DNA of 64,000 nt from Nitrospiraceae bacterium UBA2600 (GTDB lineage Bacteria; Nitrospirota; Thermodesulfovibrionia; Thermodesulfovibrionales; Thermodesulfovibrionaceae): positions 22,632-86,631 of the forward strand of contig DDKK01000031.1 in the NCBI GenBank assembly GCA_002339325.1, in the 5' to 3' direction. This document shows positions 1 through 64,000 of the stretch, in pieces. The position numbers and the translations under genes are program-made. The notes beneath the pieces are model-generated. The model was not told the DNA's origin. It was given only the letters and a program-made list of their open reading frames with translations, and made no database searches. Position 1 is the first letter of the stretch; each line of letters starts with the position of its first letter.

Positions 1-1
1 G

Positions 2-352
2 ATTTTGCTTGTTGACCGGATGGGAATCTTAAGTTCTCTGTATAGAATGTGCGACATTGCAATAATTGGAGGAAGTTTTATTCCTCACGGTGGACAAAAT
101 CCACTGGAGCCTGCTTACTGGAAAAAGTCTTTCATATGCGGACCTCATATGAATAATTTCCCTTTTATTGAGGAGTTCATAAAAGAGCAGGCCTGCATAA
201 TGACTGAAAAGGAACTTCTTGATAAACGAATTCTTGAATTAATTAACAACAACTCTCTTAGAAATTCGATTGGGTTAAAAGCCTATGAAATTTTCAAAAA
301 GAAGTCTGGTGCTACCGAAAGAACTCTAAACCACTTAAAAGCTATCCTTTAG
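2..352 (+). CDS. waaA: Kdo transferase, C-terminal part (truncated by window start)
   Basis: IAIIGGSFIPHGGQNPLEPA and ICGPHMNNF match the WaaA/KdtA C-terminal motifs. Confidence 0.9.
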   Translation: MLLVDRMGILSSLYRMCDIAIIGGSFIPHGGQNPLEPAYWKKSFICGPHMNNFPFIEEFIKEQACIMTEKELLDKRILELINNNSLRNSIGLKAYEIFKKKSGATERTLNHLKAIL

Positions 353-1362
353 CAAGTTTTTCTAATTTATTCAGATTGTCTACTTGTCCGAGCACTATCA
401 AAATATCTCCCTCTTTAATTATTGTTTGGGAAGTCGGATTAAACTTCATTCTTCCATCATTTCTCTTAATACCAATAACTATGATGCCTAAATCTTTTCC
501 TAAGCCACTCTGAGCTATGGTCTTATCAACAAGAGGAGATTTACCTGAAATCTCTATCTCCTCAATCTGAATCTCCACATGCTCTGCCCTTGTAGCAAAT
601 TCAAGAAAATCAACAACTGTTGGTCTTAGAACAGTATGAGCAATTCTAAGTCCGCCTATAAAGTATGGAGAAACCACTCTGTCAGCACCAGCTCTCTTTA
701 GCTTATGTTCAGCCTCTCTGTCAACAGCTCTTGCAACTATAAAGAGATTTTTATTTAATTCTCTCGCACTTAATACAACATACAGATTTTCTGCATCAGA
801 AGGTAGAACAGTGATAAGTCCTTTTGCTTTCTCTATGCCTGCGGCCTTTAAAACCTCATCGTGTGTTGCATCTCCTTCGATATAGATAATCTCTTCATTT
901 TCAGGTAAATTCTTTGTTTTTTTCAATAATTACGATAGGAATACTATTAGCTTGGAGTTCTCTTACAATTATGCTTCCCATTCTACCATAACCGCAAATA
1001 ACATAATGCTCTGATATGGAGTCAATTTTTTTCCTCATTTTTCGCTTTTTAAAAACCTCCTTTATCTCTCCTTCTATTAAAATTTTCGCACCTACCGTAA
1101 GAGTGTATGTGAAAACACCGAATCCTGTAAGTATAAGAATTATAGTAAAAATTTTACCCTTCTCGTCTAAATCTTTAACCTCTTTAAAACCAACTGTAGC
1201 GAGAGTAATTACTGTCATATAAAGTGCATCAAGAAACCGCATATCTTCAATAATCATATATCCAAATGTGCCAAAAAGGAGGATACTCACAAGAAGAATG
1301 GACACAAAAACAAACTTTCTGTGAATAAGATTAACAATCGCTACATAAATTACAGGCAACAT
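342..1362 (-). pseudogene. Potassium channel (2TM pore + TrkA-N/RCK + TrkA-C), split by a 1-nt frameshift
   Basis: ORF 901..1362 has the filter TLATVGFKEV and Rossmann CGYGRMG; ORF 342..926 continues the RCK (GDAT...AGIEKA...AGAD.VVSP) and TrkA-C. The 1021-nt span is 340 codons + 1 nt; the break is at a T7 run (917-923). May be a sequencing error. Confidence 0.75.
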
Positions 1363-1422
1363 AGGCTGAAATAAATTATAGCATAATGAATAATCATTAG
1401 AGTTATACTATTTGGAGTAAAC

Positions 1423-2076
1423 ATGCTGGAACTAATCAAATCCTATATTAGCGATTATGATGCCCTTAAGGAAATTGCTGAAAGATGCCTTACTACTGAA
1501 AGGTGGAATGGCAATGTTCCCCTGATCTTACTTGATGCAGCAATTACATCTGTTGGAGTGAATTATTTTCAAGTAGTTGTTCCAAAGGTAAGAGAGTTTG
1601 AAAAAGAGTTTATAAAAACCGGAAAAGTCAATTCTCTGTCAAACTTAGCCAATTTTAACTATGAAGAAGCCTTTCATATATGGAAAAACAGGCGTTCATG
1701 GCAGGTTGCGAAGGAAATTGCTAAGTATCTGTCAACTCTATCGAACAACGATAAAGAAGCCTTAAGAACGTGGGCTAAAAGCTCATCTCTTTCAAACTGG
1801 AAATCCGACCCTATTGGAAAAATAAAGGGAGTTGGGTTGATAACCTATCAATACTTAAGAATGATGGGAGGCATTGACACAGTCATGCCCGATAAAATTG
1901 TAAAGAGAGTCATAAACGAAATCCTCATAAAAGCAGGCGAAAAACCTTTATATGATGATATAGCGTTCATTCATAAAGTTGAAACCCTTGCTAAACAGAC
2001 AGGTTACCGTGAGGTAGAGCTATGCTTTATGACTTGGTTTAAAGATAATCCAGAAAGAATCTCAGAAATGCCTTAA
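1423..2076 (+). CDS. Hypothetical protein with HhH-GPD DNA glycosylase-like motif
   Basis: 217-aa ORF with GGAG SD; IKGVGLIT...VMPDKIVKRV resembles HhH + catalytic Asp. Confidence 0.55.
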   Translation: MLELIKSYISDYDALKEIAERCLTTERWNGNVPLILLDAAITSVGVNYFQVVVPKVREFEKEFIKTGKVNSLSNLANFNYEEAFHIWKNRRSWQVAKEIAKYLSTLSNNDKEALRTWAKSSSLSNWKSDPIGKIKGVGLITYQYLRMMGGIDTVMPDKIVKRVINEILIKAGEKPLYDDIAFIHKVETLAKQTGYREVELCFMTWFKDNPERISEMP

Positions 2077-4565
2077 CCTTTAACTCTCTTACCAACAATG
2101 TAAGCTTGGCCAAGAGATATGCAGGCATCGTTGCTGGGAACATTTACGTGATAAAGAGGTTTTATGCCAAGTTTTTTTAAGGCTTTTATGGTTTCCCTTA
2201 TCAAATAGGCATTCTGGAACACTCCTCCACTTAAGCCAACTGCATCAAAGCCAAATTTTGCTCTGAAATGCTCTGTGAGTTCGAGGATTATTTTTATAAT
2301 TGTGTTGTGAAATTTCCATGAAATAAAGGAGATTCCTCGCTTACGCTCAGAATGACAAATCGACTTGGCTTCAGATTTTAAAAAATCCCTTACAATCTCT
2401 CTAATCATTAGCTTGTAGTCTATAACTAAAGCCTCTCCCTCATTGGAATTCACTAATTCAAAGGGGTAGCAGTCCCTCTCAGAGAACTCCCTACCCTCCT
2501 CTATTAGACTTTCAAGGGCTACTGCTGCCTCTGCTTCATGGGTGTTGTAATGGCATAATCCAATCAGGGAAGAGACACCATCAAAAAGTCTTCCCATACC
2601 TGAAGAAAGAGGGCTAAATTGAGAAAGTCTCTTTATTTTAAGTATTTGCCTGATTTTTTCTTCTGAAACTACTTTATAAAGAGGCAGTCTCATTATCAAA
2701 TCCATATCCTCACCGAAAGCATCGTCAATCAAAGAAAGAGCTATTCTTGAACATTCTTTTATAGCATTCTCACCTCCTGGTAAGCTGACAGGTCTTAGAT
2801 GGGCAAGTCTCTGAAAATCCTTCAAAGTGCAGTATAAAAACTCACTTCCCCAAATTGTGCCGTCTGTTCCGTATCCTGTGCCATCAAAGGCAATTCCGAA
2901 AAGCTCATCCAGTCCATGCTCTGCCATTAAGGATGCAATATGACAGTAATGATGCTGAAGAGCAAAAGAAGGAATGCCTCTTTTTTCAGCATACTCCTTT
3001 GCCCAAGCTGTTGAAAAATACAAGGGATGAAGGTCATGCCCAACTGCCGATGGCTCTGTTCGATAAACGGCTTTGAGATTGTTTAAAACCTCCTCATAAA
3101 ACTCTATTGTTTCAAGATTTTCCATATCACCTATGTGCTGGCTCATTATGGCAGAGTCTGCTTTTATAAGCGTAAAAGTATTCTTCAAGTCAGCACCAGC
3201 ACCCATAACATCGGGCAACTCCTCTTTCAATTGTATAGCCTTCGGAACAAATCCCCTTGCCCTTCTTATGAAATAGATTTTGCCTTCAAGCTCTCTTACA
3301 ACAGAGTCATCAACTCTCATAAATATATCTCTGTTGTGTATGAGAAAAGCATCTGCCACATTGCTGAGTTTTTCAAAGGCCTCTTCATTCTTTGTAATAA
3401 TAGGCTCTTCAGAGATGTTTCCACTTGTCATAACAAGGGCATCAAAGTTAGGCTGAAGACTGAAGTCCGAGGTCCGAAGGGCTGAGTTATCCTTGTAAGG
3501 CTGCGTAGTATCTGTTTTACTGTCATTCCGAGGAGCGTTAGCGACGAGGAATCCCCTCCTACCCTCCTCTGTCATTCCGAGGAGTGAAAACGACGAGGAA
3601 TCTCCTACTTTAGCTGGATAATAAAACAGCAAATAATGAAGAGGTGTGTACGGCAACATAAAGCCAAGATAGGCATTCTTAGGTGCTAATGCCTCTGGTA
3701 AATTGCACTGGGGCTTTTTTCTTAATAGCACTATAGGACGCATTGGAGAAGTAAGAATTTTTCTTTCTTCATCGCTTACAAGGCAGAATTTTTCAATAGC
3801 CTCAACGGAGGGAGACATGAGTGCAAAGGGTTTATTGCTTCTTTTTTTTCTCTTCCGCAATTCTTTAACTGCCTCTTCATTTCTTGCATCACAGCAGAGA
3901 TGAAAACCTCCGAGTCCTCTTATTGCCAAAATCTTGCCTTCTTTTATGAGCCTAATGGCTTCTGGAATTGGATTTTCAATTTCAGTTAAAGCACTACCTT
4001 CCTTTATAAAAAGCCTTACCTGAGGACCACAAACTGGGCATGCATTGGGCTGAGCATGAAATCTTCTGTTACTTGGGTCTTTGTATTCACTGAGGCATTC
4101 AGGACACATATTAAACACAGCCATTGTTGTATTAGGTCTGTCATAGGGAACTTTCATGGTAATTGTGTATCGGGGACCGCAGTTTGTGCAGTTTATGAAG
4201 GGATAGAGATATCTTCTGTCTGTAGGGGTAAAAAGCTCTCTCAGACAGTCTTCACATATTGACACATCCTCTGAAACATGTGTAAACCCTGCTTCATCAA
4301 TGCTTTTAATAATTTCGAAGGTTTTATAATTATTCGGTGGAAGTTCAGTTTTTTCAATTGAGTAAATCTTAGCAAGCGGAGGAGGATTGTTTTGAAGTTT
4401 ACTAATAAACTCTTCAACCCTTTCACCCTCAACCTCAATTGTCAAACCTTTTGAGGTATTTGTAACAAATCCTTTTAAATTAAGATTTTGTGCAAGGTTG
4501 TAAACAAATGGTCTGAAGCCTACTCCCTGAACAACTCCCTTAACTTCAATATGAAGGCGTTTCAT
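2073..4565 (-). CDS. hypF: [NiFe]-hydrogenase maturation carbamoyltransferase HypF, with two repeat-derived in-frame insertions
   Basis: GVVQGVGFRPF acylphosphatase, CxxC zinc fingers, GLGGFHL, RRARG, GDLHP, QHHYCH, FDGTGYG, SGGVFQN, NDACISLGQ. Confidence 0.97.
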   Translation of the reverse strand: MKRLHIEVKGVVQGVGFRPFVYNLAQNLNLKGFVTNTSKGLTIEVEGERVEEFISKLQNNPPPLAKIYSIEKTELPPNNYKTFEIIKSIDEAGFTHVSEDVSICEDCLRELFTPTDRRYLYPFINCTNCGPRYTITMKVPYDRPNTTMAVFNMCPECLSEYKDPSNRRFHAQPNACPVCGPQVRLFIKEGSALTEIENPIPEAIRLIKEGKILAIRGLGGFHLCCDARNEEAVKELRKRKKRSNKPFALMSPSVEAIEKFCLVSDEERKILTSPMRPIVLLRKKPQCNLPEALAPKNAYLGFMLPYTPLHYLLFYYPAKVGDSSSFSLLGMTEEGRRGFLVANAPRNDSKTDTTQPYKDNSALRTSDFSLQPNFDALVMTSGNISEEPIITKNEEAFEKLSNVADAFLIHNRDIFMRVDDSVVRELEGKIYFIRRARGFVPKAIQLKEELPDVMGAGADLKNTFTLIKADSAIMSQHIGDMENLETIEFYEEVLNNLKAVYRTEPSAVGHDLHPLYFSTAWAKEYAEKRGIPSFALQHHYCHIASLMAEHGLDELFGIAFDGTGYGTDGTIWGSEFLYCTLKDFQRLAHLRPVSLPGGENAIKECSRIALSLIDDAFGEDMDLIMRLPLYKVVSEEKIRQILKIKRLSQFSPLSSGMGRLFDGVSSLIGLCHYNTHEAEAAVALESLIEEGREFSERDCYPFELVNSNEGEALVIDYKLMIREIVRDFLKSEAKSICHSERKRGISFISWKFHNTIIKIILELTEHFRAKFGFDAVGLSGGVFQNAYLIRETIKALKKLGIKPLYHVNVPSNDACISLGQAYIVGKRVKG
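2326..2360 (-). repeat. Dispersed palindromic element copy inside hypF (reads ICHSERKRGIS)
   Basis: Minus strand ATTTGTCATTCTGAGC-GTAAGCGAG-GAATCTCCTT; first 16 and last 10 nt are identical to 62274-62309. Confidence 0.85.
3451..3486. repeat. Degenerate heptamer tandem repeat inside hypF
   Basis: GGCTGAA-GACTGAA-GTCCGAG-GTCCGAA-G-GGCTGAG. Confidence 0.6.
3521..3606 (+). repeat. Two direct copies (49-bp period) of the TGTCATTC...GAATC element inside hypF
   Basis: 3521-3553 TGTCATTCCGAGGAGCGTTAGCGACGAGGAATC; 3570-3602 TGTCATTCCGAGGAGTGAAAACGACGAGGAATC. Confidence 0.9.
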
Positions 4566-4568
4566 GTA

Positions 4569-5174
4569 TTAGAATAACATTAACTCTCTTACAGGTGAAA
4601 AGCTTTTTCTGTGAATTGGGCAGGGACCAAATTTTTTCAGAGCCTTTAGATGTTCTTTTGTGCCGTATCCCTTGTGTTTATCAAAACCATACATTGGATA
4701 GGCTTCATGATACTGCCTCATTATTCTATCCCTTGTTACTTTCGCTACAATGCTTGCAGAGGCTATTGAGGCGCTTTTCTGGTCTCCCTTTATTAGGGCT
4801 TTTTGGTTTACTTTTAATGCAGGTAACTCTACGGCATCTATTAATAAAAGCTCTATTTCTCTACCGAGATTTTCAAATGCCTCCATCATTGCACGACGAG
4901 TTGCTTCAAGAATATTAACTCTATCAATCAAATCTACATCAACAATTCCAATGCCCACAAAGGCATGATTGAGTATTTCTTGAAAAAGACTTTCTCTTTG
5001 CTCAGGACTGAGTTCCTTTGAATCCTTTATGCCTTCGACAAAAAAACTATCCCTAAAACTTACGCATGCTGCGACAACAGGTCCTGCAAGACATCCTCTT
5101 CCAGCCTCATCAATTCCTGCAATTATGCTATAACCCTGAAGCCGAAAAGACTCATCGAAGGCAAAAAGGCTCAT
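4569..5174 (-). CDS. rnhB: Ribonuclease HII
   Basis: [45 protein letters not shown]. Confidence 0.97.
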
Positions 5175-5539
5175 GCCTTCTGATAGTCAGTTTTTTCTTT
5201 AACCTTTGCCTCTTTACCTTTCTTTGTTCTCAGGTAATAAAGTTTTGCCCTTCTTACATCTCCTCTTCTTACCAGCTCAATTTTATCAATTATTGGGCTA
5301 TGAAGAGGAAATACACGTTCTACACCTACTCCAAAGGAGATTTTTCTTACTGTAAAGGTCTCCCTTAATCCTCCGCCTCTACGGGCAATTACAACTCCCT
5401 CAAATACCTGAATTCTCTCTTTGTCTCCCTCTTTAACCTTTACATGCACCTTTACGGTATCACCGGGCTTAAAATCAGGAATATCAGACTTTTTAAATCT
5501 TTCCTCTATGGCTCTAATTATTAACTGGTTCATAGGCAT
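5171..5539 (-). CDS. rplS: 50S ribosomal protein L19
   Basis: [42 protein letters not shown]. Confidence 0.98.
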
Positions 5540-6281
5540 CCTCCAGAATTTTTTTATTTATTTCAGAGCAAAGCTCTTTGAGAATCCTCATATCCTCTTT
5601 AGATAAGTTCTTCAACAAGTCAGGTCTCTTTTGAAAGGTATTTCTCAAAGCTTCCCTTCTTCTCCAGAGAGCTATTTTTTTATGGTCTCCACTTAAAAGA
5701 ATCTCGGGCACTCTCATTCCTTCAAATTCCTCAGGTCTTGTGTAATGTGGATAATCCAAAAAACCTTTCATAAAAGAATCCTCTTCTGCTGAAATCTCAT
5801 CTCCCAGTGCTCCGGGAATTAATCTCAAAATACTATCTATTATAACTAAAGCTGGCAGTTCTCCACCACTTAAAACATAATCACCAATAGAAATCTCTTC
5901 ATCAACGAGAGCTTTAATCCTTTCATCAATTCCTTCATATCTTCCACAAATAAAAGTCAATACTGCCATTTTTCTTTGAAACTCCAGAGCCACTTCTTGA
6001 TTAAATCTCCTTCCTTGAGGAGAGAGTAAAATAATCTTTCTCTTCTTTCCATCGCTTTTTATTTGCTTTATAGCATTAAAAAAAGGCTCTATCTGCATAA
6101 CCATTCCTGCACCGCCACCATAGGGATAGTCATCAACTTTTTTGTGCTTATCTGTTGTAAAATCCCTTAAATTATATACCTTCACCTGAGCAATCCCTCT
6201 TTTTAAAGCCCTTCCAACAATGCCGTGCTTCAAGTAGCATTCAATAACTTCAGGAAATATAGTCAAAACTTCAAATATCAT
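5514..6281 (-). CDS. trmD: tRNA (guanine-N1)-methyltransferase
   Basis: [47 protein letters not shown]; ATG at 6281 preferred over TTG at 6290. Confidence 0.97.
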
Positions 6282-6294
6282 AAAACTCAAAAGA

Positions 6295-6319
6295 AAAGGG
6301 CGTGATAATCACGCCCTTT
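6295..6319 (-). terminator. Intrinsic terminator-like hairpin between khpA and trmD
   Basis: AAAGGGCGTGAT / ATCACGCCCTTT inverted repeat followed on the minus strand by TCTTTT. Confidence 0.7.
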
Positions 6320-6339
6320 ATTTAATTCACTTAATTGGA

Positions 6340-6576
6340 CTATTCTAAGATTTCAAGGACACATCTTTTGCCAACTTTTGTTCCAGCAGCACCCAAGATT
6401 GTCCTCATAGCCCTTGCAGTTTTACCCTGTTTTCCAATAACCTTGCCGAGATCGCTTGGAGCAACTCTAAGTTCATAAACAGTTGTTTTTTCACCCTCAA
6501 TCTCAGTAACCTTAACCTCCTCTGGTTTGTCCACCAGTGACTTAGCCATTGTCTCAATGAGTGTCTTCATGCTCAT
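6340..6576 (-). CDS. khpA: KH-domain RNA-binding protein
   Basis: [19 protein letters not shown] motif; directly downstream of rpsP. Confidence 0.9.
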
Positions 6577-6621
6577 GTTCTAACCTCCGTGCAAAGAGTA
6601 GTAAATACCCCACTGGGTATG

Positions 6622-6858
6622 TTAAGCAGAAACTCGTTCAATTAACTTTTTAACCGTATCCGAAGGCTGTGCGCCCTTTCCAAGCCAGTAATTAACCCTT
6701 TCCATATCTAATTTGATTTCTGCCGGGTCATTTTTGGGATTATAAGTTCCAATAATCTCAATGAAAGGACCATTTCTGCGAGCCTTTGCATCAGCCACAA
6801 CTACTCTGTAAAAGGGTTTCTTTTTTGCTCCTAATCTCATTAGTCTAATTCTAACCAA
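6622..6858 (-). CDS. rpsP: 30S ribosomal protein S16
   Basis: [37 protein letters not shown]. Confidence 0.98.
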
Positions 6859-6924
6859 TTTTCAACCTCCGTGAATTTAATCCTTTAACTTTTAAATATA
6901 TTATATTAGCATTATTAAATGCAA

Positions 6925-7872
6925 CTATTTATGCAATAGAAAATTTATTTTACTGAAAATATCCATTACAATTCTATCGCTATCGTATCTCCCAGAAATA
7001 TCAAACCACAAAATGTCTCTTTCAGTTCTAAACCATGTAATTTGTCTTTTGGCATAGTTTTTTGTCCTCTTCTTGATAAGTCTTATTGCTTCCTTCAGAG
7101 GATAAATATCTGCCAAGTAACCGGCAATTTCCTTATATCCGATTGCCTGCAGAGAAGGTAAAGGAAAATTCGTCTTTCCATGTTTCTTTATAAGTCTCAA
7201 TACATTTCTAACCTCTTCAACCAATCCATTTTCGAGCATTTTATCTACTCTTTGTTCAATTAAGCTGTATAACTCCTCTCTTTCGCGAATCACTCCAACT
7301 TTTATAAATTCATAGGGAAGCGGTTTTGTAAACTTCTTCTGTAAATCACTCATCTTTGCTTTCTCTTTAAAGCAAACTTCTAATGCTCTTATTATTCTTC
7401 TCAAATCAGAGGGAGAAATTTTTTCTGCCCTATAGGGGTCAATTTCTTGTAGAATTGAGTAAAGCTTTCCAGGTTTACCCTTTTCAATCTCTAACAATTT
7501 ACTTCTTAAGTTCCAATCAGCATCGGGGCCTTCAAAAATTCCTTCAGTCATTGCCCTCATATACAGACCCGTACCACCTACGACCAACGGAATTTTATCT
7601 TTCTTTAATAATTTTTCAAATATATCACCAACTTCTTCAATATAAGCACCAGCACTAAAATAATCCCAGGGATTAACGATATCTATCATATGATGGGACA
7701 CCTCTGTTCTCTGTTGAAGGGAAGGTTTTGCTGTGCCAATGTCCATGTATCTGTAAATTTGCATTGAGTCTGCGCTTATGATTTCTGTATTGAGAAGTTT
7801 TGCCAACCCTATTGATATGTCAGTTTTTCCAGTTGCTGTGGGTCCTAGTAAAATAATGACTTTTCTTTTCAT
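6925..7872 (-). CDS. miaA: tRNA dimethylallyltransferase
   Basis: GPTATGKT, IISADSMQIYRYMDIGTAKP, VGGTGLY, QAIGYKE, YAKRQITWF. Confidence 0.97.
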   Translation of the reverse strand: MKRKVIILLGPTATGKTDISIGLAKLLNTEIISADSMQIYRYMDIGTAKPSLQQRTEVSHHMIDIVNPWDYFSAGAYIEEVGDIFEKLLKKDKIPLVVGGTGLYMRAMTEGIFEGPDADWNLRSKLLEIEKGKPGKLYSILQEIDPYRAEKISPSDLRRIIRALEVCFKEKAKMSDLQKKFTKPLPYEFIKVGVIREREELYSLIEQRVDKMLENGLVEEVRNVLRLIKKHGKTNFPLPSLQAIGYKEIAGYLADIYPLKEAIRLIKKRTKNYAKRQITWFRTERDILWFDISGRYDSDRIVMDIFSKINFLLHK

Positions 7873-7937
7873 AGCTTAAGATATTATTTTTAATTATAAA
7901 CTGTTTAATTTGAAAAAATGAGGAAATTAAAGTCCCC

Positions 7938-7966
7938 TTGAAAATTATTTAAATATTTTATATTAT
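7938..7966 (+). promoter_or_regulatory. Putative sigma70 promoter for the stator cluster
   Basis: TTGAAA-N17-TATTAT, 9 nt upstream of the ATG at 7976. Confidence 0.5.
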
Positions 7967-7975
7967 TGTGAAAGT

Positions 7976-8737
7976 ATGGACCTGATTGCCATAATAGGCA
8001 TCTTGATTGGTTTAGGAGCAGTTGTAGCCGGCAACATTGCAGAAGGTGGCACAACCGCCCATCTAATCCAATTGGCAGCTGCCATAATAGTCTTCGGTGG
8101 AACCATAGGAGCTGTTCTTTTAAGTTTTACTACAAAAGATTTAATTTATGCATTTTTATGCCTTAAATTCGCATTTCTAAAAAGAAAAGTTAATATAGAC
8201 GAAACCGTTGAAACAATACTTGACCTTCTTGTAATAGCACGAAGAAAGGGAATTTTAGCCTTGCAGGAAGAGTTACCAAAAATACAAGACCCTTTGCTGA
8301 GAAGAGGTATTAATTACATAATAGACGGAATTTCTCCGGCTATAATAAAAGAAGCCTTATATCAGGAAGTTTACGCCTATGAGGATATACTGAGAAGAGC
8401 TGCTAAAGTTTATGACTCTGCAGGAGGTTATGCACCCACAATAGGAATAATTGGTGCCATTTTGGGTCTAATACATGTTCTTAAAAACGTTGCTGAACCC
8501 TCAAAAATCGGTATTGGTATAGCAACAGCTTTCGTGGCCACAATCTACGGTGTTGGCTCTGCCAATCTCATATTTATTCCTGTATCAAAAAGGATTATAA
8601 ATAAAATGGAAGAAGAAATTCTTCTTATGGAACTAATTATTGAAGGGATTCTTGGCATAGAAGCAGGGGTTAATCCGTATTTTTTAAGAGCGAAACTTGA
8701 GGCATTCATTAAAGACAGACAAAGAGAGAGAATATGA
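7976..8737 (+). CDS. motA: Flagellar stator A subunit (short MotA/MotC/PomA type)
   Basis: TM pattern, IIVFGGTIGA, ARRKGILAL, APTIGIIGAILGLI, FVATIYGV. Confidence 0.9.
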   Translation: MDLIAIIGILIGLGAVVAGNIAEGGTTAHLIQLAAAIIVFGGTIGAVLLSFTTKDLIYAFLCLKFAFLKRKVNIDETVETILDLLVIARRKGILALQEELPKIQDPLLRRGINYIIDGISPAIIKEALYQEVYAYEDILRRAAKVYDSAGGYAPTIGIIGAILGLIHVLKNVAEPSKIGIGIATAFVATIYGVGSANLIFIPVSKRIINKMEEEILLMELIIEGILGIEAGVNPYFLRAKLEAFIKDRQRERI

Positions 8738-9381
8738 TAACAAGAAAGAAAAATAATAAAAACGACCACGATGAAAATATTCACAGATGGCTAATTTCTT
8801 ACTCCGACTTTCTTACATTACTTTTTACTTTTTTTGTAGCCCTATATGCTTTGTCAAATTTAGACTTAATAAAAGCAGAAAAAATGACTACTTCACTACG
8901 AAAAGTCTTCAAAGTAATAGATGAACCAATATCATTTGAAGAAGACAGAAACAAAGCAGTAATTGAAGATTTGAAAAAAATCCTAAATGACATATCAGGT
9001 GTCACAATTAAATCCGACGCCAGAGGTATTGTAATTTCATTACCTGATTCTTTGCTCTTTAATCTTGGTTCTGCTGAAATAAGACCAGAGGCAAAACAAA
9101 CGTTGGTAAAAATATCCGAAAAATTCAAAGAGATACCAGGGAAAATAATAATAGAGGGACACACAGACAGTCTGCCTGTTTCTCCAAATTCACTTTATAA
9201 ATCAAATTGGGAGCTCTCTTCAGCAAGAGCATCGTCGGTACTTCATTTTCTCCTTGAGCAAGGACTTTCTCCGGATAGATTTACCATTGCTGGCTACGGC
9301 GAATACCGGCCGATTGCACCGAATGATACGGAGGAAGGAAGAGCAAAAAACAGAAGAGTTGAACTTATAATACAGAGATAA
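8734..9381 (+). CDS. motB: Flagellar stator B subunit, OmpA-like domain
   Basis: RWLISYSDFLTLL with ion-binding Asp; EGHTD, NWELSSARA, NRRVE. Confidence 0.9.
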   Translation: MITRKKNNKNDHDENIHRWLISYSDFLTLLFTFFVALYALSNLDLIKAEKMTTSLRKVFKVIDEPISFEEDRNKAVIEDLKKILNDISGVTIKSDARGIVISLPDSLLFNLGSAEIRPEAKQTLVKISEKFKEIPGKIIIEGHTDSLPVSPNSLYKSNWELSSARASSVLHFLLEQGLSPDRFTIAGYGEYRPIAPNDTEEGRAKNRRVELIIQR

Positions 9382-9395
9382 TTATAATCAAAAAT

Positions 9396-9935
9396 ATGAG
9401 CGAGGAGAGGTATAGGATAATGAGAGAGTACTCAAGAGTAGACGCAACAATTCCTTTAGGAATCACCGTAATAGGGGAAGATGAGAAGGATATGAGAAAG
9501 GCGAGAATAGCAGGTGACATGACCTTTGGAAATGTGCCTGCTGAAGAACCAACAGACCGAGCGCTGGCGGAATGGTTAAAAATAATAAACTCAAAGCTTG
9601 ACTATTTAATAAATCTCTGGAGTTTTCACCAAGAGGGTTTCTCATGTCTCCCCATTTATGAAGTTAACATAAGCGGTGGCGGAATGAGTTTCAATTCCGA
9701 TGTATGTTACGAAGAAGGGAAAGTTCTTGAGCTAAAAACTGTTCTTGAGAGTCCTTCTTCCATTGCTTTATACTTATACGGTGAAGTTGTAAAGTGTGAA
9801 AAGTTGAAAGATAAGGATAAATTCAGAGTGGCTTTAAAATTTATAAATATCGATGAAGACATCAGAGATCATATAATTAGATTTGTATTTCATAGACAGA
9901 GACAGATTCTCAGACAAAAGAGGGAGATAAAATGA
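9396..9935 (+). CDS. PilZ-domain c-di-GMP receptor
   Basis: REYSR (RxxxR) and NISGGG (D/NxSxxG) signatures. Confidence 0.85.
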   Translation: MSEERYRIMREYSRVDATIPLGITVIGEDEKDMRKARIAGDMTFGNVPAEEPTDRALAEWLKIINSKLDYLINLWSFHQEGFSCLPIYEVNISGGGMSFNSDVCYEEGKVLELKTVLESPSSIALYLYGEVVKCEKLKDKDKFRVALKFINIDEDIRDHIIRFVFHRQRQILRQKREIK

Positions 9936-10798
9936 CTGCAATAATAGGTTGTGTAGTGGTTCTTGGAGCCGTGGTCGGTGGATATATAATGGAGCACGGT
10001 AATCTCTCTGTATTATTTCAACCTGCCGAAGTAGTTATAATCTTTGGAGCAGCTATAGGAGCTCTAATAATTGCAGCTCCTCCCAATGTAGTTGTCGGTG
10101 TTGTCAAGGGTACATTATCGGTGCTCACAGGAGGTAAAAATTATTCCAAACAGGATTATCTCGACGTTCTTCTTTTACTTGCCGAACTATTTACAAAAAT
10201 AAGAAAAGAAGGGCTTATTTCAATTGAACAGGATGTTGAAGACCCTGAAAACAGCTCGATTTTCTCTAAATATCCTAAGTTCATGAAAAATCATCATGCC
10301 CTTCATTTATTGACCGATACATTAAGGACTGTCATGACAACAACTGTCTCACCATATGAACTCGAGAGCATTCTAGACAATGAGCTTGAAACTCTTCACG
10401 AGATGGAATCTGCTCCTGCTAAAAATCTATCAAATATGGCCGATAGTCTTCCTGGTCTCGGTATTGTTGCTGCAGTTTTAGGCGTTGTTTTAACAATGGG
10501 AAAAATGAAAGAGCCTCCAGAGGTTATTGGACATTCTGTAGGAGCAGCTTTAGTCGGAACATTCATGGGAGTTCTCCTTTGTTACGGATTCGTAGGACCA
10601 CTGGCAAGAAGAATGGAAGCTTCTATTAATCAGGAGAGAGAATATTTACAAACATTGAAATCCGCTTTAATCTCCTTTGTAGGTGGTGCTGCTCCGCAAA
10701 TAGCCGTTGAATTTGCAAGACGAAGCATTCCAGCCAATGTAAGACCCACTTTCCATGAACTTGAAGAAGAAATAAGGGCACTTAAGAGTGGCAGATAA
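9932..10798 (+). CDS. motA: Flagellar stator A subunit (E. coli-like long type)
   Basis: QPAEVVIIFGAAIGA, RKEGLISIE, LPGLGIVAAVLG, LVGTFMG, AVEFARR. Confidence 0.92.
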   Translation: MTAIIGCVVVLGAVVGGYIMEHGNLSVLFQPAEVVIIFGAAIGALIIAAPPNVVVGVVKGTLSVLTGGKNYSKQDYLDVLLLLAELFTKIRKEGLISIEQDVEDPENSSIFSKYPKFMKNHHALHLLTDTLRTVMTTTVSPYELESILDNELETLHEMESAPAKNLSNMADSLPGLGIVAAVLGVVLTMGKMKEPPEVIGHSVGAALVGTFMGVLLCYGFVGPLARRMEASINQEREYLQTLKSALISFVGGAAPQIAVEFARRSIPANVRPTFHELEEEIRALKSGR

Positions 10799-11591
10799 AC
10801 CAAAAACAACAATAATAGTAAAGAAAATCAAAAAAGGTCATGGTGAACATCATGGCGGAAGCTGGAAAGTTGCCTATGCTGACTTTGTCACGGCAATGAT
10901 GGCTTTTTTCTTGCTTCTATGGCTTCTTTCGATGCTTGACCCTGTAAAAAGAGCAGCTGTTGCCGACTACTTCAGATATTTCAATCTATTTCAATCGGGA
11001 AAATCCTTTCTTGAGCAGTCAACGACAATTCAGATGGAAGTAAAATCATCTGTTCAGGATATTACACCTACGGAGACAGCTTCTGAAAAATTCAAAGAAC
11101 AAATGAAAAAAATCATTGAAGAAAAACTAAAAGAATTAAAGGATCACATTATGATAGACACAGTAGAAGGCGGAGTAAGAATTCAGATTATAGACTTAGA
11201 AGGTGAGTCCATGTTTCCATCTGGCTCTGCAGAACCAACTAAAAAAGCAAAGGAGATTTTAAAAGTCGTAGCGGAAAACATAAAGGAAGAAAACGCAAAA
11301 GTTGCTGTTGAAGGACACACTGACTCAGTGCCTTATAAAAGAGGTAAAATAACAAACTGGGAACTTTCAACCGATAGAGCCTCATCAGCTCGAAGAGAGC
11401 TTGAACAAAACGGTGTAGACCCTCGTAAAATCGCAAGAGTTGTAGGTTACGCCGATACCATGCCCCTTATTCAAGATAATCCTCGAGACCCAAGAAACAG
11501 AAGAATCAGCATAATATTAATGTTTGAAAAGGAACAGCAAGCATCAAAAGTCAATATAATGCAGCAAAATCAAACTCAGACAATTAAATAG
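10788..11591 (+). CDS. motB: Flagellar stator B subunit
   Basis: HHGGSWKVAYADFVTAMMAFF, EGHTD, NWELSTDRA, NRRISI. Confidence 0.92.
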   Translation: MADKPKTTIIVKKIKKGHGEHHGGSWKVAYADFVTAMMAFFLLLWLLSMLDPVKRAAVADYFRYFNLFQSGKSFLEQSTTIQMEVKSSVQDITPTETASEKFKEQMKKIIEEKLKELKDHIMIDTVEGGVRIQIIDLEGESMFPSGSAEPTKKAKEILKVVAENIKEENAKVAVEGHTDSVPYKRGKITNWELSTDRASSARRELEQNGVDPRKIARVVGYADTMPLIQDNPRDPRNRRISIILMFEKEQQASKVNIMQQNQTQTIK

Positions 11592-11594
11592 TTG

Positions 11595-12086
11595 TCAATC
11601 AAGTTCTTTCTTAATTTTTTCAGATTTTTCAAGCACTTTATTGTACATCTCTTTTCTTTTTTGTTTAACTTTTTCTTTTACATCGGGATATTTCAAAGAC
11701 AATATCTGGCAGGCAAGCCAGCCTGCATTTTCCGCTCCATTTATAGCAACTGTTGCAACAGGTATGCCAGGTGGCATCTGAACTGTTGAAAGTAAAGAAT
11801 CAAAGCCATTTAGAGCTCCGCTTGCTACAGGAACTCCAATAACAGGTAAAGTTGTATGGGCAGCTATAAATCCTGCAAGATGTGCTGCCATACCAGCAGC
11901 GGCTATTATTACCTCAATACCTCTTGCCTCAGCCTCTTCTGCATATTTTTTTGCTCTATCTGGTGTTCTATGGGCTGAGCATACATCAAGCTCAAAAGGA
12001 ATGCCCATCTCTTTTAAAACTTTTGCAGCTTTTTTCATTGTATCAAAGTCGCTGTCACTTCCCATTAAAATCAAAACTTTTGCCAT
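11595..12086 (-). CDS. purE: N5-CAIR mutase
   Basis: MGSDSD, SAHRTP, AGMAAHL, PVIGVP, QMPPGIPVATV. Confidence 0.97.
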   Translation of the reverse strand: MAKVLILMGSDSDFDTMKKAAKVLKEMGIPFELDVCSAHRTPDRAKKYAEEAEARGIEVIIAAAGMAAHLAGFIAAHTTLPVIGVPVASGALNGFDSLLSTVQMPPGIPVATVAINGAENAGWLACQILSLKYPDVKEKVKQKRKEMYNKVLEKSEKIKKELD

Positions 12087-12943
12087 TAGTATCTTCCTCC
12101 TCTTACCATTGATTCTAATCTTTCAATTCTTTCTTCAATAGGCGGATGGGTGCTTAAAAGTTTCATAATTGTCTTTCCTGAAAGAGGATTTACAATGAAC
12201 AAATGGGCTGTTCCTGGATTTGCATCCATTGGTATTGCCTGAGAGGCATAGTGTAGCTTTTTCAGCGCATTAGCAAGATAGAGAGGATTTCCAGCTATTT
12301 CAGCACCTTCTTCATCAGCCGCATACTCTCTTGATCTGCTTATGGCAAGTTGAATAATCATAGCAATTATTGGAGCAATTATCATCATAAGAAGGGCAAC
12401 TATTGGATGTCCACCTTCGTCATCGTCATGTCTTCCAAAGATGTTTGCCCACATTGCCATCTGAGCGAGATATGATACGGCACCTGCGATTGTTGCAGCA
12501 ATAGTGCTTATTAGTATATCTCTATGTTTGATATGAGCAAGTTCATGTCCTATTACTCCTTCAAGCTCTTCCCTTGAAAGAATCCTCATTATACCCGTTG
12601 TTACCGCTACTACGCCGTGTTTAGGAGACCTACCTGTAGCAAAAGCATTAGGCTGTTCCGAATCAATGATATATACTTTTGGCATAGGTAGACCGGCTTT
12701 ATGGGCAAGTCTTCTTACTATTCCATATAGCTCCGGAGCTTCAGATTCTGTAACTTCTCTTGCTCCATACATGGAGAGAACAATCTTATGGCTAAAGAAA
12801 TAAGCAAAAAAATTCATCGCCAAAGCCATAAAGAGTGCAATGGTAGCCCCTTGCTTGCCACCTACTACAGAACCCACAAAAATGAAAAATACAGAAAGAA
12901 AAACCATTAAAACTATTGTCTTCAATGTGTGCATTTTACACAC
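12086..12943 (-). CDS. htpX: Membrane zinc metalloprotease HtpX
   Basis: [28 protein letters not shown]. Confidence 0.95.
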
Positions 12944-13100
12944 CTCCTCTGCTCAGTTTTTATAAAAAATTCTTTAGAGGGTTAATAATATTAATTTACC
13001 ATTAAACGTGGAAATATATCAATTTTCAATAGCTCTTGAGAGATATAAAATTCAACGAAACCGAAGCTATCAAGTTGCAAGATATCGACTAAAAGTTTTA

Positions 13101-13121
13101 TTATTAACAATAATTTAATAA
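13101..13121. promoter_or_regulatory. Inverted repeat upstream of feoAB (possible metalloregulator operator)
   Basis: TTATTAA-N7-TTAATAA, 13 nt before the feoA start. Confidence 0.35.
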
Positions 13122-13134
13122 AATTGAGGATTAA

Positions 13135-13365
13135 ATGAAAACTCTAATTAATATAGAAAACGGTAAGAAAGTTAAGATATTAAAAATTTCTGGAGGAAAG
13201 GGAATTAGACAACATCTTCAATGTCTCGGCATCCATATTGGAGATGTGGTGACTCTAAAGAAAAGCTCTTTCTTGGGCGGTCCTGTTCTTCTGGAGATAA
13301 ATGGTTATGATATTGCATTAGGAAAGGGAATTGCCTCTAAAATAGAGGTTGAGGAAATAGAATGA
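13135..13365 (+). CDS. feoA: Ferrous iron transport protein A
   Basis: 76-aa ORF with LGIHIG, GGPVLLEING; upstream of feoB. Confidence 0.9.
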   Translation: MKTLINIENGKKVKILKISGGKGIRQHLQCLGIHIGDVVTLKKSSFLGGPVLLEINGYDIALGKGIASKIEVEEIE

Positions 13366-15275
13366 AGATTGCCTTTATAGGGCAGCCCAATGCTGGAAAA
13401 AGCACCATTTTTAATGGACTTGCAGGATACAAAACAGTAACAGCTAATTTCCCCGGACAAACTGTTCACTACACTGTAAGTAATGTAACAGTAGGCGAAG
13501 AGACCTTTGAAATTGTTGATCTACCCGGTATCTACTCTCTTACGGCAATAGATAAAGCAGAACTTGAATCAAGAAAATTCATCCTATCGGGCAAAGCAGA
13601 TGTAGTAATAAACGTTATTGATGCCTCCACTCTATCAAGAAGCTTAGAGTTAACGATTCAACTGGCAGAACTACAAGTTCCAATGGTTATCTGTCTAAAT
13701 ATGATTGATGAAGCCAAGAGAAAAGGCCTTGAGATAAATCTCAAAAAGCTCTCCGAAGTCTTTGACGTACCAGTTATTGAAACTATTGCTAATAAAGGAA
13801 TAGGTCTCAGTAAAATATTCACATCTGCAAAAGAGGCTTTTTATAAGAATAAAATTCCGAAAATTCAACATTTCCATAAAGACATAGAGGAAAAAATCGA
13901 AGAAATAGAAAAAATAATTCCCTCAAAGTTACTACCCAATATTCCAAGACGCTATATAGCGATAAAGTTGTTAGAAGGCGATGCCGAACTTTTTGAGGAC
14001 TTGAGAGATTACAAGGAGCTTATATTAAAAATTAATGAAATCCGGGACGAAATAAAAAGTTCTCACGGAAGACACGCTGATACAGTCATATCCTCTGAGA
14101 GACATGCTTTAACAATGAATATTTTTGAAGAGGTCACAAAGGTTGGTGAACCTATAAAATCGGCAAGAGAAAAATTAGATGACCTTCTTACAAACAGATT
14201 TCTCGGCTATCCCCTTCTCTTTTCTATTTTATTTGGAATATTTTTCCTGGTTTTTGAAGTGGGAAAACTTTTAGAAGAACCTCTCGTCCATATCTTTGAT
14301 TCACTAATCAAGAGATTACCCGAATATATTAGCGAAAATACTCTGACTTTCTATATTATTAAAGGCTTACTCGAAGGATTTGCTGGTGGACTTGGTGTTG
14401 CAATCCCTTATTTAATACCTTTTTTTATTGGTCTTACCATTCTTGAAGATGTTGGATATCTACCAAGAATGGCATTTTTAATGGATACTATAATGCACAG
14501 AATAGGGCTTCACGGAAAAAGTGTCCTTCCTTTCATAATATCTTATGGATGCAATGTTCCGGGAGTAATGGCTACGAGAATACTCGAATCTCCCAGGGAC
14601 AGATTTATAACAGCCGCTCTTTCTGTTTTTATCCCCTGTGCCGCAAGAACTACCGTTATATTTGGGCTTGTAGGAGCATTTATTGGCGGAATTGCTGCAG
14701 CAGGACTGTATATCCTCAATCTTTTAGTAATCATGACGATGGGAGCTATACTTACTCGCTTTATTCCAGAAATCACCCCTGGATTAATTATGGAAATTCC
14801 ACCTCTTCGAATTCCGACCCTAAAAAATGTTTTTATGAAAACATGGTTAAGATTAAAAGATTTTACAGTAGTTGCTTGGCCACTTCTTGTTTTAAGCAGT
14901 ATCATACTAAGTTTTCTTGAATTTCTAAATCTTGACAGTGTTCTAAATCAGATTTTTAAGCCATTAGTGAGCTGGATTTTAGGGCTTCCCGAACAAACGG
15001 GTATAACTCTCATTTTTGGAATATTAAGAAAAGAACTTTCAATGATAATGCTATTTCAAGCGCTGGATACGACTAATATAGGTCAACTAATGACAAAGAC
15101 TCAGATAATTGTTTTCACTATTTTTACGATATTTTATCTGCCCTGCATAGGAACTCTGGGCGTTCTAATAAGGGAAATAGGTATTAAAAAGGCCATGCTC
15201 GTTACCATTCTAACAATAACAGTTGCTGTATTTCTCTCTGTCCTTTCAAGGTTAATATTAGAGACAGTTTTTTGA
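13362..15275 (+). CDS. feoB: Ferrous iron transport protein B
   Basis: GQPNAGKS, NFPGQTV, DLPGIYS, LNMID, GYLPRMAF, GCNVPG. Confidence 0.96.
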   Translation: MKIAFIGQPNAGKSTIFNGLAGYKTVTANFPGQTVHYTVSNVTVGEETFEIVDLPGIYSLTAIDKAELESRKFILSGKADVVINVIDASTLSRSLELTIQLAELQVPMVICLNMIDEAKRKGLEINLKKLSEVFDVPVIETIANKGIGLSKIFTSAKEAFYKNKIPKIQHFHKDIEEKIEEIEKIIPSKLLPNIPRRYIAIKLLEGDAELFEDLRDYKELILKINEIRDEIKSSHGRHADTVISSERHALTMNIFEEVTKVGEPIKSAREKLDDLLTNRFLGYPLLFSILFGIFFLVFEVGKLLEEPLVHIFDSLIKRLPEYISENTLTFYIIKGLLEGFAGGLGVAIPYLIPFFIGLTILEDVGYLPRMAFLMDTIMHRIGLHGKSVLPFIISYGCNVPGVMATRILESPRDRFITAALSVFIPCAARTTVIFGLVGAFIGGIAAAGLYILNLLVIMTMGAILTRFIPEITPGLIMEIPPLRIPTLKNVFMKTWLRLKDFTVVAWPLLVLSSIILSFLEFLNLDSVLNQIFKPLVSWILGLPEQTGITLIFGILRKELSMIMLFQALDTTNIGQLMTKTQIIVFTIFTIFYLPCIGTLGVLIREIGIKKAMLVTILTITVAVFLSVLSRLILETVF

Positions 15276-15286
15276 TTAAAAGTTTT

Positions 15287-16021
15287 TTACGTAAATTCCG
15301 AAAGAAATCTCCTAAACCTTAAAGGCAACCTATTTCTCTGTCTTTCATAACTTAGCCTCTCCGGTATGGCAATATCCTTAAAGTATCGCTGCCAGAGATT
15401 TATGAAAGAATCGATTTCAGAGGAAATATCAACTTCAAAACCATCTGCCCAGAGGAGTCTCCTATACTTCCCCGAATTAGCGAACAGCAGCTTTCTCAGA
15501 GAATCAAAGATTATAATTTTCTCATTGGGCAGTCTTTTTACAAAATGTAACCACAACTTTGGAAGAACGTTAAATTTAGGCTCAAATTTTGCAAAAAGAA
15601 CTTTATCGGGAAGTTCGGTAAATCTTAAAAAACCTAACCATCGATGCTTCTCTCTTCTGAACATCCTCTCGGCATTATTTAGTTTGACAATATCCGAGTC
15701 CAGAGTATACCAGATTGAAGGATTTTCATAGCTTTGCCTTAAAACTCTTATTAAAGCATCCTCGATTTTTGCAGAATCACAGAGATAATAAAGATATATT
15801 TTTCTAAAAATCTCTTTAGGCAATTTCGAGCTTAAATACTTATAATATTTTTTTGCAGTCTCAATCTCTGTATATATCTGAAACGAGAAAAGGTCTAACT
15901 CTGAAGAGTGGAGTCTGCTGTTTTTTATAATTATTCCGTCGAAAGGAATTTGTTGATGAACATATCTGTAAAGAAGGGTCAAAAAGCCTTCTAAAGTGCC
16001 ATCATAATAGATTGTTTGCAT
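15287..16021 (-). CDS. TIGR03915/DUF4130-type putative DNA metabolism protein
   Basis: YDGTLEGFLT, EKHRWLGFLRF, FEPKFNVLP, HFVKRLPNE; adjacent to its usual radical SAM partner. Confidence 0.85.
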   Translation of the reverse strand: MQTIYYDGTLEGFLTLLYRYVHQQIPFDGIIIKNSRLHSSELDLFSFQIYTEIETAKKYYKYLSSKLPKEIFRKIYLYYLCDSAKIEDALIRVLRQSYENPSIWYTLDSDIVKLNNAERMFRREKHRWLGFLRFTELPDKVLFAKFEPKFNVLPKLWLHFVKRLPNEKIIIFDSLRKLLFANSGKYRRLLWADGFEVDISSEIDSFINLWQRYFKDIAIPERLSYERQRNRLPLRFRRFLSEFT

Positions 16022-16025
16022 GGTT

Positions 16026-17252
16026 TTAGTTGAAAAGAGAAAGATTTCTCTCCTCGAGATATCGAGATTCGGTTTTCGAAACTTTCACTATTGGCTTACC
16101 TTTTATAGTGAGGAAATACTTAGCTCTCTTTAGAGGTACACCCAATTTTTTCAAAAATTCTTCTGTTATCTCCCCATATTTCCTTGCCTTTATTATTTTT
16201 CTGGCTGAAATTGGCCCTATCCCAGGAATTCTTAGAAGCTCATAATAGTCCGCCTTTGTTATTTCGACTGGGAAAAAATCCAGATGTCTTAATGCCCATT
16301 GAAGTTTTGGGTCTGCAACAAGTGAGATATTGTCACCTTCCTCAAATATTTCATCAATAACAAATCCGTAAAATCTAAGCAACCAATCTGCTTGATAGAG
16401 TCTGTGTTCTCTCAAAAAAGGAGGTTCTTTTATGACAGGCAATTCCGAATCTTTGTTTACGGGAATATAAGCGGAATAATAGACTCTCCTTACCATTTTT
16501 TTCTTATAAAGACTGTCTGATAGGGAAAGAATGGTTTTATCAGTATCTGGTGTTGCTCCTATTATTAACTGCGTTGAAGCAGAAGCTTTCTGTTTTCTCT
16601 CATTGTGTAAATCCCTGATTAGCTGCAAAGGACTGTATAGTTCTTTAAAATTCTTATCTGGCGCAAGCATTCTGAGACTGTCTTCTGTTGGTAGTTCAAG
16701 ATTTGAACTAACTCTATCAGCCAGTTTATAAGCTTCTTCAACTAATTCCCCTGATGCTCCTGGAATGATTTTCAGATGAATATAACCATTGAAATAGTTT
16801 TTAAATCTCAATATCCGTAAAGCGTTAAGCATCAATTCCATAGTATAATCTGGGTTACGAACAATTCCCGAACTCAGAAATAATCCTTCAATATAGTTTC
16901 TTCTGTAAAATTCAACTGTCAAAGTTGCTATCTCTTGCGGAGATAAAATCGCTCTGGGCACATCATTTTTTATGCGGTTTATGCAGTATTTACAGTCATT
17001 TATGCAAATGTTAGTCATCAGAATTTTTAAAAGGGATACACATCGTCCATCGGAAGCCCAACTGTGACATATACCGCTTAAGTGAGAATTACCAAGACCA
17101 TAAGGATGGGTCTCTCTTTTTCCTCCAGAACTACTACAGGAGTTATCATATCTTGCAGACATAGAAAGAATAGAAAGTCTCTTCATGATATCATTATCTT
17201 TGAAGATAATATTAGGCTTACTTCGGCTGAAATCTTTTAGCGTGGGAAGCAT
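16026..17252 (-). CDS. TIGR03916-type putative DNA modification/repair radical SAM protein
   Basis: GICHSWASDGRCVSLLK, CINDCKYC, REHRLYQADWLLRFYGF, C-terminal HhH LLRIPGIG. Confidence 0.92.
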   Translation of the reverse strand: MLPTLKDFSRSKPNIIFKDNDIMKRLSILSMSARYDNSCSSSGGKRETHPYGLGNSHLSGICHSWASDGRCVSLLKILMTNICINDCKYCINRIKNDVPRAILSPQEIATLTVEFYRRNYIEGLFLSSGIVRNPDYTMELMLNALRILRFKNYFNGYIHLKIIPGASGELVEEAYKLADRVSSNLELPTEDSLRMLAPDKNFKELYSPLQLIRDLHNERKQKASASTQLIIGATPDTDKTILSLSDSLYKKKMVRRVYYSAYIPVNKDSELPVIKEPPFLREHRLYQADWLLRFYGFVIDEIFEEGDNISLVADPKLQWALRHLDFFPVEITKADYYELLRIPGIGPISARKIIKARKYGEITEEFLKKLGVPLKRAKYFLTIKGKPIVKVSKTESRYLEERNLSLFN

Positions 17253-17339
17253 AATAATTTATGATTAAAAATAATTTATCTCCTTGTCAAGGCATAACTT
17301 AGAAAAAAAAGCCGTTCAAATCTGTTAAAATTATAAATT

Positions 17340-18722
17340 ATGAGTTTGCTTGAAAAAGTTGAAAAAACCGTTAAAAAGTATAACATGATTTCACAAGGAG
17401 ATCATATACTGGTAGGACTTTCGGGAGGTCCTGACTCTGTGTGTCTCTTGAATGTTCTTAAAGAGCTTAGCTTAAAATTCAAATTAAAAATCTCTGCGGC
17501 ATACATAAATCATGGACTAAGACCAGACGAAATTCCAGGAGAAATTCAATTTTGCCAGAGACTCTGCGATGATTTAAATATTAACTTTCACACTAAAGAA
17601 ATAAATGTTAGAGCCCTTGCTGAAATTGAGAAAATAAATATCCAAGAAGCAGCAAGAATTCTAAGATATGAGGCTCTTGACCATATTAGCCTTAATATTA
17701 AAGCCCATAAAATTGCTGTTGCCCATAACGCCGATGACCAAGCAGAAACTGTAATAATGAGACTTCTCAGAGGAGCCGGACCCGCTGGCTTAGGCGGAAT
17801 ACCTCCTGTTAGAAAAAAATTAATTCGTCCTCTAATTGAAATCGAGAGAAGCGAAATCGAAGCCTTTTTAAGTGAAAGACAGATAACTTATCTGATTGAT
17901 TCTTCTAATAAAAATACAAAATATCTACGAAACAAGATTAGACAAAATTTAATGCCAGTAATTAAATCCATATCTCCATCAGCAACAAGAGCAATTGTAA
18001 GAACAGCAGAGATAATGCAGCAAGAGAATGACTTTATTAACACTTCTGTAACTAAAGCACTAATGAGACTTATGAGCAGAAAGACTGATGAGAGGGTGGA
18101 ACTTTTCTGTAATCCCATGGAAATATTAAATATCGTAATTCTAAGAAGGGCATTAAGAGTTGCCATAGACAGTGTTAAAGGCCTCAGAGGCATAGATTTC
18201 GACCATATTGAAGCCATAATTGAACTTATAAAGAGAGGCAAAGCCGGAGACAGAGTATACTTACCAAAAGGAATAAGAGCTATAAAAGGTTATTCTACTC
18301 TAATAATCACAGCAGAAAAACCAAAAAAACTTTCCACATACATGGTGAATGAGCCTAAAGATGTTTTCATCTCCGAAGCTTCTCTATTGATAAGCATAAA
18401 GGAATTCAAAAGAGACGAAATAAATTATTTTGGAGATGGAAAAAATACTGTAGTTGTAGATGCTGAAAAAATAAAATTCCCTCTTCTTATAAGGAGCAGA
18501 AAAGAAGGAGACTATTTTTATCCATTTGGATTTGGGAAAAGAAAAAAAATTCAGGATTTCTATGTGGACGAGAAAATTCCAAGAGAAGACAGAGATTTAA
18601 TCCCCATTATTGAAAGCAATGGAGAGATTATTCTTATCGCAGGATACAGACTTGACGACAGATTTAAAATTAGTGATAATACAAAAAGATGTTTACAGAT
18701 AAAAGTTATACCAAAATTGTAA
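17340..18722 (+). CDS. tilS: tRNA(Ile)-lysidine synthase
   Basis: GLSGGPDS, AARILRY, AHNADDQAET, IRPL, DSSN...RNKIR. Confidence 0.96.
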   Translation: MSLLEKVEKTVKKYNMISQGDHILVGLSGGPDSVCLLNVLKELSLKFKLKISAAYINHGLRPDEIPGEIQFCQRLCDDLNINFHTKEINVRALAEIEKINIQEAARILRYEALDHISLNIKAHKIAVAHNADDQAETVIMRLLRGAGPAGLGGIPPVRKKLIRPLIEIERSEIEAFLSERQITYLIDSSNKNTKYLRNKIRQNLMPVIKSISPSATRAIVRTAEIMQQENDFINTSVTKALMRLMSRKTDERVELFCNPMEILNIVILRRALRVAIDSVKGLRGIDFDHIEAIIELIKRGKAGDRVYLPKGIRAIKGYSTLIITAEKPKKLSTYMVNEPKDVFISEASLLISIKEFKRDEINYFGDGKNTVVVDAEKIKFPLLIRSRKEGDYFYPFGFGKRKKIQDFYVDEKIPREDRDLIPIIESNGEIILIAGYRLDDRFKISDNTKRCLQIKVIPKL

Positions 18723-19852
18723 TATTCCTTCTATCGATAGTCTCTCCCTTTTTAATAGCCTCGCCATCTTTCTGCGACAACACCAATTCAGCAGCCATGA
18801 AGCTGAAACTTGATGAAATAAACAGAGAATACTCAAGATATCTGATACCTTTACAAAAAGGTATTGCCATTCCAATAAATAAAAATCAGGCTCTTGTGCC
18901 TGCTTCTGCCATAGAAGACAATAAAAACATTATCCTTGCCTTAGATTCAAAATTAAATCTATCCATAGTAAAACTAAACAATGAACTTCCAGACCTAAAC
19001 TTCTACCTTCCCTCAAAAGAAGAGGAAGTATTCCTTTTACTTACAATATTTGAGCAACCGGTTGTAATCTTGGTTAAAGGAGTTCAGCAGACAAATAAAA
19101 TCAATATAGATGGAAAGTTTCCATTGGGTTCTCTGCTTTTGTCCTTTGACCTTAAACCCCTGGGCATCGTAACAAAAAGCGATACACTTTCGGAAGTTCT
19201 ATTGATATCGCAGGTTTATTCGGAGATAAAAAAGATGCTTAATAAAAAACCCGGCTGGCTGGGAATTCAAGCGCAAACAGTCAGTAAAGAATTAAGTAAA
19301 ATCCTCAATGTATCTGAGGGAGTTGTTATAACTAATATCTACGAAGGAGGTCCTGCTGACAAAGTGGGGATTAGTAGAGGTGATGTAATAACTGAAGCAG
19401 ATGGAATAATAATAAGGGAACTCAAAGACCTCAAGGACGTTATTTCTAACAAATTTTCAGGAGAAAAGATAGATTTAAAAGTTAATCAGGATGGAAGGCA
19501 GAAAAATATAACCGTAGTTCTTGAAGAACCTCCCGAGAAAACCTCAAACATGATTTCCTCTCAAAAGGAAAGTATCAGAGGCTTAATAGTGTCTGAAATC
19601 CCTGAATCCTTGAAAAAAAATCTTCCTAAATCTGTAACGGGAATATTCATAAAAAAGATTGAAGAGGACAGTCCAGCACTGGGCATTTTAAAGAATGGAG
19701 ATATTATAATGGAGATAAACAAAAAAGCCGTTACTAACGTTAAGGCTTTTGAGGATATAATAGCAAGTTTTGTAGGTAGAGACCTTCTTATTCTTGTTTA
19801 CAGACAGGACAATTTTCAATATGTAATAGTGCCTCAACAAAGAGTTCGTTAG
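18689..19852 (+). CDS. Exported protein with degenerate trypsin-like region and two PDZ domains (HtrA/DegP-like)
   Basis: N-terminal hydrophobic signal, GWLGIQAQ, GGPADKVGISRGDVI, second PDZ SPALGILKNGDII; no GNSGG. Confidence 0.7.
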   Translation: MFTDKSYTKIVIFLLSIVSPFLIASPSFCDNTNSAAMKLKLDEINREYSRYLIPLQKGIAIPINKNQALVPASAIEDNKNIILALDSKLNLSIVKLNNELPDLNFYLPSKEEEVFLLLTIFEQPVVILVKGVQQTNKINIDGKFPLGSLLLSFDLKPLGIVTKSDTLSEVLLISQVYSEIKKMLNKKPGWLGIQAQTVSKELSKILNVSEGVVITNIYEGGPADKVGISRGDVITEADGIIIRELKDLKDVISNKFSGEKIDLKVNQDGRQKNITVVLEEPPEKTSNMISSQKESIRGLIVSEIPESLKKNLPKSVTGIFIKKIEEDSPALGILKNGDIIMEINKKAVTNVKAFEDIIASFVGRDLLILVYRQDNFQYVIVPQQRVR

Positions 19853-20930
19853 AAATCATCATACCCTTATCAGTAAGAAAAACTCTTTTCCCGACTATCT
19901 TTACTAAATTTTCTTCTTCAAAAACACGGAAGAAATTAAGCAGGCATTCGCTATCTAATACAACTCCATCGGTTGTTCTTAAGCCAAGAAATACTTTCTC
20001 TTTCAAACTTTCCTTTGCATCAACCCTGTAGTCAATTATATGCATTAAGCTGTTGTATTTTAAAATAGCCGAATATTTTAATAAATCGGATGGATTGTGA
20101 AATCTCTCTTTTCCGTTAAAAGAATGAGCAGAGGGGCCTATTCCCAAATAGGGCTTTCTTTGCCAGTAATTATTGTTATGTCTACATTCAAAACCTTTTT
20201 TTGCAAAATTTGAAATCTCATATTTTATCAATCCCTTTGATTCAAGAAATTCAGTTCCACTCAGATACATCTGAACAATATCCTTTTCAGGAGGCAAGCT
20301 AACTTTACCAGAGTATAGGTCTTTGAAAAGTAAAGTATTTTCCTCTAAAGTGAGTTCATAAATGGAAACATGACTTATTTTCAAAGATGTGGCCATTTTC
20401 AATGAGTTCATCCAACTTTCAACAGTCTGAAACGGTATGGCATACATAAGGTCAATTGAGATATTTTCAAATCCGCTTCGAATAACCAGTCCTATCGTAT
20501 CTATAGCAGCCTTTGAGCTGTGCATTCGGCCTAAAAGACTCAGTTCTTCATCTTTGAATGACTGAACGCCTATGCTTATTCTATTTACACCGAAGTCTCT
20601 CATTATATTCATTTTTTCCAAATTAACTGTTGCTGGATTTATTTCTATGGAGAACTCTAATCCGCTGGCAAATCTAAAATTTGTTACTAAACTTTTTAAA
20701 AGCATCTCTAATGTCTTAGGCCTCATACTTGAAGGCGTTCCACCACCGACATAAACAGTCTCAAATAGATGGGGCAATTCTGAGCAGAGCTTTATTTCTC
20801 TCAAAATAGATTTAATGAAAACTTGCTCTACCTCTTCTGACCATTTAACTGAATAAAAACTACAATATCTGCATTTCTTCATACAGAATGGAACATGCAC
20901 ATATAGAGATGAAAAATAAGAGCTCATCAT
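19788..20930 (-). CDS. hemW: Radical SAM heme chaperone (HemN-like)
   Basis: LYVHVPFCMKKCRYCSF, GGGTPS, RISIGVQSF, YEISNFA, HNNNYW, GIGPSAHS. Confidence 0.9.
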   Translation of the reverse strand: MMSSYFSSLYVHVPFCMKKCRYCSFYSVKWSEEVEQVFIKSILREIKLCSELPHLFETVYVGGGTPSSMRPKTLEMLLKSLVTNFRFASGLEFSIEINPATVNLEKMNIMRDFGVNRISIGVQSFKDEELSLLGRMHSSKAAIDTIGLVIRSGFENISIDLMYAIPFQTVESWMNSLKMATSLKISHVSIYELTLEENTLLFKDLYSGKVSLPPEKDIVQMYLSGTEFLESKGLIKYEISNFAKKGFECRHNNNYWQRKPYLGIGPSAHSFNGKERFHNPSDLLKYSAILKYNSLMHIIDYRVDAKESLKEKVFLGLRTTDGVVLDSECLLNFFRVFEEENLVKIVGKRVFLTDKGMMISNELFVEALLHIENCPVCKQE

Positions 20931-20944
20931 TTATAATATCGTAA

Positions 20945-21919
20945 ATGCAGCTTCTTAAAAAATTTTTAATGCCTAATCTTTCATGGATTCAACTTGAAAT
21001 ATCCGGGCTTTGTAATGCATCCTGTTTTTACTGTCCCCATACAGTGTTCAGAAAAAATTGGAAGGGAAGAAACTTGTCTTTATCGGAATTCAATAAAATT
21101 TTACCTTTTCTTAAAAAAACAGAACTTCTATATCTTCAGGGATGGGGAGAGCCTTTTTGCAATCCAGACTTTTTTACATTTGTTGAAATAGCTAAAAAAT
21201 ACAATACAAAAGTAGGCACTACAACAAACGGGACTTTAATAGAACAGAAACATTTGGAAAAAATGGTAGATTTGCAGATGGACATAATTGCTTTTTCACT
21301 GACAGGAATACATAAAAATGATACTTTGAGAAAAGGAACGAATTTTGAAAAAATTTTAAAAACTGTCGAAGAGTTAAACGAGATAAAATTGAAACAAAAC
21401 AGCCAGAAACCTAATATTCATATTGCTTATCTACTTTTAAAATCAAACTTAGAAGAACTTGAAAACATACCGGAAATTTTTCATTCAAGGGGAATCGAAC
21501 ATATAGTTGTTAGTTTTCTTGATTTTATTCCCGATAAATCTTTAGAAGAAGAATCGCTTATGCCAAAAGATGAAGAGGATTTTAAAAGACTGAGCAAAAT
21601 AACTCAAGAAATAACCGAGAGGGCTAAAATAAAAAATTTATCTCTCTTTTTCAATCTTCCACATCCCTTCAAAAGAAGAGAAGTATGTTCAGAGAAGCCC
21701 ACAAATGCCTTATTTATAAATTCTCTTGGCTTTGTCTCTCCCTGTGTTTTCACAGGTCTGCCTTTTAATAGTGAGCAAAATATCCATTTTGGAAATATAA
21801 ACGAAAAGAGTTTGGAGTCCATATGGTTTAGTAAAAACTATAGAAAATTCAGAAAAGTTCATGTATCTTCAGCCCCTCCTTCAGTTTGCAAAAACTGTCC
21901 AAAGCTTAGAATTATGTAA
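20945..21919 (+). CDS. Radical SAM / SPASM-domain protein
   Basis: CNASCFYC, GWGEP, TTNGT, C-terminal VCSEK...VSPC...CKNC. Confidence 0.85.
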   Translation: MQLLKKFLMPNLSWIQLEISGLCNASCFYCPHTVFRKNWKGRNLSLSEFNKILPFLKKTELLYLQGWGEPFCNPDFFTFVEIAKKYNTKVGTTTNGTLIEQKHLEKMVDLQMDIIAFSLTGIHKNDTLRKGTNFEKILKTVEELNEIKLKQNSQKPNIHIAYLLLKSNLEELENIPEIFHSRGIEHIVVSFLDFIPDKSLEEESLMPKDEEDFKRLSKITQEITERAKIKNLSLFFNLPHPFKRREVCSEKPTNALFINSLGFVSPCVFTGLPFNSEQNIHFGNINEKSLESIWFSKNYRKFRKVHVSSAPPSVCKNCPKLRIM

Positions 21920-21958
21920 TGTTGCAAAATTAAGCCCTTTTAAGTTATAAAATAAGTT

Positions 21959-23203
21959 ATGAAAAAATTATTCGTTACCCTACTCTTTTTGTTGCTTAAT
22001 TTCCTTTATGCCCCAATAAATTATGCAGAAGAAGAGAATAAGGCAATTACTTTAAAACAAGATGAGAAAAAGGAGATAATTTTTTCAGGCAGTGAAGATT
22101 TTACGCTTCTTCCTGAGACAAAAGAAAATTTTATAAATAAAATCGAAAAACACATAAATCTTTTCTCCGAAAGACTGAAAGGAAAATTCTCTCTATGGCT
22201 ATCACGTTCAGGACGCTACATAGAGATAATGAAGGAAATCTTAATTGAAAAAGGACTTCCCGAAGAACTCGTCTACCTTCCATTAATAGAGAGCGGATTT
22301 AATGTTAATGCCCGTTCTCCTGCTAAAGCAGTAGGTCCGTGGCAGTTTATAGAAAGCACAGCAAAGAGATACGGCCTGATAGTAGACTGGTGGAGAGATG
22401 AAAGAAAAGACCCTATAAAGTCAACTATTGCTGCAGCGAACTACTTAAATGACCTGTATAAAATGTTTGGTGATTGGTCATTAGCTCTCGCCGCTTACAA
22501 CGCAGGCGAAGGCAGAATATACAGAGCAGTAAATAAAATAGGTGAAAACGATTACTGGTCTCTCTTAAATACGAGATATATTCCAAAAGAAACTCAAAAC
22601 TATGTTCCTAAATACATAGCAGCTATAACAATAGCAAAACAGCCAGAGAATTTCGGTTTTAGTAATATTAAAGAACATGAGCCTCTAAATTATGAAGAAG
22701 TCACCATTCCTTCTCCAACTGATATTGATTTAATAGCGAAATGTGCAGAGACTGACTTAGAAACTATAAAGGAGTTAAATCCTGAACTGAAAAGATGGTC
22801 AACACCAATGAATGTTAAGGAATACAAAATAAGAATTCCTGCAGACAAAAAAGAAATTTTTATATCGAATTTTGAAAAGATTCCTCCTGAAAAGAGATTT
22901 AGTTACGACACTTATATAACACAAAAAGGAGACAATATCACAAAAATAGTTCAAAAAACTAAATTGACTTCCAAAGTTATATATGAATTAAACGGAACAG
23001 AAATATTTAAAAACTTAAAACCAGGCACTAAAATAATGATTCCGCCTCATGATAAATTTGTTCTTACCAAAGAAGATAAATACTCGGAGAAAAAAATTAC
23101 AAGAAAGTCCAGCAAAGCATCTTCAAAGATAGCAAAGAATAATCAGAACAAAAAGACTTCCAGTAAAGAGAAAATAGTTAGAAAAGTTAAAGCAAGAAAA
23201 TAA
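21959..23203 (+). CDS. MltD-like lytic transglycosylase with LysM
   Basis: [37 protein letters not shown]. Confidence 0.9.
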
Positions 23204-23213
23204 TAGATTATTT

Positions 23214-23855
23214 TTATTTATTTTTACCTGCATCTACATACTTCTTTGCCATCTCGGCAAAAGGCGATTTAGGAAAATCCTTAATAAGCTTTTCATAGTA
23301 TCTGAGAGATTCCTCTTTGTTTTCATTCTCATAAATTTTTCCAAGTTGATATAAAGCAAAATCTTTTAAAATCTCGGATTTTCCACTCACTATCTCATTA
23401 AGCTTTTTTACGGCTTCTGCTTTTTCATTGCGTTTCAGATAAATAGTCGCTATTCTTACCATTGCAAGATTAGTAAAGTTAATATCATTACTTGCTACCA
23501 CCTTATTTAAAACCTCTAAAGCCTTGTCTTTTTGCCCTGCCATATCATAGGCATAACCTGCATTGAGAAGATATGTGAGGTTACTTCTCTTGTTATAGGC
23601 TTCCATGAATAGCTGTGCAGCCTTCATATATCTCTGTTCTTTAGATATGTCCACATTTTTTATAATTCCAAAGTAATACTTGTAGGCTTCTGATTCAAGT
23701 TCCTTAGCGTCCGTTTGTTGTTTTACAGTATAAAGGTAAACACCCAAAACTATTAAAATTATTAAAAATACAGCTGCCGATATGAAAATAAGCTTTTTTT
23801 TCTGTAAATTTAATTTTTCCCTAAAATTTTCCATGTGTTCAACATGTTGTTTCAT
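23214..23855 (-). CDS. Membrane-anchored TPR protein (YfgM-like)
   Basis: Single N-terminal TM followed by helical TPR-like repeats. Confidence 0.65.
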   Translation of the reverse strand: MKQHVEHMENFREKLNLQKKKLIFISAAVFLIILIVLGVYLYTVKQQTDAKELESEAYKYYFGIIKNVDISKEQRYMKAAQLFMEAYNKRSNLTYLLNAGYAYDMAGQKDKALEVLNKVVASNDINFTNLAMVRIATIYLKRNEKAEAVKKLNEIVSGKSEILKDFALYQLGKIYENENKEESLRYYEKLIKDFPKSPFAEMAKKYVDAGKNK

Positions 23856-24502
23856 GCAGTTTTCCTCCTTACAATGTCCTCCATATTTCTAAATATCTCT
23901 TGTATATCCGTATCTGAAAGACCTGCACCTTTTAATATCCGGCAGGCAAAATCTTTCGAAATTAAATCTCCTGGAGAATGGGCATCTGTATTTATTACTA
24001 ACTTGGCAGAGTATTTTTGGGCAAGCCTTGCTACGTGTCCATTACTTAAGCTGTGTCCCTTTCGAGCTGTTATTTCAAGAGAAATACCCCTGTTTGACGC
24101 TTCCTTTACTTCCTCTTCAGATATCAAGCCTGGATGTGCAAGAATATCAATGTCTGACTGAAGGGCTGCTTTGTTTGTTCCCTCTTTAACTGGTTCTACA
24201 AGAGTTTCACCGTGCACAACTACTATCTTTGCTCCGAGCGTTCTTGCCTCTTTTGCAAGTTCCGGAATACTCGCCGGCGGAACATGAGTAATCTCTATTC
24301 CTGGAATCAAAACTAAAGGCGTATAGGGCTGGATTTCCTTTAAAACTTTTACCAGTCGGGGTATAATAAAATCTATATTTGAATGGTCTGCATGGTCGGT
24401 TATAGCAAGAGCTCTGTAACCAATAGCCTCAGCCCTCCTGATAATCTCAGCAGGAATAAGCTCACCATCACTGAAAACGCTATGAATATGAAAATCTATC
24501 AT
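23852..24502 (-). CDS. PHP-domain phosphoesterase
   Basis: DFHIHSVFSDG, ITDHAD, ILAHPG, NTDAH. Confidence 0.9.
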   Translation of the reverse strand: MIDFHIHSVFSDGELIPAEIIRRAEAIGYRALAITDHADHSNIDFIIPRLVKVLKEIQPYTPLVLIPGIEITHVPPASIPELAKEARTLGAKIVVVHGETLVEPVKEGTNKAALQSDIDILAHPGLISEEEVKEASNRGISLEITARKGHSLSNGHVARLAQKYSAKLVINTDAHSPGDLISKDFACRILKGAGLSDTDIQEIFRNMEDIVRRKTA

Positions 24503-25059
24503 TTGAGAAACTCGAGCATCTTTTTAAATTCTGCTGTGCCTGCTTTTCTTAAAATCTGAAATATTAGCGTCTCTGTGCAAGTAACAATTCCTCCCGCCTG
24601 ACCAATAATTTCAAGTCCTGTTTTCCAATCTTCTTTTCTTCGGCTACACACTGCATCTTTGGGAACAAAAATCACATAATCTCTTGCAAGAAAATCTAAT
24701 GCCGTCTGCAAGATACATACGTGAGTTTCCATGCCTATTAAAATAACTTTTTTTCGTTCTTTTTCGAGAAATTTTTGCATAAATTTTTCTTCTCCGGGGC
24801 AGCTAAAGTGAAGCTTTTCTATTGGCTCTTCTTCCATAAAAATTTTGATATTCTGCAGAGTTTGACCAAGACCTTTAGGATACTGTTCCGTAAAAATAAC
24901 TGGAATATTAAAAATTTTGGCAAGATTCAAAATTTTAGTTGCATTACTGAGTATTTTATCAAGAATTTCTTTTTTCATGGCATTTGCTAATTTTTCCTGA
25001 AAATCTACAGCAACAATTAGAGCCTCTTCAGAATTAAGAAAAAATTTATCTACAGACAT
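24499..25059 (-). CDS. Isochorismatase-family cysteine hydrolase
   Basis: VDFQEK, TEQYPKGLG, EKLHFSC, GMETHVCILQT. Confidence 0.9.
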   Translation of the reverse strand: MSVDKFFLNSEEALIVAVDFQEKLANAMKKEILDKILSNATKILNLAKIFNIPVIFTEQYPKGLGQTLQNIKIFMEEEPIEKLHFSCPGEEKFMQKFLEKERKKVILIGMETHVCILQTALDFLARDYVIFVPKDAVCSRRKEDWKTGLEIIGQAGGIVTCTETLIFQILRKAGTAEFKKMLEFLK

Positions 25060-25435
25060 TTGTCTCCTCCTCAGCCAGTTCTCTCAAAAGTTTTATTATA
25101 TCATCAATCTTAAAAGGTTTGGTAATATACCATTTAACGCCGAGTTCTCTTGCTGTTTGTTTATCAATCTCCTGACCTTTTGCAGTGAGTATAACGACTT
25201 TCATATTCCACGAAGGAGGTTCATTTTGAAGGATTCGACATATTTCAAATCCGTTTAGCTTCGGCATCATTATATCAAGGAAGACAATGTCGGGTTTTTC
25301 TTTTTTTATCAATTCAAGTCCTTCAAGACCGTCAGCAGCCTCAAGAGTTTCGATATCCAAATTCTCTATTTCGTCAATTATTTGAAGCATTAATTCCCTT
25401 ATAATAGCCTCATCATCTACAATTAGAATTCTCAT
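25046..25435 (-). CDS. Single-domain response regulator
   Basis: IVDDE, LDIMMP, LTAK, KPF. Confidence 0.93.
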   Translation of the reverse strand: MRILIVDDEAIIRELMLQIIDEIENLDIETLEAADGLEGLELIKKEKPDIVFLDIMMPKLNGFEICRILQNEPPSWNMKVVILTAKGQEIDKQTARELGVKWYITKPFKIDDIIKLLRELAEEETNVCR

Positions 25436-25540
25436 TGCAACTCCTCCCTAAAGGAATAATTGAAAATTCTTATTCTTTACGCAGATAGGTTACAGAAAGT
25501 CCCATTAAAAAATCAAGATAGGCTATCTTTTTTAAAACAA

Positions 25541-25621
25541 TGCGAGAGGAGGGATTTGAACCCTCACGGGTCTCCCCACTGGATTCTAAGTCCAGCGCGT
25601 CTGCCGTTCCGCCACTCTCGC
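25541..25621 (-). tRNA. tRNA-Leu(UAG), CCA not encoded
   Basis: GCGAGAG acceptor stem, D loop GGAACGGCAGA, anticodon arm CTGGA-CTTAGAA-TCCAG, long variable arm, T arm GGTTCAAATCC. Confidence 0.95.
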
Positions 25622-25723
25622 TTAATTTTAATCTGAAGGAGTTTGAAATTCTCGGCAAATTATTTCTTATTATAGAACATTTTTACATTTTTTTCATGCT
25701 TATGGGCAGTAAATTTTTTATAA

Positions 25724-26788
25724 CTAATCTTTGAAGTTTTCTCTAATTTTAAGGAAAGCATCCAAGTTGTCAATAAAAAGAGAGAAAAGTTTAGGGTCAA
25801 AAAAAACGGGCGAATCTTTTTTCATCAGACCTATGGCTTGGTCTATTGAAAAAGCTGGTCTGTAAACTCTGTTTGAAGTAAGAGCATCAAATACATCGCA
25901 TATTGACACAATTCTTGCATAAATGTGAATTTCCTCTCCTTTTAGTCCTTTGGGATAACCTGAGCCATCCCATCTTTCATGATGTTGTTTTGCTATTATT
26001 TTACCTGCCTGGAGTGTTCTTAATCTCGGGTCAGATTCGAGAATTTTAGCACCTATCACTGTATGAAGTTTTATTATTTCAAACTCCTCAGATGTAAGGG
26101 GACCTGGTTTTCTTAAAATTCTGTCTGGAATACCAACCTTTCCTACGTCATGAAGCGGAGAAGCAAAGAATACAAGATTTTGCTCATAATCAGATAAGCC
26201 AGCCATTTGTGCAAGCAATTTAGAATAGTAGCTCATTCTCCTGATGTGTTGCCCTGTCTCTTCATCTCTAGACTCGGAAATCATACCGAGTTTAACTACC
26301 ATTTCGTATTCTGCTTCTTTGGCTAAATCAAGGGCACTTTGTAGTTCTTTTGTCTTTCTTCTAACTTCTTTCTGTAAAATTTCATTTAAGTCTCTTATTA
26401 TATCGTGATATTTTTTTATTTGAAGATTATTGGTAACTCTTAATTTTAGCTCCTCTGCATCAAATGGTTTTGATAGAAAGTCATTGGCACCGATTTTAAG
26501 GGCATTCTTCCTCTCTTTGTCGTCTCCTGAAAGCACTATAACTGGAATTTGAGAGGTTGACACTTCCGATTTTAAAATTTTTAAAACTTCTATTCCGTTT
26601 AGTTTTGGCATTCTTAAATCTAAGATTATGACATCGGGCGAGTGGGTTTTAAGAATTTCAAGAGCTTCTTCTCCGTTACTTGCGGTAAGAACAGTTATGT
26701 TTGGGTCATCAGCGAAAATTGCTGTTATTAACTCAAGATTGATGAACTCATCATCAACAGCAAGTATCTTTGAGACTTCATCAAGCAT
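25724..26788 (-). CDS. Receiver + HD-GYP c-di-GMP phosphodiesterase
   Basis: AVDDE...LDLRMP receiver; ETGQH, HDVGK, HHERWDGSGYP; start moved to MLDEVSK because the ORF-track start overlaps dtd. Confidence 0.92.
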   Translation of the reverse strand: MLDEVSKILAVDDEFINLELITAIFADDPNITVLTASNGEEALEILKTHSPDVIILDLRMPKLNGIEVLKILKSEVSTSQIPVIVLSGDDKERKNALKIGANDFLSKPFDAEELKLRVTNNLQIKKYHDIIRDLNEILQKEVRRKTKELQSALDLAKEAEYEMVVKLGMISESRDEETGQHIRRMSYYSKLLAQMAGLSDYEQNLVFFASPLHDVGKVGIPDRILRKPGPLTSEEFEIIKLHTVIGAKILESDPRLRTLQAGKIIAKQHHERWDGSGYPKGLKGEEIHIYARIVSICDVFDALTSNRVYRPAFSIDQAIGLMKKDSPVFFDPKLFSLFIDNLDAFLKIRENFKD

Positions 26789-26808
26789 AATATGATATAT
26801 TAACATAA

Positions 26809-27249
26809 ATGATTGCATTAATTCAGAGAGTATCAAATGCATCTGTTGACATAAACGAGAAAAGATATTCGGAGATAGTAAAGGGACTACTGGTCTTTGT
26901 TGGAATTGAAAGGAATGACCAGCGTAAAGATGCAGATTATCTTGCAAATAAAATTGTTAATATGAGAATTTTTGAAGATGACGCTGGAAAGATGAATCTT
27001 TCCATAAAGGACATAAAGGGAGAGATAATGATTGTATCGGAGTTTACTTTAGCAGGAGATTGCAGAAAAGGTTTAAGGCCTTCTTTTGAAAAAGCCATGC
27101 CTCCACAAGAAGCAGAAAAACTCTACCGATATTTTATTGAAAAGATTAAAGGTTACGGAATAAATGTAAAAGAAGGGCTTTTCAGAAGTTTCATGAAGGT
27201 AAACTTAACAAATGAAGGGCCTGTGACATTTATATTAAGTTCGAGATAG
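26809..27249 (+). CDS. dtd: D-aminoacyl-tRNA deacylase
   Basis: MIALIQRV, RIFED, SEFTL (SQFTL variant), KGLRPSF, NEGPVT. Confidence 0.95.
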   Translation: MIALIQRVSNASVDINEKRYSEIVKGLLVFVGIERNDQRKDADYLANKIVNMRIFEDDAGKMNLSIKDIKGEIMIVSEFTLAGDCRKGLRPSFEKAMPPQEAEKLYRYFIEKIKGYGINVKEGLFRSFMKVNLTNEGPVTFILSSR

Positions 27250-27252
27250 AGC

Positions 27253-28491
27253 ATGTTTGAAGATTTGCTAAAAAACGATATCTACACAGAAGTTGTTAAT
27301 TTTTTATCTGAAAAAAATCTCTCCGAATTATCTTTTGTAGTGGGTGGCACTCTGAGGGATTTACTCCTAAAAAGAGAGATAAAAGATATTGATTTTGCAA
27401 TCAAAGGAGACACAATAAAACTTGCAAAAGAATTCTCAAAAAAGATTGGAGGAACTTTTGTCCTCTTAGATGAACATTTCTCTATAGGCAGAATTGTTAA
27501 AGACGATATCACTATCGATTTTTCTGAAATAAGAGGTAAATCAATAGAGTCAGACTTAATGGAAAGGGATTTTACAATTAATGCCATTGCTTTCAGTATA
27601 GCCTCTAATAAAATCATAGACCCTCTCAACGGCATGAGAGATATAGAGAAAAAGAAGATAAAAATGGTCAATGAGGAAAATCTAAAAATAGACCCCCTCA
27701 GAATACTCAGAGCATACAGGTTTAATGCCACTTTAAATTTTGATATAGAAAACAAAACAAGAGACGCACTAAAGAGAAATGCGCCCTTACTAAGAATTAC
27801 AGCAAAAGAAAGGATTAAGGAAGAAATATGGAAAATATTTGCAACTGATTTTAGTCTAAAAACAGTTGAGCTAATGCTGGAAGATGAAATTTTTAATTCA
27901 ATTTTTAAATTTTCAGAGATTCTTAAACCTAAATACAACACTAAAGCCCTATCAATAATAGAAGAAATTCTGCGAAAACCTGAAAATATATTCTCTAACT
28001 TCAAGATAAATCAACCTTATATTAAGGTTTGTCTTAAATTTGCTGCTCTATTTGGTTTTCAGGCCACTCAATTGATAAGACAAATAAAACCTTCAAAAAG
28101 AGAGGAGAGATTCATAGAAAAACTGATAGAAGCAGAAAAAAGCTTAAGAAAAATAGAAAATCTATTCGATAAAGTTAATTTTATAAGACAATACGAAAGT
28201 ATTTTTTATCCTGCTTTAATATATAGCGTAAGCACAGACCCACTTGCCACTTCAAGATTGTGGTTTTACAGGGAAATGGAGGGTTTTTATAAAAAGATTT
28301 ATCTTAAAAATAAGAAAAAGACTCCTCTCATACGAGGAGATGACCTCATAAATATGGGTATGGAACCTTCTCCAACTATAGGACATCTTCTTGAGAGAGT
28401 TGAACTCCTCACTTTAGCCGGTAAATTATCAACTAAAGAGGATGCTCTTGAATATATAAGGAATTATCCAAATTTAAGACAAAAAACTTAA
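27253..28491 (+). CDS. Class II tRNA nucleotidyltransferase, probably CC-adding type
   Basis: VGGTLRDLLL...DIDF, ERDFTINA, DPLNG, DPLRILRAYRF, ERIKEE. Confidence 0.85.
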   Translation: MFEDLLKNDIYTEVVNFLSEKNLSELSFVVGGTLRDLLLKREIKDIDFAIKGDTIKLAKEFSKKIGGTFVLLDEHFSIGRIVKDDITIDFSEIRGKSIESDLMERDFTINAIAFSIASNKIIDPLNGMRDIEKKKIKMVNEENLKIDPLRILRAYRFNATLNFDIENKTRDALKRNAPLLRITAKERIKEEIWKIFATDFSLKTVELMLEDEIFNSIFKFSEILKPKYNTKALSIIEEILRKPENIFSNFKINQPYIKVCLKFAALFGFQATQLIRQIKPSKREERFIEKLIEAEKSLRKIENLFDKVNFIRQYESIFYPALIYSVSTDPLATSRLWFYREMEGFYKKIYLKNKKKTPLIRGDDLINMGMEPSPTIGHLLERVELLTLAGKLSTKEDALEYIRNYPNLRQKT

Positions 28492-28545
28492 AAATTCTAT
28501 TTTGATATTTTTAGTGGTATAAATTAAAGAATACAATGAACTGAT

Positions 28546-28821
28546 TTATTCAAGCAGAATCAATAATTCATTCGTTCGCTCTTCAAGTTTTTTAAATTGT
28601 TTTTTCGTCTCTTCAAGTTCCATTCTGACCTCATAAAGTTCATCGGCAATGTAAAGACATGTAAGAATGGCTGCCCTTAATGGTGGCATATTTGCATTCT
28701 GCTCATAAACTTTCCTTAGTTTTTTATCCACATAGGCAGCCAGCTCTTGTATATATTCAGCGTCTTTCTCTCCTTTTATAGTATATTTTTGACCCAGTAT
28801 ATATACTTCTGCTTTATGCAT
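28546..28821 (-). CDS. zapA: Cell division protein ZapA
   Basis: VYILGQKYTI, LAAYVDKK, AAILTCLYIADE. Confidence 0.85.
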   Translation of the reverse strand: MHKAEVYILGQKYTIKGEKDAEYIQELAAYVDKKLRKVYEQNANMPPLRAAILTCLYIADELYEVRMELEETKKQFKKLEERTNELLILLE

Positions 28822-29020
28822 GGGCTTCCAGTTCGAGCTCTTTCAGAAGTTCCTCAATCTGCTTTTTTATTGCCTCTCTTTCTGATACAAGTGTTTCTAT
28901 TTCCTGATTTTTTACTCTTAAAGCTTCTTCAAGGCTTTTAACTTTTTTTGTCAATTCCTCTTTTTCCTGTTTGAGAATCCTGATTCTTTCAAGAGCTGAT
29001 AGAATTTTTTCCTCAATCAT
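28814..29020 (-). CDS. Short coiled-coil protein (ZapB-like)
   Basis: 68-aa heptad-rich ORF directly upstream of zapA. Confidence 0.6.
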   Translation of the reverse strand: MIEEKILSALERIRILKQEKEELTKKVKSLEEALRVKNQEIETLVSEREAIKKQIEELLKELELEAHA

Positions 29021-30927
29021 AAACTTCCTCCCTTAATTTTTATTATTTTTGAAATATTCTCTCTGTCAAGTTTCTGTTCTGCTCTTAAATACTCAAAATA
29101 TGAAGACATAACTCGCTGGACATAGTTTCTCGTTTCTGCAAAGGGTATGTCTTCCATAAATTCATCTACTCCTTTGTAGTTATTACTATTTAGCCACGAC
29201 CATACTGCCTTTTCTCCAGCATTATAGGCAGCCACAGCAAAAACTACACTACCAAACTCTTCTATGAGACTTCTAAGATAATTACTTCCAATAAGTATGT
29301 TCTTTTCGTGTTCAAAAAGCTCCATGTCTTTGTTGAAATTTATCCCTATCTTTCTGCCTTCCCTTCTTGCCGTATCTGGCATAAGCTGCATAAGACCAAC
29401 TGCTCCAGCCGGAGAGATTGCCATTCTGTCAAACCTTGACTCTTCTCTCATTATGGCAAATATGAGGTAAGGGTCTAAATTTAATTTTCTCGACGCTTTG
29501 ATTACGGAGTCTTTATAAGCTTGAGGATAAAGTAATTCCTGAAAATTCCACTTGTTCGGCACTTTTGATATTAATCTTACAGAAGTTGGATAGTCACCAA
29601 GTTCTTGAAGAATTTTGCTAAAAAATGGAATGGCTTCATTATCTCTGTTGTCCTTTAAAAGATGCTTTATCTCTCTCAAAGCTTCTTCTCTAAAACCTGC
29701 CTTTAGCAGAATTTCAATTCTTTTAGTCACTGTAAATTCTCTGATTAATCGATTCTGTTGGGAGATTAAATTTGCCTTTCCCTTCATGTAAAGTAAATAG
29801 GAGTATATATCTCCCTGCTTAAAGGGAATATTCTTATATGTTGTTGTAACAACGCCTTTAGTTTCGTTTATTTTGTCAATCCAGTAAAGATATTTTAATT
29901 TTCCATAGGAGCTGTAGAGCTCTTGAAGTATGTTCTTTGCTTCTTCGTATTCTCCGCTGTTGTAATAATTCCATGCCATGCTCCATAAAGCATCCTCTCT
30001 TGATTCAGGATATTTTGCAATAACTGTTTTGAGTATCTTCGATGCTTCTTTATGTGCCCCTGCTCTTCTTTTTATGTTTGCATAATTGATAAATACGTCC
30101 GCCATTCTTTGGTCATCGGATTTCAAATAAGATGGCACTTCTTTTTCAAAGGTGGAAAAATCTTTTGCTCTAAGAAGTGCTCTTGCCCGCCAGTATTTAT
30201 CTGCACAGTTTTTAAATACTTCTGCTGCCTCCGTATATTTCTTTTGCATGAATAATGAATAGCCTATAGTATGAAGTATTTCGTTTTTATCTGAATTTTT
30301 TGCCAAGGAAAGAGCCTCTTTTAGATACTTCTCTGCTTTTTTGAATTGATAAGCACTATTTAATGCCTTGGCTTTTTTAAGAAGGTCTTTGGCTGTAATA
30401 TCCTCTTTTGAAAGTTCAGATTCAGCCCTGTCAGCTAATGATGACGAAGTAATAAATACCTCTTTGAACAATTTCTTTGCTTTTTCAACCTGTCCTTTCT
30501 CTTTGAGATATTGAGCATACTCAAATTTAACTGAAATATCCTCTGAGTATTCATTAACGAAAGATTCATAGAGAATTTCGACATTAGAGCTATTTATTTT
30601 CTTGGATAATCCGATTTCCATTTTTCTTGCCTCTTTTATAAGAGGAGAACGAGGATAATTCTTTTTTATCTCTTCTATGTCTTTCAATGCAGCTTCATAC
30701 TTCTGCAATCCTGTGTAGGCAGTAGCTCGCCAAAGAAAAATATAATCACCTATTTCTTTAAGCTCAAGAAGAGAATTTGTAAATAGCTCCTCTGCTTTTT
30801 TGTAATCTCCGCAGGCAAGATATTTCTTGCCTTCAACTATCATGCCTATGGATGAATCCTGTGAGAGCGTTGCCGATGGAAGAACTATTAGCAGAAGAGT
30901 GCTTAAAAGAAGATATACATATCTCAT
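29017..30927 (-). CDS. Slt-like lytic transglycosylase with TPR repeats
   Basis: AIMREESRF, SPAGAVGLMQLMP, AAYNAG, IPFAETRNYV. Confidence 0.9.
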   Translation of the reverse strand: MRYVYLLLSTLLLIVLPSATLSQDSSIGMIVEGKKYLACGDYKKAEELFTNSLLELKEIGDYIFLWRATAYTGLQKYEAALKDIEEIKKNYPRSPLIKEARKMEIGLSKKINSSNVEILYESFVNEYSEDISVKFEYAQYLKEKGQVEKAKKLFKEVFITSSSLADRAESELSKEDITAKDLLKKAKALNSAYQFKKAEKYLKEALSLAKNSDKNEILHTIGYSLFMQKKYTEAAEVFKNCADKYWRARALLRAKDFSTFEKEVPSYLKSDDQRMADVFINYANIKRRAGAHKEASKILKTVIAKYPESREDALWSMAWNYYNSGEYEEAKNILQELYSSYGKLKYLYWIDKINETKGVVTTTYKNIPFKQGDIYSYLLYMKGKANLISQQNRLIREFTVTKRIEILLKAGFREEALREIKHLLKDNRDNEAIPFFSKILQELGDYPTSVRLISKVPNKWNFQELLYPQAYKDSVIKASRKLNLDPYLIFAIMREESRFDRMAISPAGAVGLMQLMPDTARREGRKIGINFNKDMELFEHEKNILIGSNYLRSLIEEFGSVVFAVAAYNAGEKAVWSWLNSNNYKGVDEFMEDIPFAETRNYVQRVMSSYFEYLRAEQKLDRENISKIIKIKGGSL

Positions 30928-32099
30928 CTCAAATTTATCCTTGCCATGTAGTTTTCGAAGTTGGAATAAACCTCATCTATGCTGTCGCCACCAAATTTTT
31001 CAACAAAAGCCTCTGCAATATGCCATGCCAAAACAGCTTCTCCTATAACACTTGCAGCAGGCACAGCACATACATCAGAACGCTCATAGGATGCCAAGAC
31101 GGATTCTTTAGTAATTATGTCAACAGATTTAAGAGGTTTTCTCAATGTTGGAATGGGCTTCATGGTAGCTTTTACTATTATGGGCATTCCGTTTGACATT
31201 CCTCCCTCTATGCCTCCCATGTGATTTGTCTTACGAAAAAATTTTTCTTCGTAGAAAATCTCATCCATAACCTCTGAACCAAATTTCTCACCTACTCTAA
31301 CACCGTCTCCAATCTCCACAGCTTTTATAGCCTGTATGCTCATGAATCCTCCTGCTATTCGTCCGTCAAGCTTTCTGTCCCAATGAACATAACTTCCAAG
31401 TCCAACTGGCACACCTACTGCAAATACCACAAAAGTTCCACCAACACTGTCACCATTCTTGATTGCCCTGTCAATGGCTTCTATAAATTCTGGCTCATAA
31501 TCTTTCAAAGGACATCTAACGGTGGATTTCTCCGCATCAGCGGCAAGCAAAAGGAGTTCTTCGTCATTTAAAGTCTCCATAGTTAACTTTAAAGAGACCG
31601 GGCCGATGGAGTTAACAAAACTTCCAATCTGTATGTTAAAAATTCTCAAAAACTGTTTTGCCACTGCTCCTATGGCAACCCGCATGGCAGTTTCCCGAGC
31701 AGAGGAACGCTCAAGAACGTTTCTTATGTCTATATGGGCATATTTTATAGCTCCGGCAATATCTGCATGTCCAGGTCTTGGTCTTGTCACTGGAGGTATG
31801 CTTCCATTAAAAATTTGTTCAACCGCCATGCCCTTATCCCAGTTGACCCAGTCCCGATTTTGTATATATAAACATATGGGAGAACCAATAGTCTTACCCC
31901 ATCGAACTCCCGAGAGAATCTCAACTTCGTCGGACTCTATTTTCATTCTTCCACCTCTTCCATACCCCTGTTGCCTTCTCTTTAATTCCTGATTAATCTC
32001 TTCTATCGAAAAAGACATTCCAGCAGGTATACCCTCAATTATTCCTATTAAGCCCTTTCCGTGTGATTCTCCTGCGCTGAGGTATCTTATCATAGCCAT
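30924..32099 (-). CDS. aroC: Chorismate synthase
   Basis: AGESHG, RRQQGYGRGGRM, RPRPGHAD, RSSARETA, GGIEGGMSNG, RSDVCAVP. Confidence 0.97.
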   Translation of the reverse strand: MAMIRYLSAGESHGKGLIGIIEGIPAGMSFSIEEINQELKRRQQGYGRGGRMKIESDEVEILSGVRWGKTIGSPICLYIQNRDWVNWDKGMAVEQIFNGSIPPVTRPRPGHADIAGAIKYAHIDIRNVLERSSARETAMRVAIGAVAKQFLRIFNIQIGSFVNSIGPVSLKLTMETLNDEELLLLAADAEKSTVRCPLKDYEPEFIEAIDRAIKNGDSVGGTFVVFAVGVPVGLGSYVHWDRKLDGRIAGGFMSIQAIKAVEIGDGVRVGEKFGSEVMDEIFYEEKFFRKTNHMGGIEGGMSNGMPIIVKATMKPIPTLRKPLKSVDIITKESVLASYERSDVCAVPAASVIGEAVLAWHIAEAFVEKFGGDSIDEVYSNFENYMARINLR

Positions 32100-32112
32100 A
32101 TTTTAAAAGATA

Positions 32113-32646
32113 TCAAGCTAATTTTTCATCTTTGAAGTAAACAACTTTTCTGCCTCCAAGATGCATAGGAACAGTATCAGAAATCCACATGGCTCTCTTA
32201 AAGTATCTATCATCTACCTTTACAGATAAAACTTCGCCAATAAAGGCATAGCATTCACCAACATCAATACTCTGCGTTAACCTACACTCTATCCATCCTG
32301 CACAATTTTTTATAAGAGGAGCTGAAATATGGTCTGCCTTTATTTTTTCTAATTTAGCTTCTTTAAACTTATCAACTTTTCTACCTGATTTACTACCGCA
32401 TATCCATATTGCTTTTTCCATTTCTTTTGTAGGAATGTTTACGGCAAATTCTCTTTTTTCAATGATAAGCTCTGCTGTATAATGGCTCTTTGCAACACAT
32501 ACAATAATCATCGGAGGCTCTTCACTAACAGGGGTTGCCCATGCACAAGACATAACATTATGCTCTCCATTTTTTCCCGCTGAGGTTAGAAAAAATACCA
32601 CTTTAGGATGAAGAAGTCTGTAAAAATTTTCTTTTACCTCTCTCAT
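32113..32646 (-). CDS. Flavin reductase-like protein
   Basis: NVMSCAWATP, FAVNIP, CGSKSGR..DKF, WIECR, FIGEV. Confidence 0.85.
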   Translation of the reverse strand: MREVKENFYRLLHPKVVFFLTSAGKNGEHNVMSCAWATPVSEEPPMIIVCVAKSHYTAELIIEKREFAVNIPTKEMEKAIWICGSKSGRKVDKFKEAKLEKIKADHISAPLIKNCAGWIECRLTQSIDVGECYAFIGEVLSVKVDDRYFKRAMWISDTVPMHLGGRKVVYFKDEKLA

Positions 32647-32720
32647 ATTCTCCTCCTAACGACTTTTTATTTCTATTTTAACTTTTTACTTTTATTCTGC
32701 GTTTAAGTTACAATTAATGT

Positions 32721-34532
32721 ATGAATGGTCAGGCAAAGGGTTCATTAAAGACATTTCTAATCTGGCTAATCATTGGTATATCGATAATAGCTCTGTTTAA
32801 TCTCTTTAGTATGCCCCAAAAAAATGAGAAAGAGATAATATTTTCTGAATTTCTCCTAAAAGTTCAAGGAGGCGAGATTGATGAGGTGCTAATTAAGGAT
32901 AATGCAATTACGGGTAAATTCAAAGATGGTTCACAGTTTAAAACCTACTACATAAACTATCCTGAACTAATTAAAGAGCTCACATCTCATGGTGTGAAAA
33001 TATCCGTAAAGCCTCCTGAGCAGACACCTTGGTATGTTAATTTTCTTATATCTTGGGGGCCTGTAATATTCCTTGTTTTTTTATGGATACTTTTCATGAA
33101 GCAGATGCAAGCTGGAAGCAGTCGTGCCATGTCATTCGGGAAAGCCAGAGCTAAAATGATATCTAATAAGGCAATAAAAGTAACCTTTTCCGATGTGGCA
33201 GGCATAGAGGAAGTAAAGGAAGAAGTCAAAGAGATAGTTGACTTTCTCACAAATCCTCAGAAATACATAAAGCTTGGTGCTAAAATTCCCAAGGGAATTC
33301 TTCTGGTAGGCTCTCCTGGTACAGGAAAGACTCTTCTTGCTAAAGCAATTGCTGGTGAGGCAGGAGTGCCATTTTTCTCTATATCTGGCTCTGATTTTGT
33401 TGAGATGTTTGTGGGAGTAGGTGCAAGCCGAGTCCGTGACCTCTTTGACCAGGCTAAGAAAAACTCTCCCTGTATTGTGTTTATCGATGAAATAGATGCG
33501 GTGGGAAGACAAAGAGGTGCAGGACTTGGAGGAGGTCATGATGAAAGGGAACAAACTCTCAATCAGCTTCTTGTAGAAATGGACGGATTTGAAAGCAATG
33601 AGGGAATTATAGTGCTTGCTGCCACAAACAGACCTGATGTTTTAGACCCTGCTTTGCTAAGACCGGGTAGATTTGACAGACAGATAGTTGTCCCACTTCC
33701 CGATGTAAAAGGAAGGTTAGAAATACTCAAAGTCCACACGAGGAAAATACCGCTTGCAACAGATGTTGACCTTGAAAAAATAGCCAGAGGCACACCTGGT
33801 TTCTCAGGTGCAGATTTAGCTAATCTTGTAAATGAAGCCGCCCTTATTGCTGCAAGAAAAAATAGAGAAACCGTTAGTATGAGCGATTTTGAGTCTGCCA
33901 AGGATAAAGTCTTAATGGGAGTTGAGAGAAAAAGCATGGTTTTAAGCGAAGAAGAACGCAAAATTACTGCCTATCATGAAGCAGGTCATGCCCTTGTGGC
34001 AAAGCTTACTCCATCAACTGACCCAATCCATAAAGTTAGCATTATTCCAAGAGGAAGAGCTTTAGGAGTTACACAGCAACTTCCCCTTGATGACCGATAT
34101 ACCTATTCAAAAGATTATTTATATGGCACACTTAAGGTGCTTCTTGGTGGCAGGGTAGCCGAGGAAATTGCCCTTGGCACCATGACCACAGGAGCGGGAA
34201 ATGACCTTGAAAGAGCTACAGAACTTGCAAGAAAAATGGTTACCGAGTGGGGAATGAGTGAAAGAATGGGACCACTTACCTTTGGAAAAAGAGAGGAACA
34301 TGTTTTTCTCGGAAGAGAGATTGCAAAACACCGAGACTATTCAGACAAGACCGCTGAAGAGATAGATGAAGAGACTAAAAGAATAGTTACAGAGGCTTAT
34401 CATAACACTAAAGAGCTTTTAGAGCAAAACAGAGACCTTCTTGATGCTATTGCTAAAGCTCTTCTTGAAAGGGAAACCCTCGAAGCACAAGAGATAGACC
34501 AGATTGTTATAGAGACTAAAAAGGCTGCATGA
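32721..34532 (+). CDS. ftsH: ATP-dependent zinc metalloprotease FtsH
   Basis: [38 protein letters not shown]. Confidence 0.98.
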
Positions 34533-35371
34533 AGTTAAATTTTAAAAACTTCCAGCTCGATTTCCTTAAAAAAACATACATTATGGGGATTGTCAATGTC
34601 ACTCCCGATTCCTTTTATGACGGAGGGCGATACTTTTCAGTTCAGAAAGCCATTGACCATGCCATGAGACTCGTTGATGAGGGAGCAGACATTATCGACA
34701 TAGGAGGCGAATCTACCCGACCTAATGCAGAACCAGTAAGTGAAGAGGAAGAGTTAAAGAGAGTAATTCCTGTAATTGAAAGTATTTCTTCTCGAGTTTC
34801 TATTCCTATTTCAATTGACACATACAAGGCCAGAGTTGCTGAAGAGGCTGTTAAAGCTGGAGCAACAATAATAAACGATATAAGTGGATTGAAATTTGAT
34901 TCCCAAATGGCCTATGTAGCCTCAAAATATGATGTTGCCATAGTGGTAATGCATATAAAAGGAACTCCTCGAGATATGCAAATAAATCCCACCTATAATG
35001 CTCTTATTCCTGAAATTACGGAATATCTCAGAAATTCCATAATAATAGCGAAAAATGCAGGAATTAATGAAGATAAAATAATAATTGACCCCGGAATTGG
35101 CTTTGGCAAGTTACCAGAACATAATCTTCAAATAATCAAGAACTTGAGAGAGTTTACCCTTCTTGGAAAACCTATTTTAATTGGGCCATCAAGAAAAAGT
35201 TTTATTGGCAAGGTCTTGAATGCAAACTCGCCAGATGAAAGACTTGAGGGAACAGCTTCTGTTGTTGCCATCTCAGTAATTAACGGTGCCAATATAGTCA
35301 GAGTGCACGATGTAGCCTATATGGCTAAAGTTGTAAAAATGGCAGATGCTATAAAATTTGGCTTATCTTAA
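34529..35371 (+). CDS. folP: Dihydropteroate synthase
   Basis: MGIVNVTPDSFYDGG, DIGGESTRP, DPGIGFGK, SRKSF, RVHDV. Confidence 0.97.
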   Translation: MKLNFKNFQLDFLKKTYIMGIVNVTPDSFYDGGRYFSVQKAIDHAMRLVDEGADIIDIGGESTRPNAEPVSEEEELKRVIPVIESISSRVSIPISIDTYKARVAEEAVKAGATIINDISGLKFDSQMAYVASKYDVAIVVMHIKGTPRDMQINPTYNALIPEITEYLRNSIIIAKNAGINEDKIIIDPGIGFGKLPEHNLQIIKNLREFTLLGKPILIGPSRKSFIGKVLNANSPDERLEGTASVVAISVINGANIVRVHDVAYMAKVVKMADAIKFGLS

Positions 35372-36991
35372 CTACATCTTGTGAGGTGCTTTAACGCCAA
35401 GCATCCTAAGTCCGTGTCTTAAAACAATCATTATAGCCCTGCAGAGACTTAATCTTGTTTGGCTTAATTTTTCATCATCCGAAAGAACTCTGTGTTTGTG
35501 ATAATAACTGTGAAATAGAGATGCTAATTCTTGTAGATAGAAGGTAATTCTATGGGGTTCGCGAAAATTCACTGCCAATTCAAAAATCATTGGATACTGG
35601 AGAACTTTTTTTATTAATCTCATTTCCTCTTCATTAAAAAGCTCGCCGTTAAAGACATATGATACATGGCCTGCTTTTTCGAAAATACTGTTAATTCTTG
35701 CGTGAGCATACTGAACATAGAAAACAGGGTTTTCTTGAGACTGCTTTTTGGCAACCTCTACGTCAAACTCGAGATGGCTGTCTTGCCTGCGTGTAAGAAA
35801 AATAAATCTTGTCGTGTCAGCTCCTATTTCATCTATTAATTCTCTCAGAGTCACAAAGGTTCCTGCTCTTTTTGACATCTGGAAAGGTTTACCTTCTCTC
35901 AGAAGATTGACCATTTGAACAAGAAGAATTTTTATCTGCGATGCCTTAAATCCAAGTGCTTGCACTGCTGCTTTCACACGGGGAATGTAGCCATGATGAT
36001 CAGCCCCCCAGATGTTTATCAGTTCATCAAAACCCCGTTCAATTTTATTTTTATGATAGGCAATATCAGAAGCGAAATATGTATATGTTCCGTCACTCTT
36101 TAGAACTACTCGGTCTTTATCGTCACCAAATGAAGTGGAACAAAACCACAAAGCCCCATCTTTCTCATAAACAAAACCAAGCTCTTTAAGCTTTATAATT
36201 GCTCTCTGAACTTCTCCCGTATGATATAACTTTCTCTCGCTTACCCAGCTATCAAAGGTTACTCCGAAATCTTCGAGGTCTTTCTTTATTTCATTGATAA
36301 TTTTTCTGTAGGAAAAATCAATTATTAAATCTCCCAATTCTTCGTAAGATCTGCCTTTAATGCTGTCTCCGTATGATTCGTATAATTCCTGAGCAATTTC
36401 CTTTATGTATTCACCTTTATAGCATTCCTCTGGAAATTCAACCTCTTTACCCCAAATTCTCTGAAGGGCAAGATAAACACTGAGCCCCAGTATTTCAATC
36501 TGCTTTCCAGCGTCGTTTATGTAATACTCCGTAGTAACTTCATAGCCTGCTTCTCTTAGTATATTTGACAGAGCCGAGCCAATTGCAGCCCCTCTTCCGT
36601 GTCCAAGATGAAGCGGACCTGTTGGATTAGCGCTCACGAACTCAATCTGAACTTTCCTCGACCTACCAATGTCGGTTATGAAAAATTTTTCTTCTTTCTC
36701 AAGCAGCTCTTTAAGTTGATTAAATAAAAATTCCTTTTTAAATTTAAAATTTATAAAACCCGGGCCTGCTATTGAAATGTCTTCAAAAAATTCTCTATCA
36801 ATTACAGATAAAATCTCATCTGCTATAGTTCTGGGAGGTTTTTTCAAAGTTTTTGTTAATTCCATTGCCACAGGAGAGCTAAGGTCACCAAAAGACTCAT
36901 TTTTAGGAATTTCTACTTCAATTTGTGGCTCCAATTGGTAATTTAGCTTTAATATAGCTTCTTCAAGTTTTTTTCTTAATAGACTGTGCAT
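35372..36991 (-). CDS. argS: Arginine--tRNA ligase
   Basis: EFVSANPTGPLHLGHGRG, GADHHGY, QMSKRAG, YVQYAHAR; start uncertain (36991 or 37024). Confidence 0.96.
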   Translation of the reverse strand: MHSLLRKKLEEAILKLNYQLEPQIEVEIPKNESFGDLSSPVAMELTKTLKKPPRTIADEILSVIDREFFEDISIAGPGFINFKFKKEFLFNQLKELLEKEEKFFITDIGRSRKVQIEFVSANPTGPLHLGHGRGAAIGSALSNILREAGYEVTTEYYINDAGKQIEILGLSVYLALQRIWGKEVEFPEECYKGEYIKEIAQELYESYGDSIKGRSYEELGDLIIDFSYRKIINEIKKDLEDFGVTFDSWVSERKLYHTGEVQRAIIKLKELGFVYEKDGALWFCSTSFGDDKDRVVLKSDGTYTYFASDIAYHKNKIERGFDELINIWGADHHGYIPRVKAAVQALGFKASQIKILLVQMVNLLREGKPFQMSKRAGTFVTLRELIDEIGADTTRFIFLTRRQDSHLEFDVEVAKKQSQENPVFYVQYAHARINSIFEKAGHVSYVFNGELFNEEEMRLIKKVLQYPMIFELAVNFREPHRITFYLQELASLFHSYYHKHRVLSDDEKLSQTRLSLCRAIMIVLRHGLRMLGVKAPHKM

Positions 36992-37145
36992 AGAAGTTAA
37001 ATATATCGTATATAATACTGACAAGTCAATTAGAATATTGTTTAAAGATGATATTTGAAGACACCTCTAACTCTCTCAAATATAAAGCATAGAACCCATA
37101 AATAGAGCTTAGATGCTTAAAACTATGCTATAATAATTTTCTGCT

Positions 37146-38066
37146 ATGGCTTACATAGGTGTTGATATAGGAGGGACATACACAAAAATTGGAGTATTAA
37201 CTGAGCAAGGGGAAGTTGTGCGCCTCTGTAAGTTTCCCACTTATGGAGAACCTCTTGAGTTTATATTTGAAGAGATAGACGATATCCTTAATGTTTTTAC
37301 AATCGATGGAATTGGCGTAGGCATAGCAGGACTGGTAGACGAAGAGGGAAATGTAATTAAAGCATCGAATATTCCTTTTTTCAATGATTTTCCGTTGAAA
37401 AAAATATTAGCAGAAAGATACAAGGTAGAGATAGCCGTTCAGAATGATGCCTTTGCTGCAACATTAGCAGAAGCTCTAATAGGCGAGGGCAAAAATTCTA
37501 ATAATTTTATTCTCCTTACTCTTGGCACAGGCATAGGAAGTGGGTATTGGTCAAAAGAACAAAATATGAAATTTCCAATGGAAGCAGGACACATGACGAT
37601 TAATTATCAGGGAAAATCATGCAGTTGTGGTAATACAGGATGTCTGGAAGTTTACGCCTCTGCAAGAGCAATAAAAGATAACTTAATTGAGAAAATTGAA
37701 AAAGGTGAACAGAGTAACATAAAAATGCTTTACGAGGGTAACTTCTATAAAGCAACAGCTGAGGATATTTACAAAACGGCATTAGAAGGAGACCCCTTAT
37801 GCAGAAGCGTTCTCAAAGAAGCTGGCAAGGCACTTGGAGCGGGTGTAGCAAATTTAATAAATATTTTTGGACCTGAACGAATAATTTTCACTGGAGGACT
37901 ATCAAAGGCTGTTAACATTTATATTGAAACAGCCATTTCTGAAGCACAAAAGAGAGCTATGAAAGGACTAAAAACTGAAATGTTTGTTTCTTCGTTAGTA
38001 GATAAAGGTGGAATAATAGGAGCAGTTGCTGCTCTTCCTAATTTTAATTTATGCTCAAGAGCATGA
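37146..38066 (+). CDS. ROK-family sugar kinase (glucokinase-like)
   Basis: [30 protein letters not shown]. Confidence 0.9.
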
Positions 38067-39847
38067 AAAATATCAGAAACTTTTCAATAATAGCCCACAT
38101 AGACCACGGAAAATCAACTCTTGCAGACAGACTGCTTGAATTTACAGGTGCTGTAAATCTTGGGGGAAAAATGGGACAGATTCTTGATTCAATGGATTTA
38201 GAAAGAGAGAGAGGAATAACAATAAAAGCTCATGCAGTAAGACTTACTTATAAAGCTGATGATAACGAAGTATATACTTTGAACTTAATTGATACTCCAG
38301 GACATGTGGATTTTTCCTATGAAGTATCTCGTTCTTTAGCTTGCTGTGAAGGTAGCCTATTGGTTGTCGATGCTACTCAGGGTGTAGAGGCTCAGACCGT
38401 AGCAAATGCATACCTGGCAATAGACCACAATCACGAGATAATTCCAGTAATAAACAAAATAGACCTGCCACAAGCTGACCCAGAACGGGTTAAAAAACAA
38501 ATTGAAGACATCATTGGAATAGACTCATCGGAAGCAATTCTGGCTTCGGCAAAAGAGGGAATCGGAACTAAAGATATTCTTGAGGCAGTGGTAAAGAAAA
38601 TTCCCTCTCCCAAAGGAAACCCAAAAGCTCCTTTAAGAGCGATGATATTTGATTCTTGGTTTGATAATTATCTCGGCGTAATCATTCTTGTGAGAGTCTT
38701 TGACGGAGAGCTGAAAAAGGGAATGCGAATAAAGCTATTCGCTACTGAAAATGAATATGAAGTGCAAAGACTTGGCATTCTTACTCCTCTTCCAAAAGAT
38801 ACAGAGTTTTTATCAGCGGGCGAAGTAGGCTTTATTGTCGCAGGAATTAAAAATATAGCAGATACCAAAATAGGTGACACCGTTACAGAAGCAAACAATG
38901 CTGCTACTGAACCTTTACCAGGATTCAGAGAAGTTAAACCAATGGTTTTCTGTGGCCTTTATCCAACAGAAACACATCAATATGAAGAACTAAAAACAGC
39001 TCTTGAAAAGCTCAGGCTTAATGACTCATCCTTTTTCTTTGAGCCAGAAACATCTGCAGCCCTTGGATTTGGTTTTAGGTGTGGCTTTTTAGGTCTTCTT
39101 CATATGGAAATAATAAAAGAGCGATTAGAAAGAGAGTTTAATCTCTCCCTCATCAGTACTGCTCCTACGGTGAGATATAAAATTATTGAAAAAAGTGGTG
39201 AAGCCTATCTTATTGATAATCCAAGTAAAATGCCTAAATTTTTTGAGAGTATAGAAGAACCTTTCATGAAAGTTTCAATTATAGTGCCTGAAAATTATGT
39301 TGGAGAGATATTGAAGTTATGCCAGGAAAAAAGAGGAATCCAGAAAGAGTTTTCCTACATAACAAAGGACAGAATTCTTCTTGTATACGAAATACCCTTA
39401 AATGAGATTTTATGGGATTTCTATGATAAACTTAAATCACTCTCAAAAGGATATGCTTCTATGGATTATGAGTTCCTCGGATATAGACCGAGTAGTCTTG
39501 TAAAGCTTGATATCCTTATTAATGGCGAACAGGTAGATGCCCTTTCAGTGATTGTCCACAAAGATAAAGCCTATTATAAAGGTCGTGCCATTGCCCAGAA
39601 GTTAAGAGAGGTGATACCCAGACAACTATTTGAGGTAGTAATACAGGCAGCCATAGGTGGTAAAATAATTGCTCGTGAAAGCATTGTTCCACTTAAAAAG
39701 AATGTCCTTGCAAAATGTTATGGCGGTGACGTTACAAGAAAGAAAAAGCTTCTTGAAAAACAAAAGGAAGGTAAAAAAAGAATGAAACAAATTGGCAGAG
39801 TTGAAATACCTCAAGAGGCATTTCTATCAGTTCTGAAAGTAGAGTAA
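38063..39847 (+). CDS. lepA: Elongation factor 4
   Basis: [45 protein letters not shown]. Confidence 0.98.
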
Positions 39848-39857
39848 GGAGGTCAAA

Positions 39858-40463
39858 TTGACAGCAAAAAAAATTCTTGAATATGTAAAGAGCATAGGAA
39901 TCGCAATTCTAATAGCTCTTTTCATAAGGGCATACATAATTCAGGCATTTAAAATTCCATCGGGCTCTATGATTCCAACTCTACTAATTGGAGACCATCT
40001 TCTTGTAACTAAATTCATATATGGCGTAAAGCCTCCTTTCACGGAAAATAAGATTTTAGTAATAGACAAGCCTAAAATAGGAGATATCATAGTTTTTAAA
40101 TATCCTGAAGACCCAAGTAGAGATTTCATAAAGAGAGTAATAGCAGTAGGAGGTGATACAGTAGAGATTAAAAATAAAAAAGTTTTTGTAAATGGCATAG
40201 AACTCAAAGAATCATATGCGAGATATACTGACGCCTACATGCATCCATCCGAATTAGACCCGAGAGACAATTTAGGTCCGATAAAAGTGCCTGAAGGTAA
40301 ACTCTTTGTAATGGGAGACAACAGAGACCACAGCTATGACAGCCGTTTCTGGGGATTCGTAGACCTTAAAGATGTAAGAGGAAAGGCTTTGATAATATAC
40401 TGGTCTTGGGATAGCGAAAAGAGTAAACCAAGACTGGAAAGAATTGGTAAACTAATAAAGTAA
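39858..40463 (+). CDS. lepB: Signal peptidase I
   Basis: IPSGSMIPTL, FIKRVI, GDNRDHSYDSR. Confidence 0.96.
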   Translation: MTAKKILEYVKSIGIAILIALFIRAYIIQAFKIPSGSMIPTLLIGDHLLVTKFIYGVKPPFTENKILVIDKPKIGDIIVFKYPEDPSRDFIKRVIAVGGDTVEIKNKKVFVNGIELKESYARYTDAYMHPSELDPRDNLGPIKVPEGKLFVMGDNRDHSYDSRFWGFVDLKDVRGKALIIYWSWDSEKSKPRLERIGKLIK

Positions 40464-41113
40464 TGTTTACAGGAATAATAGTTGAGCTTGGCGAAGTTTA
40501 CGATATTAAAAAACTTGGCAATTCAGCCAAATTAAATATTCTTTCTGAAAAAGTCATAAAAGATGCTTCAATCGGTGACAGCATATCCGTAAACGGTGTT
40601 TGTCTCACTGTAACAGAAATTGAAAGAAAAAGAGGAATAATATCCTTTGATGTGTCTAACGAGACCCTTCAGAAAACCACTACAGGAGAATTAAAAAAAA
40701 GTTCTCCCGTAAACCTTGAACCAGCACTTACCCTTAATACCAGAATTGGCGGACATTTAGTGAGTGGCCATGTAGAGGGAATTGGAAAGATAAGAAACAT
40801 TGACACAATTGGTGATTATCTAAAAATAGAAATCGAAGCTCCTCAGGAGATTCTTAAATATTGCATAAAAAAAGGTTCGATAGCAATTGATGGAATTAGT
40901 CTTACCATAGTTGAAGTATTCTCCGATGCCTTTAATGTAGTTATCATTCCTCACACAGCTAAAATGACTACCGTAGGCTATAAAAAAGTCGGAGATAGCG
41001 TAAACCTTGAACCTGACTTAATAGCTAAATATGTGGAGAAATTTCTAAGTTACCGAGAACAAACAGCAGATGAAAAAATAATGGCTAAATTGAAAAAACA
41101 CGGATTTATTTGA
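40463..41113 (+). CDS. ribE: Riboflavin synthase (alpha chain)
   Basis: MFTGII, SISVNGVCLTV, VNLE, GGHLVSGH, KGSIAIDGISLT. Confidence 0.95.
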   Translation: MFTGIIVELGEVYDIKKLGNSAKLNILSEKVIKDASIGDSISVNGVCLTVTEIERKRGIISFDVSNETLQKTTTGELKKSSPVNLEPALTLNTRIGGHLVSGHVEGIGKIRNIDTIGDYLKIEIEAPQEILKYCIKKGSIAIDGISLTIVEVFSDAFNVVIIPHTAKMTTVGYKKVGDSVNLEPDLIAKYVEKFLSYREQTADEKIMAKLKKHGFI

Positions 41114-41131
41114 AAAATTTTCCATTAATAG

Positions 41132-42358
41132 ATGAAGAATAGTATTAGATTTTTAATAGAAAGAGTGAATATTTACCTAAAGCTTAAATATCCTATACTT
41201 TCGCTCTTTTTTCATAAAATATTTATAATATTTATATCGATTTTAATTGTTATTTTTATTTTTTTTACTTTTGCAATAGATTTTCAAGGTATATTAAGTA
41301 ATTTTTTTGCTTCCTTTTTGTATAGTTTTTTTATTTTTATAATTCTTATTCTAATTATCACTTTTAAATCAATCTCTTATACTAAGCCAATAGGTATAAA
41401 TTCAAAAAATTCAATTTTATCAATTAAGGAATATCAGTATTTTTTAGATTTAACTAACTTAAAAATAGAAAAGATAGAATTTGACATTGAAAATATTACC
41501 AAAATAAAACAATTAGACGATTTTTTATACGTCAAAACCTTTATAGATTTCCTCCCTTTTGATAAAAAAGAACTTTTTATGATAGAAGCTGGAAATCTTG
41601 ATATTCCAAAATTAACTTTAGAGTCTATAAATATTTCTAATGGGAATTGTCTTAAATTAAAGGTATCAAGTTGCTCTTTTTTTTGCATTTACTACACTCA
41701 TTACTTCGCTGATTATATTTTTTCATCTTCTTCAAATATGGAGAATACAAAAGAAGAAAATACCCTTAAAAACCTTATAGGCAGGAATGTATCAAAAATT
41801 TTATTAGATAATATTGTTAACTTCTCAAAAAACAAAAATTTTTCTTTACCATCTTTATTACCAAATCCACTTGGAATTACTGGAATTATTCAAATTGGAG
41901 ACAAATATATAATAAGAAAAAGGAATAAAAGAGTAATTTCTGAAATGGATACTTACGATTGGTCATTCTCTGGGCTAATAGATTCTCATGATTTTTTATA
42001 TGAATACTATTCTGGCATTAAAGTAATTGATATATTAAAAATAATTGAAAAAGAAATAATAGATGAGCTTAATTTACCTATAAAATTTGAAAATTTAAAT
42101 GATTATATTATTGGTATTCTTCCATTAGGAATAGTATTTAATGAAAAATATCTTTATCAACCCGAGTTAATATTATATTTAAATTTAAAAGAAAAGATTC
42201 TAAATTATCTTGACTTTAAAGAATTAAGTATTAAATTATATTCAATTGAAGAAATAAAAATAAATATATTTAAAGAGTATGAAATAGGAAATAAAAAAAT
42301 AAAAAATTTATTTGTAATTAGTTTTGAATTATTAAATAATTTTCTAAAAAATAAGTAA
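41132..42358 (+). CDS. Very AT-rich hypothetical protein, two N-terminal TM helices + Nudix-like domain
   Basis: 408-aa uninterrupted ORF; two hydrophobic segments; PNPLGITGII..IIRKR..WSFSGLID..KEIIDELNL..QPE resembles a divergent Nudix fold. Confidence 0.6.
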   Translation: MKNSIRFLIERVNIYLKLKYPILSLFFHKIFIIFISILIVIFIFFTFAIDFQGILSNFFASFLYSFFIFIILILIITFKSISYTKPIGINSKNSILSIKEYQYFLDLTNLKIEKIEFDIENITKIKQLDDFLYVKTFIDFLPFDKKELFMIEAGNLDIPKLTLESINISNGNCLKLKVSSCSFFCIYYTHYFADYIFSSSSNMENTKEENTLKNLIGRNVSKILLDNIVNFSKNKNFSLPSLLPNPLGITGIIQIGDKYIIRKRNKRVISEMDTYDWSFSGLIDSHDFLYEYYSGIKVIDILKIIEKEIIDELNLPIKFENLNDYIIGILPLGIVFNEKYLYQPELILYLNLKEKILNYLDFKELSIKLYSIEEIKINIFKEYEIGNKKIKNLFVISFELLNNFLKNK

Positions 42359-42432
42359 TTAGTTGGACAATTATTTCAATTTTTTAAAGGCTTGTGATAT
42401 ACTTAAAAACTTTTATTTATTTGAGGTGCTAT

Positions 42433-44679
42433 ATGAAAAAAATAAATATTATTCTCGTTTTTTTATTCCTTTTTTTTACAACTAATCTATACTCTCAAGA
42501 ACTACCTATTGTCACTTCAATTGAAATTAAAGGACTTAAACGAATTGAAGAAGCAGCGGTAAAAAATAAAATATCTCTTAAACTTGGGGAAACTATCTCG
42601 CAGGATAAGATTTCAGAAGACATAAAGGCTATTTACAAAATGGGTTATTTTGAAGATGTAAAGGTTGACATAGAACCATTTGAAGGGGGCGTTAAGGTAA
42701 TTTACTCTGTGAAAGAAAAGCCCACAATTGTAAAAGTAAGTTTTGAGGGAAATAAAGAGTATGACGAAGAAAAATTAAAAGAGGTTGTAACAATTACAGC
42801 AGGGTCTATAGCAGATGTAACACTCATAAATGATAATGCTCTAAGATTAAAGTCTTTTTATGAATCTGAAGGTTATTATTTCGCTAAAGTAATACCTGTT
42901 TTAAAGAAGAAAACCGATGAAGAAGTTGAATTAACTTATGTTATTGAAGAAAACAACAAGGTGAAAATAAAAGAGATTAAGTTTACTGGTAATAAGGCCA
43001 TATCCAGCAGTAAAATTAAAAAAGTCATGTCAACAACAGAGAGAAAGTTCTATTCTTTCATAACGGGAAGCGGTTTTTATAAAAAAATAGAGATGTTACA
43101 GGATATTGAAAAAATAAAAGACCTATATTACGACAATGGATATTTGAAAGTGTCTGTAGGTGAACCAAAGCTCGAATTTTCTTCAGACAAAAAATGGATG
43201 ACCATAACAATACCAATTTCAGAGGGGCCTCAATTTAAAGTAAGCTCTCTTAAGGTAACGGGAACAAAAGACAAAAAGGAAGAAGAGGATATAAAACAGT
43301 TAATCAAACTAAAAGCTGGAGATATCTTCAGTAAAGGAAAAATGAGAAAGGATATTGAAGCAATTACCTCCTACTACTCTGACAGAGGATATGCTCTTGC
43401 CTCTGTATCGCCAGATGTAATTCCTAATGAAGAAAAAATAACCGCTGAGGTTATATACAACATTAAAACAGGAGACAAATTTACAATTGGAAGAGTTAAC
43501 ATAGCAGGTAATACAAAAACTATAGACAAAGTCATAAGAAGAGAAGTAAGGCTTGACGAAGGAGAAGAATACTCAGCCTCAAAGATAAACAAGAGCAAGA
43601 AGAGACTTGAAGACCTTCAGTACTTTGAAACCGTTGATATAAACCAGAAACCAGACCCAGACAAAAAAACCGTAGACCTTGATGTAACCGTTAAGGAAAA
43701 GGCCACAGGATTCTTAACAGTCGGCGGAGGATACAGTTCAATAGACAATCTTATAGGAATGGTTGACGTAACCCAAACAAATCTTTTCGGCAGAGGTTAT
43801 TCTCTAACTCTCAGAGGTGAACTCGGAGGAAAAAGCTCTTACTACACAATTGCCTTCCGAGACCCCTGGTTCATGGATAAGCCACTTCTTTTTGGATTTA
43901 ATATTTACAGACAAAAAAGAGAGTATACAAACTATACAAAAGACGGTACTGGCTTGGCTATAACATTCGGAAAAAGATATGGAGAAGACTGGTCTGCATC
44001 GGTAACCTATGAAATTGAAAAATCAAAAGTTACAGACGTAGCAACCGATGCTGATACGATAATAAAGGATATGGAAGGCAATTTAATAACCAGTTCAGTG
44101 ACTTTCCAAATAGTAAACGACACCAGAGACAGCTATATTGACCCCTCAAAAGGAAGAAGGCATTCATTAAGCATTACAACAGCAGGGCTTGGTGGAGACA
44201 CTGGTTTTTGGAAAAGTATGCTCGATATGGGCTGGTACATACCAGTCTTTGAAGAATCCACCCTTCACTTAAGAGGAAGAATTGGTTGGTCCGATACTCT
44301 TTTTGGAAAGAAATATCCTCTTTATGAGAGATTCTATATTGGTGGTCTCGATACAATCAGAGGGCTCGGATATGGAGAGGCTGGACCAAAGGATAGTAAA
44401 AATGACCCGATTGGAGCTAAAAAAGCAATAATTGGAAACATAGAATACCTATTCCCTATAGTCACGGAGATGAAGCTTAAGGGGTTGATATTCTTTGACA
44501 TAGGAAAGGGTTACGATGAAGGAGAAAAGTTTGGTTCAAACATTAAGTATTCAACGGGCTTTGGCTTTAGATGGTTCTCTCCTATGGGACCAATAAAAAT
44601 TGACTACGGAATCAATCTAAACAGAAAAGAGGGTGAGTCGAAATCAAAAATTGAGTTTGGGTTTGGTTCATTTTTTTAA
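42433..44679 (+). CDS. bamA: Outer membrane protein assembly factor BamA
   Basis: Signal peptide, POTRA repeats, GNTKTIDKVIRRE, IRGL (VRGF variant), C-terminal FGFGSFF; start after GAGGTG SD. Confidence 0.95.
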   Translation: MKKINIILVFLFLFFTTNLYSQELPIVTSIEIKGLKRIEEAAVKNKISLKLGETISQDKISEDIKAIYKMGYFEDVKVDIEPFEGGVKVIYSVKEKPTIVKVSFEGNKEYDEEKLKEVVTITAGSIADVTLINDNALRLKSFYESEGYYFAKVIPVLKKKTDEEVELTYVIEENNKVKIKEIKFTGNKAISSSKIKKVMSTTERKFYSFITGSGFYKKIEMLQDIEKIKDLYYDNGYLKVSVGEPKLEFSSDKKWMTITIPISEGPQFKVSSLKVTGTKDKKEEEDIKQLIKLKAGDIFSKGKMRKDIEAITSYYSDRGYALASVSPDVIPNEEKITAEVIYNIKTGDKFTIGRVNIAGNTKTIDKVIRREVRLDEGEEYSASKINKSKKRLEDLQYFETVDINQKPDPDKKTVDLDVTVKEKATGFLTVGGGYSSIDNLIGMVDVTQTNLFGRGYSLTLRGELGGKSSYYTIAFRDPWFMDKPLLFGFNIYRQKREYTNYTKDGTGLAITFGKRYGEDWSASVTYEIEKSKVTDVATDADTIIKDMEGNLITSSVTFQIVNDTRDSYIDPSKGRRHSLSITTAGLGGDTGFWKSMLDMGWYIPVFEESTLHLRGRIGWSDTLFGKKYPLYERFYIGGLDTIRGLGYGEAGPKDSKNDPIGAKKAIIGNIEYLFPIVTEMKLKGLIFFDIGKGYDEGEKFGSNIKYSTGFGFRWFSPMGPIKIDYGINLNRKEGESKSKIEFGFGSFF

Positions 44680-44705
44680 AATAAAATCAAAACAGGGAGG
44701 ATGTA

Positions 44706-45242
44706 ATGAAGAAGATTTTGTTGTTTTTTCTAATTTTAGGATTTATAATGACATTCTATACTCCTTCATATGCAGAATTGAAAGTTGGAGTTGTCGACCT
44801 TTACAGAGTTTTGAATGAATCCGAAGAAGGCAAAAAAGCAGTCAATGAACTTCAAAGTATGCTTGATTCAAGACAGAAAACTTTAGAGGAAAAACAAAAG
44901 AAAATCCAGACACTTAAAGAAGAATACGACAAAAAAAAGGCAGTTCTAAGTGAAGATGCTCGAAAATCAAAGGAAGAGGAAATAGAGCGTCTCGGTAGAG
45001 AACTTCAGAGAACAGCAGCAGACTATCAGGTTGAACTTCAGAAGAAACAAAATGAAATAACCCAAAGCATGCTTAAAGAAATAAGACAAATTATCAATGA
45101 CTTTGCCCAAAAAGAAGGTTATAACTTGATTTTTGAGAAAGCAGAACAATTAATAATTTACACGACAAAGGAAGTGGATATTACAGATAAAATCATTGCC
45201 CTCTTTAATCAGAAAACCTCTACGCCTAAAGGTAAAAAATGA
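44706..45242 (+). CDS. skp: Periplasmic chaperone Skp/OmpH
   Basis: KVGVVD, coiled-coil body, DITDKII; follows bamA. Confidence 0.88.
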
Positions 45243-46258
45243 AATTATCCGAAATAGCTGAAATTTTTAATGGGAAAATTGAGGGAGACTCTAATATTGA
45301 AATCTCAGGTGTCAGGGGAATAGATGAGGCAGGAGAAGGAGACATAACCTATCTTGCCTCAAATAAAAACTTAGAGAAACTAAAAAATAGCAAAGCTTCT
45401 GCTGTAATTGTAAAAGAAAAAATTGAAAATTTTTCAGGAGCGCAACTAATCGTTGAATTTCCCCAGCTTGTATTTTCAAGACTTCTAAAACTTTTCTATA
45501 TCAAACCCTATCAGTCTTCAGGAATAAGTGATAAAGCCTTTGTCTCGGAGAGCTCTAAAATCAGCCCGAATGTTTCAATCTATCCCTTCTCTTATATTGA
45601 TGACGAGGTGGAGATAGGAGAAAACACTGTCATATACCCTTTTACCTTTATAGGAAGAGGAAGCAAAATTGGAGCTAACTGCATAATATATCCAAATGTA
45701 ACAATACGAGAAGGAACAAAAATAGGAAACAGAGTGATTATTCACTCTGGAGCAGTGATTGGTTCAGATGGTTTTGGCTATATTTTCCACGAAGGAAAGC
45801 ACGAAAAAATTCCACAAATTGGAACAGTTGTGGTGGAAGATGATGTAGAGATTGGCGCAAATACATCCATTGATAGAGCTACAACTGGAGAAACTGTAAT
45901 AGGAAAAGGAACCAAAATAGACAACCTCGTTCAGATAGCTCACAATGTAAAAATCGGACAGAACTGTATATTGGTTGCACAAGTCGGTATAGCTGGAAGT
46001 TCGAAAATTGGAGATGGCTGTATACTGGCAGGACAAGTAGGAATATCAGACCATGTGGAAATCGAAGGAGGAACGATAATAACTGCCCAATCCGGCGTAA
46101 TGCCTGGGAAGGTTGAAAAAGGGATTTTTTCAGGTTCTCCTATAATGCCTCATAGAGAGTGGCTAAAGTCAAATGCTATATTCCAAAAACTTCCAGAACT
46201 TTATAGAAAATTAAAAGAACTGGAGGAGAAAATAAAGAAACTGGAGGAGAAAGAATGA
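45239..46258 (+). CDS. lpxD: LpxD N-acyltransferase
   Basis: Hexapeptide repeats, [21 protein letters not shown]. Confidence 0.96.
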
Positions 46259-46677
46259 TTGATATCAAAGAAATTATGAATTTTCTACCTCACAGATACC
46301 CATTTCTTTTAGTGGACAGAATAGTTGACCTTATTCCTAATGAGAAAATCATTGGTCTAAAAAATGTAACAATTAATGAACCTTTCTTTCAGGGACATTT
46401 TCCGGGTAATCCAGTAATGCCAGGTGTTCTAATTGTTGAGGCCATGGCACAGGTAGCAGGTGTTCTCGCCTTCAAATCGGGCATCGAAGGAAAAGGAGTT
46501 CTTTTCATGAGCATTGAAAAGGTAAAATTTCGCAAGCCTATTGTGCCAGGAGACCAGATAATATTTGAAGTAAGTGTCATGCACAGACGCAGTAATGTCT
46601 GGAAATTTTCCGGTATAGCTAAAGTAGACGAAAAAGTAGTCACAGAAGCAGAATTTACCGCAATGGTAACAAAGTGA
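46255..46677 (+). CDS. fabZ: 3-hydroxyacyl-ACP dehydratase
   Basis: [29 protein letters not shown]. Confidence 0.97.
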
Positions 46678-46688
46678 GGTGATACGTA

Positions 46689-47465
46689 ATGTCAAAAATC
46701 CATAAAACAGCTGTAATTAGTCCAAAAGCAGAAATAGCCGAAGACGTTACCATAGGACCATACTGCATAATAGGTGACAGTGTTAAAATAAAAAGCGGCA
46801 CAAAGCTCATAAGCAATATCCAGATTGAGGGAATTACAGAAATAGGTGAAAACTGCACTATCTTTCCATTTACAACCATAGGCTTTCCGCCTCAGGACCT
46901 CAAATATAAGGGAGAACCTACAGGTGTAAAGATTGGAGATAATAACACCATAAGAGAATATGTAACTATCCACAGAGCCTCTGTATCTGGAGACGGATGG
47001 ACGTCAATCGGAAACAACAACTTCATAATGGCCTATGTCCACATTGCCCATGACTGCAAAATCGGCAATTCGGTTATAATGGCCAATCTTGCAACACTGG
47101 CTGGACATGTTACTGTTGAAGATTTCGCTTTTATAGGAGGTCTTGTAGCAGTTCATCAATTTACAAGAATCGGAGCATATGCAATGGTCGGAGGATTTAG
47201 TGGCATTGGGCAGGACATACCGCCCTATACAATGGCCTCAGGGCCAAGGGCAAAGCTCTATGGTCTTAACACTGTTGGTTTAAAAAGAAGAGGTTTCAGC
47301 GATGAAACCATCAACATTCTCAAAAAAGCCTATAAAATTCTTTTTAGGGACAAAATGTCTCTAAAAGAGGCAATTGAAAAGGTAAAAAAAGAACTTCCTC
47401 AAATCCCAGAGGTAATTCATCTTTTAGATTTCATTGAGGCAAACAAAAGAGGCATATGCAGATAG
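46689..47465 (+). CDS. lpxA: UDP-GlcNAc acyltransferase
   Basis: IHKTA, PQDLKYKGE, IREYVTIHR, HIAHDC, HQF. Confidence 0.97.
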   Translation: MSKIHKTAVISPKAEIAEDVTIGPYCIIGDSVKIKSGTKLISNIQIEGITEIGENCTIFPFTTIGFPPQDLKYKGEPTGVKIGDNNTIREYVTIHRASVSGDGWTSIGNNNFIMAYVHIAHDCKIGNSVIMANLATLAGHVTVEDFAFIGGLVAVHQFTRIGAYAMVGGFSGIGQDIPPYTMASGPRAKLYGLNTVGLKRRGFSDETINILKKAYKILFRDKMSLKEAIEKVKKELPQIPEVIHLLDFIEANKRGICR

Positions 47466-48265
47466 GAATTATTGCAGCACAGGGCCGCCTTCCCGTATTA
47501 ATAGCAAAAGAATTAAAGGAAAAAGGATTTAAGATTGCCACTATAGGACTTGAGCAACTGGCAAGTGATGAGCTTAGAGATGTAAGCGATATTTTTCAGT
47601 CCATAAACATTGGGCAGGCTGGAAAAATAATTGATTTTCTCAAAAAAAACAATATTAAAGAACTCATTCTAACGGGAAAATTCCCTAAAAATCTAATTTT
47701 TCAGAGGGAGAAAATAAAGCCCGACTTAAAAGCAATGAAAATGCTGTTTTCTGCAAGCTTAAGAGGAGACAATGAGTTATTAAAACTTATAGACAAAGAA
47801 CTCCAGAAAGAAGGTATAAAAATAGTAGAAATCGGAAAAATATGTCCTGAATTGCTAACTCCCGAGGGAGTTCTAACGAGAAGAAAGCCCACTAAAGATG
47901 AATGGAGCGACATAGAGTATGGTTTTAAAATAGCAAAAAAAATTGGAGAACTTGATATAGGTCAAACAGTTGTAGTTAAGGAGAAATCTGTAATTGCTGT
48001 AGAGGCAATTGAAGGAACTGATGAAACTATTCTCAGAGCCGGTAAATATGTGAATGATTTTACCGTAGTAAAGACCAGCAAACCTCAGCAGGAATTAAAA
48101 CTTGACCCACCAGTTGCTGGAATGGATACAATAATTATTATGAGAGAAGCTAAAGCTTCCGTATTAGCAGTTGAAGCTGGCAGAAGCCTTTTGGTAGAGA
48201 GAGAGGCATTGGTAAAAAAGGCAAATGAGCTAAATATTGCTGTAGTAGGTGTCAGTCACAGTTGA
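47456..48265 (+). CDS. lpxI: UDP-2,3-diacylglucosamine pyrophosphatase LpxI
   Basis: GIIAAQGRLP, DIGQTVV, AVEAIEGTD, KPQQ...DPP; follows lpxA. Confidence 0.9.
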   Translation: MQIGIIAAQGRLPVLIAKELKEKGFKIATIGLEQLASDELRDVSDIFQSINIGQAGKIIDFLKKNNIKELILTGKFPKNLIFQREKIKPDLKAMKMLFSASLRGDNELLKLIDKELQKEGIKIVEIGKICPELLTPEGVLTRRKPTKDEWSDIEYGFKIAKKIGELDIGQTVVVKEKSVIAVEAIEGTDETILRAGKYVNDFTVVKTSKPQQELKLDPPVAGMDTIIIMREAKASVLAVEAGRSLLVEREALVKKANELNIAVVGVSHS

Positions 48266-49284
48266 ATATATTTGCCAGCATAAATGATTCTCTAAAAACG
48301 GTTCATCGAAATTATCAACTCCTATTCATCCATTTTTTATTTCTTTTTATTGCTTTTTTTGGGCTGTTTTTCATCTTAAGCATTCCCTTAGGAGTTCTCT
48401 TCGTAGTATTTGGAATAGACCTTACAGATATCCTAAAAGGTAGCTTTATTGAAATTGTTCTTTCCTCTCTAAAACTTTTGAAAAAATTTCTTATTTTTGC
48501 AGTCATTTTTCTGTTAACTCTATTCGTTTATCTAATTCTCGTTGCCGGTCTGTGGGTATATATTTTTTCGGGCACTCTTGGTATAATGAGTGCTTATTTA
48601 CAGGAAGGTTTTCCTTTTAAACTCAGAAATTTTCACAGATTTGGCAAAAACTACTTCTGGAAAGTCGGCCTATTCAGCATATTTTCAGCATTGACTTTTA
48701 TTCTAATTACAGGAGTCCTCATTTTTTTAGGAGAAATAACCTCTGAATTTGTAGAGTTAATAGGAAAATACAGCCATGCTCTTTCAACATTTTCCAGCGT
48801 CTTTATACATCTCACCCTGCTAATACTTAGCGTTTTAGCCTTTCTTCTCTGGATAACCTATTCTCTATTTGGTTTTTATGGATTCTTTATAAAAAAATTC
48901 TCTGTTCGAGAGACCATCGTTAGAACAAAAGACATAATTATGAAAAATCCAGCTTCTCTCGGAAGAGCGGGGTTACTATTTGTAATGTACATTCTAATGG
49001 GTGGAGTGCTTCTTTCGATTGGCTCTTTGCTGGCCATTATACCTCATGTAGGAACAATAATGGCAGCAATTTATCAGTTTTTTATTCAATTTGCTCATAT
49101 TTATATCAGTCTTGTTGTCCTTGCAGCATTCTTTTCATACTACATAAACTTTACTAAAGAGAACGAGGAAAGAGAACTTTCTGATAATATCTCTCTCGGA
49201 GAAGCTTCTCTGCAAGAGCCAGTTCCTCGTCAGTCAGAGAACCCACCTCAAAGTCAAATCCCTCCTCCTTCAGAGCCAGCTTAA
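48262..49284 (+). CDS. Hypothetical multi-pass membrane protein
   Basis: About 6-7 hydrophobic segments; GTGA overlap with lpxI. Confidence 0.7.
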   Translation: MNIFASINDSLKTVHRNYQLLFIHFLFLFIAFFGLFFILSIPLGVLFVVFGIDLTDILKGSFIEIVLSSLKLLKKFLIFAVIFLLTLFVYLILVAGLWVYIFSGTLGIMSAYLQEGFPFKLRNFHRFGKNYFWKVGLFSIFSALTFILITGVLIFLGEITSEFVELIGKYSHALSTFSSVFIHLTLLILSVLAFLLWITYSLFGFYGFFIKKFSVRETIVRTKDIIMKNPASLGRAGLLFVMYILMGGVLLSIGSLLAIIPHVGTIMAAIYQFFIQFAHIYISLVVLAAFFSYYINFTKENEERELSDNISLGEASLQEPVPRQSENPPQSQIPPPSEPA

Positions 49285-49924
49285 TATTTCTCTGAAAAAC
49301 CGATATATCAAAGTTGTCACACAACTCTTCTATACCAAAAATCTTATCTGCTTCTGAGGAAGAACTTTTAAAAACTGCTTTTAAAAGTTCTCTGTTCACA
49401 GTTATAGGAATAGTTCCCTGCTGAAGAAATCCGTCAGTCCATCTTTTCTGAGCAGAACCGATGATTTTTATATCTTTAAAACAGATTTCGCCAAAAGATG
49501 AAAGGGCAAAACACAGAGAACTTTTGTTGTAGCTTCTCTTTTCTCTCTTTATTTCAACGGAAATTCCTGTGAGTATAAAGGCCTTAGCGAATATTTGACT
49601 TAACGTTTCATAATTATGAAAAAGATTTCCTCTAAACCGGCCTTCCTTTTTAGCTGAAAAGCTATAGGTTAAGTCATTGTAGTGGAGAATTCCCTTGCCT
49701 CCTGTAGGTCTTCTGACTATGTCTATTTTCATCTGAAGGCAAGATTCGTAGTTAACTTCATCGAGCTTTTGAAACTCACCAAGAGTTATCGCCATTTTTT
49801 CCCATCCGTAGAGTCTCAAAGTAGGTGGCACAACGTCCTTCCTTACAAGGCTGCTTATTGCTTCATCAACTGCCATGTTGAAAAAAGGGTCAAAAGGCTG
49901 GTATTCGATGAGACGAATTAGCAT
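49154..49924 (-). CDS. Lipoate-protein ligase / octanoyltransferase (LplA/LipM family)
   Basis: NMAVDEA, TLRLYGW, VRRPTGG, KIIGSAQ, LQQGTI. Confidence 0.9.
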   Translation of the reverse strand: MLIRLIEYQPFDPFFNMAVDEAISSLVRKDVVPPTLRLYGWEKMAITLGEFQKLDEVNYESCLQMKIDIVRRPTGGKGILHYNDLTYSFSAKKEGRFRGNLFHNYETLSQIFAKAFILTGISVEIKREKRSYNKSSLCFALSSFGEICFKDIKIIGSAQKRWTDGFLQQGTIPITVNRELLKAVFKSSSSEADKIFGIEELCDNFDISVFQRNIKLALKEEGFDFEVGSLTDEELALAEKLLRERYYQKVLFPRSL

Positions 49925-49939
49925 GAATTATTTAAATGA

Positions 49940-50134
49940 TTATTCCTTTTCCTCTTCCAGAAGAATCTTGTGATTAAGTAATGACATCTCTTTTATTTTT
50001 CCCCTGAAGACCTTCTGTTCTCCAAAGATGTTGCGAAGATATATGTTTTTTCCCTCGGGTCTTAGAATGTCTACAGCTTCAAGATAAATCTCCTCTTCTC
50101 CATTTTTAATTACATATGCATTTGCCTCACACAT
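49940..50134 (-). CDS. CooT-family nickel-binding protein
   Basis: MCEANAY start, NIFGEQK, NHKILL; 64 aa. Confidence 0.85.
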   Translation of the reverse strand: MCEANAYVIKNGEEEIYLEAVDILRPEGKNIYLRNIFGEQKVFRGKIKEMSLLNHKILLEEEKE

Positions 50135-50543
50135 TGAACTCCTCCTTTATATGAAGGATAAGTTTTTCCACAAGATGTGGAAGTGGTTCTTTTAAAAAGC
50201 CTACTATATCAATTCCTTCCTGATTTATTGGAAGAAGTATTTTTTTAGCCTCAGAACTTCCAATAGCCTCTGCCATTGCTGCTGTTAGTTCTCCCATCAT
50301 AGCATTTGCAACTATAATGCTGAGAGGACCAAGTATTAGATCAACTCTCTTAACATTCCATATAATCGCATTTTCGCCCGATGCGCCCTTATTTGCCTTA
50401 GCCTTCATCATGTTTGCTGTGGCTGCTGCATTTGTTCCAAGGGCGACAATCTCTATCTTATCGCCAAAGGTCTCCCTCAAAGATTTGATTATAAAACTTC
50501 CTATTCCTCCACCTTGACCATCAATTACTGCAACTTTTAGCAT
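50127..50543 (-). CDS. DUF3842-family protein
   Basis: VIDGQGGGIG, ALGTNAAAT, GASGENA, NAMMGELT. Confidence 0.85.
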   Translation of the reverse strand: MLKVAVIDGQGGGIGSFIIKSLRETFGDKIEIVALGTNAAATANMMKAKANKGASGENAIIWNVKRVDLILGPLSIIVANAMMGELTAAMAEAIGSSEAKKILLPINQEGIDIVGFLKEPLPHLVEKLILHIKEEFNV

Positions 50544-50583
50544 AACGTTAAGATTAGTAAATTTTATAGATAAATGTCAAACT

Positions 50584-51216
50584 CTAAAGCTTACTGCCTG
50601 GACAGATATCATTCAATGGACATTTAGAGTGTTGTGGATTTTTAGCTTTACAAATCTCTCTTCCGAGCATTATGAGAAGATGAGATATCTCTCCCCAGTA
50701 TTCACGAGGGGTTATCTCCATTAAATCTCTTTCAATTTTTTCTGGGTCGGTGTTTTCTGTAAGACCCAAGAGCTTTGAAATTCTCTTTACATGCGTATCA
50801 ACAGCAATCCCCTCATTAATTCCATAAGCGTTCCACAATACTATGTTGGCAGTTTTTCTTCCCACGCCTGGCAGAGTTATCAATTCATCAATCCTTTTTG
50901 GGACTTCACCATTAAAACGGTCAATTAACTCTTTTGCCAGATTTTTGATGTACTTGGCTTTATTTTTGTAATAATTAATGCTTCTGATATCACTCTCAAG
51001 TTCGCCTTCTGCTGCGTTTGCATAGTCAGAGGCAGTTTTGTATTTTCTGAAAAGCTTCTCCGTAACCTTGTTAACATTAACATCTGTTGTCTGAGCAGAA
51101 AGTATGGTTGCAATCAATAAATCTAAAGGAGATGTAAAATTAAGAGCTGTTTTTACATTTGGATATCTCTTTTGAAGCCTTCTTATTATTTCAAGAATTT
51201 TTTCTCTCTTGTCCAT
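50584..51216 (-). CDS. nth: Endonuclease III
   Basis: LLIATILSAQTTD, LPGVGRKTAN, VDTHV, C-terminal Fe-S motif variant. Confidence 0.95.
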   Translation of the reverse strand: MDKREKILEIIRRLQKRYPNVKTALNFTSPLDLLIATILSAQTTDVNVNKVTEKLFRKYKTASDYANAAEGELESDIRSINYYKNKAKYIKNLAKELIDRFNGEVPKRIDELITLPGVGRKTANIVLWNAYGINEGIAVDTHVKRISKLLGLTENTDPEKIERDLMEITPREYWGEISHLLIMLGREICKAKNPQHSKCPLNDICPGSKL

Positions 51217-51480
51217 ATTCAGCTCAATGAAAAATTATATCACAATTCTTAAAAAGTTTTCTTTTCTTAATACAAACAGAAGGCCTTTCAATAATTAAGA
51301 GTCATTATTGATAAAGTTCATTTAGAAATGATTAATAATGTTACCAAAATAAACAAAATTAAGTTGCCAAAAGTAACACAAATAAGTTTCCGCTTAGCAA
51401 ACACATTGAAAATAAATGAAAATTATCTTGGCATTAAATTTGTGTAGATTATTCTAAAATTTTTACTCAGGGAGGTATAA

Positions 51481-53193
51481 ATGATAAGATTTAAGAACCT
51501 CAAAATAAGAACGAAAATATGGACTTTAGTTTTTGTCTCTCTGTTTGTTCTTTTGGTACTTCAATTTCTCTCAGCAACAGTCCTAAAGGAACTACTACTT
51601 GAAGACAGAAAGATGAAAACTCGTAATGTCGTTGAGTCAGTTTTCGAAATACTAACCTATTTCAACAACCTTGCAAAGGAAGGTAAAATATCAGAAGCAG
51701 AGGCAAAAACTCAAGCAAAGACTCTAATAAAAGCATTAAGATACGACGGGAAAGAATACTTCTGGATTAATGACGATAAACTTCCTTATACCACCATGAT
51801 AATGCATCCAACTGTTCCCTCATTGGATGGAAAAGTCTTAGATGATTCAAAATTTAACTGTGCCACAGAAATGCAAGAAGGCCGTAGTGGAAAAATAATT
51901 AAGACCGATGGGAAAAAAAATCTCTTTCAGGCTTTTGTAGAAATTACTAAAAATGAAAAAGAAGGTTATGTAACCTACCAGTGGCCAAAGCCACTTGCTA
52001 CAGGAGGAACAACTCAGGAGACATACCCTAAGCTATCGTACGTTAAAAAATTTGAACCATGGGGATGGATTATCGGCAGTGGAATATACATTGACGATGT
52101 TAATGCAATTTTCTATTCGAAATTAAAACAAATTCTCATCCAGGTTGCTTTTCTTGTCCTTTTACTGACTTTTATAGGATTTATTATTGCAAAAAGCATT
52201 ACAAATCCGATGAGAGAACTACTGACAATTCAAAATGCCGTAGCAGAGGGAAACTTAAATGTTAAATCAAACATAACCAGAAAAGATGAAATAGGACAGA
52301 TGGCAGAAGTTATCAATAGAATGGTTGAATCTTTAAGAAACATGATAGAGAGAATCAATAAAACTGTAAAAGACGTTGAAATCTCTGCTAAAAGTTTATC
52401 TGACAAAATAGCCCAAGAAGAACTCAAGGCTCAGGATTTCTCTGGTCAGATGCACAGGATTGCAGTTTCCTCAGAAGAAATGTCCCAGACAATAACAGAC
52501 ATAGCAAAGAACGCCTCTGAAGCATCTGAAAGCTCAGCAGAAACATATCAAATTGCCCAGGAAGGTAAAAAATTAACCGATACAGCAGTTAGTCTCATAA
52601 ATCATGCCCACACTTCTACTCAAGAACTTGCAAGGATAATTGAAAGTCTTAATACACGAGTTTCAGAAATAGGACAGATTTTAATTGTAATCAAAGATAT
52701 TGCTGACCAGACAAACCTCTTAGCTCTCAATGCTGCAATTGAGGCAGCCCGAGCAGGTGAACAAGGAAGAGGCTTTGCTGTAGTTGCCGATGAAGTGCGT
52801 AAACTTGCCGAGCGAACTATAAAGGCAACTGAAGAGATTTCAACAACCATAATATCTGTTCAAGAAGAATCAAAAAATACTACAAAATCAATGACTGAAG
52901 CCGCTAAGGAGGTAAATGAAGCAACCTCTTATGTTCAAAATGTAAATGAAGTGCTCGACAGAATAATGAAATCTGTAGAAAAAGTTAAAGAACAAATCAC
53001 ACAAATTGCCACTGCCGTAGAAGAACAATCGGCAGCAAGCGATGAAATTGCAAGAAACATAGAGATGATAGCAACTCTCTCTAAGGAAAGAGAGAAAATA
53101 GGTCAACAATTAAACTCTGACATCCAGACTCTCGGAAAAGTCTCTGAAACTCTACAACAAATCTTAAAATGTTTTAAATGTGCTCATGTTTAA
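51481..53193 (+). CDS. Methyl-accepting chemotaxis protein with single Cache sensor and HAMP
   Basis: TM-Cache(YFW, MHP, YQWPKP, KLSYV)-TM-HAMP; [37 protein letters not shown]. Confidence 0.96.
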
Positions 53194-53197
53194 AAGA

Positions 53198-53226
53198 AAA
53201 GAGAGCCCTTAATTAGGGCTCTCTTT
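53198..53226. terminator. Bidirectional intrinsic terminator
   Basis: AAAGAGAGCCCT-TAATT-AGGGCTCTCTTT between convergent MCP and peroxiredoxin. Confidence 0.85.
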
Positions 53227-53235
53227 CTTGATTTC

Positions 53236-53877
53236 TTATAATTTTTTATAGCAAAACCACCAGTCAAAGCATTCAAACTGTTTTGGTCTTTCACTGGCAT
53301 TTTTTACATCCGATGCAGGCGGTATAATAACCTTGTCTCCGATAAGTTCATTATTAGGCCACCCAGCGGGAATAGCAACCTTGTTTGCATCAGAGGTCTG
53401 AAGGGCTTTCACTGCTCTTATAATTTCATCAATATTTCTGCCAATCTCTTGTGGATAGTAAAGAATAAGTCTCAATACACCCTCGGGGTCAATAACAAAT
53501 ACTGCTCTTATTGTATTTGTCCCTTTGGCTGGACTTATCATGCCAAAAGACTTTGCAACTTCACCCATGTCATCTGCAATTATAGGAAAAGTAATTTCTA
53601 CCCCCAACTTTTCCTTAATCCACTCTACCCATTTAATATGGGCAAAAACCTGGTCAATGGACAAACCAATCAACTCGCAATTAAGCGCCTTAAATTCGTC
53701 AATTCTTTTCTGAAAAGCTACAAACTCAGTAGTGCAAACGGGTGTAAAATCTGCGGGATGACTGAAAAGAACAACCCACTTACCCCTGTAATCTCCAGGA
53801 AAGTTTACAACTCCATGAGTAGTTTTCAACTTCCTGTCTTCAATCTTCTCACCCAATAAGGGCATCCTTGATTCCAT
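53236..53877 (-). CDS. Peroxiredoxin (Prx6 / archaeal-like)
   Basis: [19 protein letters not shown]-terminal CFDWWFC. Confidence 0.95.
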
Positions 53878-53900
53878 AACAACACCTCCTAAAATTTATT

Positions 53901-53937
53901 TTATAAATATTATAAAATAATAATTAATTAAAGTCAA
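53901..53937 (-). promoter_or_regulatory. Sigma70 promoter with overlapping PerR-like box upstream of peroxiredoxin
   Basis: TTGACT(53937-53932)-N17-TATAAT(53914-53909); TTATAAATATTATAA at 53901-53915 matches TTATAATnATTATAA except at one position. Confidence 0.65.
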
Positions 53938-54087
53938 GACTTTTTAGAGCAATTTAAGCTGTATTGAACTTTAATAAATAAAATCCTGAATAGGCTAAGC
54001 CTTCCATTAATTTTAACTCTCGCTAATGACAACTTCATCTTTTTCTCAGAGCTTCATGATTTCGAAATCTTAGGAAAAAGAGTGGGC

Positions 54088-54137
54088 TTGACAAAATGAA
54101 AAATTTATGCTATCTTCTATTAACATTAAAAGTTAAT
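54088..54137 (+). promoter_or_regulatory. Sigma70 promoter of the hydrogenase operon plus palindromic operator-like site
   Basis: TTGACA-N17-TATCTT with TGn; ATTAAC-N7-GTTAAT at 54119-54137. Confidence 0.65.
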
Positions 54138-54273
54138 CTGTATAAACTCAACTAACCCGCCAGGAAGGCTTACAAGGGCTGAAGCCCTAAAAAATTCAAC
54201 TGAACCTGCCTGCCCGAAGGCTGGCTAAAAGCTAAGAAAGCAAAAAACTAAAAAATTTTTAGGAGGTTTTGCT

Positions 54274-55098
54274 ATGGAGCAGGGCTTCAAGCCTAAGGTT
54301 ATTGCCTTTTTATGTCATTGGTGTAGCTATGCAGGAGCGGATATGGCAGGTTCTTTAAGGTATAGTTATCCACCCTATTTGTATCCTGTTAGAGTTCCCT
54401 GTTCAGGACGAGTTGAGCCAGAGTTTGTAATTAAAGCCTTTCTGTCAGGTGCAGATGGTGTATTAGTTGCAGGATGTCATCCCGGAGACTGTCATTACAA
54501 AACAGGAAACTATTATGCAAACCGAAGATTTAATCTTCTCACAAGATTTCTTGAAGTAATTGGAATTCCAAAACAAAGAGTAAGGCTTGAATGGATTTCT
54601 GGTTCAGAAGGGTTTAAGTTTTCTCAGGTAGCAAAGGAATTTGTTGAAAAGATTCAAAGCCTCGGTCCTCTATCTCTCAAAACTCCCGTTGATATTGACT
54701 GGCAGACTCTTTCGCGTACTGTGGCAACCGTTGGCTCCGCAGGAAAACTATTCTGGGAGGAAGACAAATGCATGGCTGAGATGATTGACTTTTTCCTGAG
54801 CTACGCCCAAGAAAACTCCTGTGCAGAGTGCATTCCTTGCAGAATAGGCACGAAGAGAATGCAAGAGATGGTAAAAAAGATTTTTGACGGTTCCGTATCT
54901 ACACGAGAACTCTCTCTTTTAGAAGACTTTGCAGATGATATTGGAGCATCAAGCAAATGTGACCTTGGATTAATGGCAGGAAAAGCAGTCAAATTTGCTC
55001 TTCAACACTGCAAAAGCGATATAGAGGCTCACTTGAAAGGAAGCTGTGGTCATAGTATTCCAGCCAATCCAGGCTGGCAGACAGTAATGCTTAAATAA
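54274..55098 (+). CDS. MvhD/FlpD [2Fe-2S] domain fused to NuoF/HydB C-terminal [4Fe-4S] domain
   Basis: AFLCHWCSYAGAD, RVPCSGR, GCHPGDCHY, WISGSEG (MvhD); EDKCM, ENSCAECIPCRIGT, SKCDLG (NADH_4Fe-4S type). Confidence 0.9.
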   Translation: MEQGFKPKVIAFLCHWCSYAGADMAGSLRYSYPPYLYPVRVPCSGRVEPEFVIKAFLSGADGVLVAGCHPGDCHYKTGNYYANRRFNLLTRFLEVIGIPKQRVRLEWISGSEGFKFSQVAKEFVEKIQSLGPLSLKTPVDIDWQTLSRTVATVGSAGKLFWEEDKCMAEMIDFFLSYAQENSCAECIPCRIGTKRMQEMVKKIFDGSVSTRELSLLEDFADDIGASSKCDLGLMAGKAVKFALQHCKSDIEAHLKGSCGHSIPANPGWQTVMLK

Positions 55099-55116
55099 TT
55101 TCTGAGGAGGATAAAT

Positions 55117-56889
55117 ATGGCTAACGTAACAATCACAATTGATGGACAAAAGGTCACTGTGCCAGAGGGAACTACTATACTTAAAGCATCTGAACAGGTA
55201 GGCGTGAAAATTCCAACTCTCTGTTTTCTTGACCATGTCGGATTAAGGCATATCAAACACGATGTAGGAGCTTGCAGGATCTGTGTAGTAGAAGTAGAGG
55301 GAATGAGAGATTTTGTTTCATCCTGTAATACACCTGTTCAAGAAGGCATGGTCATAAGAACCAATACTCCTAAGATTTTAGCTGCCCGAAAGCTAAATCT
55401 TGAAATGATGCTGAGTGAACATCATCTTGACTGTCCTACCTGTCCAAAAAACGGTGCCTGCGAACTTCAGGCAGTTTGTGCAGAGCTTAATGTAAGGCAG
55501 ATAAGACCGCAGGGTGAGAAAAAAGATTTACCAATTGATGACTCCTCTCCATCAATAGTTAGAAATCCTAACAAGTGTATCATATGTCAGCGATGTATAA
55601 CTGCTTGCAAGGTTCTTCAGTCCGTTGACGTTCTTGAACTTTACGGAAATGGCTATGATGCGGTGGTGCGTCCTCTCGGTGGAAAGCCAATTATTGAAAC
55701 TCAATGTGTTGCCTGCGGACAGTGTGCCCTTGTTTGTCCCACTGCTGCTATTGTTGAAAGAGATGATACATGGAAAGTCTGGGAAGCAATTGCTGACCCG
55801 AAGAAACATGTAGTTGTCCAAACCGCACCGGCAACCCACGTAACAATAGGTGAAGCCTTTGGCTTACCTGTTGGAACTGATATTACAGGTAAAATGGTCA
55901 GTGCACTCAAAAGAATTGGATTTGATGCAGTCTTTGATACAAACTGGTCTGCAGACCTCACCATAATGGAAGAGGGATACGAGCTTATCCACAGAATTAA
56001 AAACGGAGGAGTGCTGCCTCAGTTTACATCATGTTCTCCTGGATGGATTAAGTTTCTTGAGGAGTTTTACCCTGACCTGATTCCTCATATTTCAAGTTGT
56101 AAGTCTCCTCAACAAATGCTCGGTCCAATAGCAAAAACCTATTATGCCCAGAAAAAAGGCATTTCTCCTGAAGATATCTTTGTTGTCTCAATAATGCCAT
56201 GCACAGCAAAAAAATATGAAGCAGCCAGACCTGAGATGAACGCAGCGGCAAAATTCTGGAAAAATCCCAATATCTCAAGGGATGTAGATGTAGTTCTTAC
56301 ATCAAGAGAACTAATAAGAATGATACGTGAAGCAGGGATTGATTTTGCCAAACTGCCAGACTCAGCCTATGACCCTGTTATGGGAGAAGGAACAGGTGCA
56401 GCCCAGATATTTGGAGCAACAGGTGGAGTTATGGAAGCCGCCTTAAGGACAGCCTATGAGGTGGTGACAGGCAAAACCCTTCAGAAGCTTGACTTTGAAG
56501 ATGTAAGAGGAATGAAAGATATTAAAGAAGCTTCGGTAAGCATGAATGGATTAACAGTGAAAGTTCTCGTTGCTCACTCCCTTGGTGCAGCAAGGCAACT
56601 TATGGAGAAAGTAAGAGCAGGTGAGCTCAAGGATTATCATTTTATTGAAGTTATGACCTGTCCTGGGGGATGTATTGGTGGAGGTGGACAGCCTATTCCA
56701 ACAACTGTTGAAAAGAGGGAGATGCGAATTGCTGGAATTTATGAAAGAGACAAAAAGATGCCTCTAAGAAAAAGTCATGAAAATCCTGAAATTCAGGCAA
56801 TTTACAAAGAATTCCTTAAGGAACCTCTCGGTCATCTATCTCATGAGTTACTTCACACTCATTACACACCGAGAGGAAAAAATAACTAA
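55117..56889 (+). CDS. hydA: [FeFe]-hydrogenase catalytic subunit, NuoG-like N-terminus, no signal peptide
   Basis: GACRICVVE..SC [2Fe-2S], HHLDCPTC..C, two CxxCxxC, H-cluster TSCSPGW, MPCTAKKYE, EVMTCPGGCIGGGGQP; fused small-subunit tail. Confidence 0.97.
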   Translation: MANVTITIDGQKVTVPEGTTILKASEQVGVKIPTLCFLDHVGLRHIKHDVGACRICVVEVEGMRDFVSSCNTPVQEGMVIRTNTPKILAARKLNLEMMLSEHHLDCPTCPKNGACELQAVCAELNVRQIRPQGEKKDLPIDDSSPSIVRNPNKCIICQRCITACKVLQSVDVLELYGNGYDAVVRPLGGKPIIETQCVACGQCALVCPTAAIVERDDTWKVWEAIADPKKHVVVQTAPATHVTIGEAFGLPVGTDITGKMVSALKRIGFDAVFDTNWSADLTIMEEGYELIHRIKNGGVLPQFTSCSPGWIKFLEEFYPDLIPHISSCKSPQQMLGPIAKTYYAQKKGISPEDIFVVSIMPCTAKKYEAARPEMNAAAKFWKNPNISRDVDVVLTSRELIRMIREAGIDFAKLPDSAYDPVMGEGTGAAQIFGATGGVMEAALRTAYEVVTGKTLQKLDFEDVRGMKDIKEASVSMNGLTVKVLVAHSLGAARQLMEKVRAGELKDYHFIEVMTCPGGCIGGGGQPIPTTVEKREMRIAGIYERDKKMPLRKSHENPEIQAIYKEFLKEPLGHLSHELLHTHYTPRGKNN

Positions 56890-56904
56890 CAAAAGGGGGA
56901 TTGT

Positions 56905-58302
56905 ATGGTAAGAAAAGTAAACACATTCAAGGGTAACGGTACAGTGAAGTCACAGACAGGAACTTACAGAGCAGGAGAGATAAGAGGAATAATCAAAATC
57001 AACGAGGGTAACTGTGTTGGCTGTCATACCTGTAGCAGTGTTTGTCCTGCAGGAGCAGTAAAAGGCTCCTTTGGAGACAAACACAGCATTGACCTTGACA
57101 GATGTATCAACTGTGGGCAGTGCCTACTTAACTGTCCCTTTGGTGCAGTTGAACAGATGAGCTTTGTTGATGTGGTAATGGAGAAACTCAAAGACAAAAA
57201 AACAAAAGTTGTTGCAATTATTGCTCCAGCTGTGAGAGTTGCCATTGGAGAAGAGTTTGGTGCTGAGCCAGGCACACTTACAGTTGGAAGACTCTGGGCT
57301 GCTTTAGAAAAAGCAGGTTTTCTAATTTATGACAACAATTTTGCAGCAGATCAAACAATTCTTGAAGAAGGCACAGAGTTACTTGCAAAAGTAGCAGCCC
57401 ATGCAGGGCTTAAACAGTTACCTGTTGAGCTCTGGGGGAAAAAAATAACTCTTGATATCAAAGAGTTCTCTCATCATCCCCTACCCCAGTTTACTTCCTG
57501 CTGTCCCGCGTGGGTGAGATATGTAGAGGTTTTCTATCCAAAACTTATTCCCTACCTTTCTTCAGCCAAATCACCCCAGCAGATGGCAGGAGCAACAGCA
57601 AAGACCTACGGTGCAAAGCTTTGGGGAGCAAAGCCTGAAAATATTTTCACCGTTGGAGTAATGCCTTGTACAGCAAAAATCTTTGAAGCCTCCCGTCCAG
57701 AATTTGATTCTGCGGCAAAATATTTAAAAAAGTCAGGTATGAAAGATGTCGATGCAGTTCTAACAACAAGAGACCTTGCAGAACTTCTAAAGCGTATGAA
57801 CATAGACCCAATGAAAATGTCTGAGGATGCAAGCAGAAAACCTGAGATGTTTAAATTTTACTCAGGTGGTGCTACCATATTTGGCACAAGCGGTGGAGTT
57901 ATGGAGGCAGCTGTAAGATTTGCATTCCATATGCTTTCTGGCCAGTCTCCTCAGGCAATGAGTCCTAAGTGGGATTTTGAAGGAGTGCGAGGATTTACAA
58001 AACCTGTTGCATCAGCAACAATTTCCGTTCCTCTAAAAGAAGAATATCAGAAAGCTCTCAAAACAAAAGAACTTCAGGTTAAGGTCTGTGTAGTAAATGG
58101 TATAGGAACAGATGGGGCACATCTTAAGCCAATATTGGAAGATGTCTTGGCAGGTAAAAGCCCCTATCACTTCATAGAGGTTATGAACTGTCCTGGTGGC
58201 TGTATTAACGGAGGTGGACAGCCAGTTCATCCAATTGAACTTTCTCTCTTAGACCAGCTTTTTTATTCTCTTGTAAAAAGCTTTGAAGGAGGTAAACTAT
58301 GA
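56905..58302 (+). CDS. hydA: Second [FeFe]-hydrogenase large subunit (Desulfovibrio-type, 2x[4Fe-4S])
   Basis: CVGCHTCSSVCP, CINCGQCLLNCP, TSCCPAW, MPCTAKIFE, EVMNCPGGCINGGGQP. Confidence 0.96.
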   Translation: MVRKVNTFKGNGTVKSQTGTYRAGEIRGIIKINEGNCVGCHTCSSVCPAGAVKGSFGDKHSIDLDRCINCGQCLLNCPFGAVEQMSFVDVVMEKLKDKKTKVVAIIAPAVRVAIGEEFGAEPGTLTVGRLWAALEKAGFLIYDNNFAADQTILEEGTELLAKVAAHAGLKQLPVELWGKKITLDIKEFSHHPLPQFTSCCPAWVRYVEVFYPKLIPYLSSAKSPQQMAGATAKTYGAKLWGAKPENIFTVGVMPCTAKIFEASRPEFDSAAKYLKKSGMKDVDAVLTTRDLAELLKRMNIDPMKMSEDASRKPEMFKFYSGGATIFGTSGGVMEAAVRFAFHMLSGQSPQAMSPKWDFEGVRGFTKPVASATISVPLKEEYQKALKTKELQVKVCVVNGIGTDGAHLKPILEDVLAGKSPYHFIEVMNCPGGCINGGGQPVHPIELSLLDQLFYSLVKSFEGGKL

Positions 58303-58625
58303 AAATCAGAAAGCTTACAAGAAGGTCTTTTCTAAAATTAGCAGGTGCTGGAATTATCAGCCTTTCCTTTACAAAGCCATCTTTTGCCGGTGATACAGCG
58401 GAGAAAAACTTTTTTGAGACAAAGGTCGGAAAAGAAAGACTTAAACTCATAAAGGCAAGACAGTCCGGGCAGTATAAGGATGATGTTATATCAAGAGAAA
58501 AATTCAAAATGGCCGCATCCCATGAAAACCCGATGATAAAAAGGTTTTACTCTGAGTTTGCTCATCATCCTTTAAGTGAAGTAAGTGAAGCATTGTTGCA
58601 TACGCATTACAAGGCAAGGGTATAG
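58299..58625 (+). CDS. hydB: [FeFe]-hydrogenase small subunit with Tat signal
   Basis: LTRRSFLK twin-arginine motif; SHENPMIKRFY..HPL...LLHTHY. Confidence 0.9.
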   Translation: MKIRKLTRRSFLKLAGAGIISLSFTKPSFAGDTAEKNFFETKVGKERLKLIKARQSGQYKDDVISREKFKMAASHENPMIKRFYSEFAHHPLSEVSEALLHTHYKARV

Positions 58626-58653
58626 TATTAGCCCGGGCTTAAAGGAGTTTAAA

Positions 58654-58935
58654 ATGGTGGTTTATTATAGTCTCGGCAATAGAAAATATTGGTTTACAAC
58701 AATTGAAAGGCTAATCCAAATCGCAGAAGTTCTCTCAAAGAAAAGCTATCTTCTTCATAACACTGAGGCTGTAAAGACTACCTATAATGATTGGTTCATT
58801 CTTGATGAAAACTACATAAGCAAAGTAAGCGAAATAATTGAAGAATGCGCAAGCGAGATTAAAGATGAGGAGCTTTTATGTGACCTCATGGCTTTGAAAG
58901 AAGTTTTTGACGGCGGAAGCGTAGTTTTCGGATAA
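58654..58935 (+). CDS. Hypothetical 93-aa protein in the hydrogenase operon
   Basis: AAGGAG SD at 58642 and ATG at 58654 (MVVYYSLG...); same strand as neighbours. Confidence 0.65.
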   Translation: MVVYYSLGNRKYWFTTIERLIQIAEVLSKKSYLLHNTEAVKTTYNDWFILDENYISKVSEIIEECASEIKDEELLCDLMALKEVFDGGSVVFG

Positions 58936-59025
58936 AAATGCCTTATCCGAGGGAGAAACTCCTGAGGAGAGGGTTTATAAAAGTTAAATAAAACCTGAGA
59001 CAGAGGAAAAATCTGAGGTCAAGGG

Positions 59026-59286
59026 ATGAATAGAAAGATTGGAATTGTTGGAATAATCGTAGCTGAAAGAAATAAAAATGCTCCTTTAGTAAACCAAATC
59101 CTCTCTGAGCATGCAGAGATAATTCTTGCCAGAATGGGAATACCTCAAAAGGAGACAGACACTGGCTTTATCTCACTTTTTGTAGAAGGAAACACAGACC
59201 GAATAGGCTCTCTTACAGGAAAGCTTGGAATGATAAAAGGTGTAACTGTAAAAAGCCTTCTTATCTCTGAAAAGGAGAAGAAATGA
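59026..59286 (+). CDS. TM1266-family putative iron-only hydrogenase system regulator
   Basis: IGIVGIIV, VNQILSEHAEIILARMGIP, LTGKLGMIKGVTVK; context. Confidence 0.85.
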   Translation: MNRKIGIVGIIVAERNKNAPLVNQILSEHAEIILARMGIPQKETDTGFISLFVEGNTDRIGSLTGKLGMIKGVTVKSLLISEKEKK

Positions 59287-60701
59287 TACGCATAGAGAGG
59301 GACTCTCTTGGTGAGCTTTCTATTCCGAAGGATGCTTACTACGGCATTCATGCATTAAGAGCAAAGGAAAACTTTTCTGTAACGGGACAACCACCTCACA
59401 GGGAGCTCATATGGGCTATGGCTATTGTTAAGAAAGCATGTGCATGGGTTAACAGAGAGATTGGAATGCTTGAGGATAACAAGGCAGACTCAATTCTTAA
59501 AGCCTGCGATGAGCTGGCAGTAGGTAACTTAGATGGACAGATTATCGTTGATGCTCTTTCAGGTGGAGCAGGCACAACAATTAATATGAATATTAACGAG
59601 GTTATTGCCAACAGAGCCCTTGAGCTTATGGGATTTGAAAAGGGTAGCTACGATGTAATTCATCCTCTCTTTCACATAAATCTAAATCAGTCAACGAACG
59701 ATGTTTTCCCCACAGCTGTTAAAACTGCCATTGTAAGGCTTCTGAGAGAGCTCGTAGATGAGGTTGCTTTACTTCAGGGTGAGTTTCAAAAGAAAGAAAA
59801 GGAGTATGCAAAAATTCTTAAGGTAGGAAGAACTGAACTTCAGGATGCTGTTCCAGTTACAGTTGGGCAGGAGTTTTCTGCCTGGGCAGAGGCTTTAAAC
59901 AGAGACTGGTGGAGGCTGAATAAGGCAGTAGAAAGGGTTCGTCAGGTCAATCTCGGTGGAACTGCTGTAGGCACAGGACTTAACTGTCCCAAGATTTTCA
60001 TTGATATGGCAATAGAGAAACTTCGGGAATTTACAGGGCTTCCTCTTGCAAAGGCGGAGAATCTCTTTGAGGCAACTCAGAATACAGATACATTTTCAGA
60101 GGCATCGGGATATCTTAAAACTTTAGCTTCAGACCTTATAAAAATTGCTTCAGATTTAAGGTTCTTAAGCTCTGGGCCAAAAGCAGGAATAGGTGAGTTA
60201 AGGCTTCCTGCTGTTCAGGTTGGCTCATCAATAATGCCTGGAAAGGTAAATCCCGTTATTCCTGAGATGGTTACACAGGTTGGAATAAAAGTGATTGCAT
60301 CAGACCATGCAGTAAGCTTTGCCTGTAGCATGGGGAATCTTGAGCTTAACCCGTTTTTACCACTTGTAGCACACGAACTTATTGGTTCTTTAAAGATGCT
60401 TAAGAGCTGTTCAACACTTTTTAGGGAGAGATGTATCTCAGGAATAACCGTTGATGAAGCAAGATGTAGAGAGCTTTTTGATAAGAGTTCCTGTATCATA
60501 ACTGCCTTTTCTCCCTATCTTGGCTATGAAACCTGTGCAGAGATATACAAAGAGGCAGTAAGCAAAGGCAGAAAAGTTGAAGAAATCCTGATTGAGAGAG
60601 GATTTTTCACAAAGGAAGAGATTGAGAGCATAACTCAACCACAGGAATTAACAACTCCCGGCTTTGCCGGAATTAAACATTTAAGGAGGCTTTTAAAATG
60701 A
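59283..60701 (+). CDS. aspA: Aspartate ammonia-lyase
   Basis: RIERDSLGE, GGAGTT.NMN.NEV, NQSTNDVFPT, GRTELQDA, GSSIMPGKVNPV. Confidence 0.92.
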   Translation: MIRIERDSLGELSIPKDAYYGIHALRAKENFSVTGQPPHRELIWAMAIVKKACAWVNREIGMLEDNKADSILKACDELAVGNLDGQIIVDALSGGAGTTINMNINEVIANRALELMGFEKGSYDVIHPLFHINLNQSTNDVFPTAVKTAIVRLLRELVDEVALLQGEFQKKEKEYAKILKVGRTELQDAVPVTVGQEFSAWAEALNRDWWRLNKAVERVRQVNLGGTAVGTGLNCPKIFIDMAIEKLREFTGLPLAKAENLFEATQNTDTFSEASGYLKTLASDLIKIASDLRFLSSGPKAGIGELRLPAVQVGSSIMPGKVNPVIPEMVTQVGIKVIASDHAVSFACSMGNLELNPFLPLVAHELIGSLKMLKSCSTLFRERCISGITVDEARCRELFDKSSCIITAFSPYLGYETCAEIYKEAVSKGRKVEEILIERGFFTKEEIESITQPQELTTPGFAGIKHLRRLLK

Positions 60702-62203
60702 AAGCTGTTTTAGCAAAAGAGGAAAAAAACTGGATAAACAGCGTGATTAAGGAAGAAGAGATAGAGAAATATATGGAAGACGGAAGGGACTTCATAAATG
60801 ATGAGGAAATCTGGGAGAAACTAAAGCAAAATCAGAATCCAGAACCATCCCGAATATGGGATATACTTCAGAAATCCCTTTCAATTGAAACACTTCTTCC
60901 CGATGAGACAGCAGCTTTGCTTAATCTTAAAGACCCGGAACTCTGGCAAGAGGTTTTTGATGTAGCAGCAAAGGTAAAGAAAAAGGTTTATGACAACAGA
61001 ATTGTCACATTCGCACCTCTTTACTGCGGAAATCTATGTGTGAATAACTGCGTTTACTGTGGTTTCAGAAGAGACAATCATGTGATTAAAAGAAAGGTGC
61101 TAACTCTTGAAGAAGTAAAAAGAGAGGCAGAGGTGCTTGCTGGTGAGATAGGACATAAAAGACTTATTGTTGTTTACGGTGAGCATCCTGCAACTGGAGC
61201 TCATTACATAAGAGACACGATAGAAACTATTTACTCTGTCAAGGTAATGACAAAGAACGGATACGGTCAGATAAGAAGGGTTAATGTGAATGCCGCACCA
61301 ATGAGCATAGATGAGTTAAAGATGCTTAAGGAAGTTGGAATCGGCACATATCAGGTTTTTCAGGAGACTTATCATCATGACACATACGCAAAGCTTCATC
61401 CTAAGGGAACAATTAAACATCACTATCAGTGGAGGCTTTACTGTCATCACAGAGCACTTGAAGCGGGAGTTGATGATGTGGCATTGGGAGTGCTTTTTGG
61501 ACTTTATGACTGGAGATTTGAGGTTATGGGGTTACTTTATCATGCAAGGGAGCTTGAGAAACGGTTCGGAATTGGTCCACATACAATTTCTTTCCCACGG
61601 CTTGAGCCTGCAGCAAACACTCCCTTTGTGCAGGAGACAAGATATAAAGTTTCCGATGAGGATTTCAAAAAAATCATTGCAGTGATAAGACTTTCTGTTC
61701 CCTACACTGGTATGATTCTTACTGCCCGAGAGCCTGCTCACATAAGAAGAGAAATCATTGCTTCAGGAATGATAACCCAGACAGATGCATCCACAAAAAT
61801 AGGAATAGGAGCATACTCTGACAGATACACAGAACAGGAGCTTGAGCGACAGCAGTTTGAGATTGGAGACTCCCGTAGCCTTGACGAAGTAATCAGAGAA
61901 CTTGCAGAGATGGGCTTTATTACAAGCTTTTGCACAGCCGGTTATAGATGTGGAAGAACAGGAGATAGAATAATGAGTTTGCTTAAATCAGGAAAGGAGG
62001 CGATATTTTGTAAACTCAATGCAGTGCTTACTTTCAGAGAATGGCTTGATGACTTTGCCTCGGAACAGACAAAGGAAGCAGGAGAGAAAGTTATTCAGAA
62101 GGAGCTTGACGAGTTAAAGGCAAAAGTGCCTCATAAAGTTTACAACAAGCTCATTGAATACTACGGGAGGATTAAAAATGGAGAAAGAGACATATATTTC
62201 TAA
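60698..62203 (+). CDS. hydG: [FeFe]-hydrogenase maturase HydG
   Basis: FAPLYCGNLCVNNCVYCGF, FQETYH, GPHTISFPR, SFCTAGYRCGRTG. Confidence 0.96.
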   Translation: MKAVLAKEEKNWINSVIKEEEIEKYMEDGRDFINDEEIWEKLKQNQNPEPSRIWDILQKSLSIETLLPDETAALLNLKDPELWQEVFDVAAKVKKKVYDNRIVTFAPLYCGNLCVNNCVYCGFRRDNHVIKRKVLTLEEVKREAEVLAGEIGHKRLIVVYGEHPATGAHYIRDTIETIYSVKVMTKNGYGQIRRVNVNAAPMSIDELKMLKEVGIGTYQVFQETYHHDTYAKLHPKGTIKHHYQWRLYCHHRALEAGVDDVALGVLFGLYDWRFEVMGLLYHARELEKRFGIGPHTISFPRLEPAANTPFVQETRYKVSDEDFKKIIAVIRLSVPYTGMILTAREPAHIRREIIASGMITQTDASTKIGIGAYSDRYTEQELERQQFEIGDSRSLDEVIRELAEMGFITSFCTAGYRCGRTGDRIMSLLKSGKEAIFCKLNAVLTFREWLDDFASEQTKEAGEKVIQKELDELKAKVPHKVYNKLIEYYGRIKNGERDIYF

Positions 62204-62555
62204 GGAGACTCTTCATTCTGAGCCATCCCCTTTCTGTCACTCTGAGCCTTCCTTCAGTCATTCTGAACCATCCATTTGTCATTCTGAGCCGAAGGCTAAG
62301 AATCTCCTTCTTGAATTAAACAAAATAGCAGAGTTTGTCAAAGAAAAATACAATACCCACATTTGGTTTGTAGAGATAATGGGAAAGAGACACTCATACA
62401 TAGCCGGACACAAAGAAGACTCATTTCTTCCACCAGAGTTAATTTATATCAATGACAGATACGCTGCTGTCTCCAATGAATGGGAGAGAATCACCGAGAA
62501 AGATGAAATCATATCAACCATAAAAATGCTGCTTTCAAAGGAGACAATCCCATGA
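62178..62555 (+). CDS. Hypothetical 125-aa protein with N-terminal (C)HSEP repeat array
   Basis: GGAGG SD at 62166, ATG 62178; overlaps hydG end and hydF start (ATGA). Confidence 0.7.
   Translation: MEKETYISKETLHSEPSPFCHSEPSFSHSEPSICHSEPKAKNLLLELNKIAEFVKEKYNTHIWFVEIMGKRHSYIAGHKEDSFLPPELIYINDRYAAVSNEWERITEKDEIISTIKMLLSKETIP
62211..62309 (+). repeat. Tandem array of TGTCATTCTGAGCC units ending in one complete element
   Basis: Units at 62211, 62235, 62256, 62277 (periods 24/21/21); the last continues GAAGGCTAAGAATCTCCTT. Confidence 0.9.
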
Positions 62556-63823
62556 GTGTGCCAAAAAGTCAGAGACTTCATATAGCTCTCTTTGGAAGGA
62601 CAAATGCAGGAAAATCATCCCTTATAAACGCTCTCACTGGTCAGTCTCTCGCGATTGTATCTGATGTTCCCGGAACAACTACAGACCCTGTAGTAAAAGC
62701 CATGGAGATTCTTCCTCTTGGACCGGTTGTTCTTATTGATACAGCAGGAATTGATGATGTGGGAAAACTTGGTGAATTAAGAAAAAAGAAATCCTATGAG
62801 GTTTTTGATAAGACAGACCTTGTTTTACTTGTAATTGACCCTGAAAAAGGGGTTGGAGAGTTTGAAAGGGAGATAGTGAAAAAAGCAGAAGAAACAGGGA
62901 CTCCCTTGATTTATGTTGTAAATAAAATAGATATCCATCCAGAAGCTAAGAAGTATGAGTTGCCTGAACCTAAGGTTTTAGTAAGTGCTCTGACAGCTGA
63001 AGGCATAGATGAGCTTAAACAGGCTATAGTAAACAATGCTCCAAAGGACTGGACCCTTCCTACCGTCTTGGGAGACTTGATAAATCCCGGAGATGTAGTA
63101 ATATGCGTAATTCCCGTTGACAAGGCTGCACCCAAGGGAAGACTTATACTGCCCCAGCAGATTGTAATAAGAGACATTATTGACAATGAGGCAATCGCCA
63201 TAGTTGTAAAAGAAAGAGAGCTTATTCATGCCCTAAGTTTACTCAATAAAAGACCTTCACTTGTAGTTACTGATGCCTCTGTTTACAATAAAGTTGCAGC
63301 AGATACACCCGCAGACATAAGGCTTACATCATTTTCAATTCTTTTTGCCCGTTACAAAGGAGATTTGCAGACACTTGTTGAGGGTGTTCTAACTGTAAAA
63401 AAACTAAAGCCAGGAGATAAAGTGCTCATAGCAGAGGCATGCACCCATCATCCTGTGGAGGATGACATTGGAAGAGTAAAAATTCCCCGTTGGCTAAGGG
63501 CACAGGTTGGAGGTGAGCTTGAGATTGAGGTAAAAGCTGGTGGTGGTCCACTTCCTGATAATCTCACTGAATACAGTCTCATTGTTCATTGTGGTGCCTG
63601 CATGCTCAATCGAAAGGAGATGCTTAGTAGAATTCTACAGGCTAAGCGGGCTGGTGTTCCTATTGTCAATTATGGTGTGATAATGGCTCACATTCACGGA
63701 GTTCTTCATAGGGCACTTTCTCCTTTTCCACACCTTCAGGGAATGATAGATGAAGCAGAAAAGGAGGTAAAAGCAGAGATAGAAATTTTAAAGAAAATAA
63801 CAGAAAGAGCAATTTATGAATAG
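62552..63823 (+). CDS. hydF: [FeFe]-hydrogenase maturation GTPase HydF
   Basis: GRTNAGKSS, DTAG, NKID, LILPQ, EACTHH, HCGACM. Confidence 0.96.
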   Translation: MSVPKSQRLHIALFGRTNAGKSSLINALTGQSLAIVSDVPGTTTDPVVKAMEILPLGPVVLIDTAGIDDVGKLGELRKKKSYEVFDKTDLVLLVIDPEKGVGEFEREIVKKAEETGTPLIYVVNKIDIHPEAKKYELPEPKVLVSALTAEGIDELKQAIVNNAPKDWTLPTVLGDLINPGDVVICVIPVDKAAPKGRLILPQQIVIRDIIDNEAIAIVVKERELIHALSLLNKRPSLVVTDASVYNKVAADTPADIRLTSFSILFARYKGDLQTLVEGVLTVKKLKPGDKVLIAEACTHHPVEDDIGRVKIPRWLRAQVGGELEIEVKAGGGPLPDNLTEYSLIVHCGACMLNRKEMLSRILQAKRAGVPIVNYGVIMAHIHGVLHRALSPFPHLQGMIDEAEKEVKAEIEILKKITERAIYE

Positions 63824-64000
63824 CCATGAAATTTCGGCTTTAACATCAAGTAAAAATAAGACCTCTCTTAAAGACTGGATACTTTATCTTTTAAGAGAGC
63901 TTCCTTTTGAGGAATTGGCTCGGATGGCTGATGATGTGAGAAAGCAAGTTCACGGAGATACAGTCCATCTTAGAGCAATAATAGAGTTTTCAAACTACTG
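63816..64000 (+). CDS. hydE: Probable HydE radical SAM maturase, N-terminal fragment (truncated by window end)
   Basis: My translation from ATG 63816 ends ...ADDVRKQVHGDTVHLRAIIEFSNY(C), the typical lead-in to the HydE CxxxCxxC; follows hydF. Confidence 0.8.
   Translation, partial: MNSHEISALTSSKNKTSLKDWILYLLRELPFEELARMADDVRKQVHGDTVHLRAIIEFSNY

Follow-up and report, generated by a model that had tools for sequence, protein, structure and literature searches.

Known accessory genes and organization of the hyd operon

The usual account of H-cluster maturation comprises HydE, HydF and HydG together with helpers of a housekeeping kind (glycine-cleavage proteins, ammonia-lyases and NfuA, among others). 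Other genes recur in hyd maturation clusters, among them those encoding the ammonia donor AspA (PMC11736057) and a TM1266-type ACT-like regulator, whose families are represented in Pfam or NCBIfam and whose linkage is to the whole operon or to hydF. As for a small gene placed after hydG, the literature yielded only aspA and the hydX gene of Shewanella. HydX (SO_3924), encoded in the hydGXEF operon of Shewanella oneidensis, is a soluble protein of unassigned function which is routinely co-cloned with its neighbour as hydGX (PMC2991362, PMC4694547, bioRxiv 10.64898/2026.10.15.759383).

The window analysed here (64,000 nucleotides of contig DDKK01000031.1 from Nitrospiraceae bacterium UBA2600) contains both of the known accessory genes and, between hydG and hydF, a small gene encoding a 125-aa HydG-coupled protein, hereafter X, whose N-terminus reads MEKETYISKETLHSEPSPFCHSEPSFSHSEPSICHSEPKAKNLLLEL... 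The following features were identified:

59026-59286, TM1266-type ACT-like regulator, known hyd-operon accessory
59283-60701, aspartate ammonia-lyase (AspA), known hyd-operon accessory
60698..62203, + strand, hydG of the X-linked clade (TIGR03955 at 1.1e-142, 475.8 bits)
62165..62170, + strand, Shine-Dalgarno-like GGGAGG read from the sequence, 7 nt 5' of the X ATG and within Gly-Arg codons of hydG
62178..62203, + strand, first 26 nt of X (MEKETYIS), shared with the 3' end of hydG (NGERDIYF and stop)
62178..62555, + strand, X gene, ORF of 125 aa with homologues and a confidently modelled AlphaFold2 fold
62552..62555, + strand, ATGA overlap of the hydF start codon with the X stop codon (sequence and ORFs)
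62552..63823, + strand, hydF (TIGR03918 at 6.5e-172)

The evidence presented below makes it probable that X is a genuine small-protein gene, coupled to hydG and likely encoding a HydG partner, and that the (C)HSEP array found near its 5' end is a separate, recent and tolerated insert.

Like hydX, the X gene is placed immediately 3' of hydG in an [FeFe]-hydrogenase maturation operon. However, HydX has 23.9 kDa against about 10 kDa for the core of X, and the exhaustive phmmer search with this core retrieved nothing longer than 121 aa, which speaks against a homology between the two at the level that such a search detects. X is comparable to AspA and the TM1266-type regulator in being a non-HydEFG gene of these clusters, but no family model covers it, and its attachment to hydG takes the form of a constant 26-nt overlap. 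Since it lacks a Pfam model, X would be missed by neighbourhood surveys based on Pfam domains.

Linkage of X to hydG

A total of 46 loci, with 4-kb flanks, were fetched from public genomes by the X peptide pattern alone. X was found directly 3' of hydG and on the same strand in 45 of these (tblastn), regardless of the gene that came next, and in the remaining one (L050), where X fell below the tblastn threshold, the X motif still sits after hydG. In 44/49 loci the distance from an ATG or GTG to the end of the hydG stop codon is precisely 26 nt, giving the pattern M-E/G/A-K/R-E/G-T read across the HydG residues NGERD. As these HydG residues force the conservation of MEKET, the latter is not independent evidence for the start site of X. 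Sequences similar to the GGGAGG of X (AGGAGG or AGAGGA) are also present upstream of its homologues.

Within the genus, X occurs in 8 of 21 genomes, in all eight directly downstream of hydG (full-length in seven and truncated by the contig end in the eighth), and its presence matches that of hydG. The linkage of X is specific to hydG and not to hydF or hydE. The initial annotation had suggested that the core of this protein may be an unrecognised maturation accessory. That it is an unrecognised protein linked to the hyd genes is borne out, given that homologues, rather than being scattered away from hyd genes, follow hydG in every fetched locus where they were detected and are present together with it in the genus.

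The start of X lies 26 nt inside the 3' end of hydG, behind a putative ribosome-binding site which would itself be encoded within hydG. This arrangement points to production of X by translational coupling, and it is because of this coupling that X is most likely a stoichiometric partner of HydG in H-cluster synthesis.

A HydG clade with a shifted cluster motif

The HydG proteins linked to X form a single clade (100/100 support) that includes Bacteria and Archaea, and X would have been inherited as a unit with this clade of the radical-SAM maturase. The HydG of the window scores above the TIGR03955 cut-off (312 bits) and, like canonical HydG (TIGR03955; 4WCX, 4RTB), it has the radical-SAM CX3CX2C motif (C114-X3-C118-X2-C121) and the conserved C-terminal domain. 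The difference is in the auxiliary cluster:

61931..62011, + strand, HydG auxiliary-cluster motif C412-X5-C418-X19-C438 (FCTAGYRCGRTG...FC)

The canonical C-terminal CX2CX22C motif is absent from this protein. In the X-linked clade the second cysteine is replaced by Gly or Asp and a cysteine appears three residues later, the resulting FCTA[GD]YRC being present in all 56 distinct X-linked HydGs. Among 18 HydGs without X, 14 have CT[AG]CYR, as in PDB 4WCX, where CTACYR is followed by the X22 spacing to the last cysteine; the pattern used in the search did not match in three. One X-less HydG (L084/G186) carries the variant motif, which counts against a strict association with X. The X-linked clade also obtains lower TIGR03955 scores (457-498 bits) than the X-less HydGs of Thermoanaerobacteria (514-688 bits).

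The HydG of Thermoanaerobacter tengcongensis was characterised alone in vitro, according to a review. The only hydG in the genome of this species is X-linked, and judging from this genome the enzyme studied was probably of the X-linked type and examined without its partner. If so, X would not be needed for the basic tyrosine-lyase chemistry.

We tentatively suggest, as a possibility short of an even chance, that X is an obligate small subunit of a distinct HydG lineage whose auxiliary [4Fe-4S] cluster would have a relocated cysteine ligand (CX5CX19C). It could bind the C-terminal domain and gate either the loading of the dangler iron or the hand-off of the Fe(Cys)(CO)2(CN) synthon to HydE, and the hydG-X module could have spread across domains by horizontal transfer.

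The X core

The part of X that follows the array, about 84-87 aa, is conserved:

62292..62552, + strand, conserved core, helix, four strands, helix (alignments; AlphaFold2 pLDDT 91.3, pTM 0.80)

Searches with X and with the core alone revealed 19 close homologues and, in an exhaustive phmmer search of 1.84 billion representatives, 52 clusters at E<1e-3, all of 75-121 aa; the similarity covers the entire core, and the E-values of the close and distant sets extend from 1e-48 to 1e-4. These proteins are distributed among many bacterial phyla and also in Archaeoglobaceae and Hadarchaeota. Against Pfam and NCBIfam, X and 48-53 homologues gave only scattered chance matches. Neither PHROGs nor PADLOC gave anything significant for the X of the window and two homologues, and a profile search of PDB sequences found no significant match for X. 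The labels "DUF5678" (UniRef) and "6-phosphofructokinase" (JGI) carried by two homologues were not reproduced and look spurious. X represents an undescribed family of small proteins whose members, some 85-115 aa long, would fold as helix, four strands, helix, in agreement with the core of some 80 aa and unrecognised family that had been recorded from the sequence at the outset.

The residues W63, E66, G69, R71, S73 and G77 are invariant and form a W-x2-E-x2-G-x-R-x-S-x3-G motif. Their position on the first beta-hairpin is suggestive of either a surface that contacts another protein or a binding site for a small ligand. In the alignment the conserved core has no cysteine and no conserved histidine, hence the core itself is not a cluster or metal ligand.

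The core model had no match at E<=0.001 when compared with solved structures using Foldseek (best E-value 0.03, TMq up to 0.66). The nearest resemblances are to small domains of the Roadblock/LC7 (MglB) and GAF/PAS types, with which X shares a two-layer alpha/beta architecture (TMq 0.55-0.66). It is, however, much shorter than these, has neither the central helix nor the ligand pocket and shows only 6-12% identity.

Two alternative roles for the core derive from these resemblances. The first is that of a minimal GAF/PAS-like sensor, for instance of tyrosine, cysteine or a by-product of HydG, that would tune HydG allosterically. The GAF-type free Met-R-sulfoxide reductase (4mmn, 4mn7) is matched with TMq of 0.64-0.66, GAF or PAS domains of DosP, DosS and CodY were also retrieved, and the invariant E66, R71 and S73 could, from the alignment, bind the carboxylate and amine of an amino acid. 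Nevertheless, we consider this rather unlikely, as the E-values are weak (0.03-0.5) and a domain of 85 aa is without most of a GAF pocket.

It is quite unlikely that the core is instead a Roadblock/LC7-like regulator of the HydF GTPase, providing a platform for GAP or GEF activity as MglB does for MglA, and not a partner of HydG. MglB (1j3w, 3t1r; TMq about 0.6) and the roadblock domains of Rag GTPases are among the best Foldseek matches, and in this window the stop codon of X overlaps the hydF start. But GAF and PAS domains score equally well, none of the matches reaches E<=0.001, and the X model lacks the central helix of a roadblock domain. Moreover, in many loci, including those of Caldanaerobacter, Caldatribacterium and Omnitrophota, X follows hydG although no hydF is present in the fetched 4-kb flanks or hydE is the next gene. 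We retain the partnership with HydG as the preferred reading of the core.

The (C)HSEP array and its source

The segment that precedes the core is of a different nature, and two features account for it:

62208..62294, + strand, four-unit tandem array (unit starts 62208, 62232, 62253, 62274) encoding TLHSEPSPF-CHSEPSFS-HSEPSI-CHSEP
62277..62307, + strand, complete palindromic element TGTCATTCTGAGCC-GAAG-GCTAAGAATCTCC, consisting of the last array unit and the 3' arm; hairpin of -8.1 kcal/mol

The four units encode residues 12-42 of X (an example of a tryptic peptide derived from them is ETLHSEPSPFCHSEPSFSHSEPSICHSEPK), and a repeat search gave spacings of 24, 21 and 21 nt, every one of which keeps the frame. 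The four (C)HSEP units at frame-preserving periods first noticed in the ORF 62178-62555 are therefore real. CAYTCTGARCC occurs four times in the window, all within the X ORF, where 0.06 occurrences are expected by chance and none of 100 shuffles reached four. Tandem Repeats Finder reported 3.6 copies with a period of 21 at 62213-62290 (score 80). Residues 9-37 have pLDDT values below 50 in the AlphaFold2 model and the segment is predicted to be disordered. A regulatory RNA structure was rejected as the main explanation because the hairpin is modest (z = -1.67) and the array as a whole is not unusually structured as RNA (z = -1.29).

The last unit spans 62277-62307 (TGTCATTCTGAGCCGAAGGCTAAGAATCTCC) and belongs, as a full copy, to a family of palindromes dispersed through the genome. 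The consensus of this family is TGTCATTC[CT]GAG..GA[GA]GAATCTCC, in which the 5' and 3' arms show conserved pairing and the loop is variable. About 30 copies, sometimes in tandem, exist in this 1.9-Mb Thermodesulfovibrio genome. Three of them have the loop GAGCCGAAGGCGAGGAATCTCC in common with the array copy, with a compensatory change of C:G to T:A, and further copies in the window are found at 2333-2356 (- strand), 3521-3556 and 3570-3605. The remaining array units resemble the 5' arm and its leader (ACCTCCATCTGTCATTCCGAG in the element versus CCATCCATTTGTCATTCTGAG in the array), and duplicated 5' arms, spaced 17 and 23 nt, also occur in intergenic copies. The derivation of the array from the palindromic element, proposed in the initial annotation, is thereby supported, since the last unit is a complete copy and the others copy the 5' arm.

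Although matched to no named family, the element can be likened to dispersed palindromes of the REP/BIME type, given its short hairpin, conserved arms, copy number of about 30 and occasional tandem arrangement. IS110-family elements typically target REP-type sequences, and a further likeness is the presence of an IS110-family transposase within one copy of the element in a relative; no transposase of this kind was found in the genome of the window itself. Here the element differs in being located inside a coding sequence with an open frame. It also differs, from REP/BIME-like elements and coding minisatellites alike, in that it was only the 5' arm that increased in copies, each unit measuring 21 or 24 nt.

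Variation of the array among relatives

Arrays of 0 (footprint only), 2, 4, 5, 6 or about 10 units occur in close relatives, with the frame kept in every case, and the X alleles are of 98, 110, 125, 133, 140 and 168 aa. The longest allele (L089) contains about 10 units and its frame is fully open. Comparison of unit number across strains thus agrees with the slippage initially envisaged, length changing by whole units. Since slippage of whole units (21 or 24 nt) keeps the frame automatically, frame retention is weak evidence of selection.

The array is absent from most of the X family and from the close relatives L001 and L061, and in the L059, L060 and L053 lineages it has decayed, with loss of the motif. 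Near-identical strains present changes of H to R, P to S, E to D and C to S or R, and substitutions in the array, roughly estimated at about 8%, exceed the 1-3% found for hydG, the core and hydF. We considered whether the array-less allele of L001 could be the ancestral state. However, it retains GAGCCGAAAGCAAAGAAT, the footprint of the 3' part of the element, and nests among array-bearing lineages in the HydG tree, hence secondary contraction is more likely. Another relative (L090) carries an IS110-family element inserted in the 5' part of its X gene, so that X may be dispensable.

These observations would be explained by a process in two steps. In the first, the palindromic element, which has two frames free of stop codons, would have entered, in one of these, a length-variable, disordered linker located between helix 1 and the N-terminus that overlaps hydG. 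In the second, slippage or unequal recombination would have added and removed copies of its 5' arm (21-24 nt), to give 0 to about 10 units among strains.

The initial annotation had proposed that the array forms a His/Cys-rich tail that could bind metal. In such a reading the tail would be adaptive and would buffer iron or supply it to the maturation machinery. The idea has some appeal, considering that four His and two Cys occur in 34 residues of a protein encoded in a metallocofactor operon, that the array persists in frame and with up to about 10 units in some strains, and that the dangler iron of HydG requires an iron supplier (PMC12501116). Yet it stands little chance of being correct. 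Nearly the entire family lacks the array, it decays in other lineages, its His, Cys, Glu and Pro residues all vary between alleles and the segment is predicted to be disordered. For a functional tail of the HypB or SlyD type, His/Cys positions conserved among orthologues would be expected, whereas those of the X array are not conserved. Moreover, the His and Cys residues are there because GTCATTCTGAGCC reads so in that frame, and the same duplication of the 5' arm is seen in intergenic copies of the element. The array is probably a tolerated passenger, a near-neutral insert and not a metal-binding device, even if a disordered peptide with His and Cys may bind metal incidentally.

Translation start of X

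The only canonical in-frame starts of X are M1 and M68, no ATG, GTG or TTG being present between them, and the conserved core residues extend from I50 onward, before M68. The array is thus probably translated, there being no canonical start between it and the conserved core, where a start after the array had been named at the outset as the result that would speak against its coding role. That translation begins after the array, which would then be an untranslated leader, or that the gene is decaying, is highly improbable: NCBI annotates only 58 aa, beginning at M68, in two assemblies of relatives, and in one of these the gene carries an IS at its 5' end, but M68 falls within strand 1, downstream of helix 1 and of the conserved I50, A51, V54, K55, Y58 and W63, it has no Shine-Dalgarno sequence ahead of it in the window, the frame of the 168-aa allele is open across all its units, and the units within the gene measure 21 or 24 nt against 17 and 23 nt for intergenic duplicates of the same arm. 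Frameshifted arrays were also discarded as the origin of the 58-aa models, because one of the two genes (L089) is fully open and the other (L090) is interrupted by the IS.

Significance of the array and of X

The array illustrates neatly, in a natural setting, how a dispersed palindromic element can colonise a disordered linker and then behave as a coding minisatellite. It has also misled annotation, the NCBI models of X in relatives having been cut to 58 aa.

With no Pfam or NCBIfam model, and tied to a HydG clade with a shifted ligand, X is a concrete candidate for a lineage-specific maturation factor. If the tentative reading of X as an obligate subunit of HydG is true, X would be a fourth dedicated protein of H-cluster maturation, and its hosts would be thermophilic and subsurface anaerobes, Archaeoglobaceae and Hadarchaeota among them.

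Gene X and its operon

In the genome from which the window (C7:22632-86631) derives (1.9 Mb, 36.5% G+C), the gene encoding the HydG-coupled small protein X is part of an operon with the order hydA, hydB (with a Tat signal), a 116-aa ORF, a TM1266-type regulator, aspA, hydG, X, hydF and hydE. The start of X, preceded by GGGAGG at a spacing of 7 nt, overlaps the 3' end of hydG by 26 nt, and its stop codon overlaps the hydF start as ATGA at 62552. The 116-aa ORF overlaps the 3' end of hydB; its best hit in Pfam or NCBIfam, at E = 0.01 and under the cut-off, is not credible.

Features of the operon, the array and the palindromic element (window positions)
58585-58935, +: 116-aa ORF, after hydB and before the TM1266-type regulator
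61931-62011, within hydG (60698-62203, stop codon included): HydG auxiliary-cluster motif C412, C418, C438 (FCTAGYRCGRTG..FC), CX5CX19C
62178-62555, +: X gene, ORF of 125 aa beginning MEKETYISKETLHSEPSPFCHSEPSFSHSEPSICHSEPKAKNLLLEL
62208, 62232, 62253 and 62274, +: starts of the array units, spacings 24, 21 and 21 nt
62277-62307: complete palindromic element TGTCATTCTGAGCC-GAAG-GCTAAGAATCTCC, being the last array unit and its 3' flank
2333-2356, -; 3521-3556, +; 3570-3605, +: further copies of the element

Origin of the array

The tandem (C)HSEP-encoding array noticed inside X in the initial annotation is real and has frame-preserving periods as described. All four copies of CAYTCTGARCC in the window lie within the X ORF, against 0.06 expected by chance, and Tandem Repeats Finder gave a period of 21 with 3.6 copies. 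The proposed derivation from a palindromic element was also borne out, since the last unit is a complete copy and the array unit CCATCCATTTGTCATTCTGAG matches the usual 5' leader plus arm of the element, ACCTCCATCTGTCATTCCGAG. The element has the consensus TGTCATTC[CT]GAG...GA[GA]GAATCTCC and about 30 copies dispersed over the genome, sometimes in tandem or with the 5' arm duplicated. Three genomic copies (C7:70, C19:72, C47:3946; contig:position) share the loop of 62277-62307; compared with that copy, each carries a compensatory C:G to T:A stem change and one further base difference. The 5' arm is also duplicated in intergenic copies at C19:95/72 and C4:59221/59238, where the spacings (23 and 17 nt) are, unlike those of the array, not multiples of three. 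Read in the frame of X the arm encodes (C)HSEP; the second frame is open as well and the third has TGA stops. We take the array to be the in-frame product of this dispersed element, multiplied by slippage in the 5' arm; it lies in a linker of variable length across the whole X family.

Several copies of the element lie less than 100 nt from contig ends (C7:70, C19:72/95), so it may help to break the assembly. In the array-less X of locus L056 (genome G002) the linker has GGCTGAAGGCTGAGAAGGG (LKAEK) roughly where the window has CCGAAGGCTAAGAAT (PKAKN). This likeness to the 3' arm is two codons out of register in the protein alignment, and may be due to chance or to a 3' arm older than the array.

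DNA and protein comparisons among close relatives, made along the lines first proposed, gave an allelic series of unit numbers.

Array alleles of X in close relatives
0 units (footprint GAGCCGAAAGCAAAGAAT), 98 aa: locus L001/protein P0003, core 86% identical
2 units, 110 aa: genome G020 and several metagenome contigs
4 units, 125 aa: window; identical protein on 24 contigs
5 units, 133 aa: P0001, P0002
6 units, 140 aa: P0076, P0078
about 10 units, three identical 24-nt units included, 168 aa: locus L089 (GCA_027925485.1), 1171-1677

In more diverged lineages of Thermodesulfovibrio, the genus to which homologues assign the window genome, the array is decayed (L059, L060, L053) or absent (L061, L054-L057). 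Near-identical strains differ at its His, Cys, Glu and Pro positions, its substitution level is by rough estimate 8% where hydG, the core and hydF show 1-3%, and AlphaFold2 pLDDT is below 50 at residues 9-37. The evidence thus favours a tolerated passenger rather than selection for the metal-binding tail that had been envisaged.

In a close relative, at a contig end (L090:1-330; GCA_000482825.1, AXWU01000023.1), the gene of an IS110-family transposase (PF02371) stops about 25 nt short of CATTCTGAGCCGAAGG, which places the insertion sequence inside the array or palindrome. It cuts off the 5' part of X, and that contig end does not carry hydG; the genome of the window lacks this transposase.

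Translation start

A start after the array had been named among the observations that would speak against the initial reading. Before residue 117 the only in-frame ATG, GTG or TTG codons are M1 and M68, and upstream of M68 lie the conserved residues I50, A51, V54, K55, Y58 and W63 together with helix 1 and strand 1 in their entirety. Translation therefore probably begins at M1 and runs through the array. Conservation of MEKET is forced by NGERD of HydG in the overlapping frame, which weakens its support for M1, and slippage by whole units of 21 or 24 nt keeps the frame automatically, which weakens the argument from the open frame. NCBI models of two relatives, L089 and the interrupted L090, comprise only 58 aa from M68. 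In L089 the 168-aa frame is open although the annotated product, of 58 aa, starts at the internal Met; the 58-aa opposite-strand ORF also annotated there across the array is probably spurious.

Family and fold of the core

The core, the conserved part of X after the array, had been described as of unknown family; Pfam, NCBIfam, PHROGs and PADLOC assigned it to none, and no PDB sequence matched it. Run exhaustively over 1.84 billion representative proteins, phmmer found 52 clusters with E<1e-3, whose members are 75-121 aa long. The confident AlphaFold2 model (50-sequence alignment; pLDDT 91.3, pTM 0.80) consists of a helix, four strands and a helix, and the first hairpin holds the invariant W63, E66, G69, R71, S73 and G77. 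Cys is absent from the core, and none of its His is conserved. Foldseek found no PDB match at E<=0.001; the best matches, all weak, were GAF domains (4mmn, 4mn7; TMq 0.64-0.66), the roadblock domains of MglB and Rag (TMq about 0.6) and DosP PAS.

Just after the hydG stop in loci L058 (G013:C40) and L068 (G040:C1) there is a divergent X-like ORF (VYFA[EK]S.G[KR]R.H..[AT]G). This forms a second branch, so the family extends beyond what the searches pick up.

Linkage of X to hydG

One genome from each of 185,579 species was scanned with a peptide pattern from X alone, which gave 46 loci. The bacterial ones come from Thermodesulfovibrio, Thermodesulfobacterium, Caldanaerobacter, Tepidanaerobacteraceae, Syntrophales, Desulfobacteraceae, Atribacterota (Caldatribacterium), Omnitrophota, Planctomycetota, WOR-3, TA06, Aerophobetes, Lentisphaerae and Spirochaetia, and the archaeal ones from Archaeoglobaceae and Hadarchaeota. 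X lies directly downstream of hydG in all 45 loci where tblastn detected it, and in the 46th (L050) its motif is likewise present after hydG. The tie to the hyd genes is to hydG and not to hydF or hydE, as the gene after X varies (hydF, hydE, aspA or unrecognised). The 26-nt overlap recurs, in that 44 of 49 loci have an ATG or GTG at exactly this distance ahead of the end of the hydG stop codon. Within Thermodesulfovibrio, X and hydG occur in the same 8 of 21 genomes, one of these hydG genes being cut short by a contig end.

Most hydG genes have no X. It was found next to hydG in 4 of 38 hydG-bearing Thermoanaerobacteria genomes (40 sampled), and in 3 of the 28 genomes with hydG among 151 sampled Desulfobacterota.

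The X-linked HydG clade

A maximum-likelihood tree unites the X-linked HydGs, bacterial and archaeal, in one clade (support 100/100), and all 56 distinct sequences carry FCTA[GD]YRCGRTG-X-FC (CX5CX19C). The canonical CX2CX22C (CT[AG]CYR...X22...C) occurs in 14 of 18 sampled HydGs without X and in the crystallised TiHydG (4WCX); three of the 18 did not match the search pattern. Sister to the clade (95/89) are two HydGs whose motifs, CTACYRC and CTAGYRAGRTGC, are intermediate; both are followed by the divergent X-like ORF. One clade member (L084) has no X, and genome G043 has two HydGs, a canonical one without X and a variant with it.

In Atribacterota and related MAGs (L027, L029, L031, L032, L035, L036, L038-L042, L044, L048, L049) X has an extra N-terminal segment (xFExWL...) and measures 110-135 aa, in one case 191 aa. 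The HydGs of this group, mostly CTADYRC, form their own subclade, which together with the extra segment suggests that X and HydG diverged together.

The variant is the sole HydG in the window's genome and in the representative genome of Caldanaerobacter subterraneus, and so is presumably the working maturase. In vitro studies (review PMC10114646) exist of the HydG from Thermoanaerobacter tengcongensis, an organism now placed in C. subterraneus. Judging from the genome of the species, that enzyme would be of the X-linked type.

These comparisons show X to be a real, conserved small protein, its gene inherited with one HydG clade at a fixed 26-nt overlap. We infer that X is translationally coupled to HydG and is its physical or functional partner. 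AspA and TM1266, both in this operon, are known hyd accessories. By position the nearest named analogue is Shewanella hydX, but HydX is 23.9 kDa, and the core search, which matched only proteins of 75-121 aa, detected no similarity to it. We found no publication describing the X family or the CX5CX19C clade in a library that covers a minority of subscription-journal papers. It is tempting to speculate that X is linked to the shifted cluster ligand of HydG. Of these results the HydG-coupled family with its HydG clade is more valuable than the array, whose own interest is modest.
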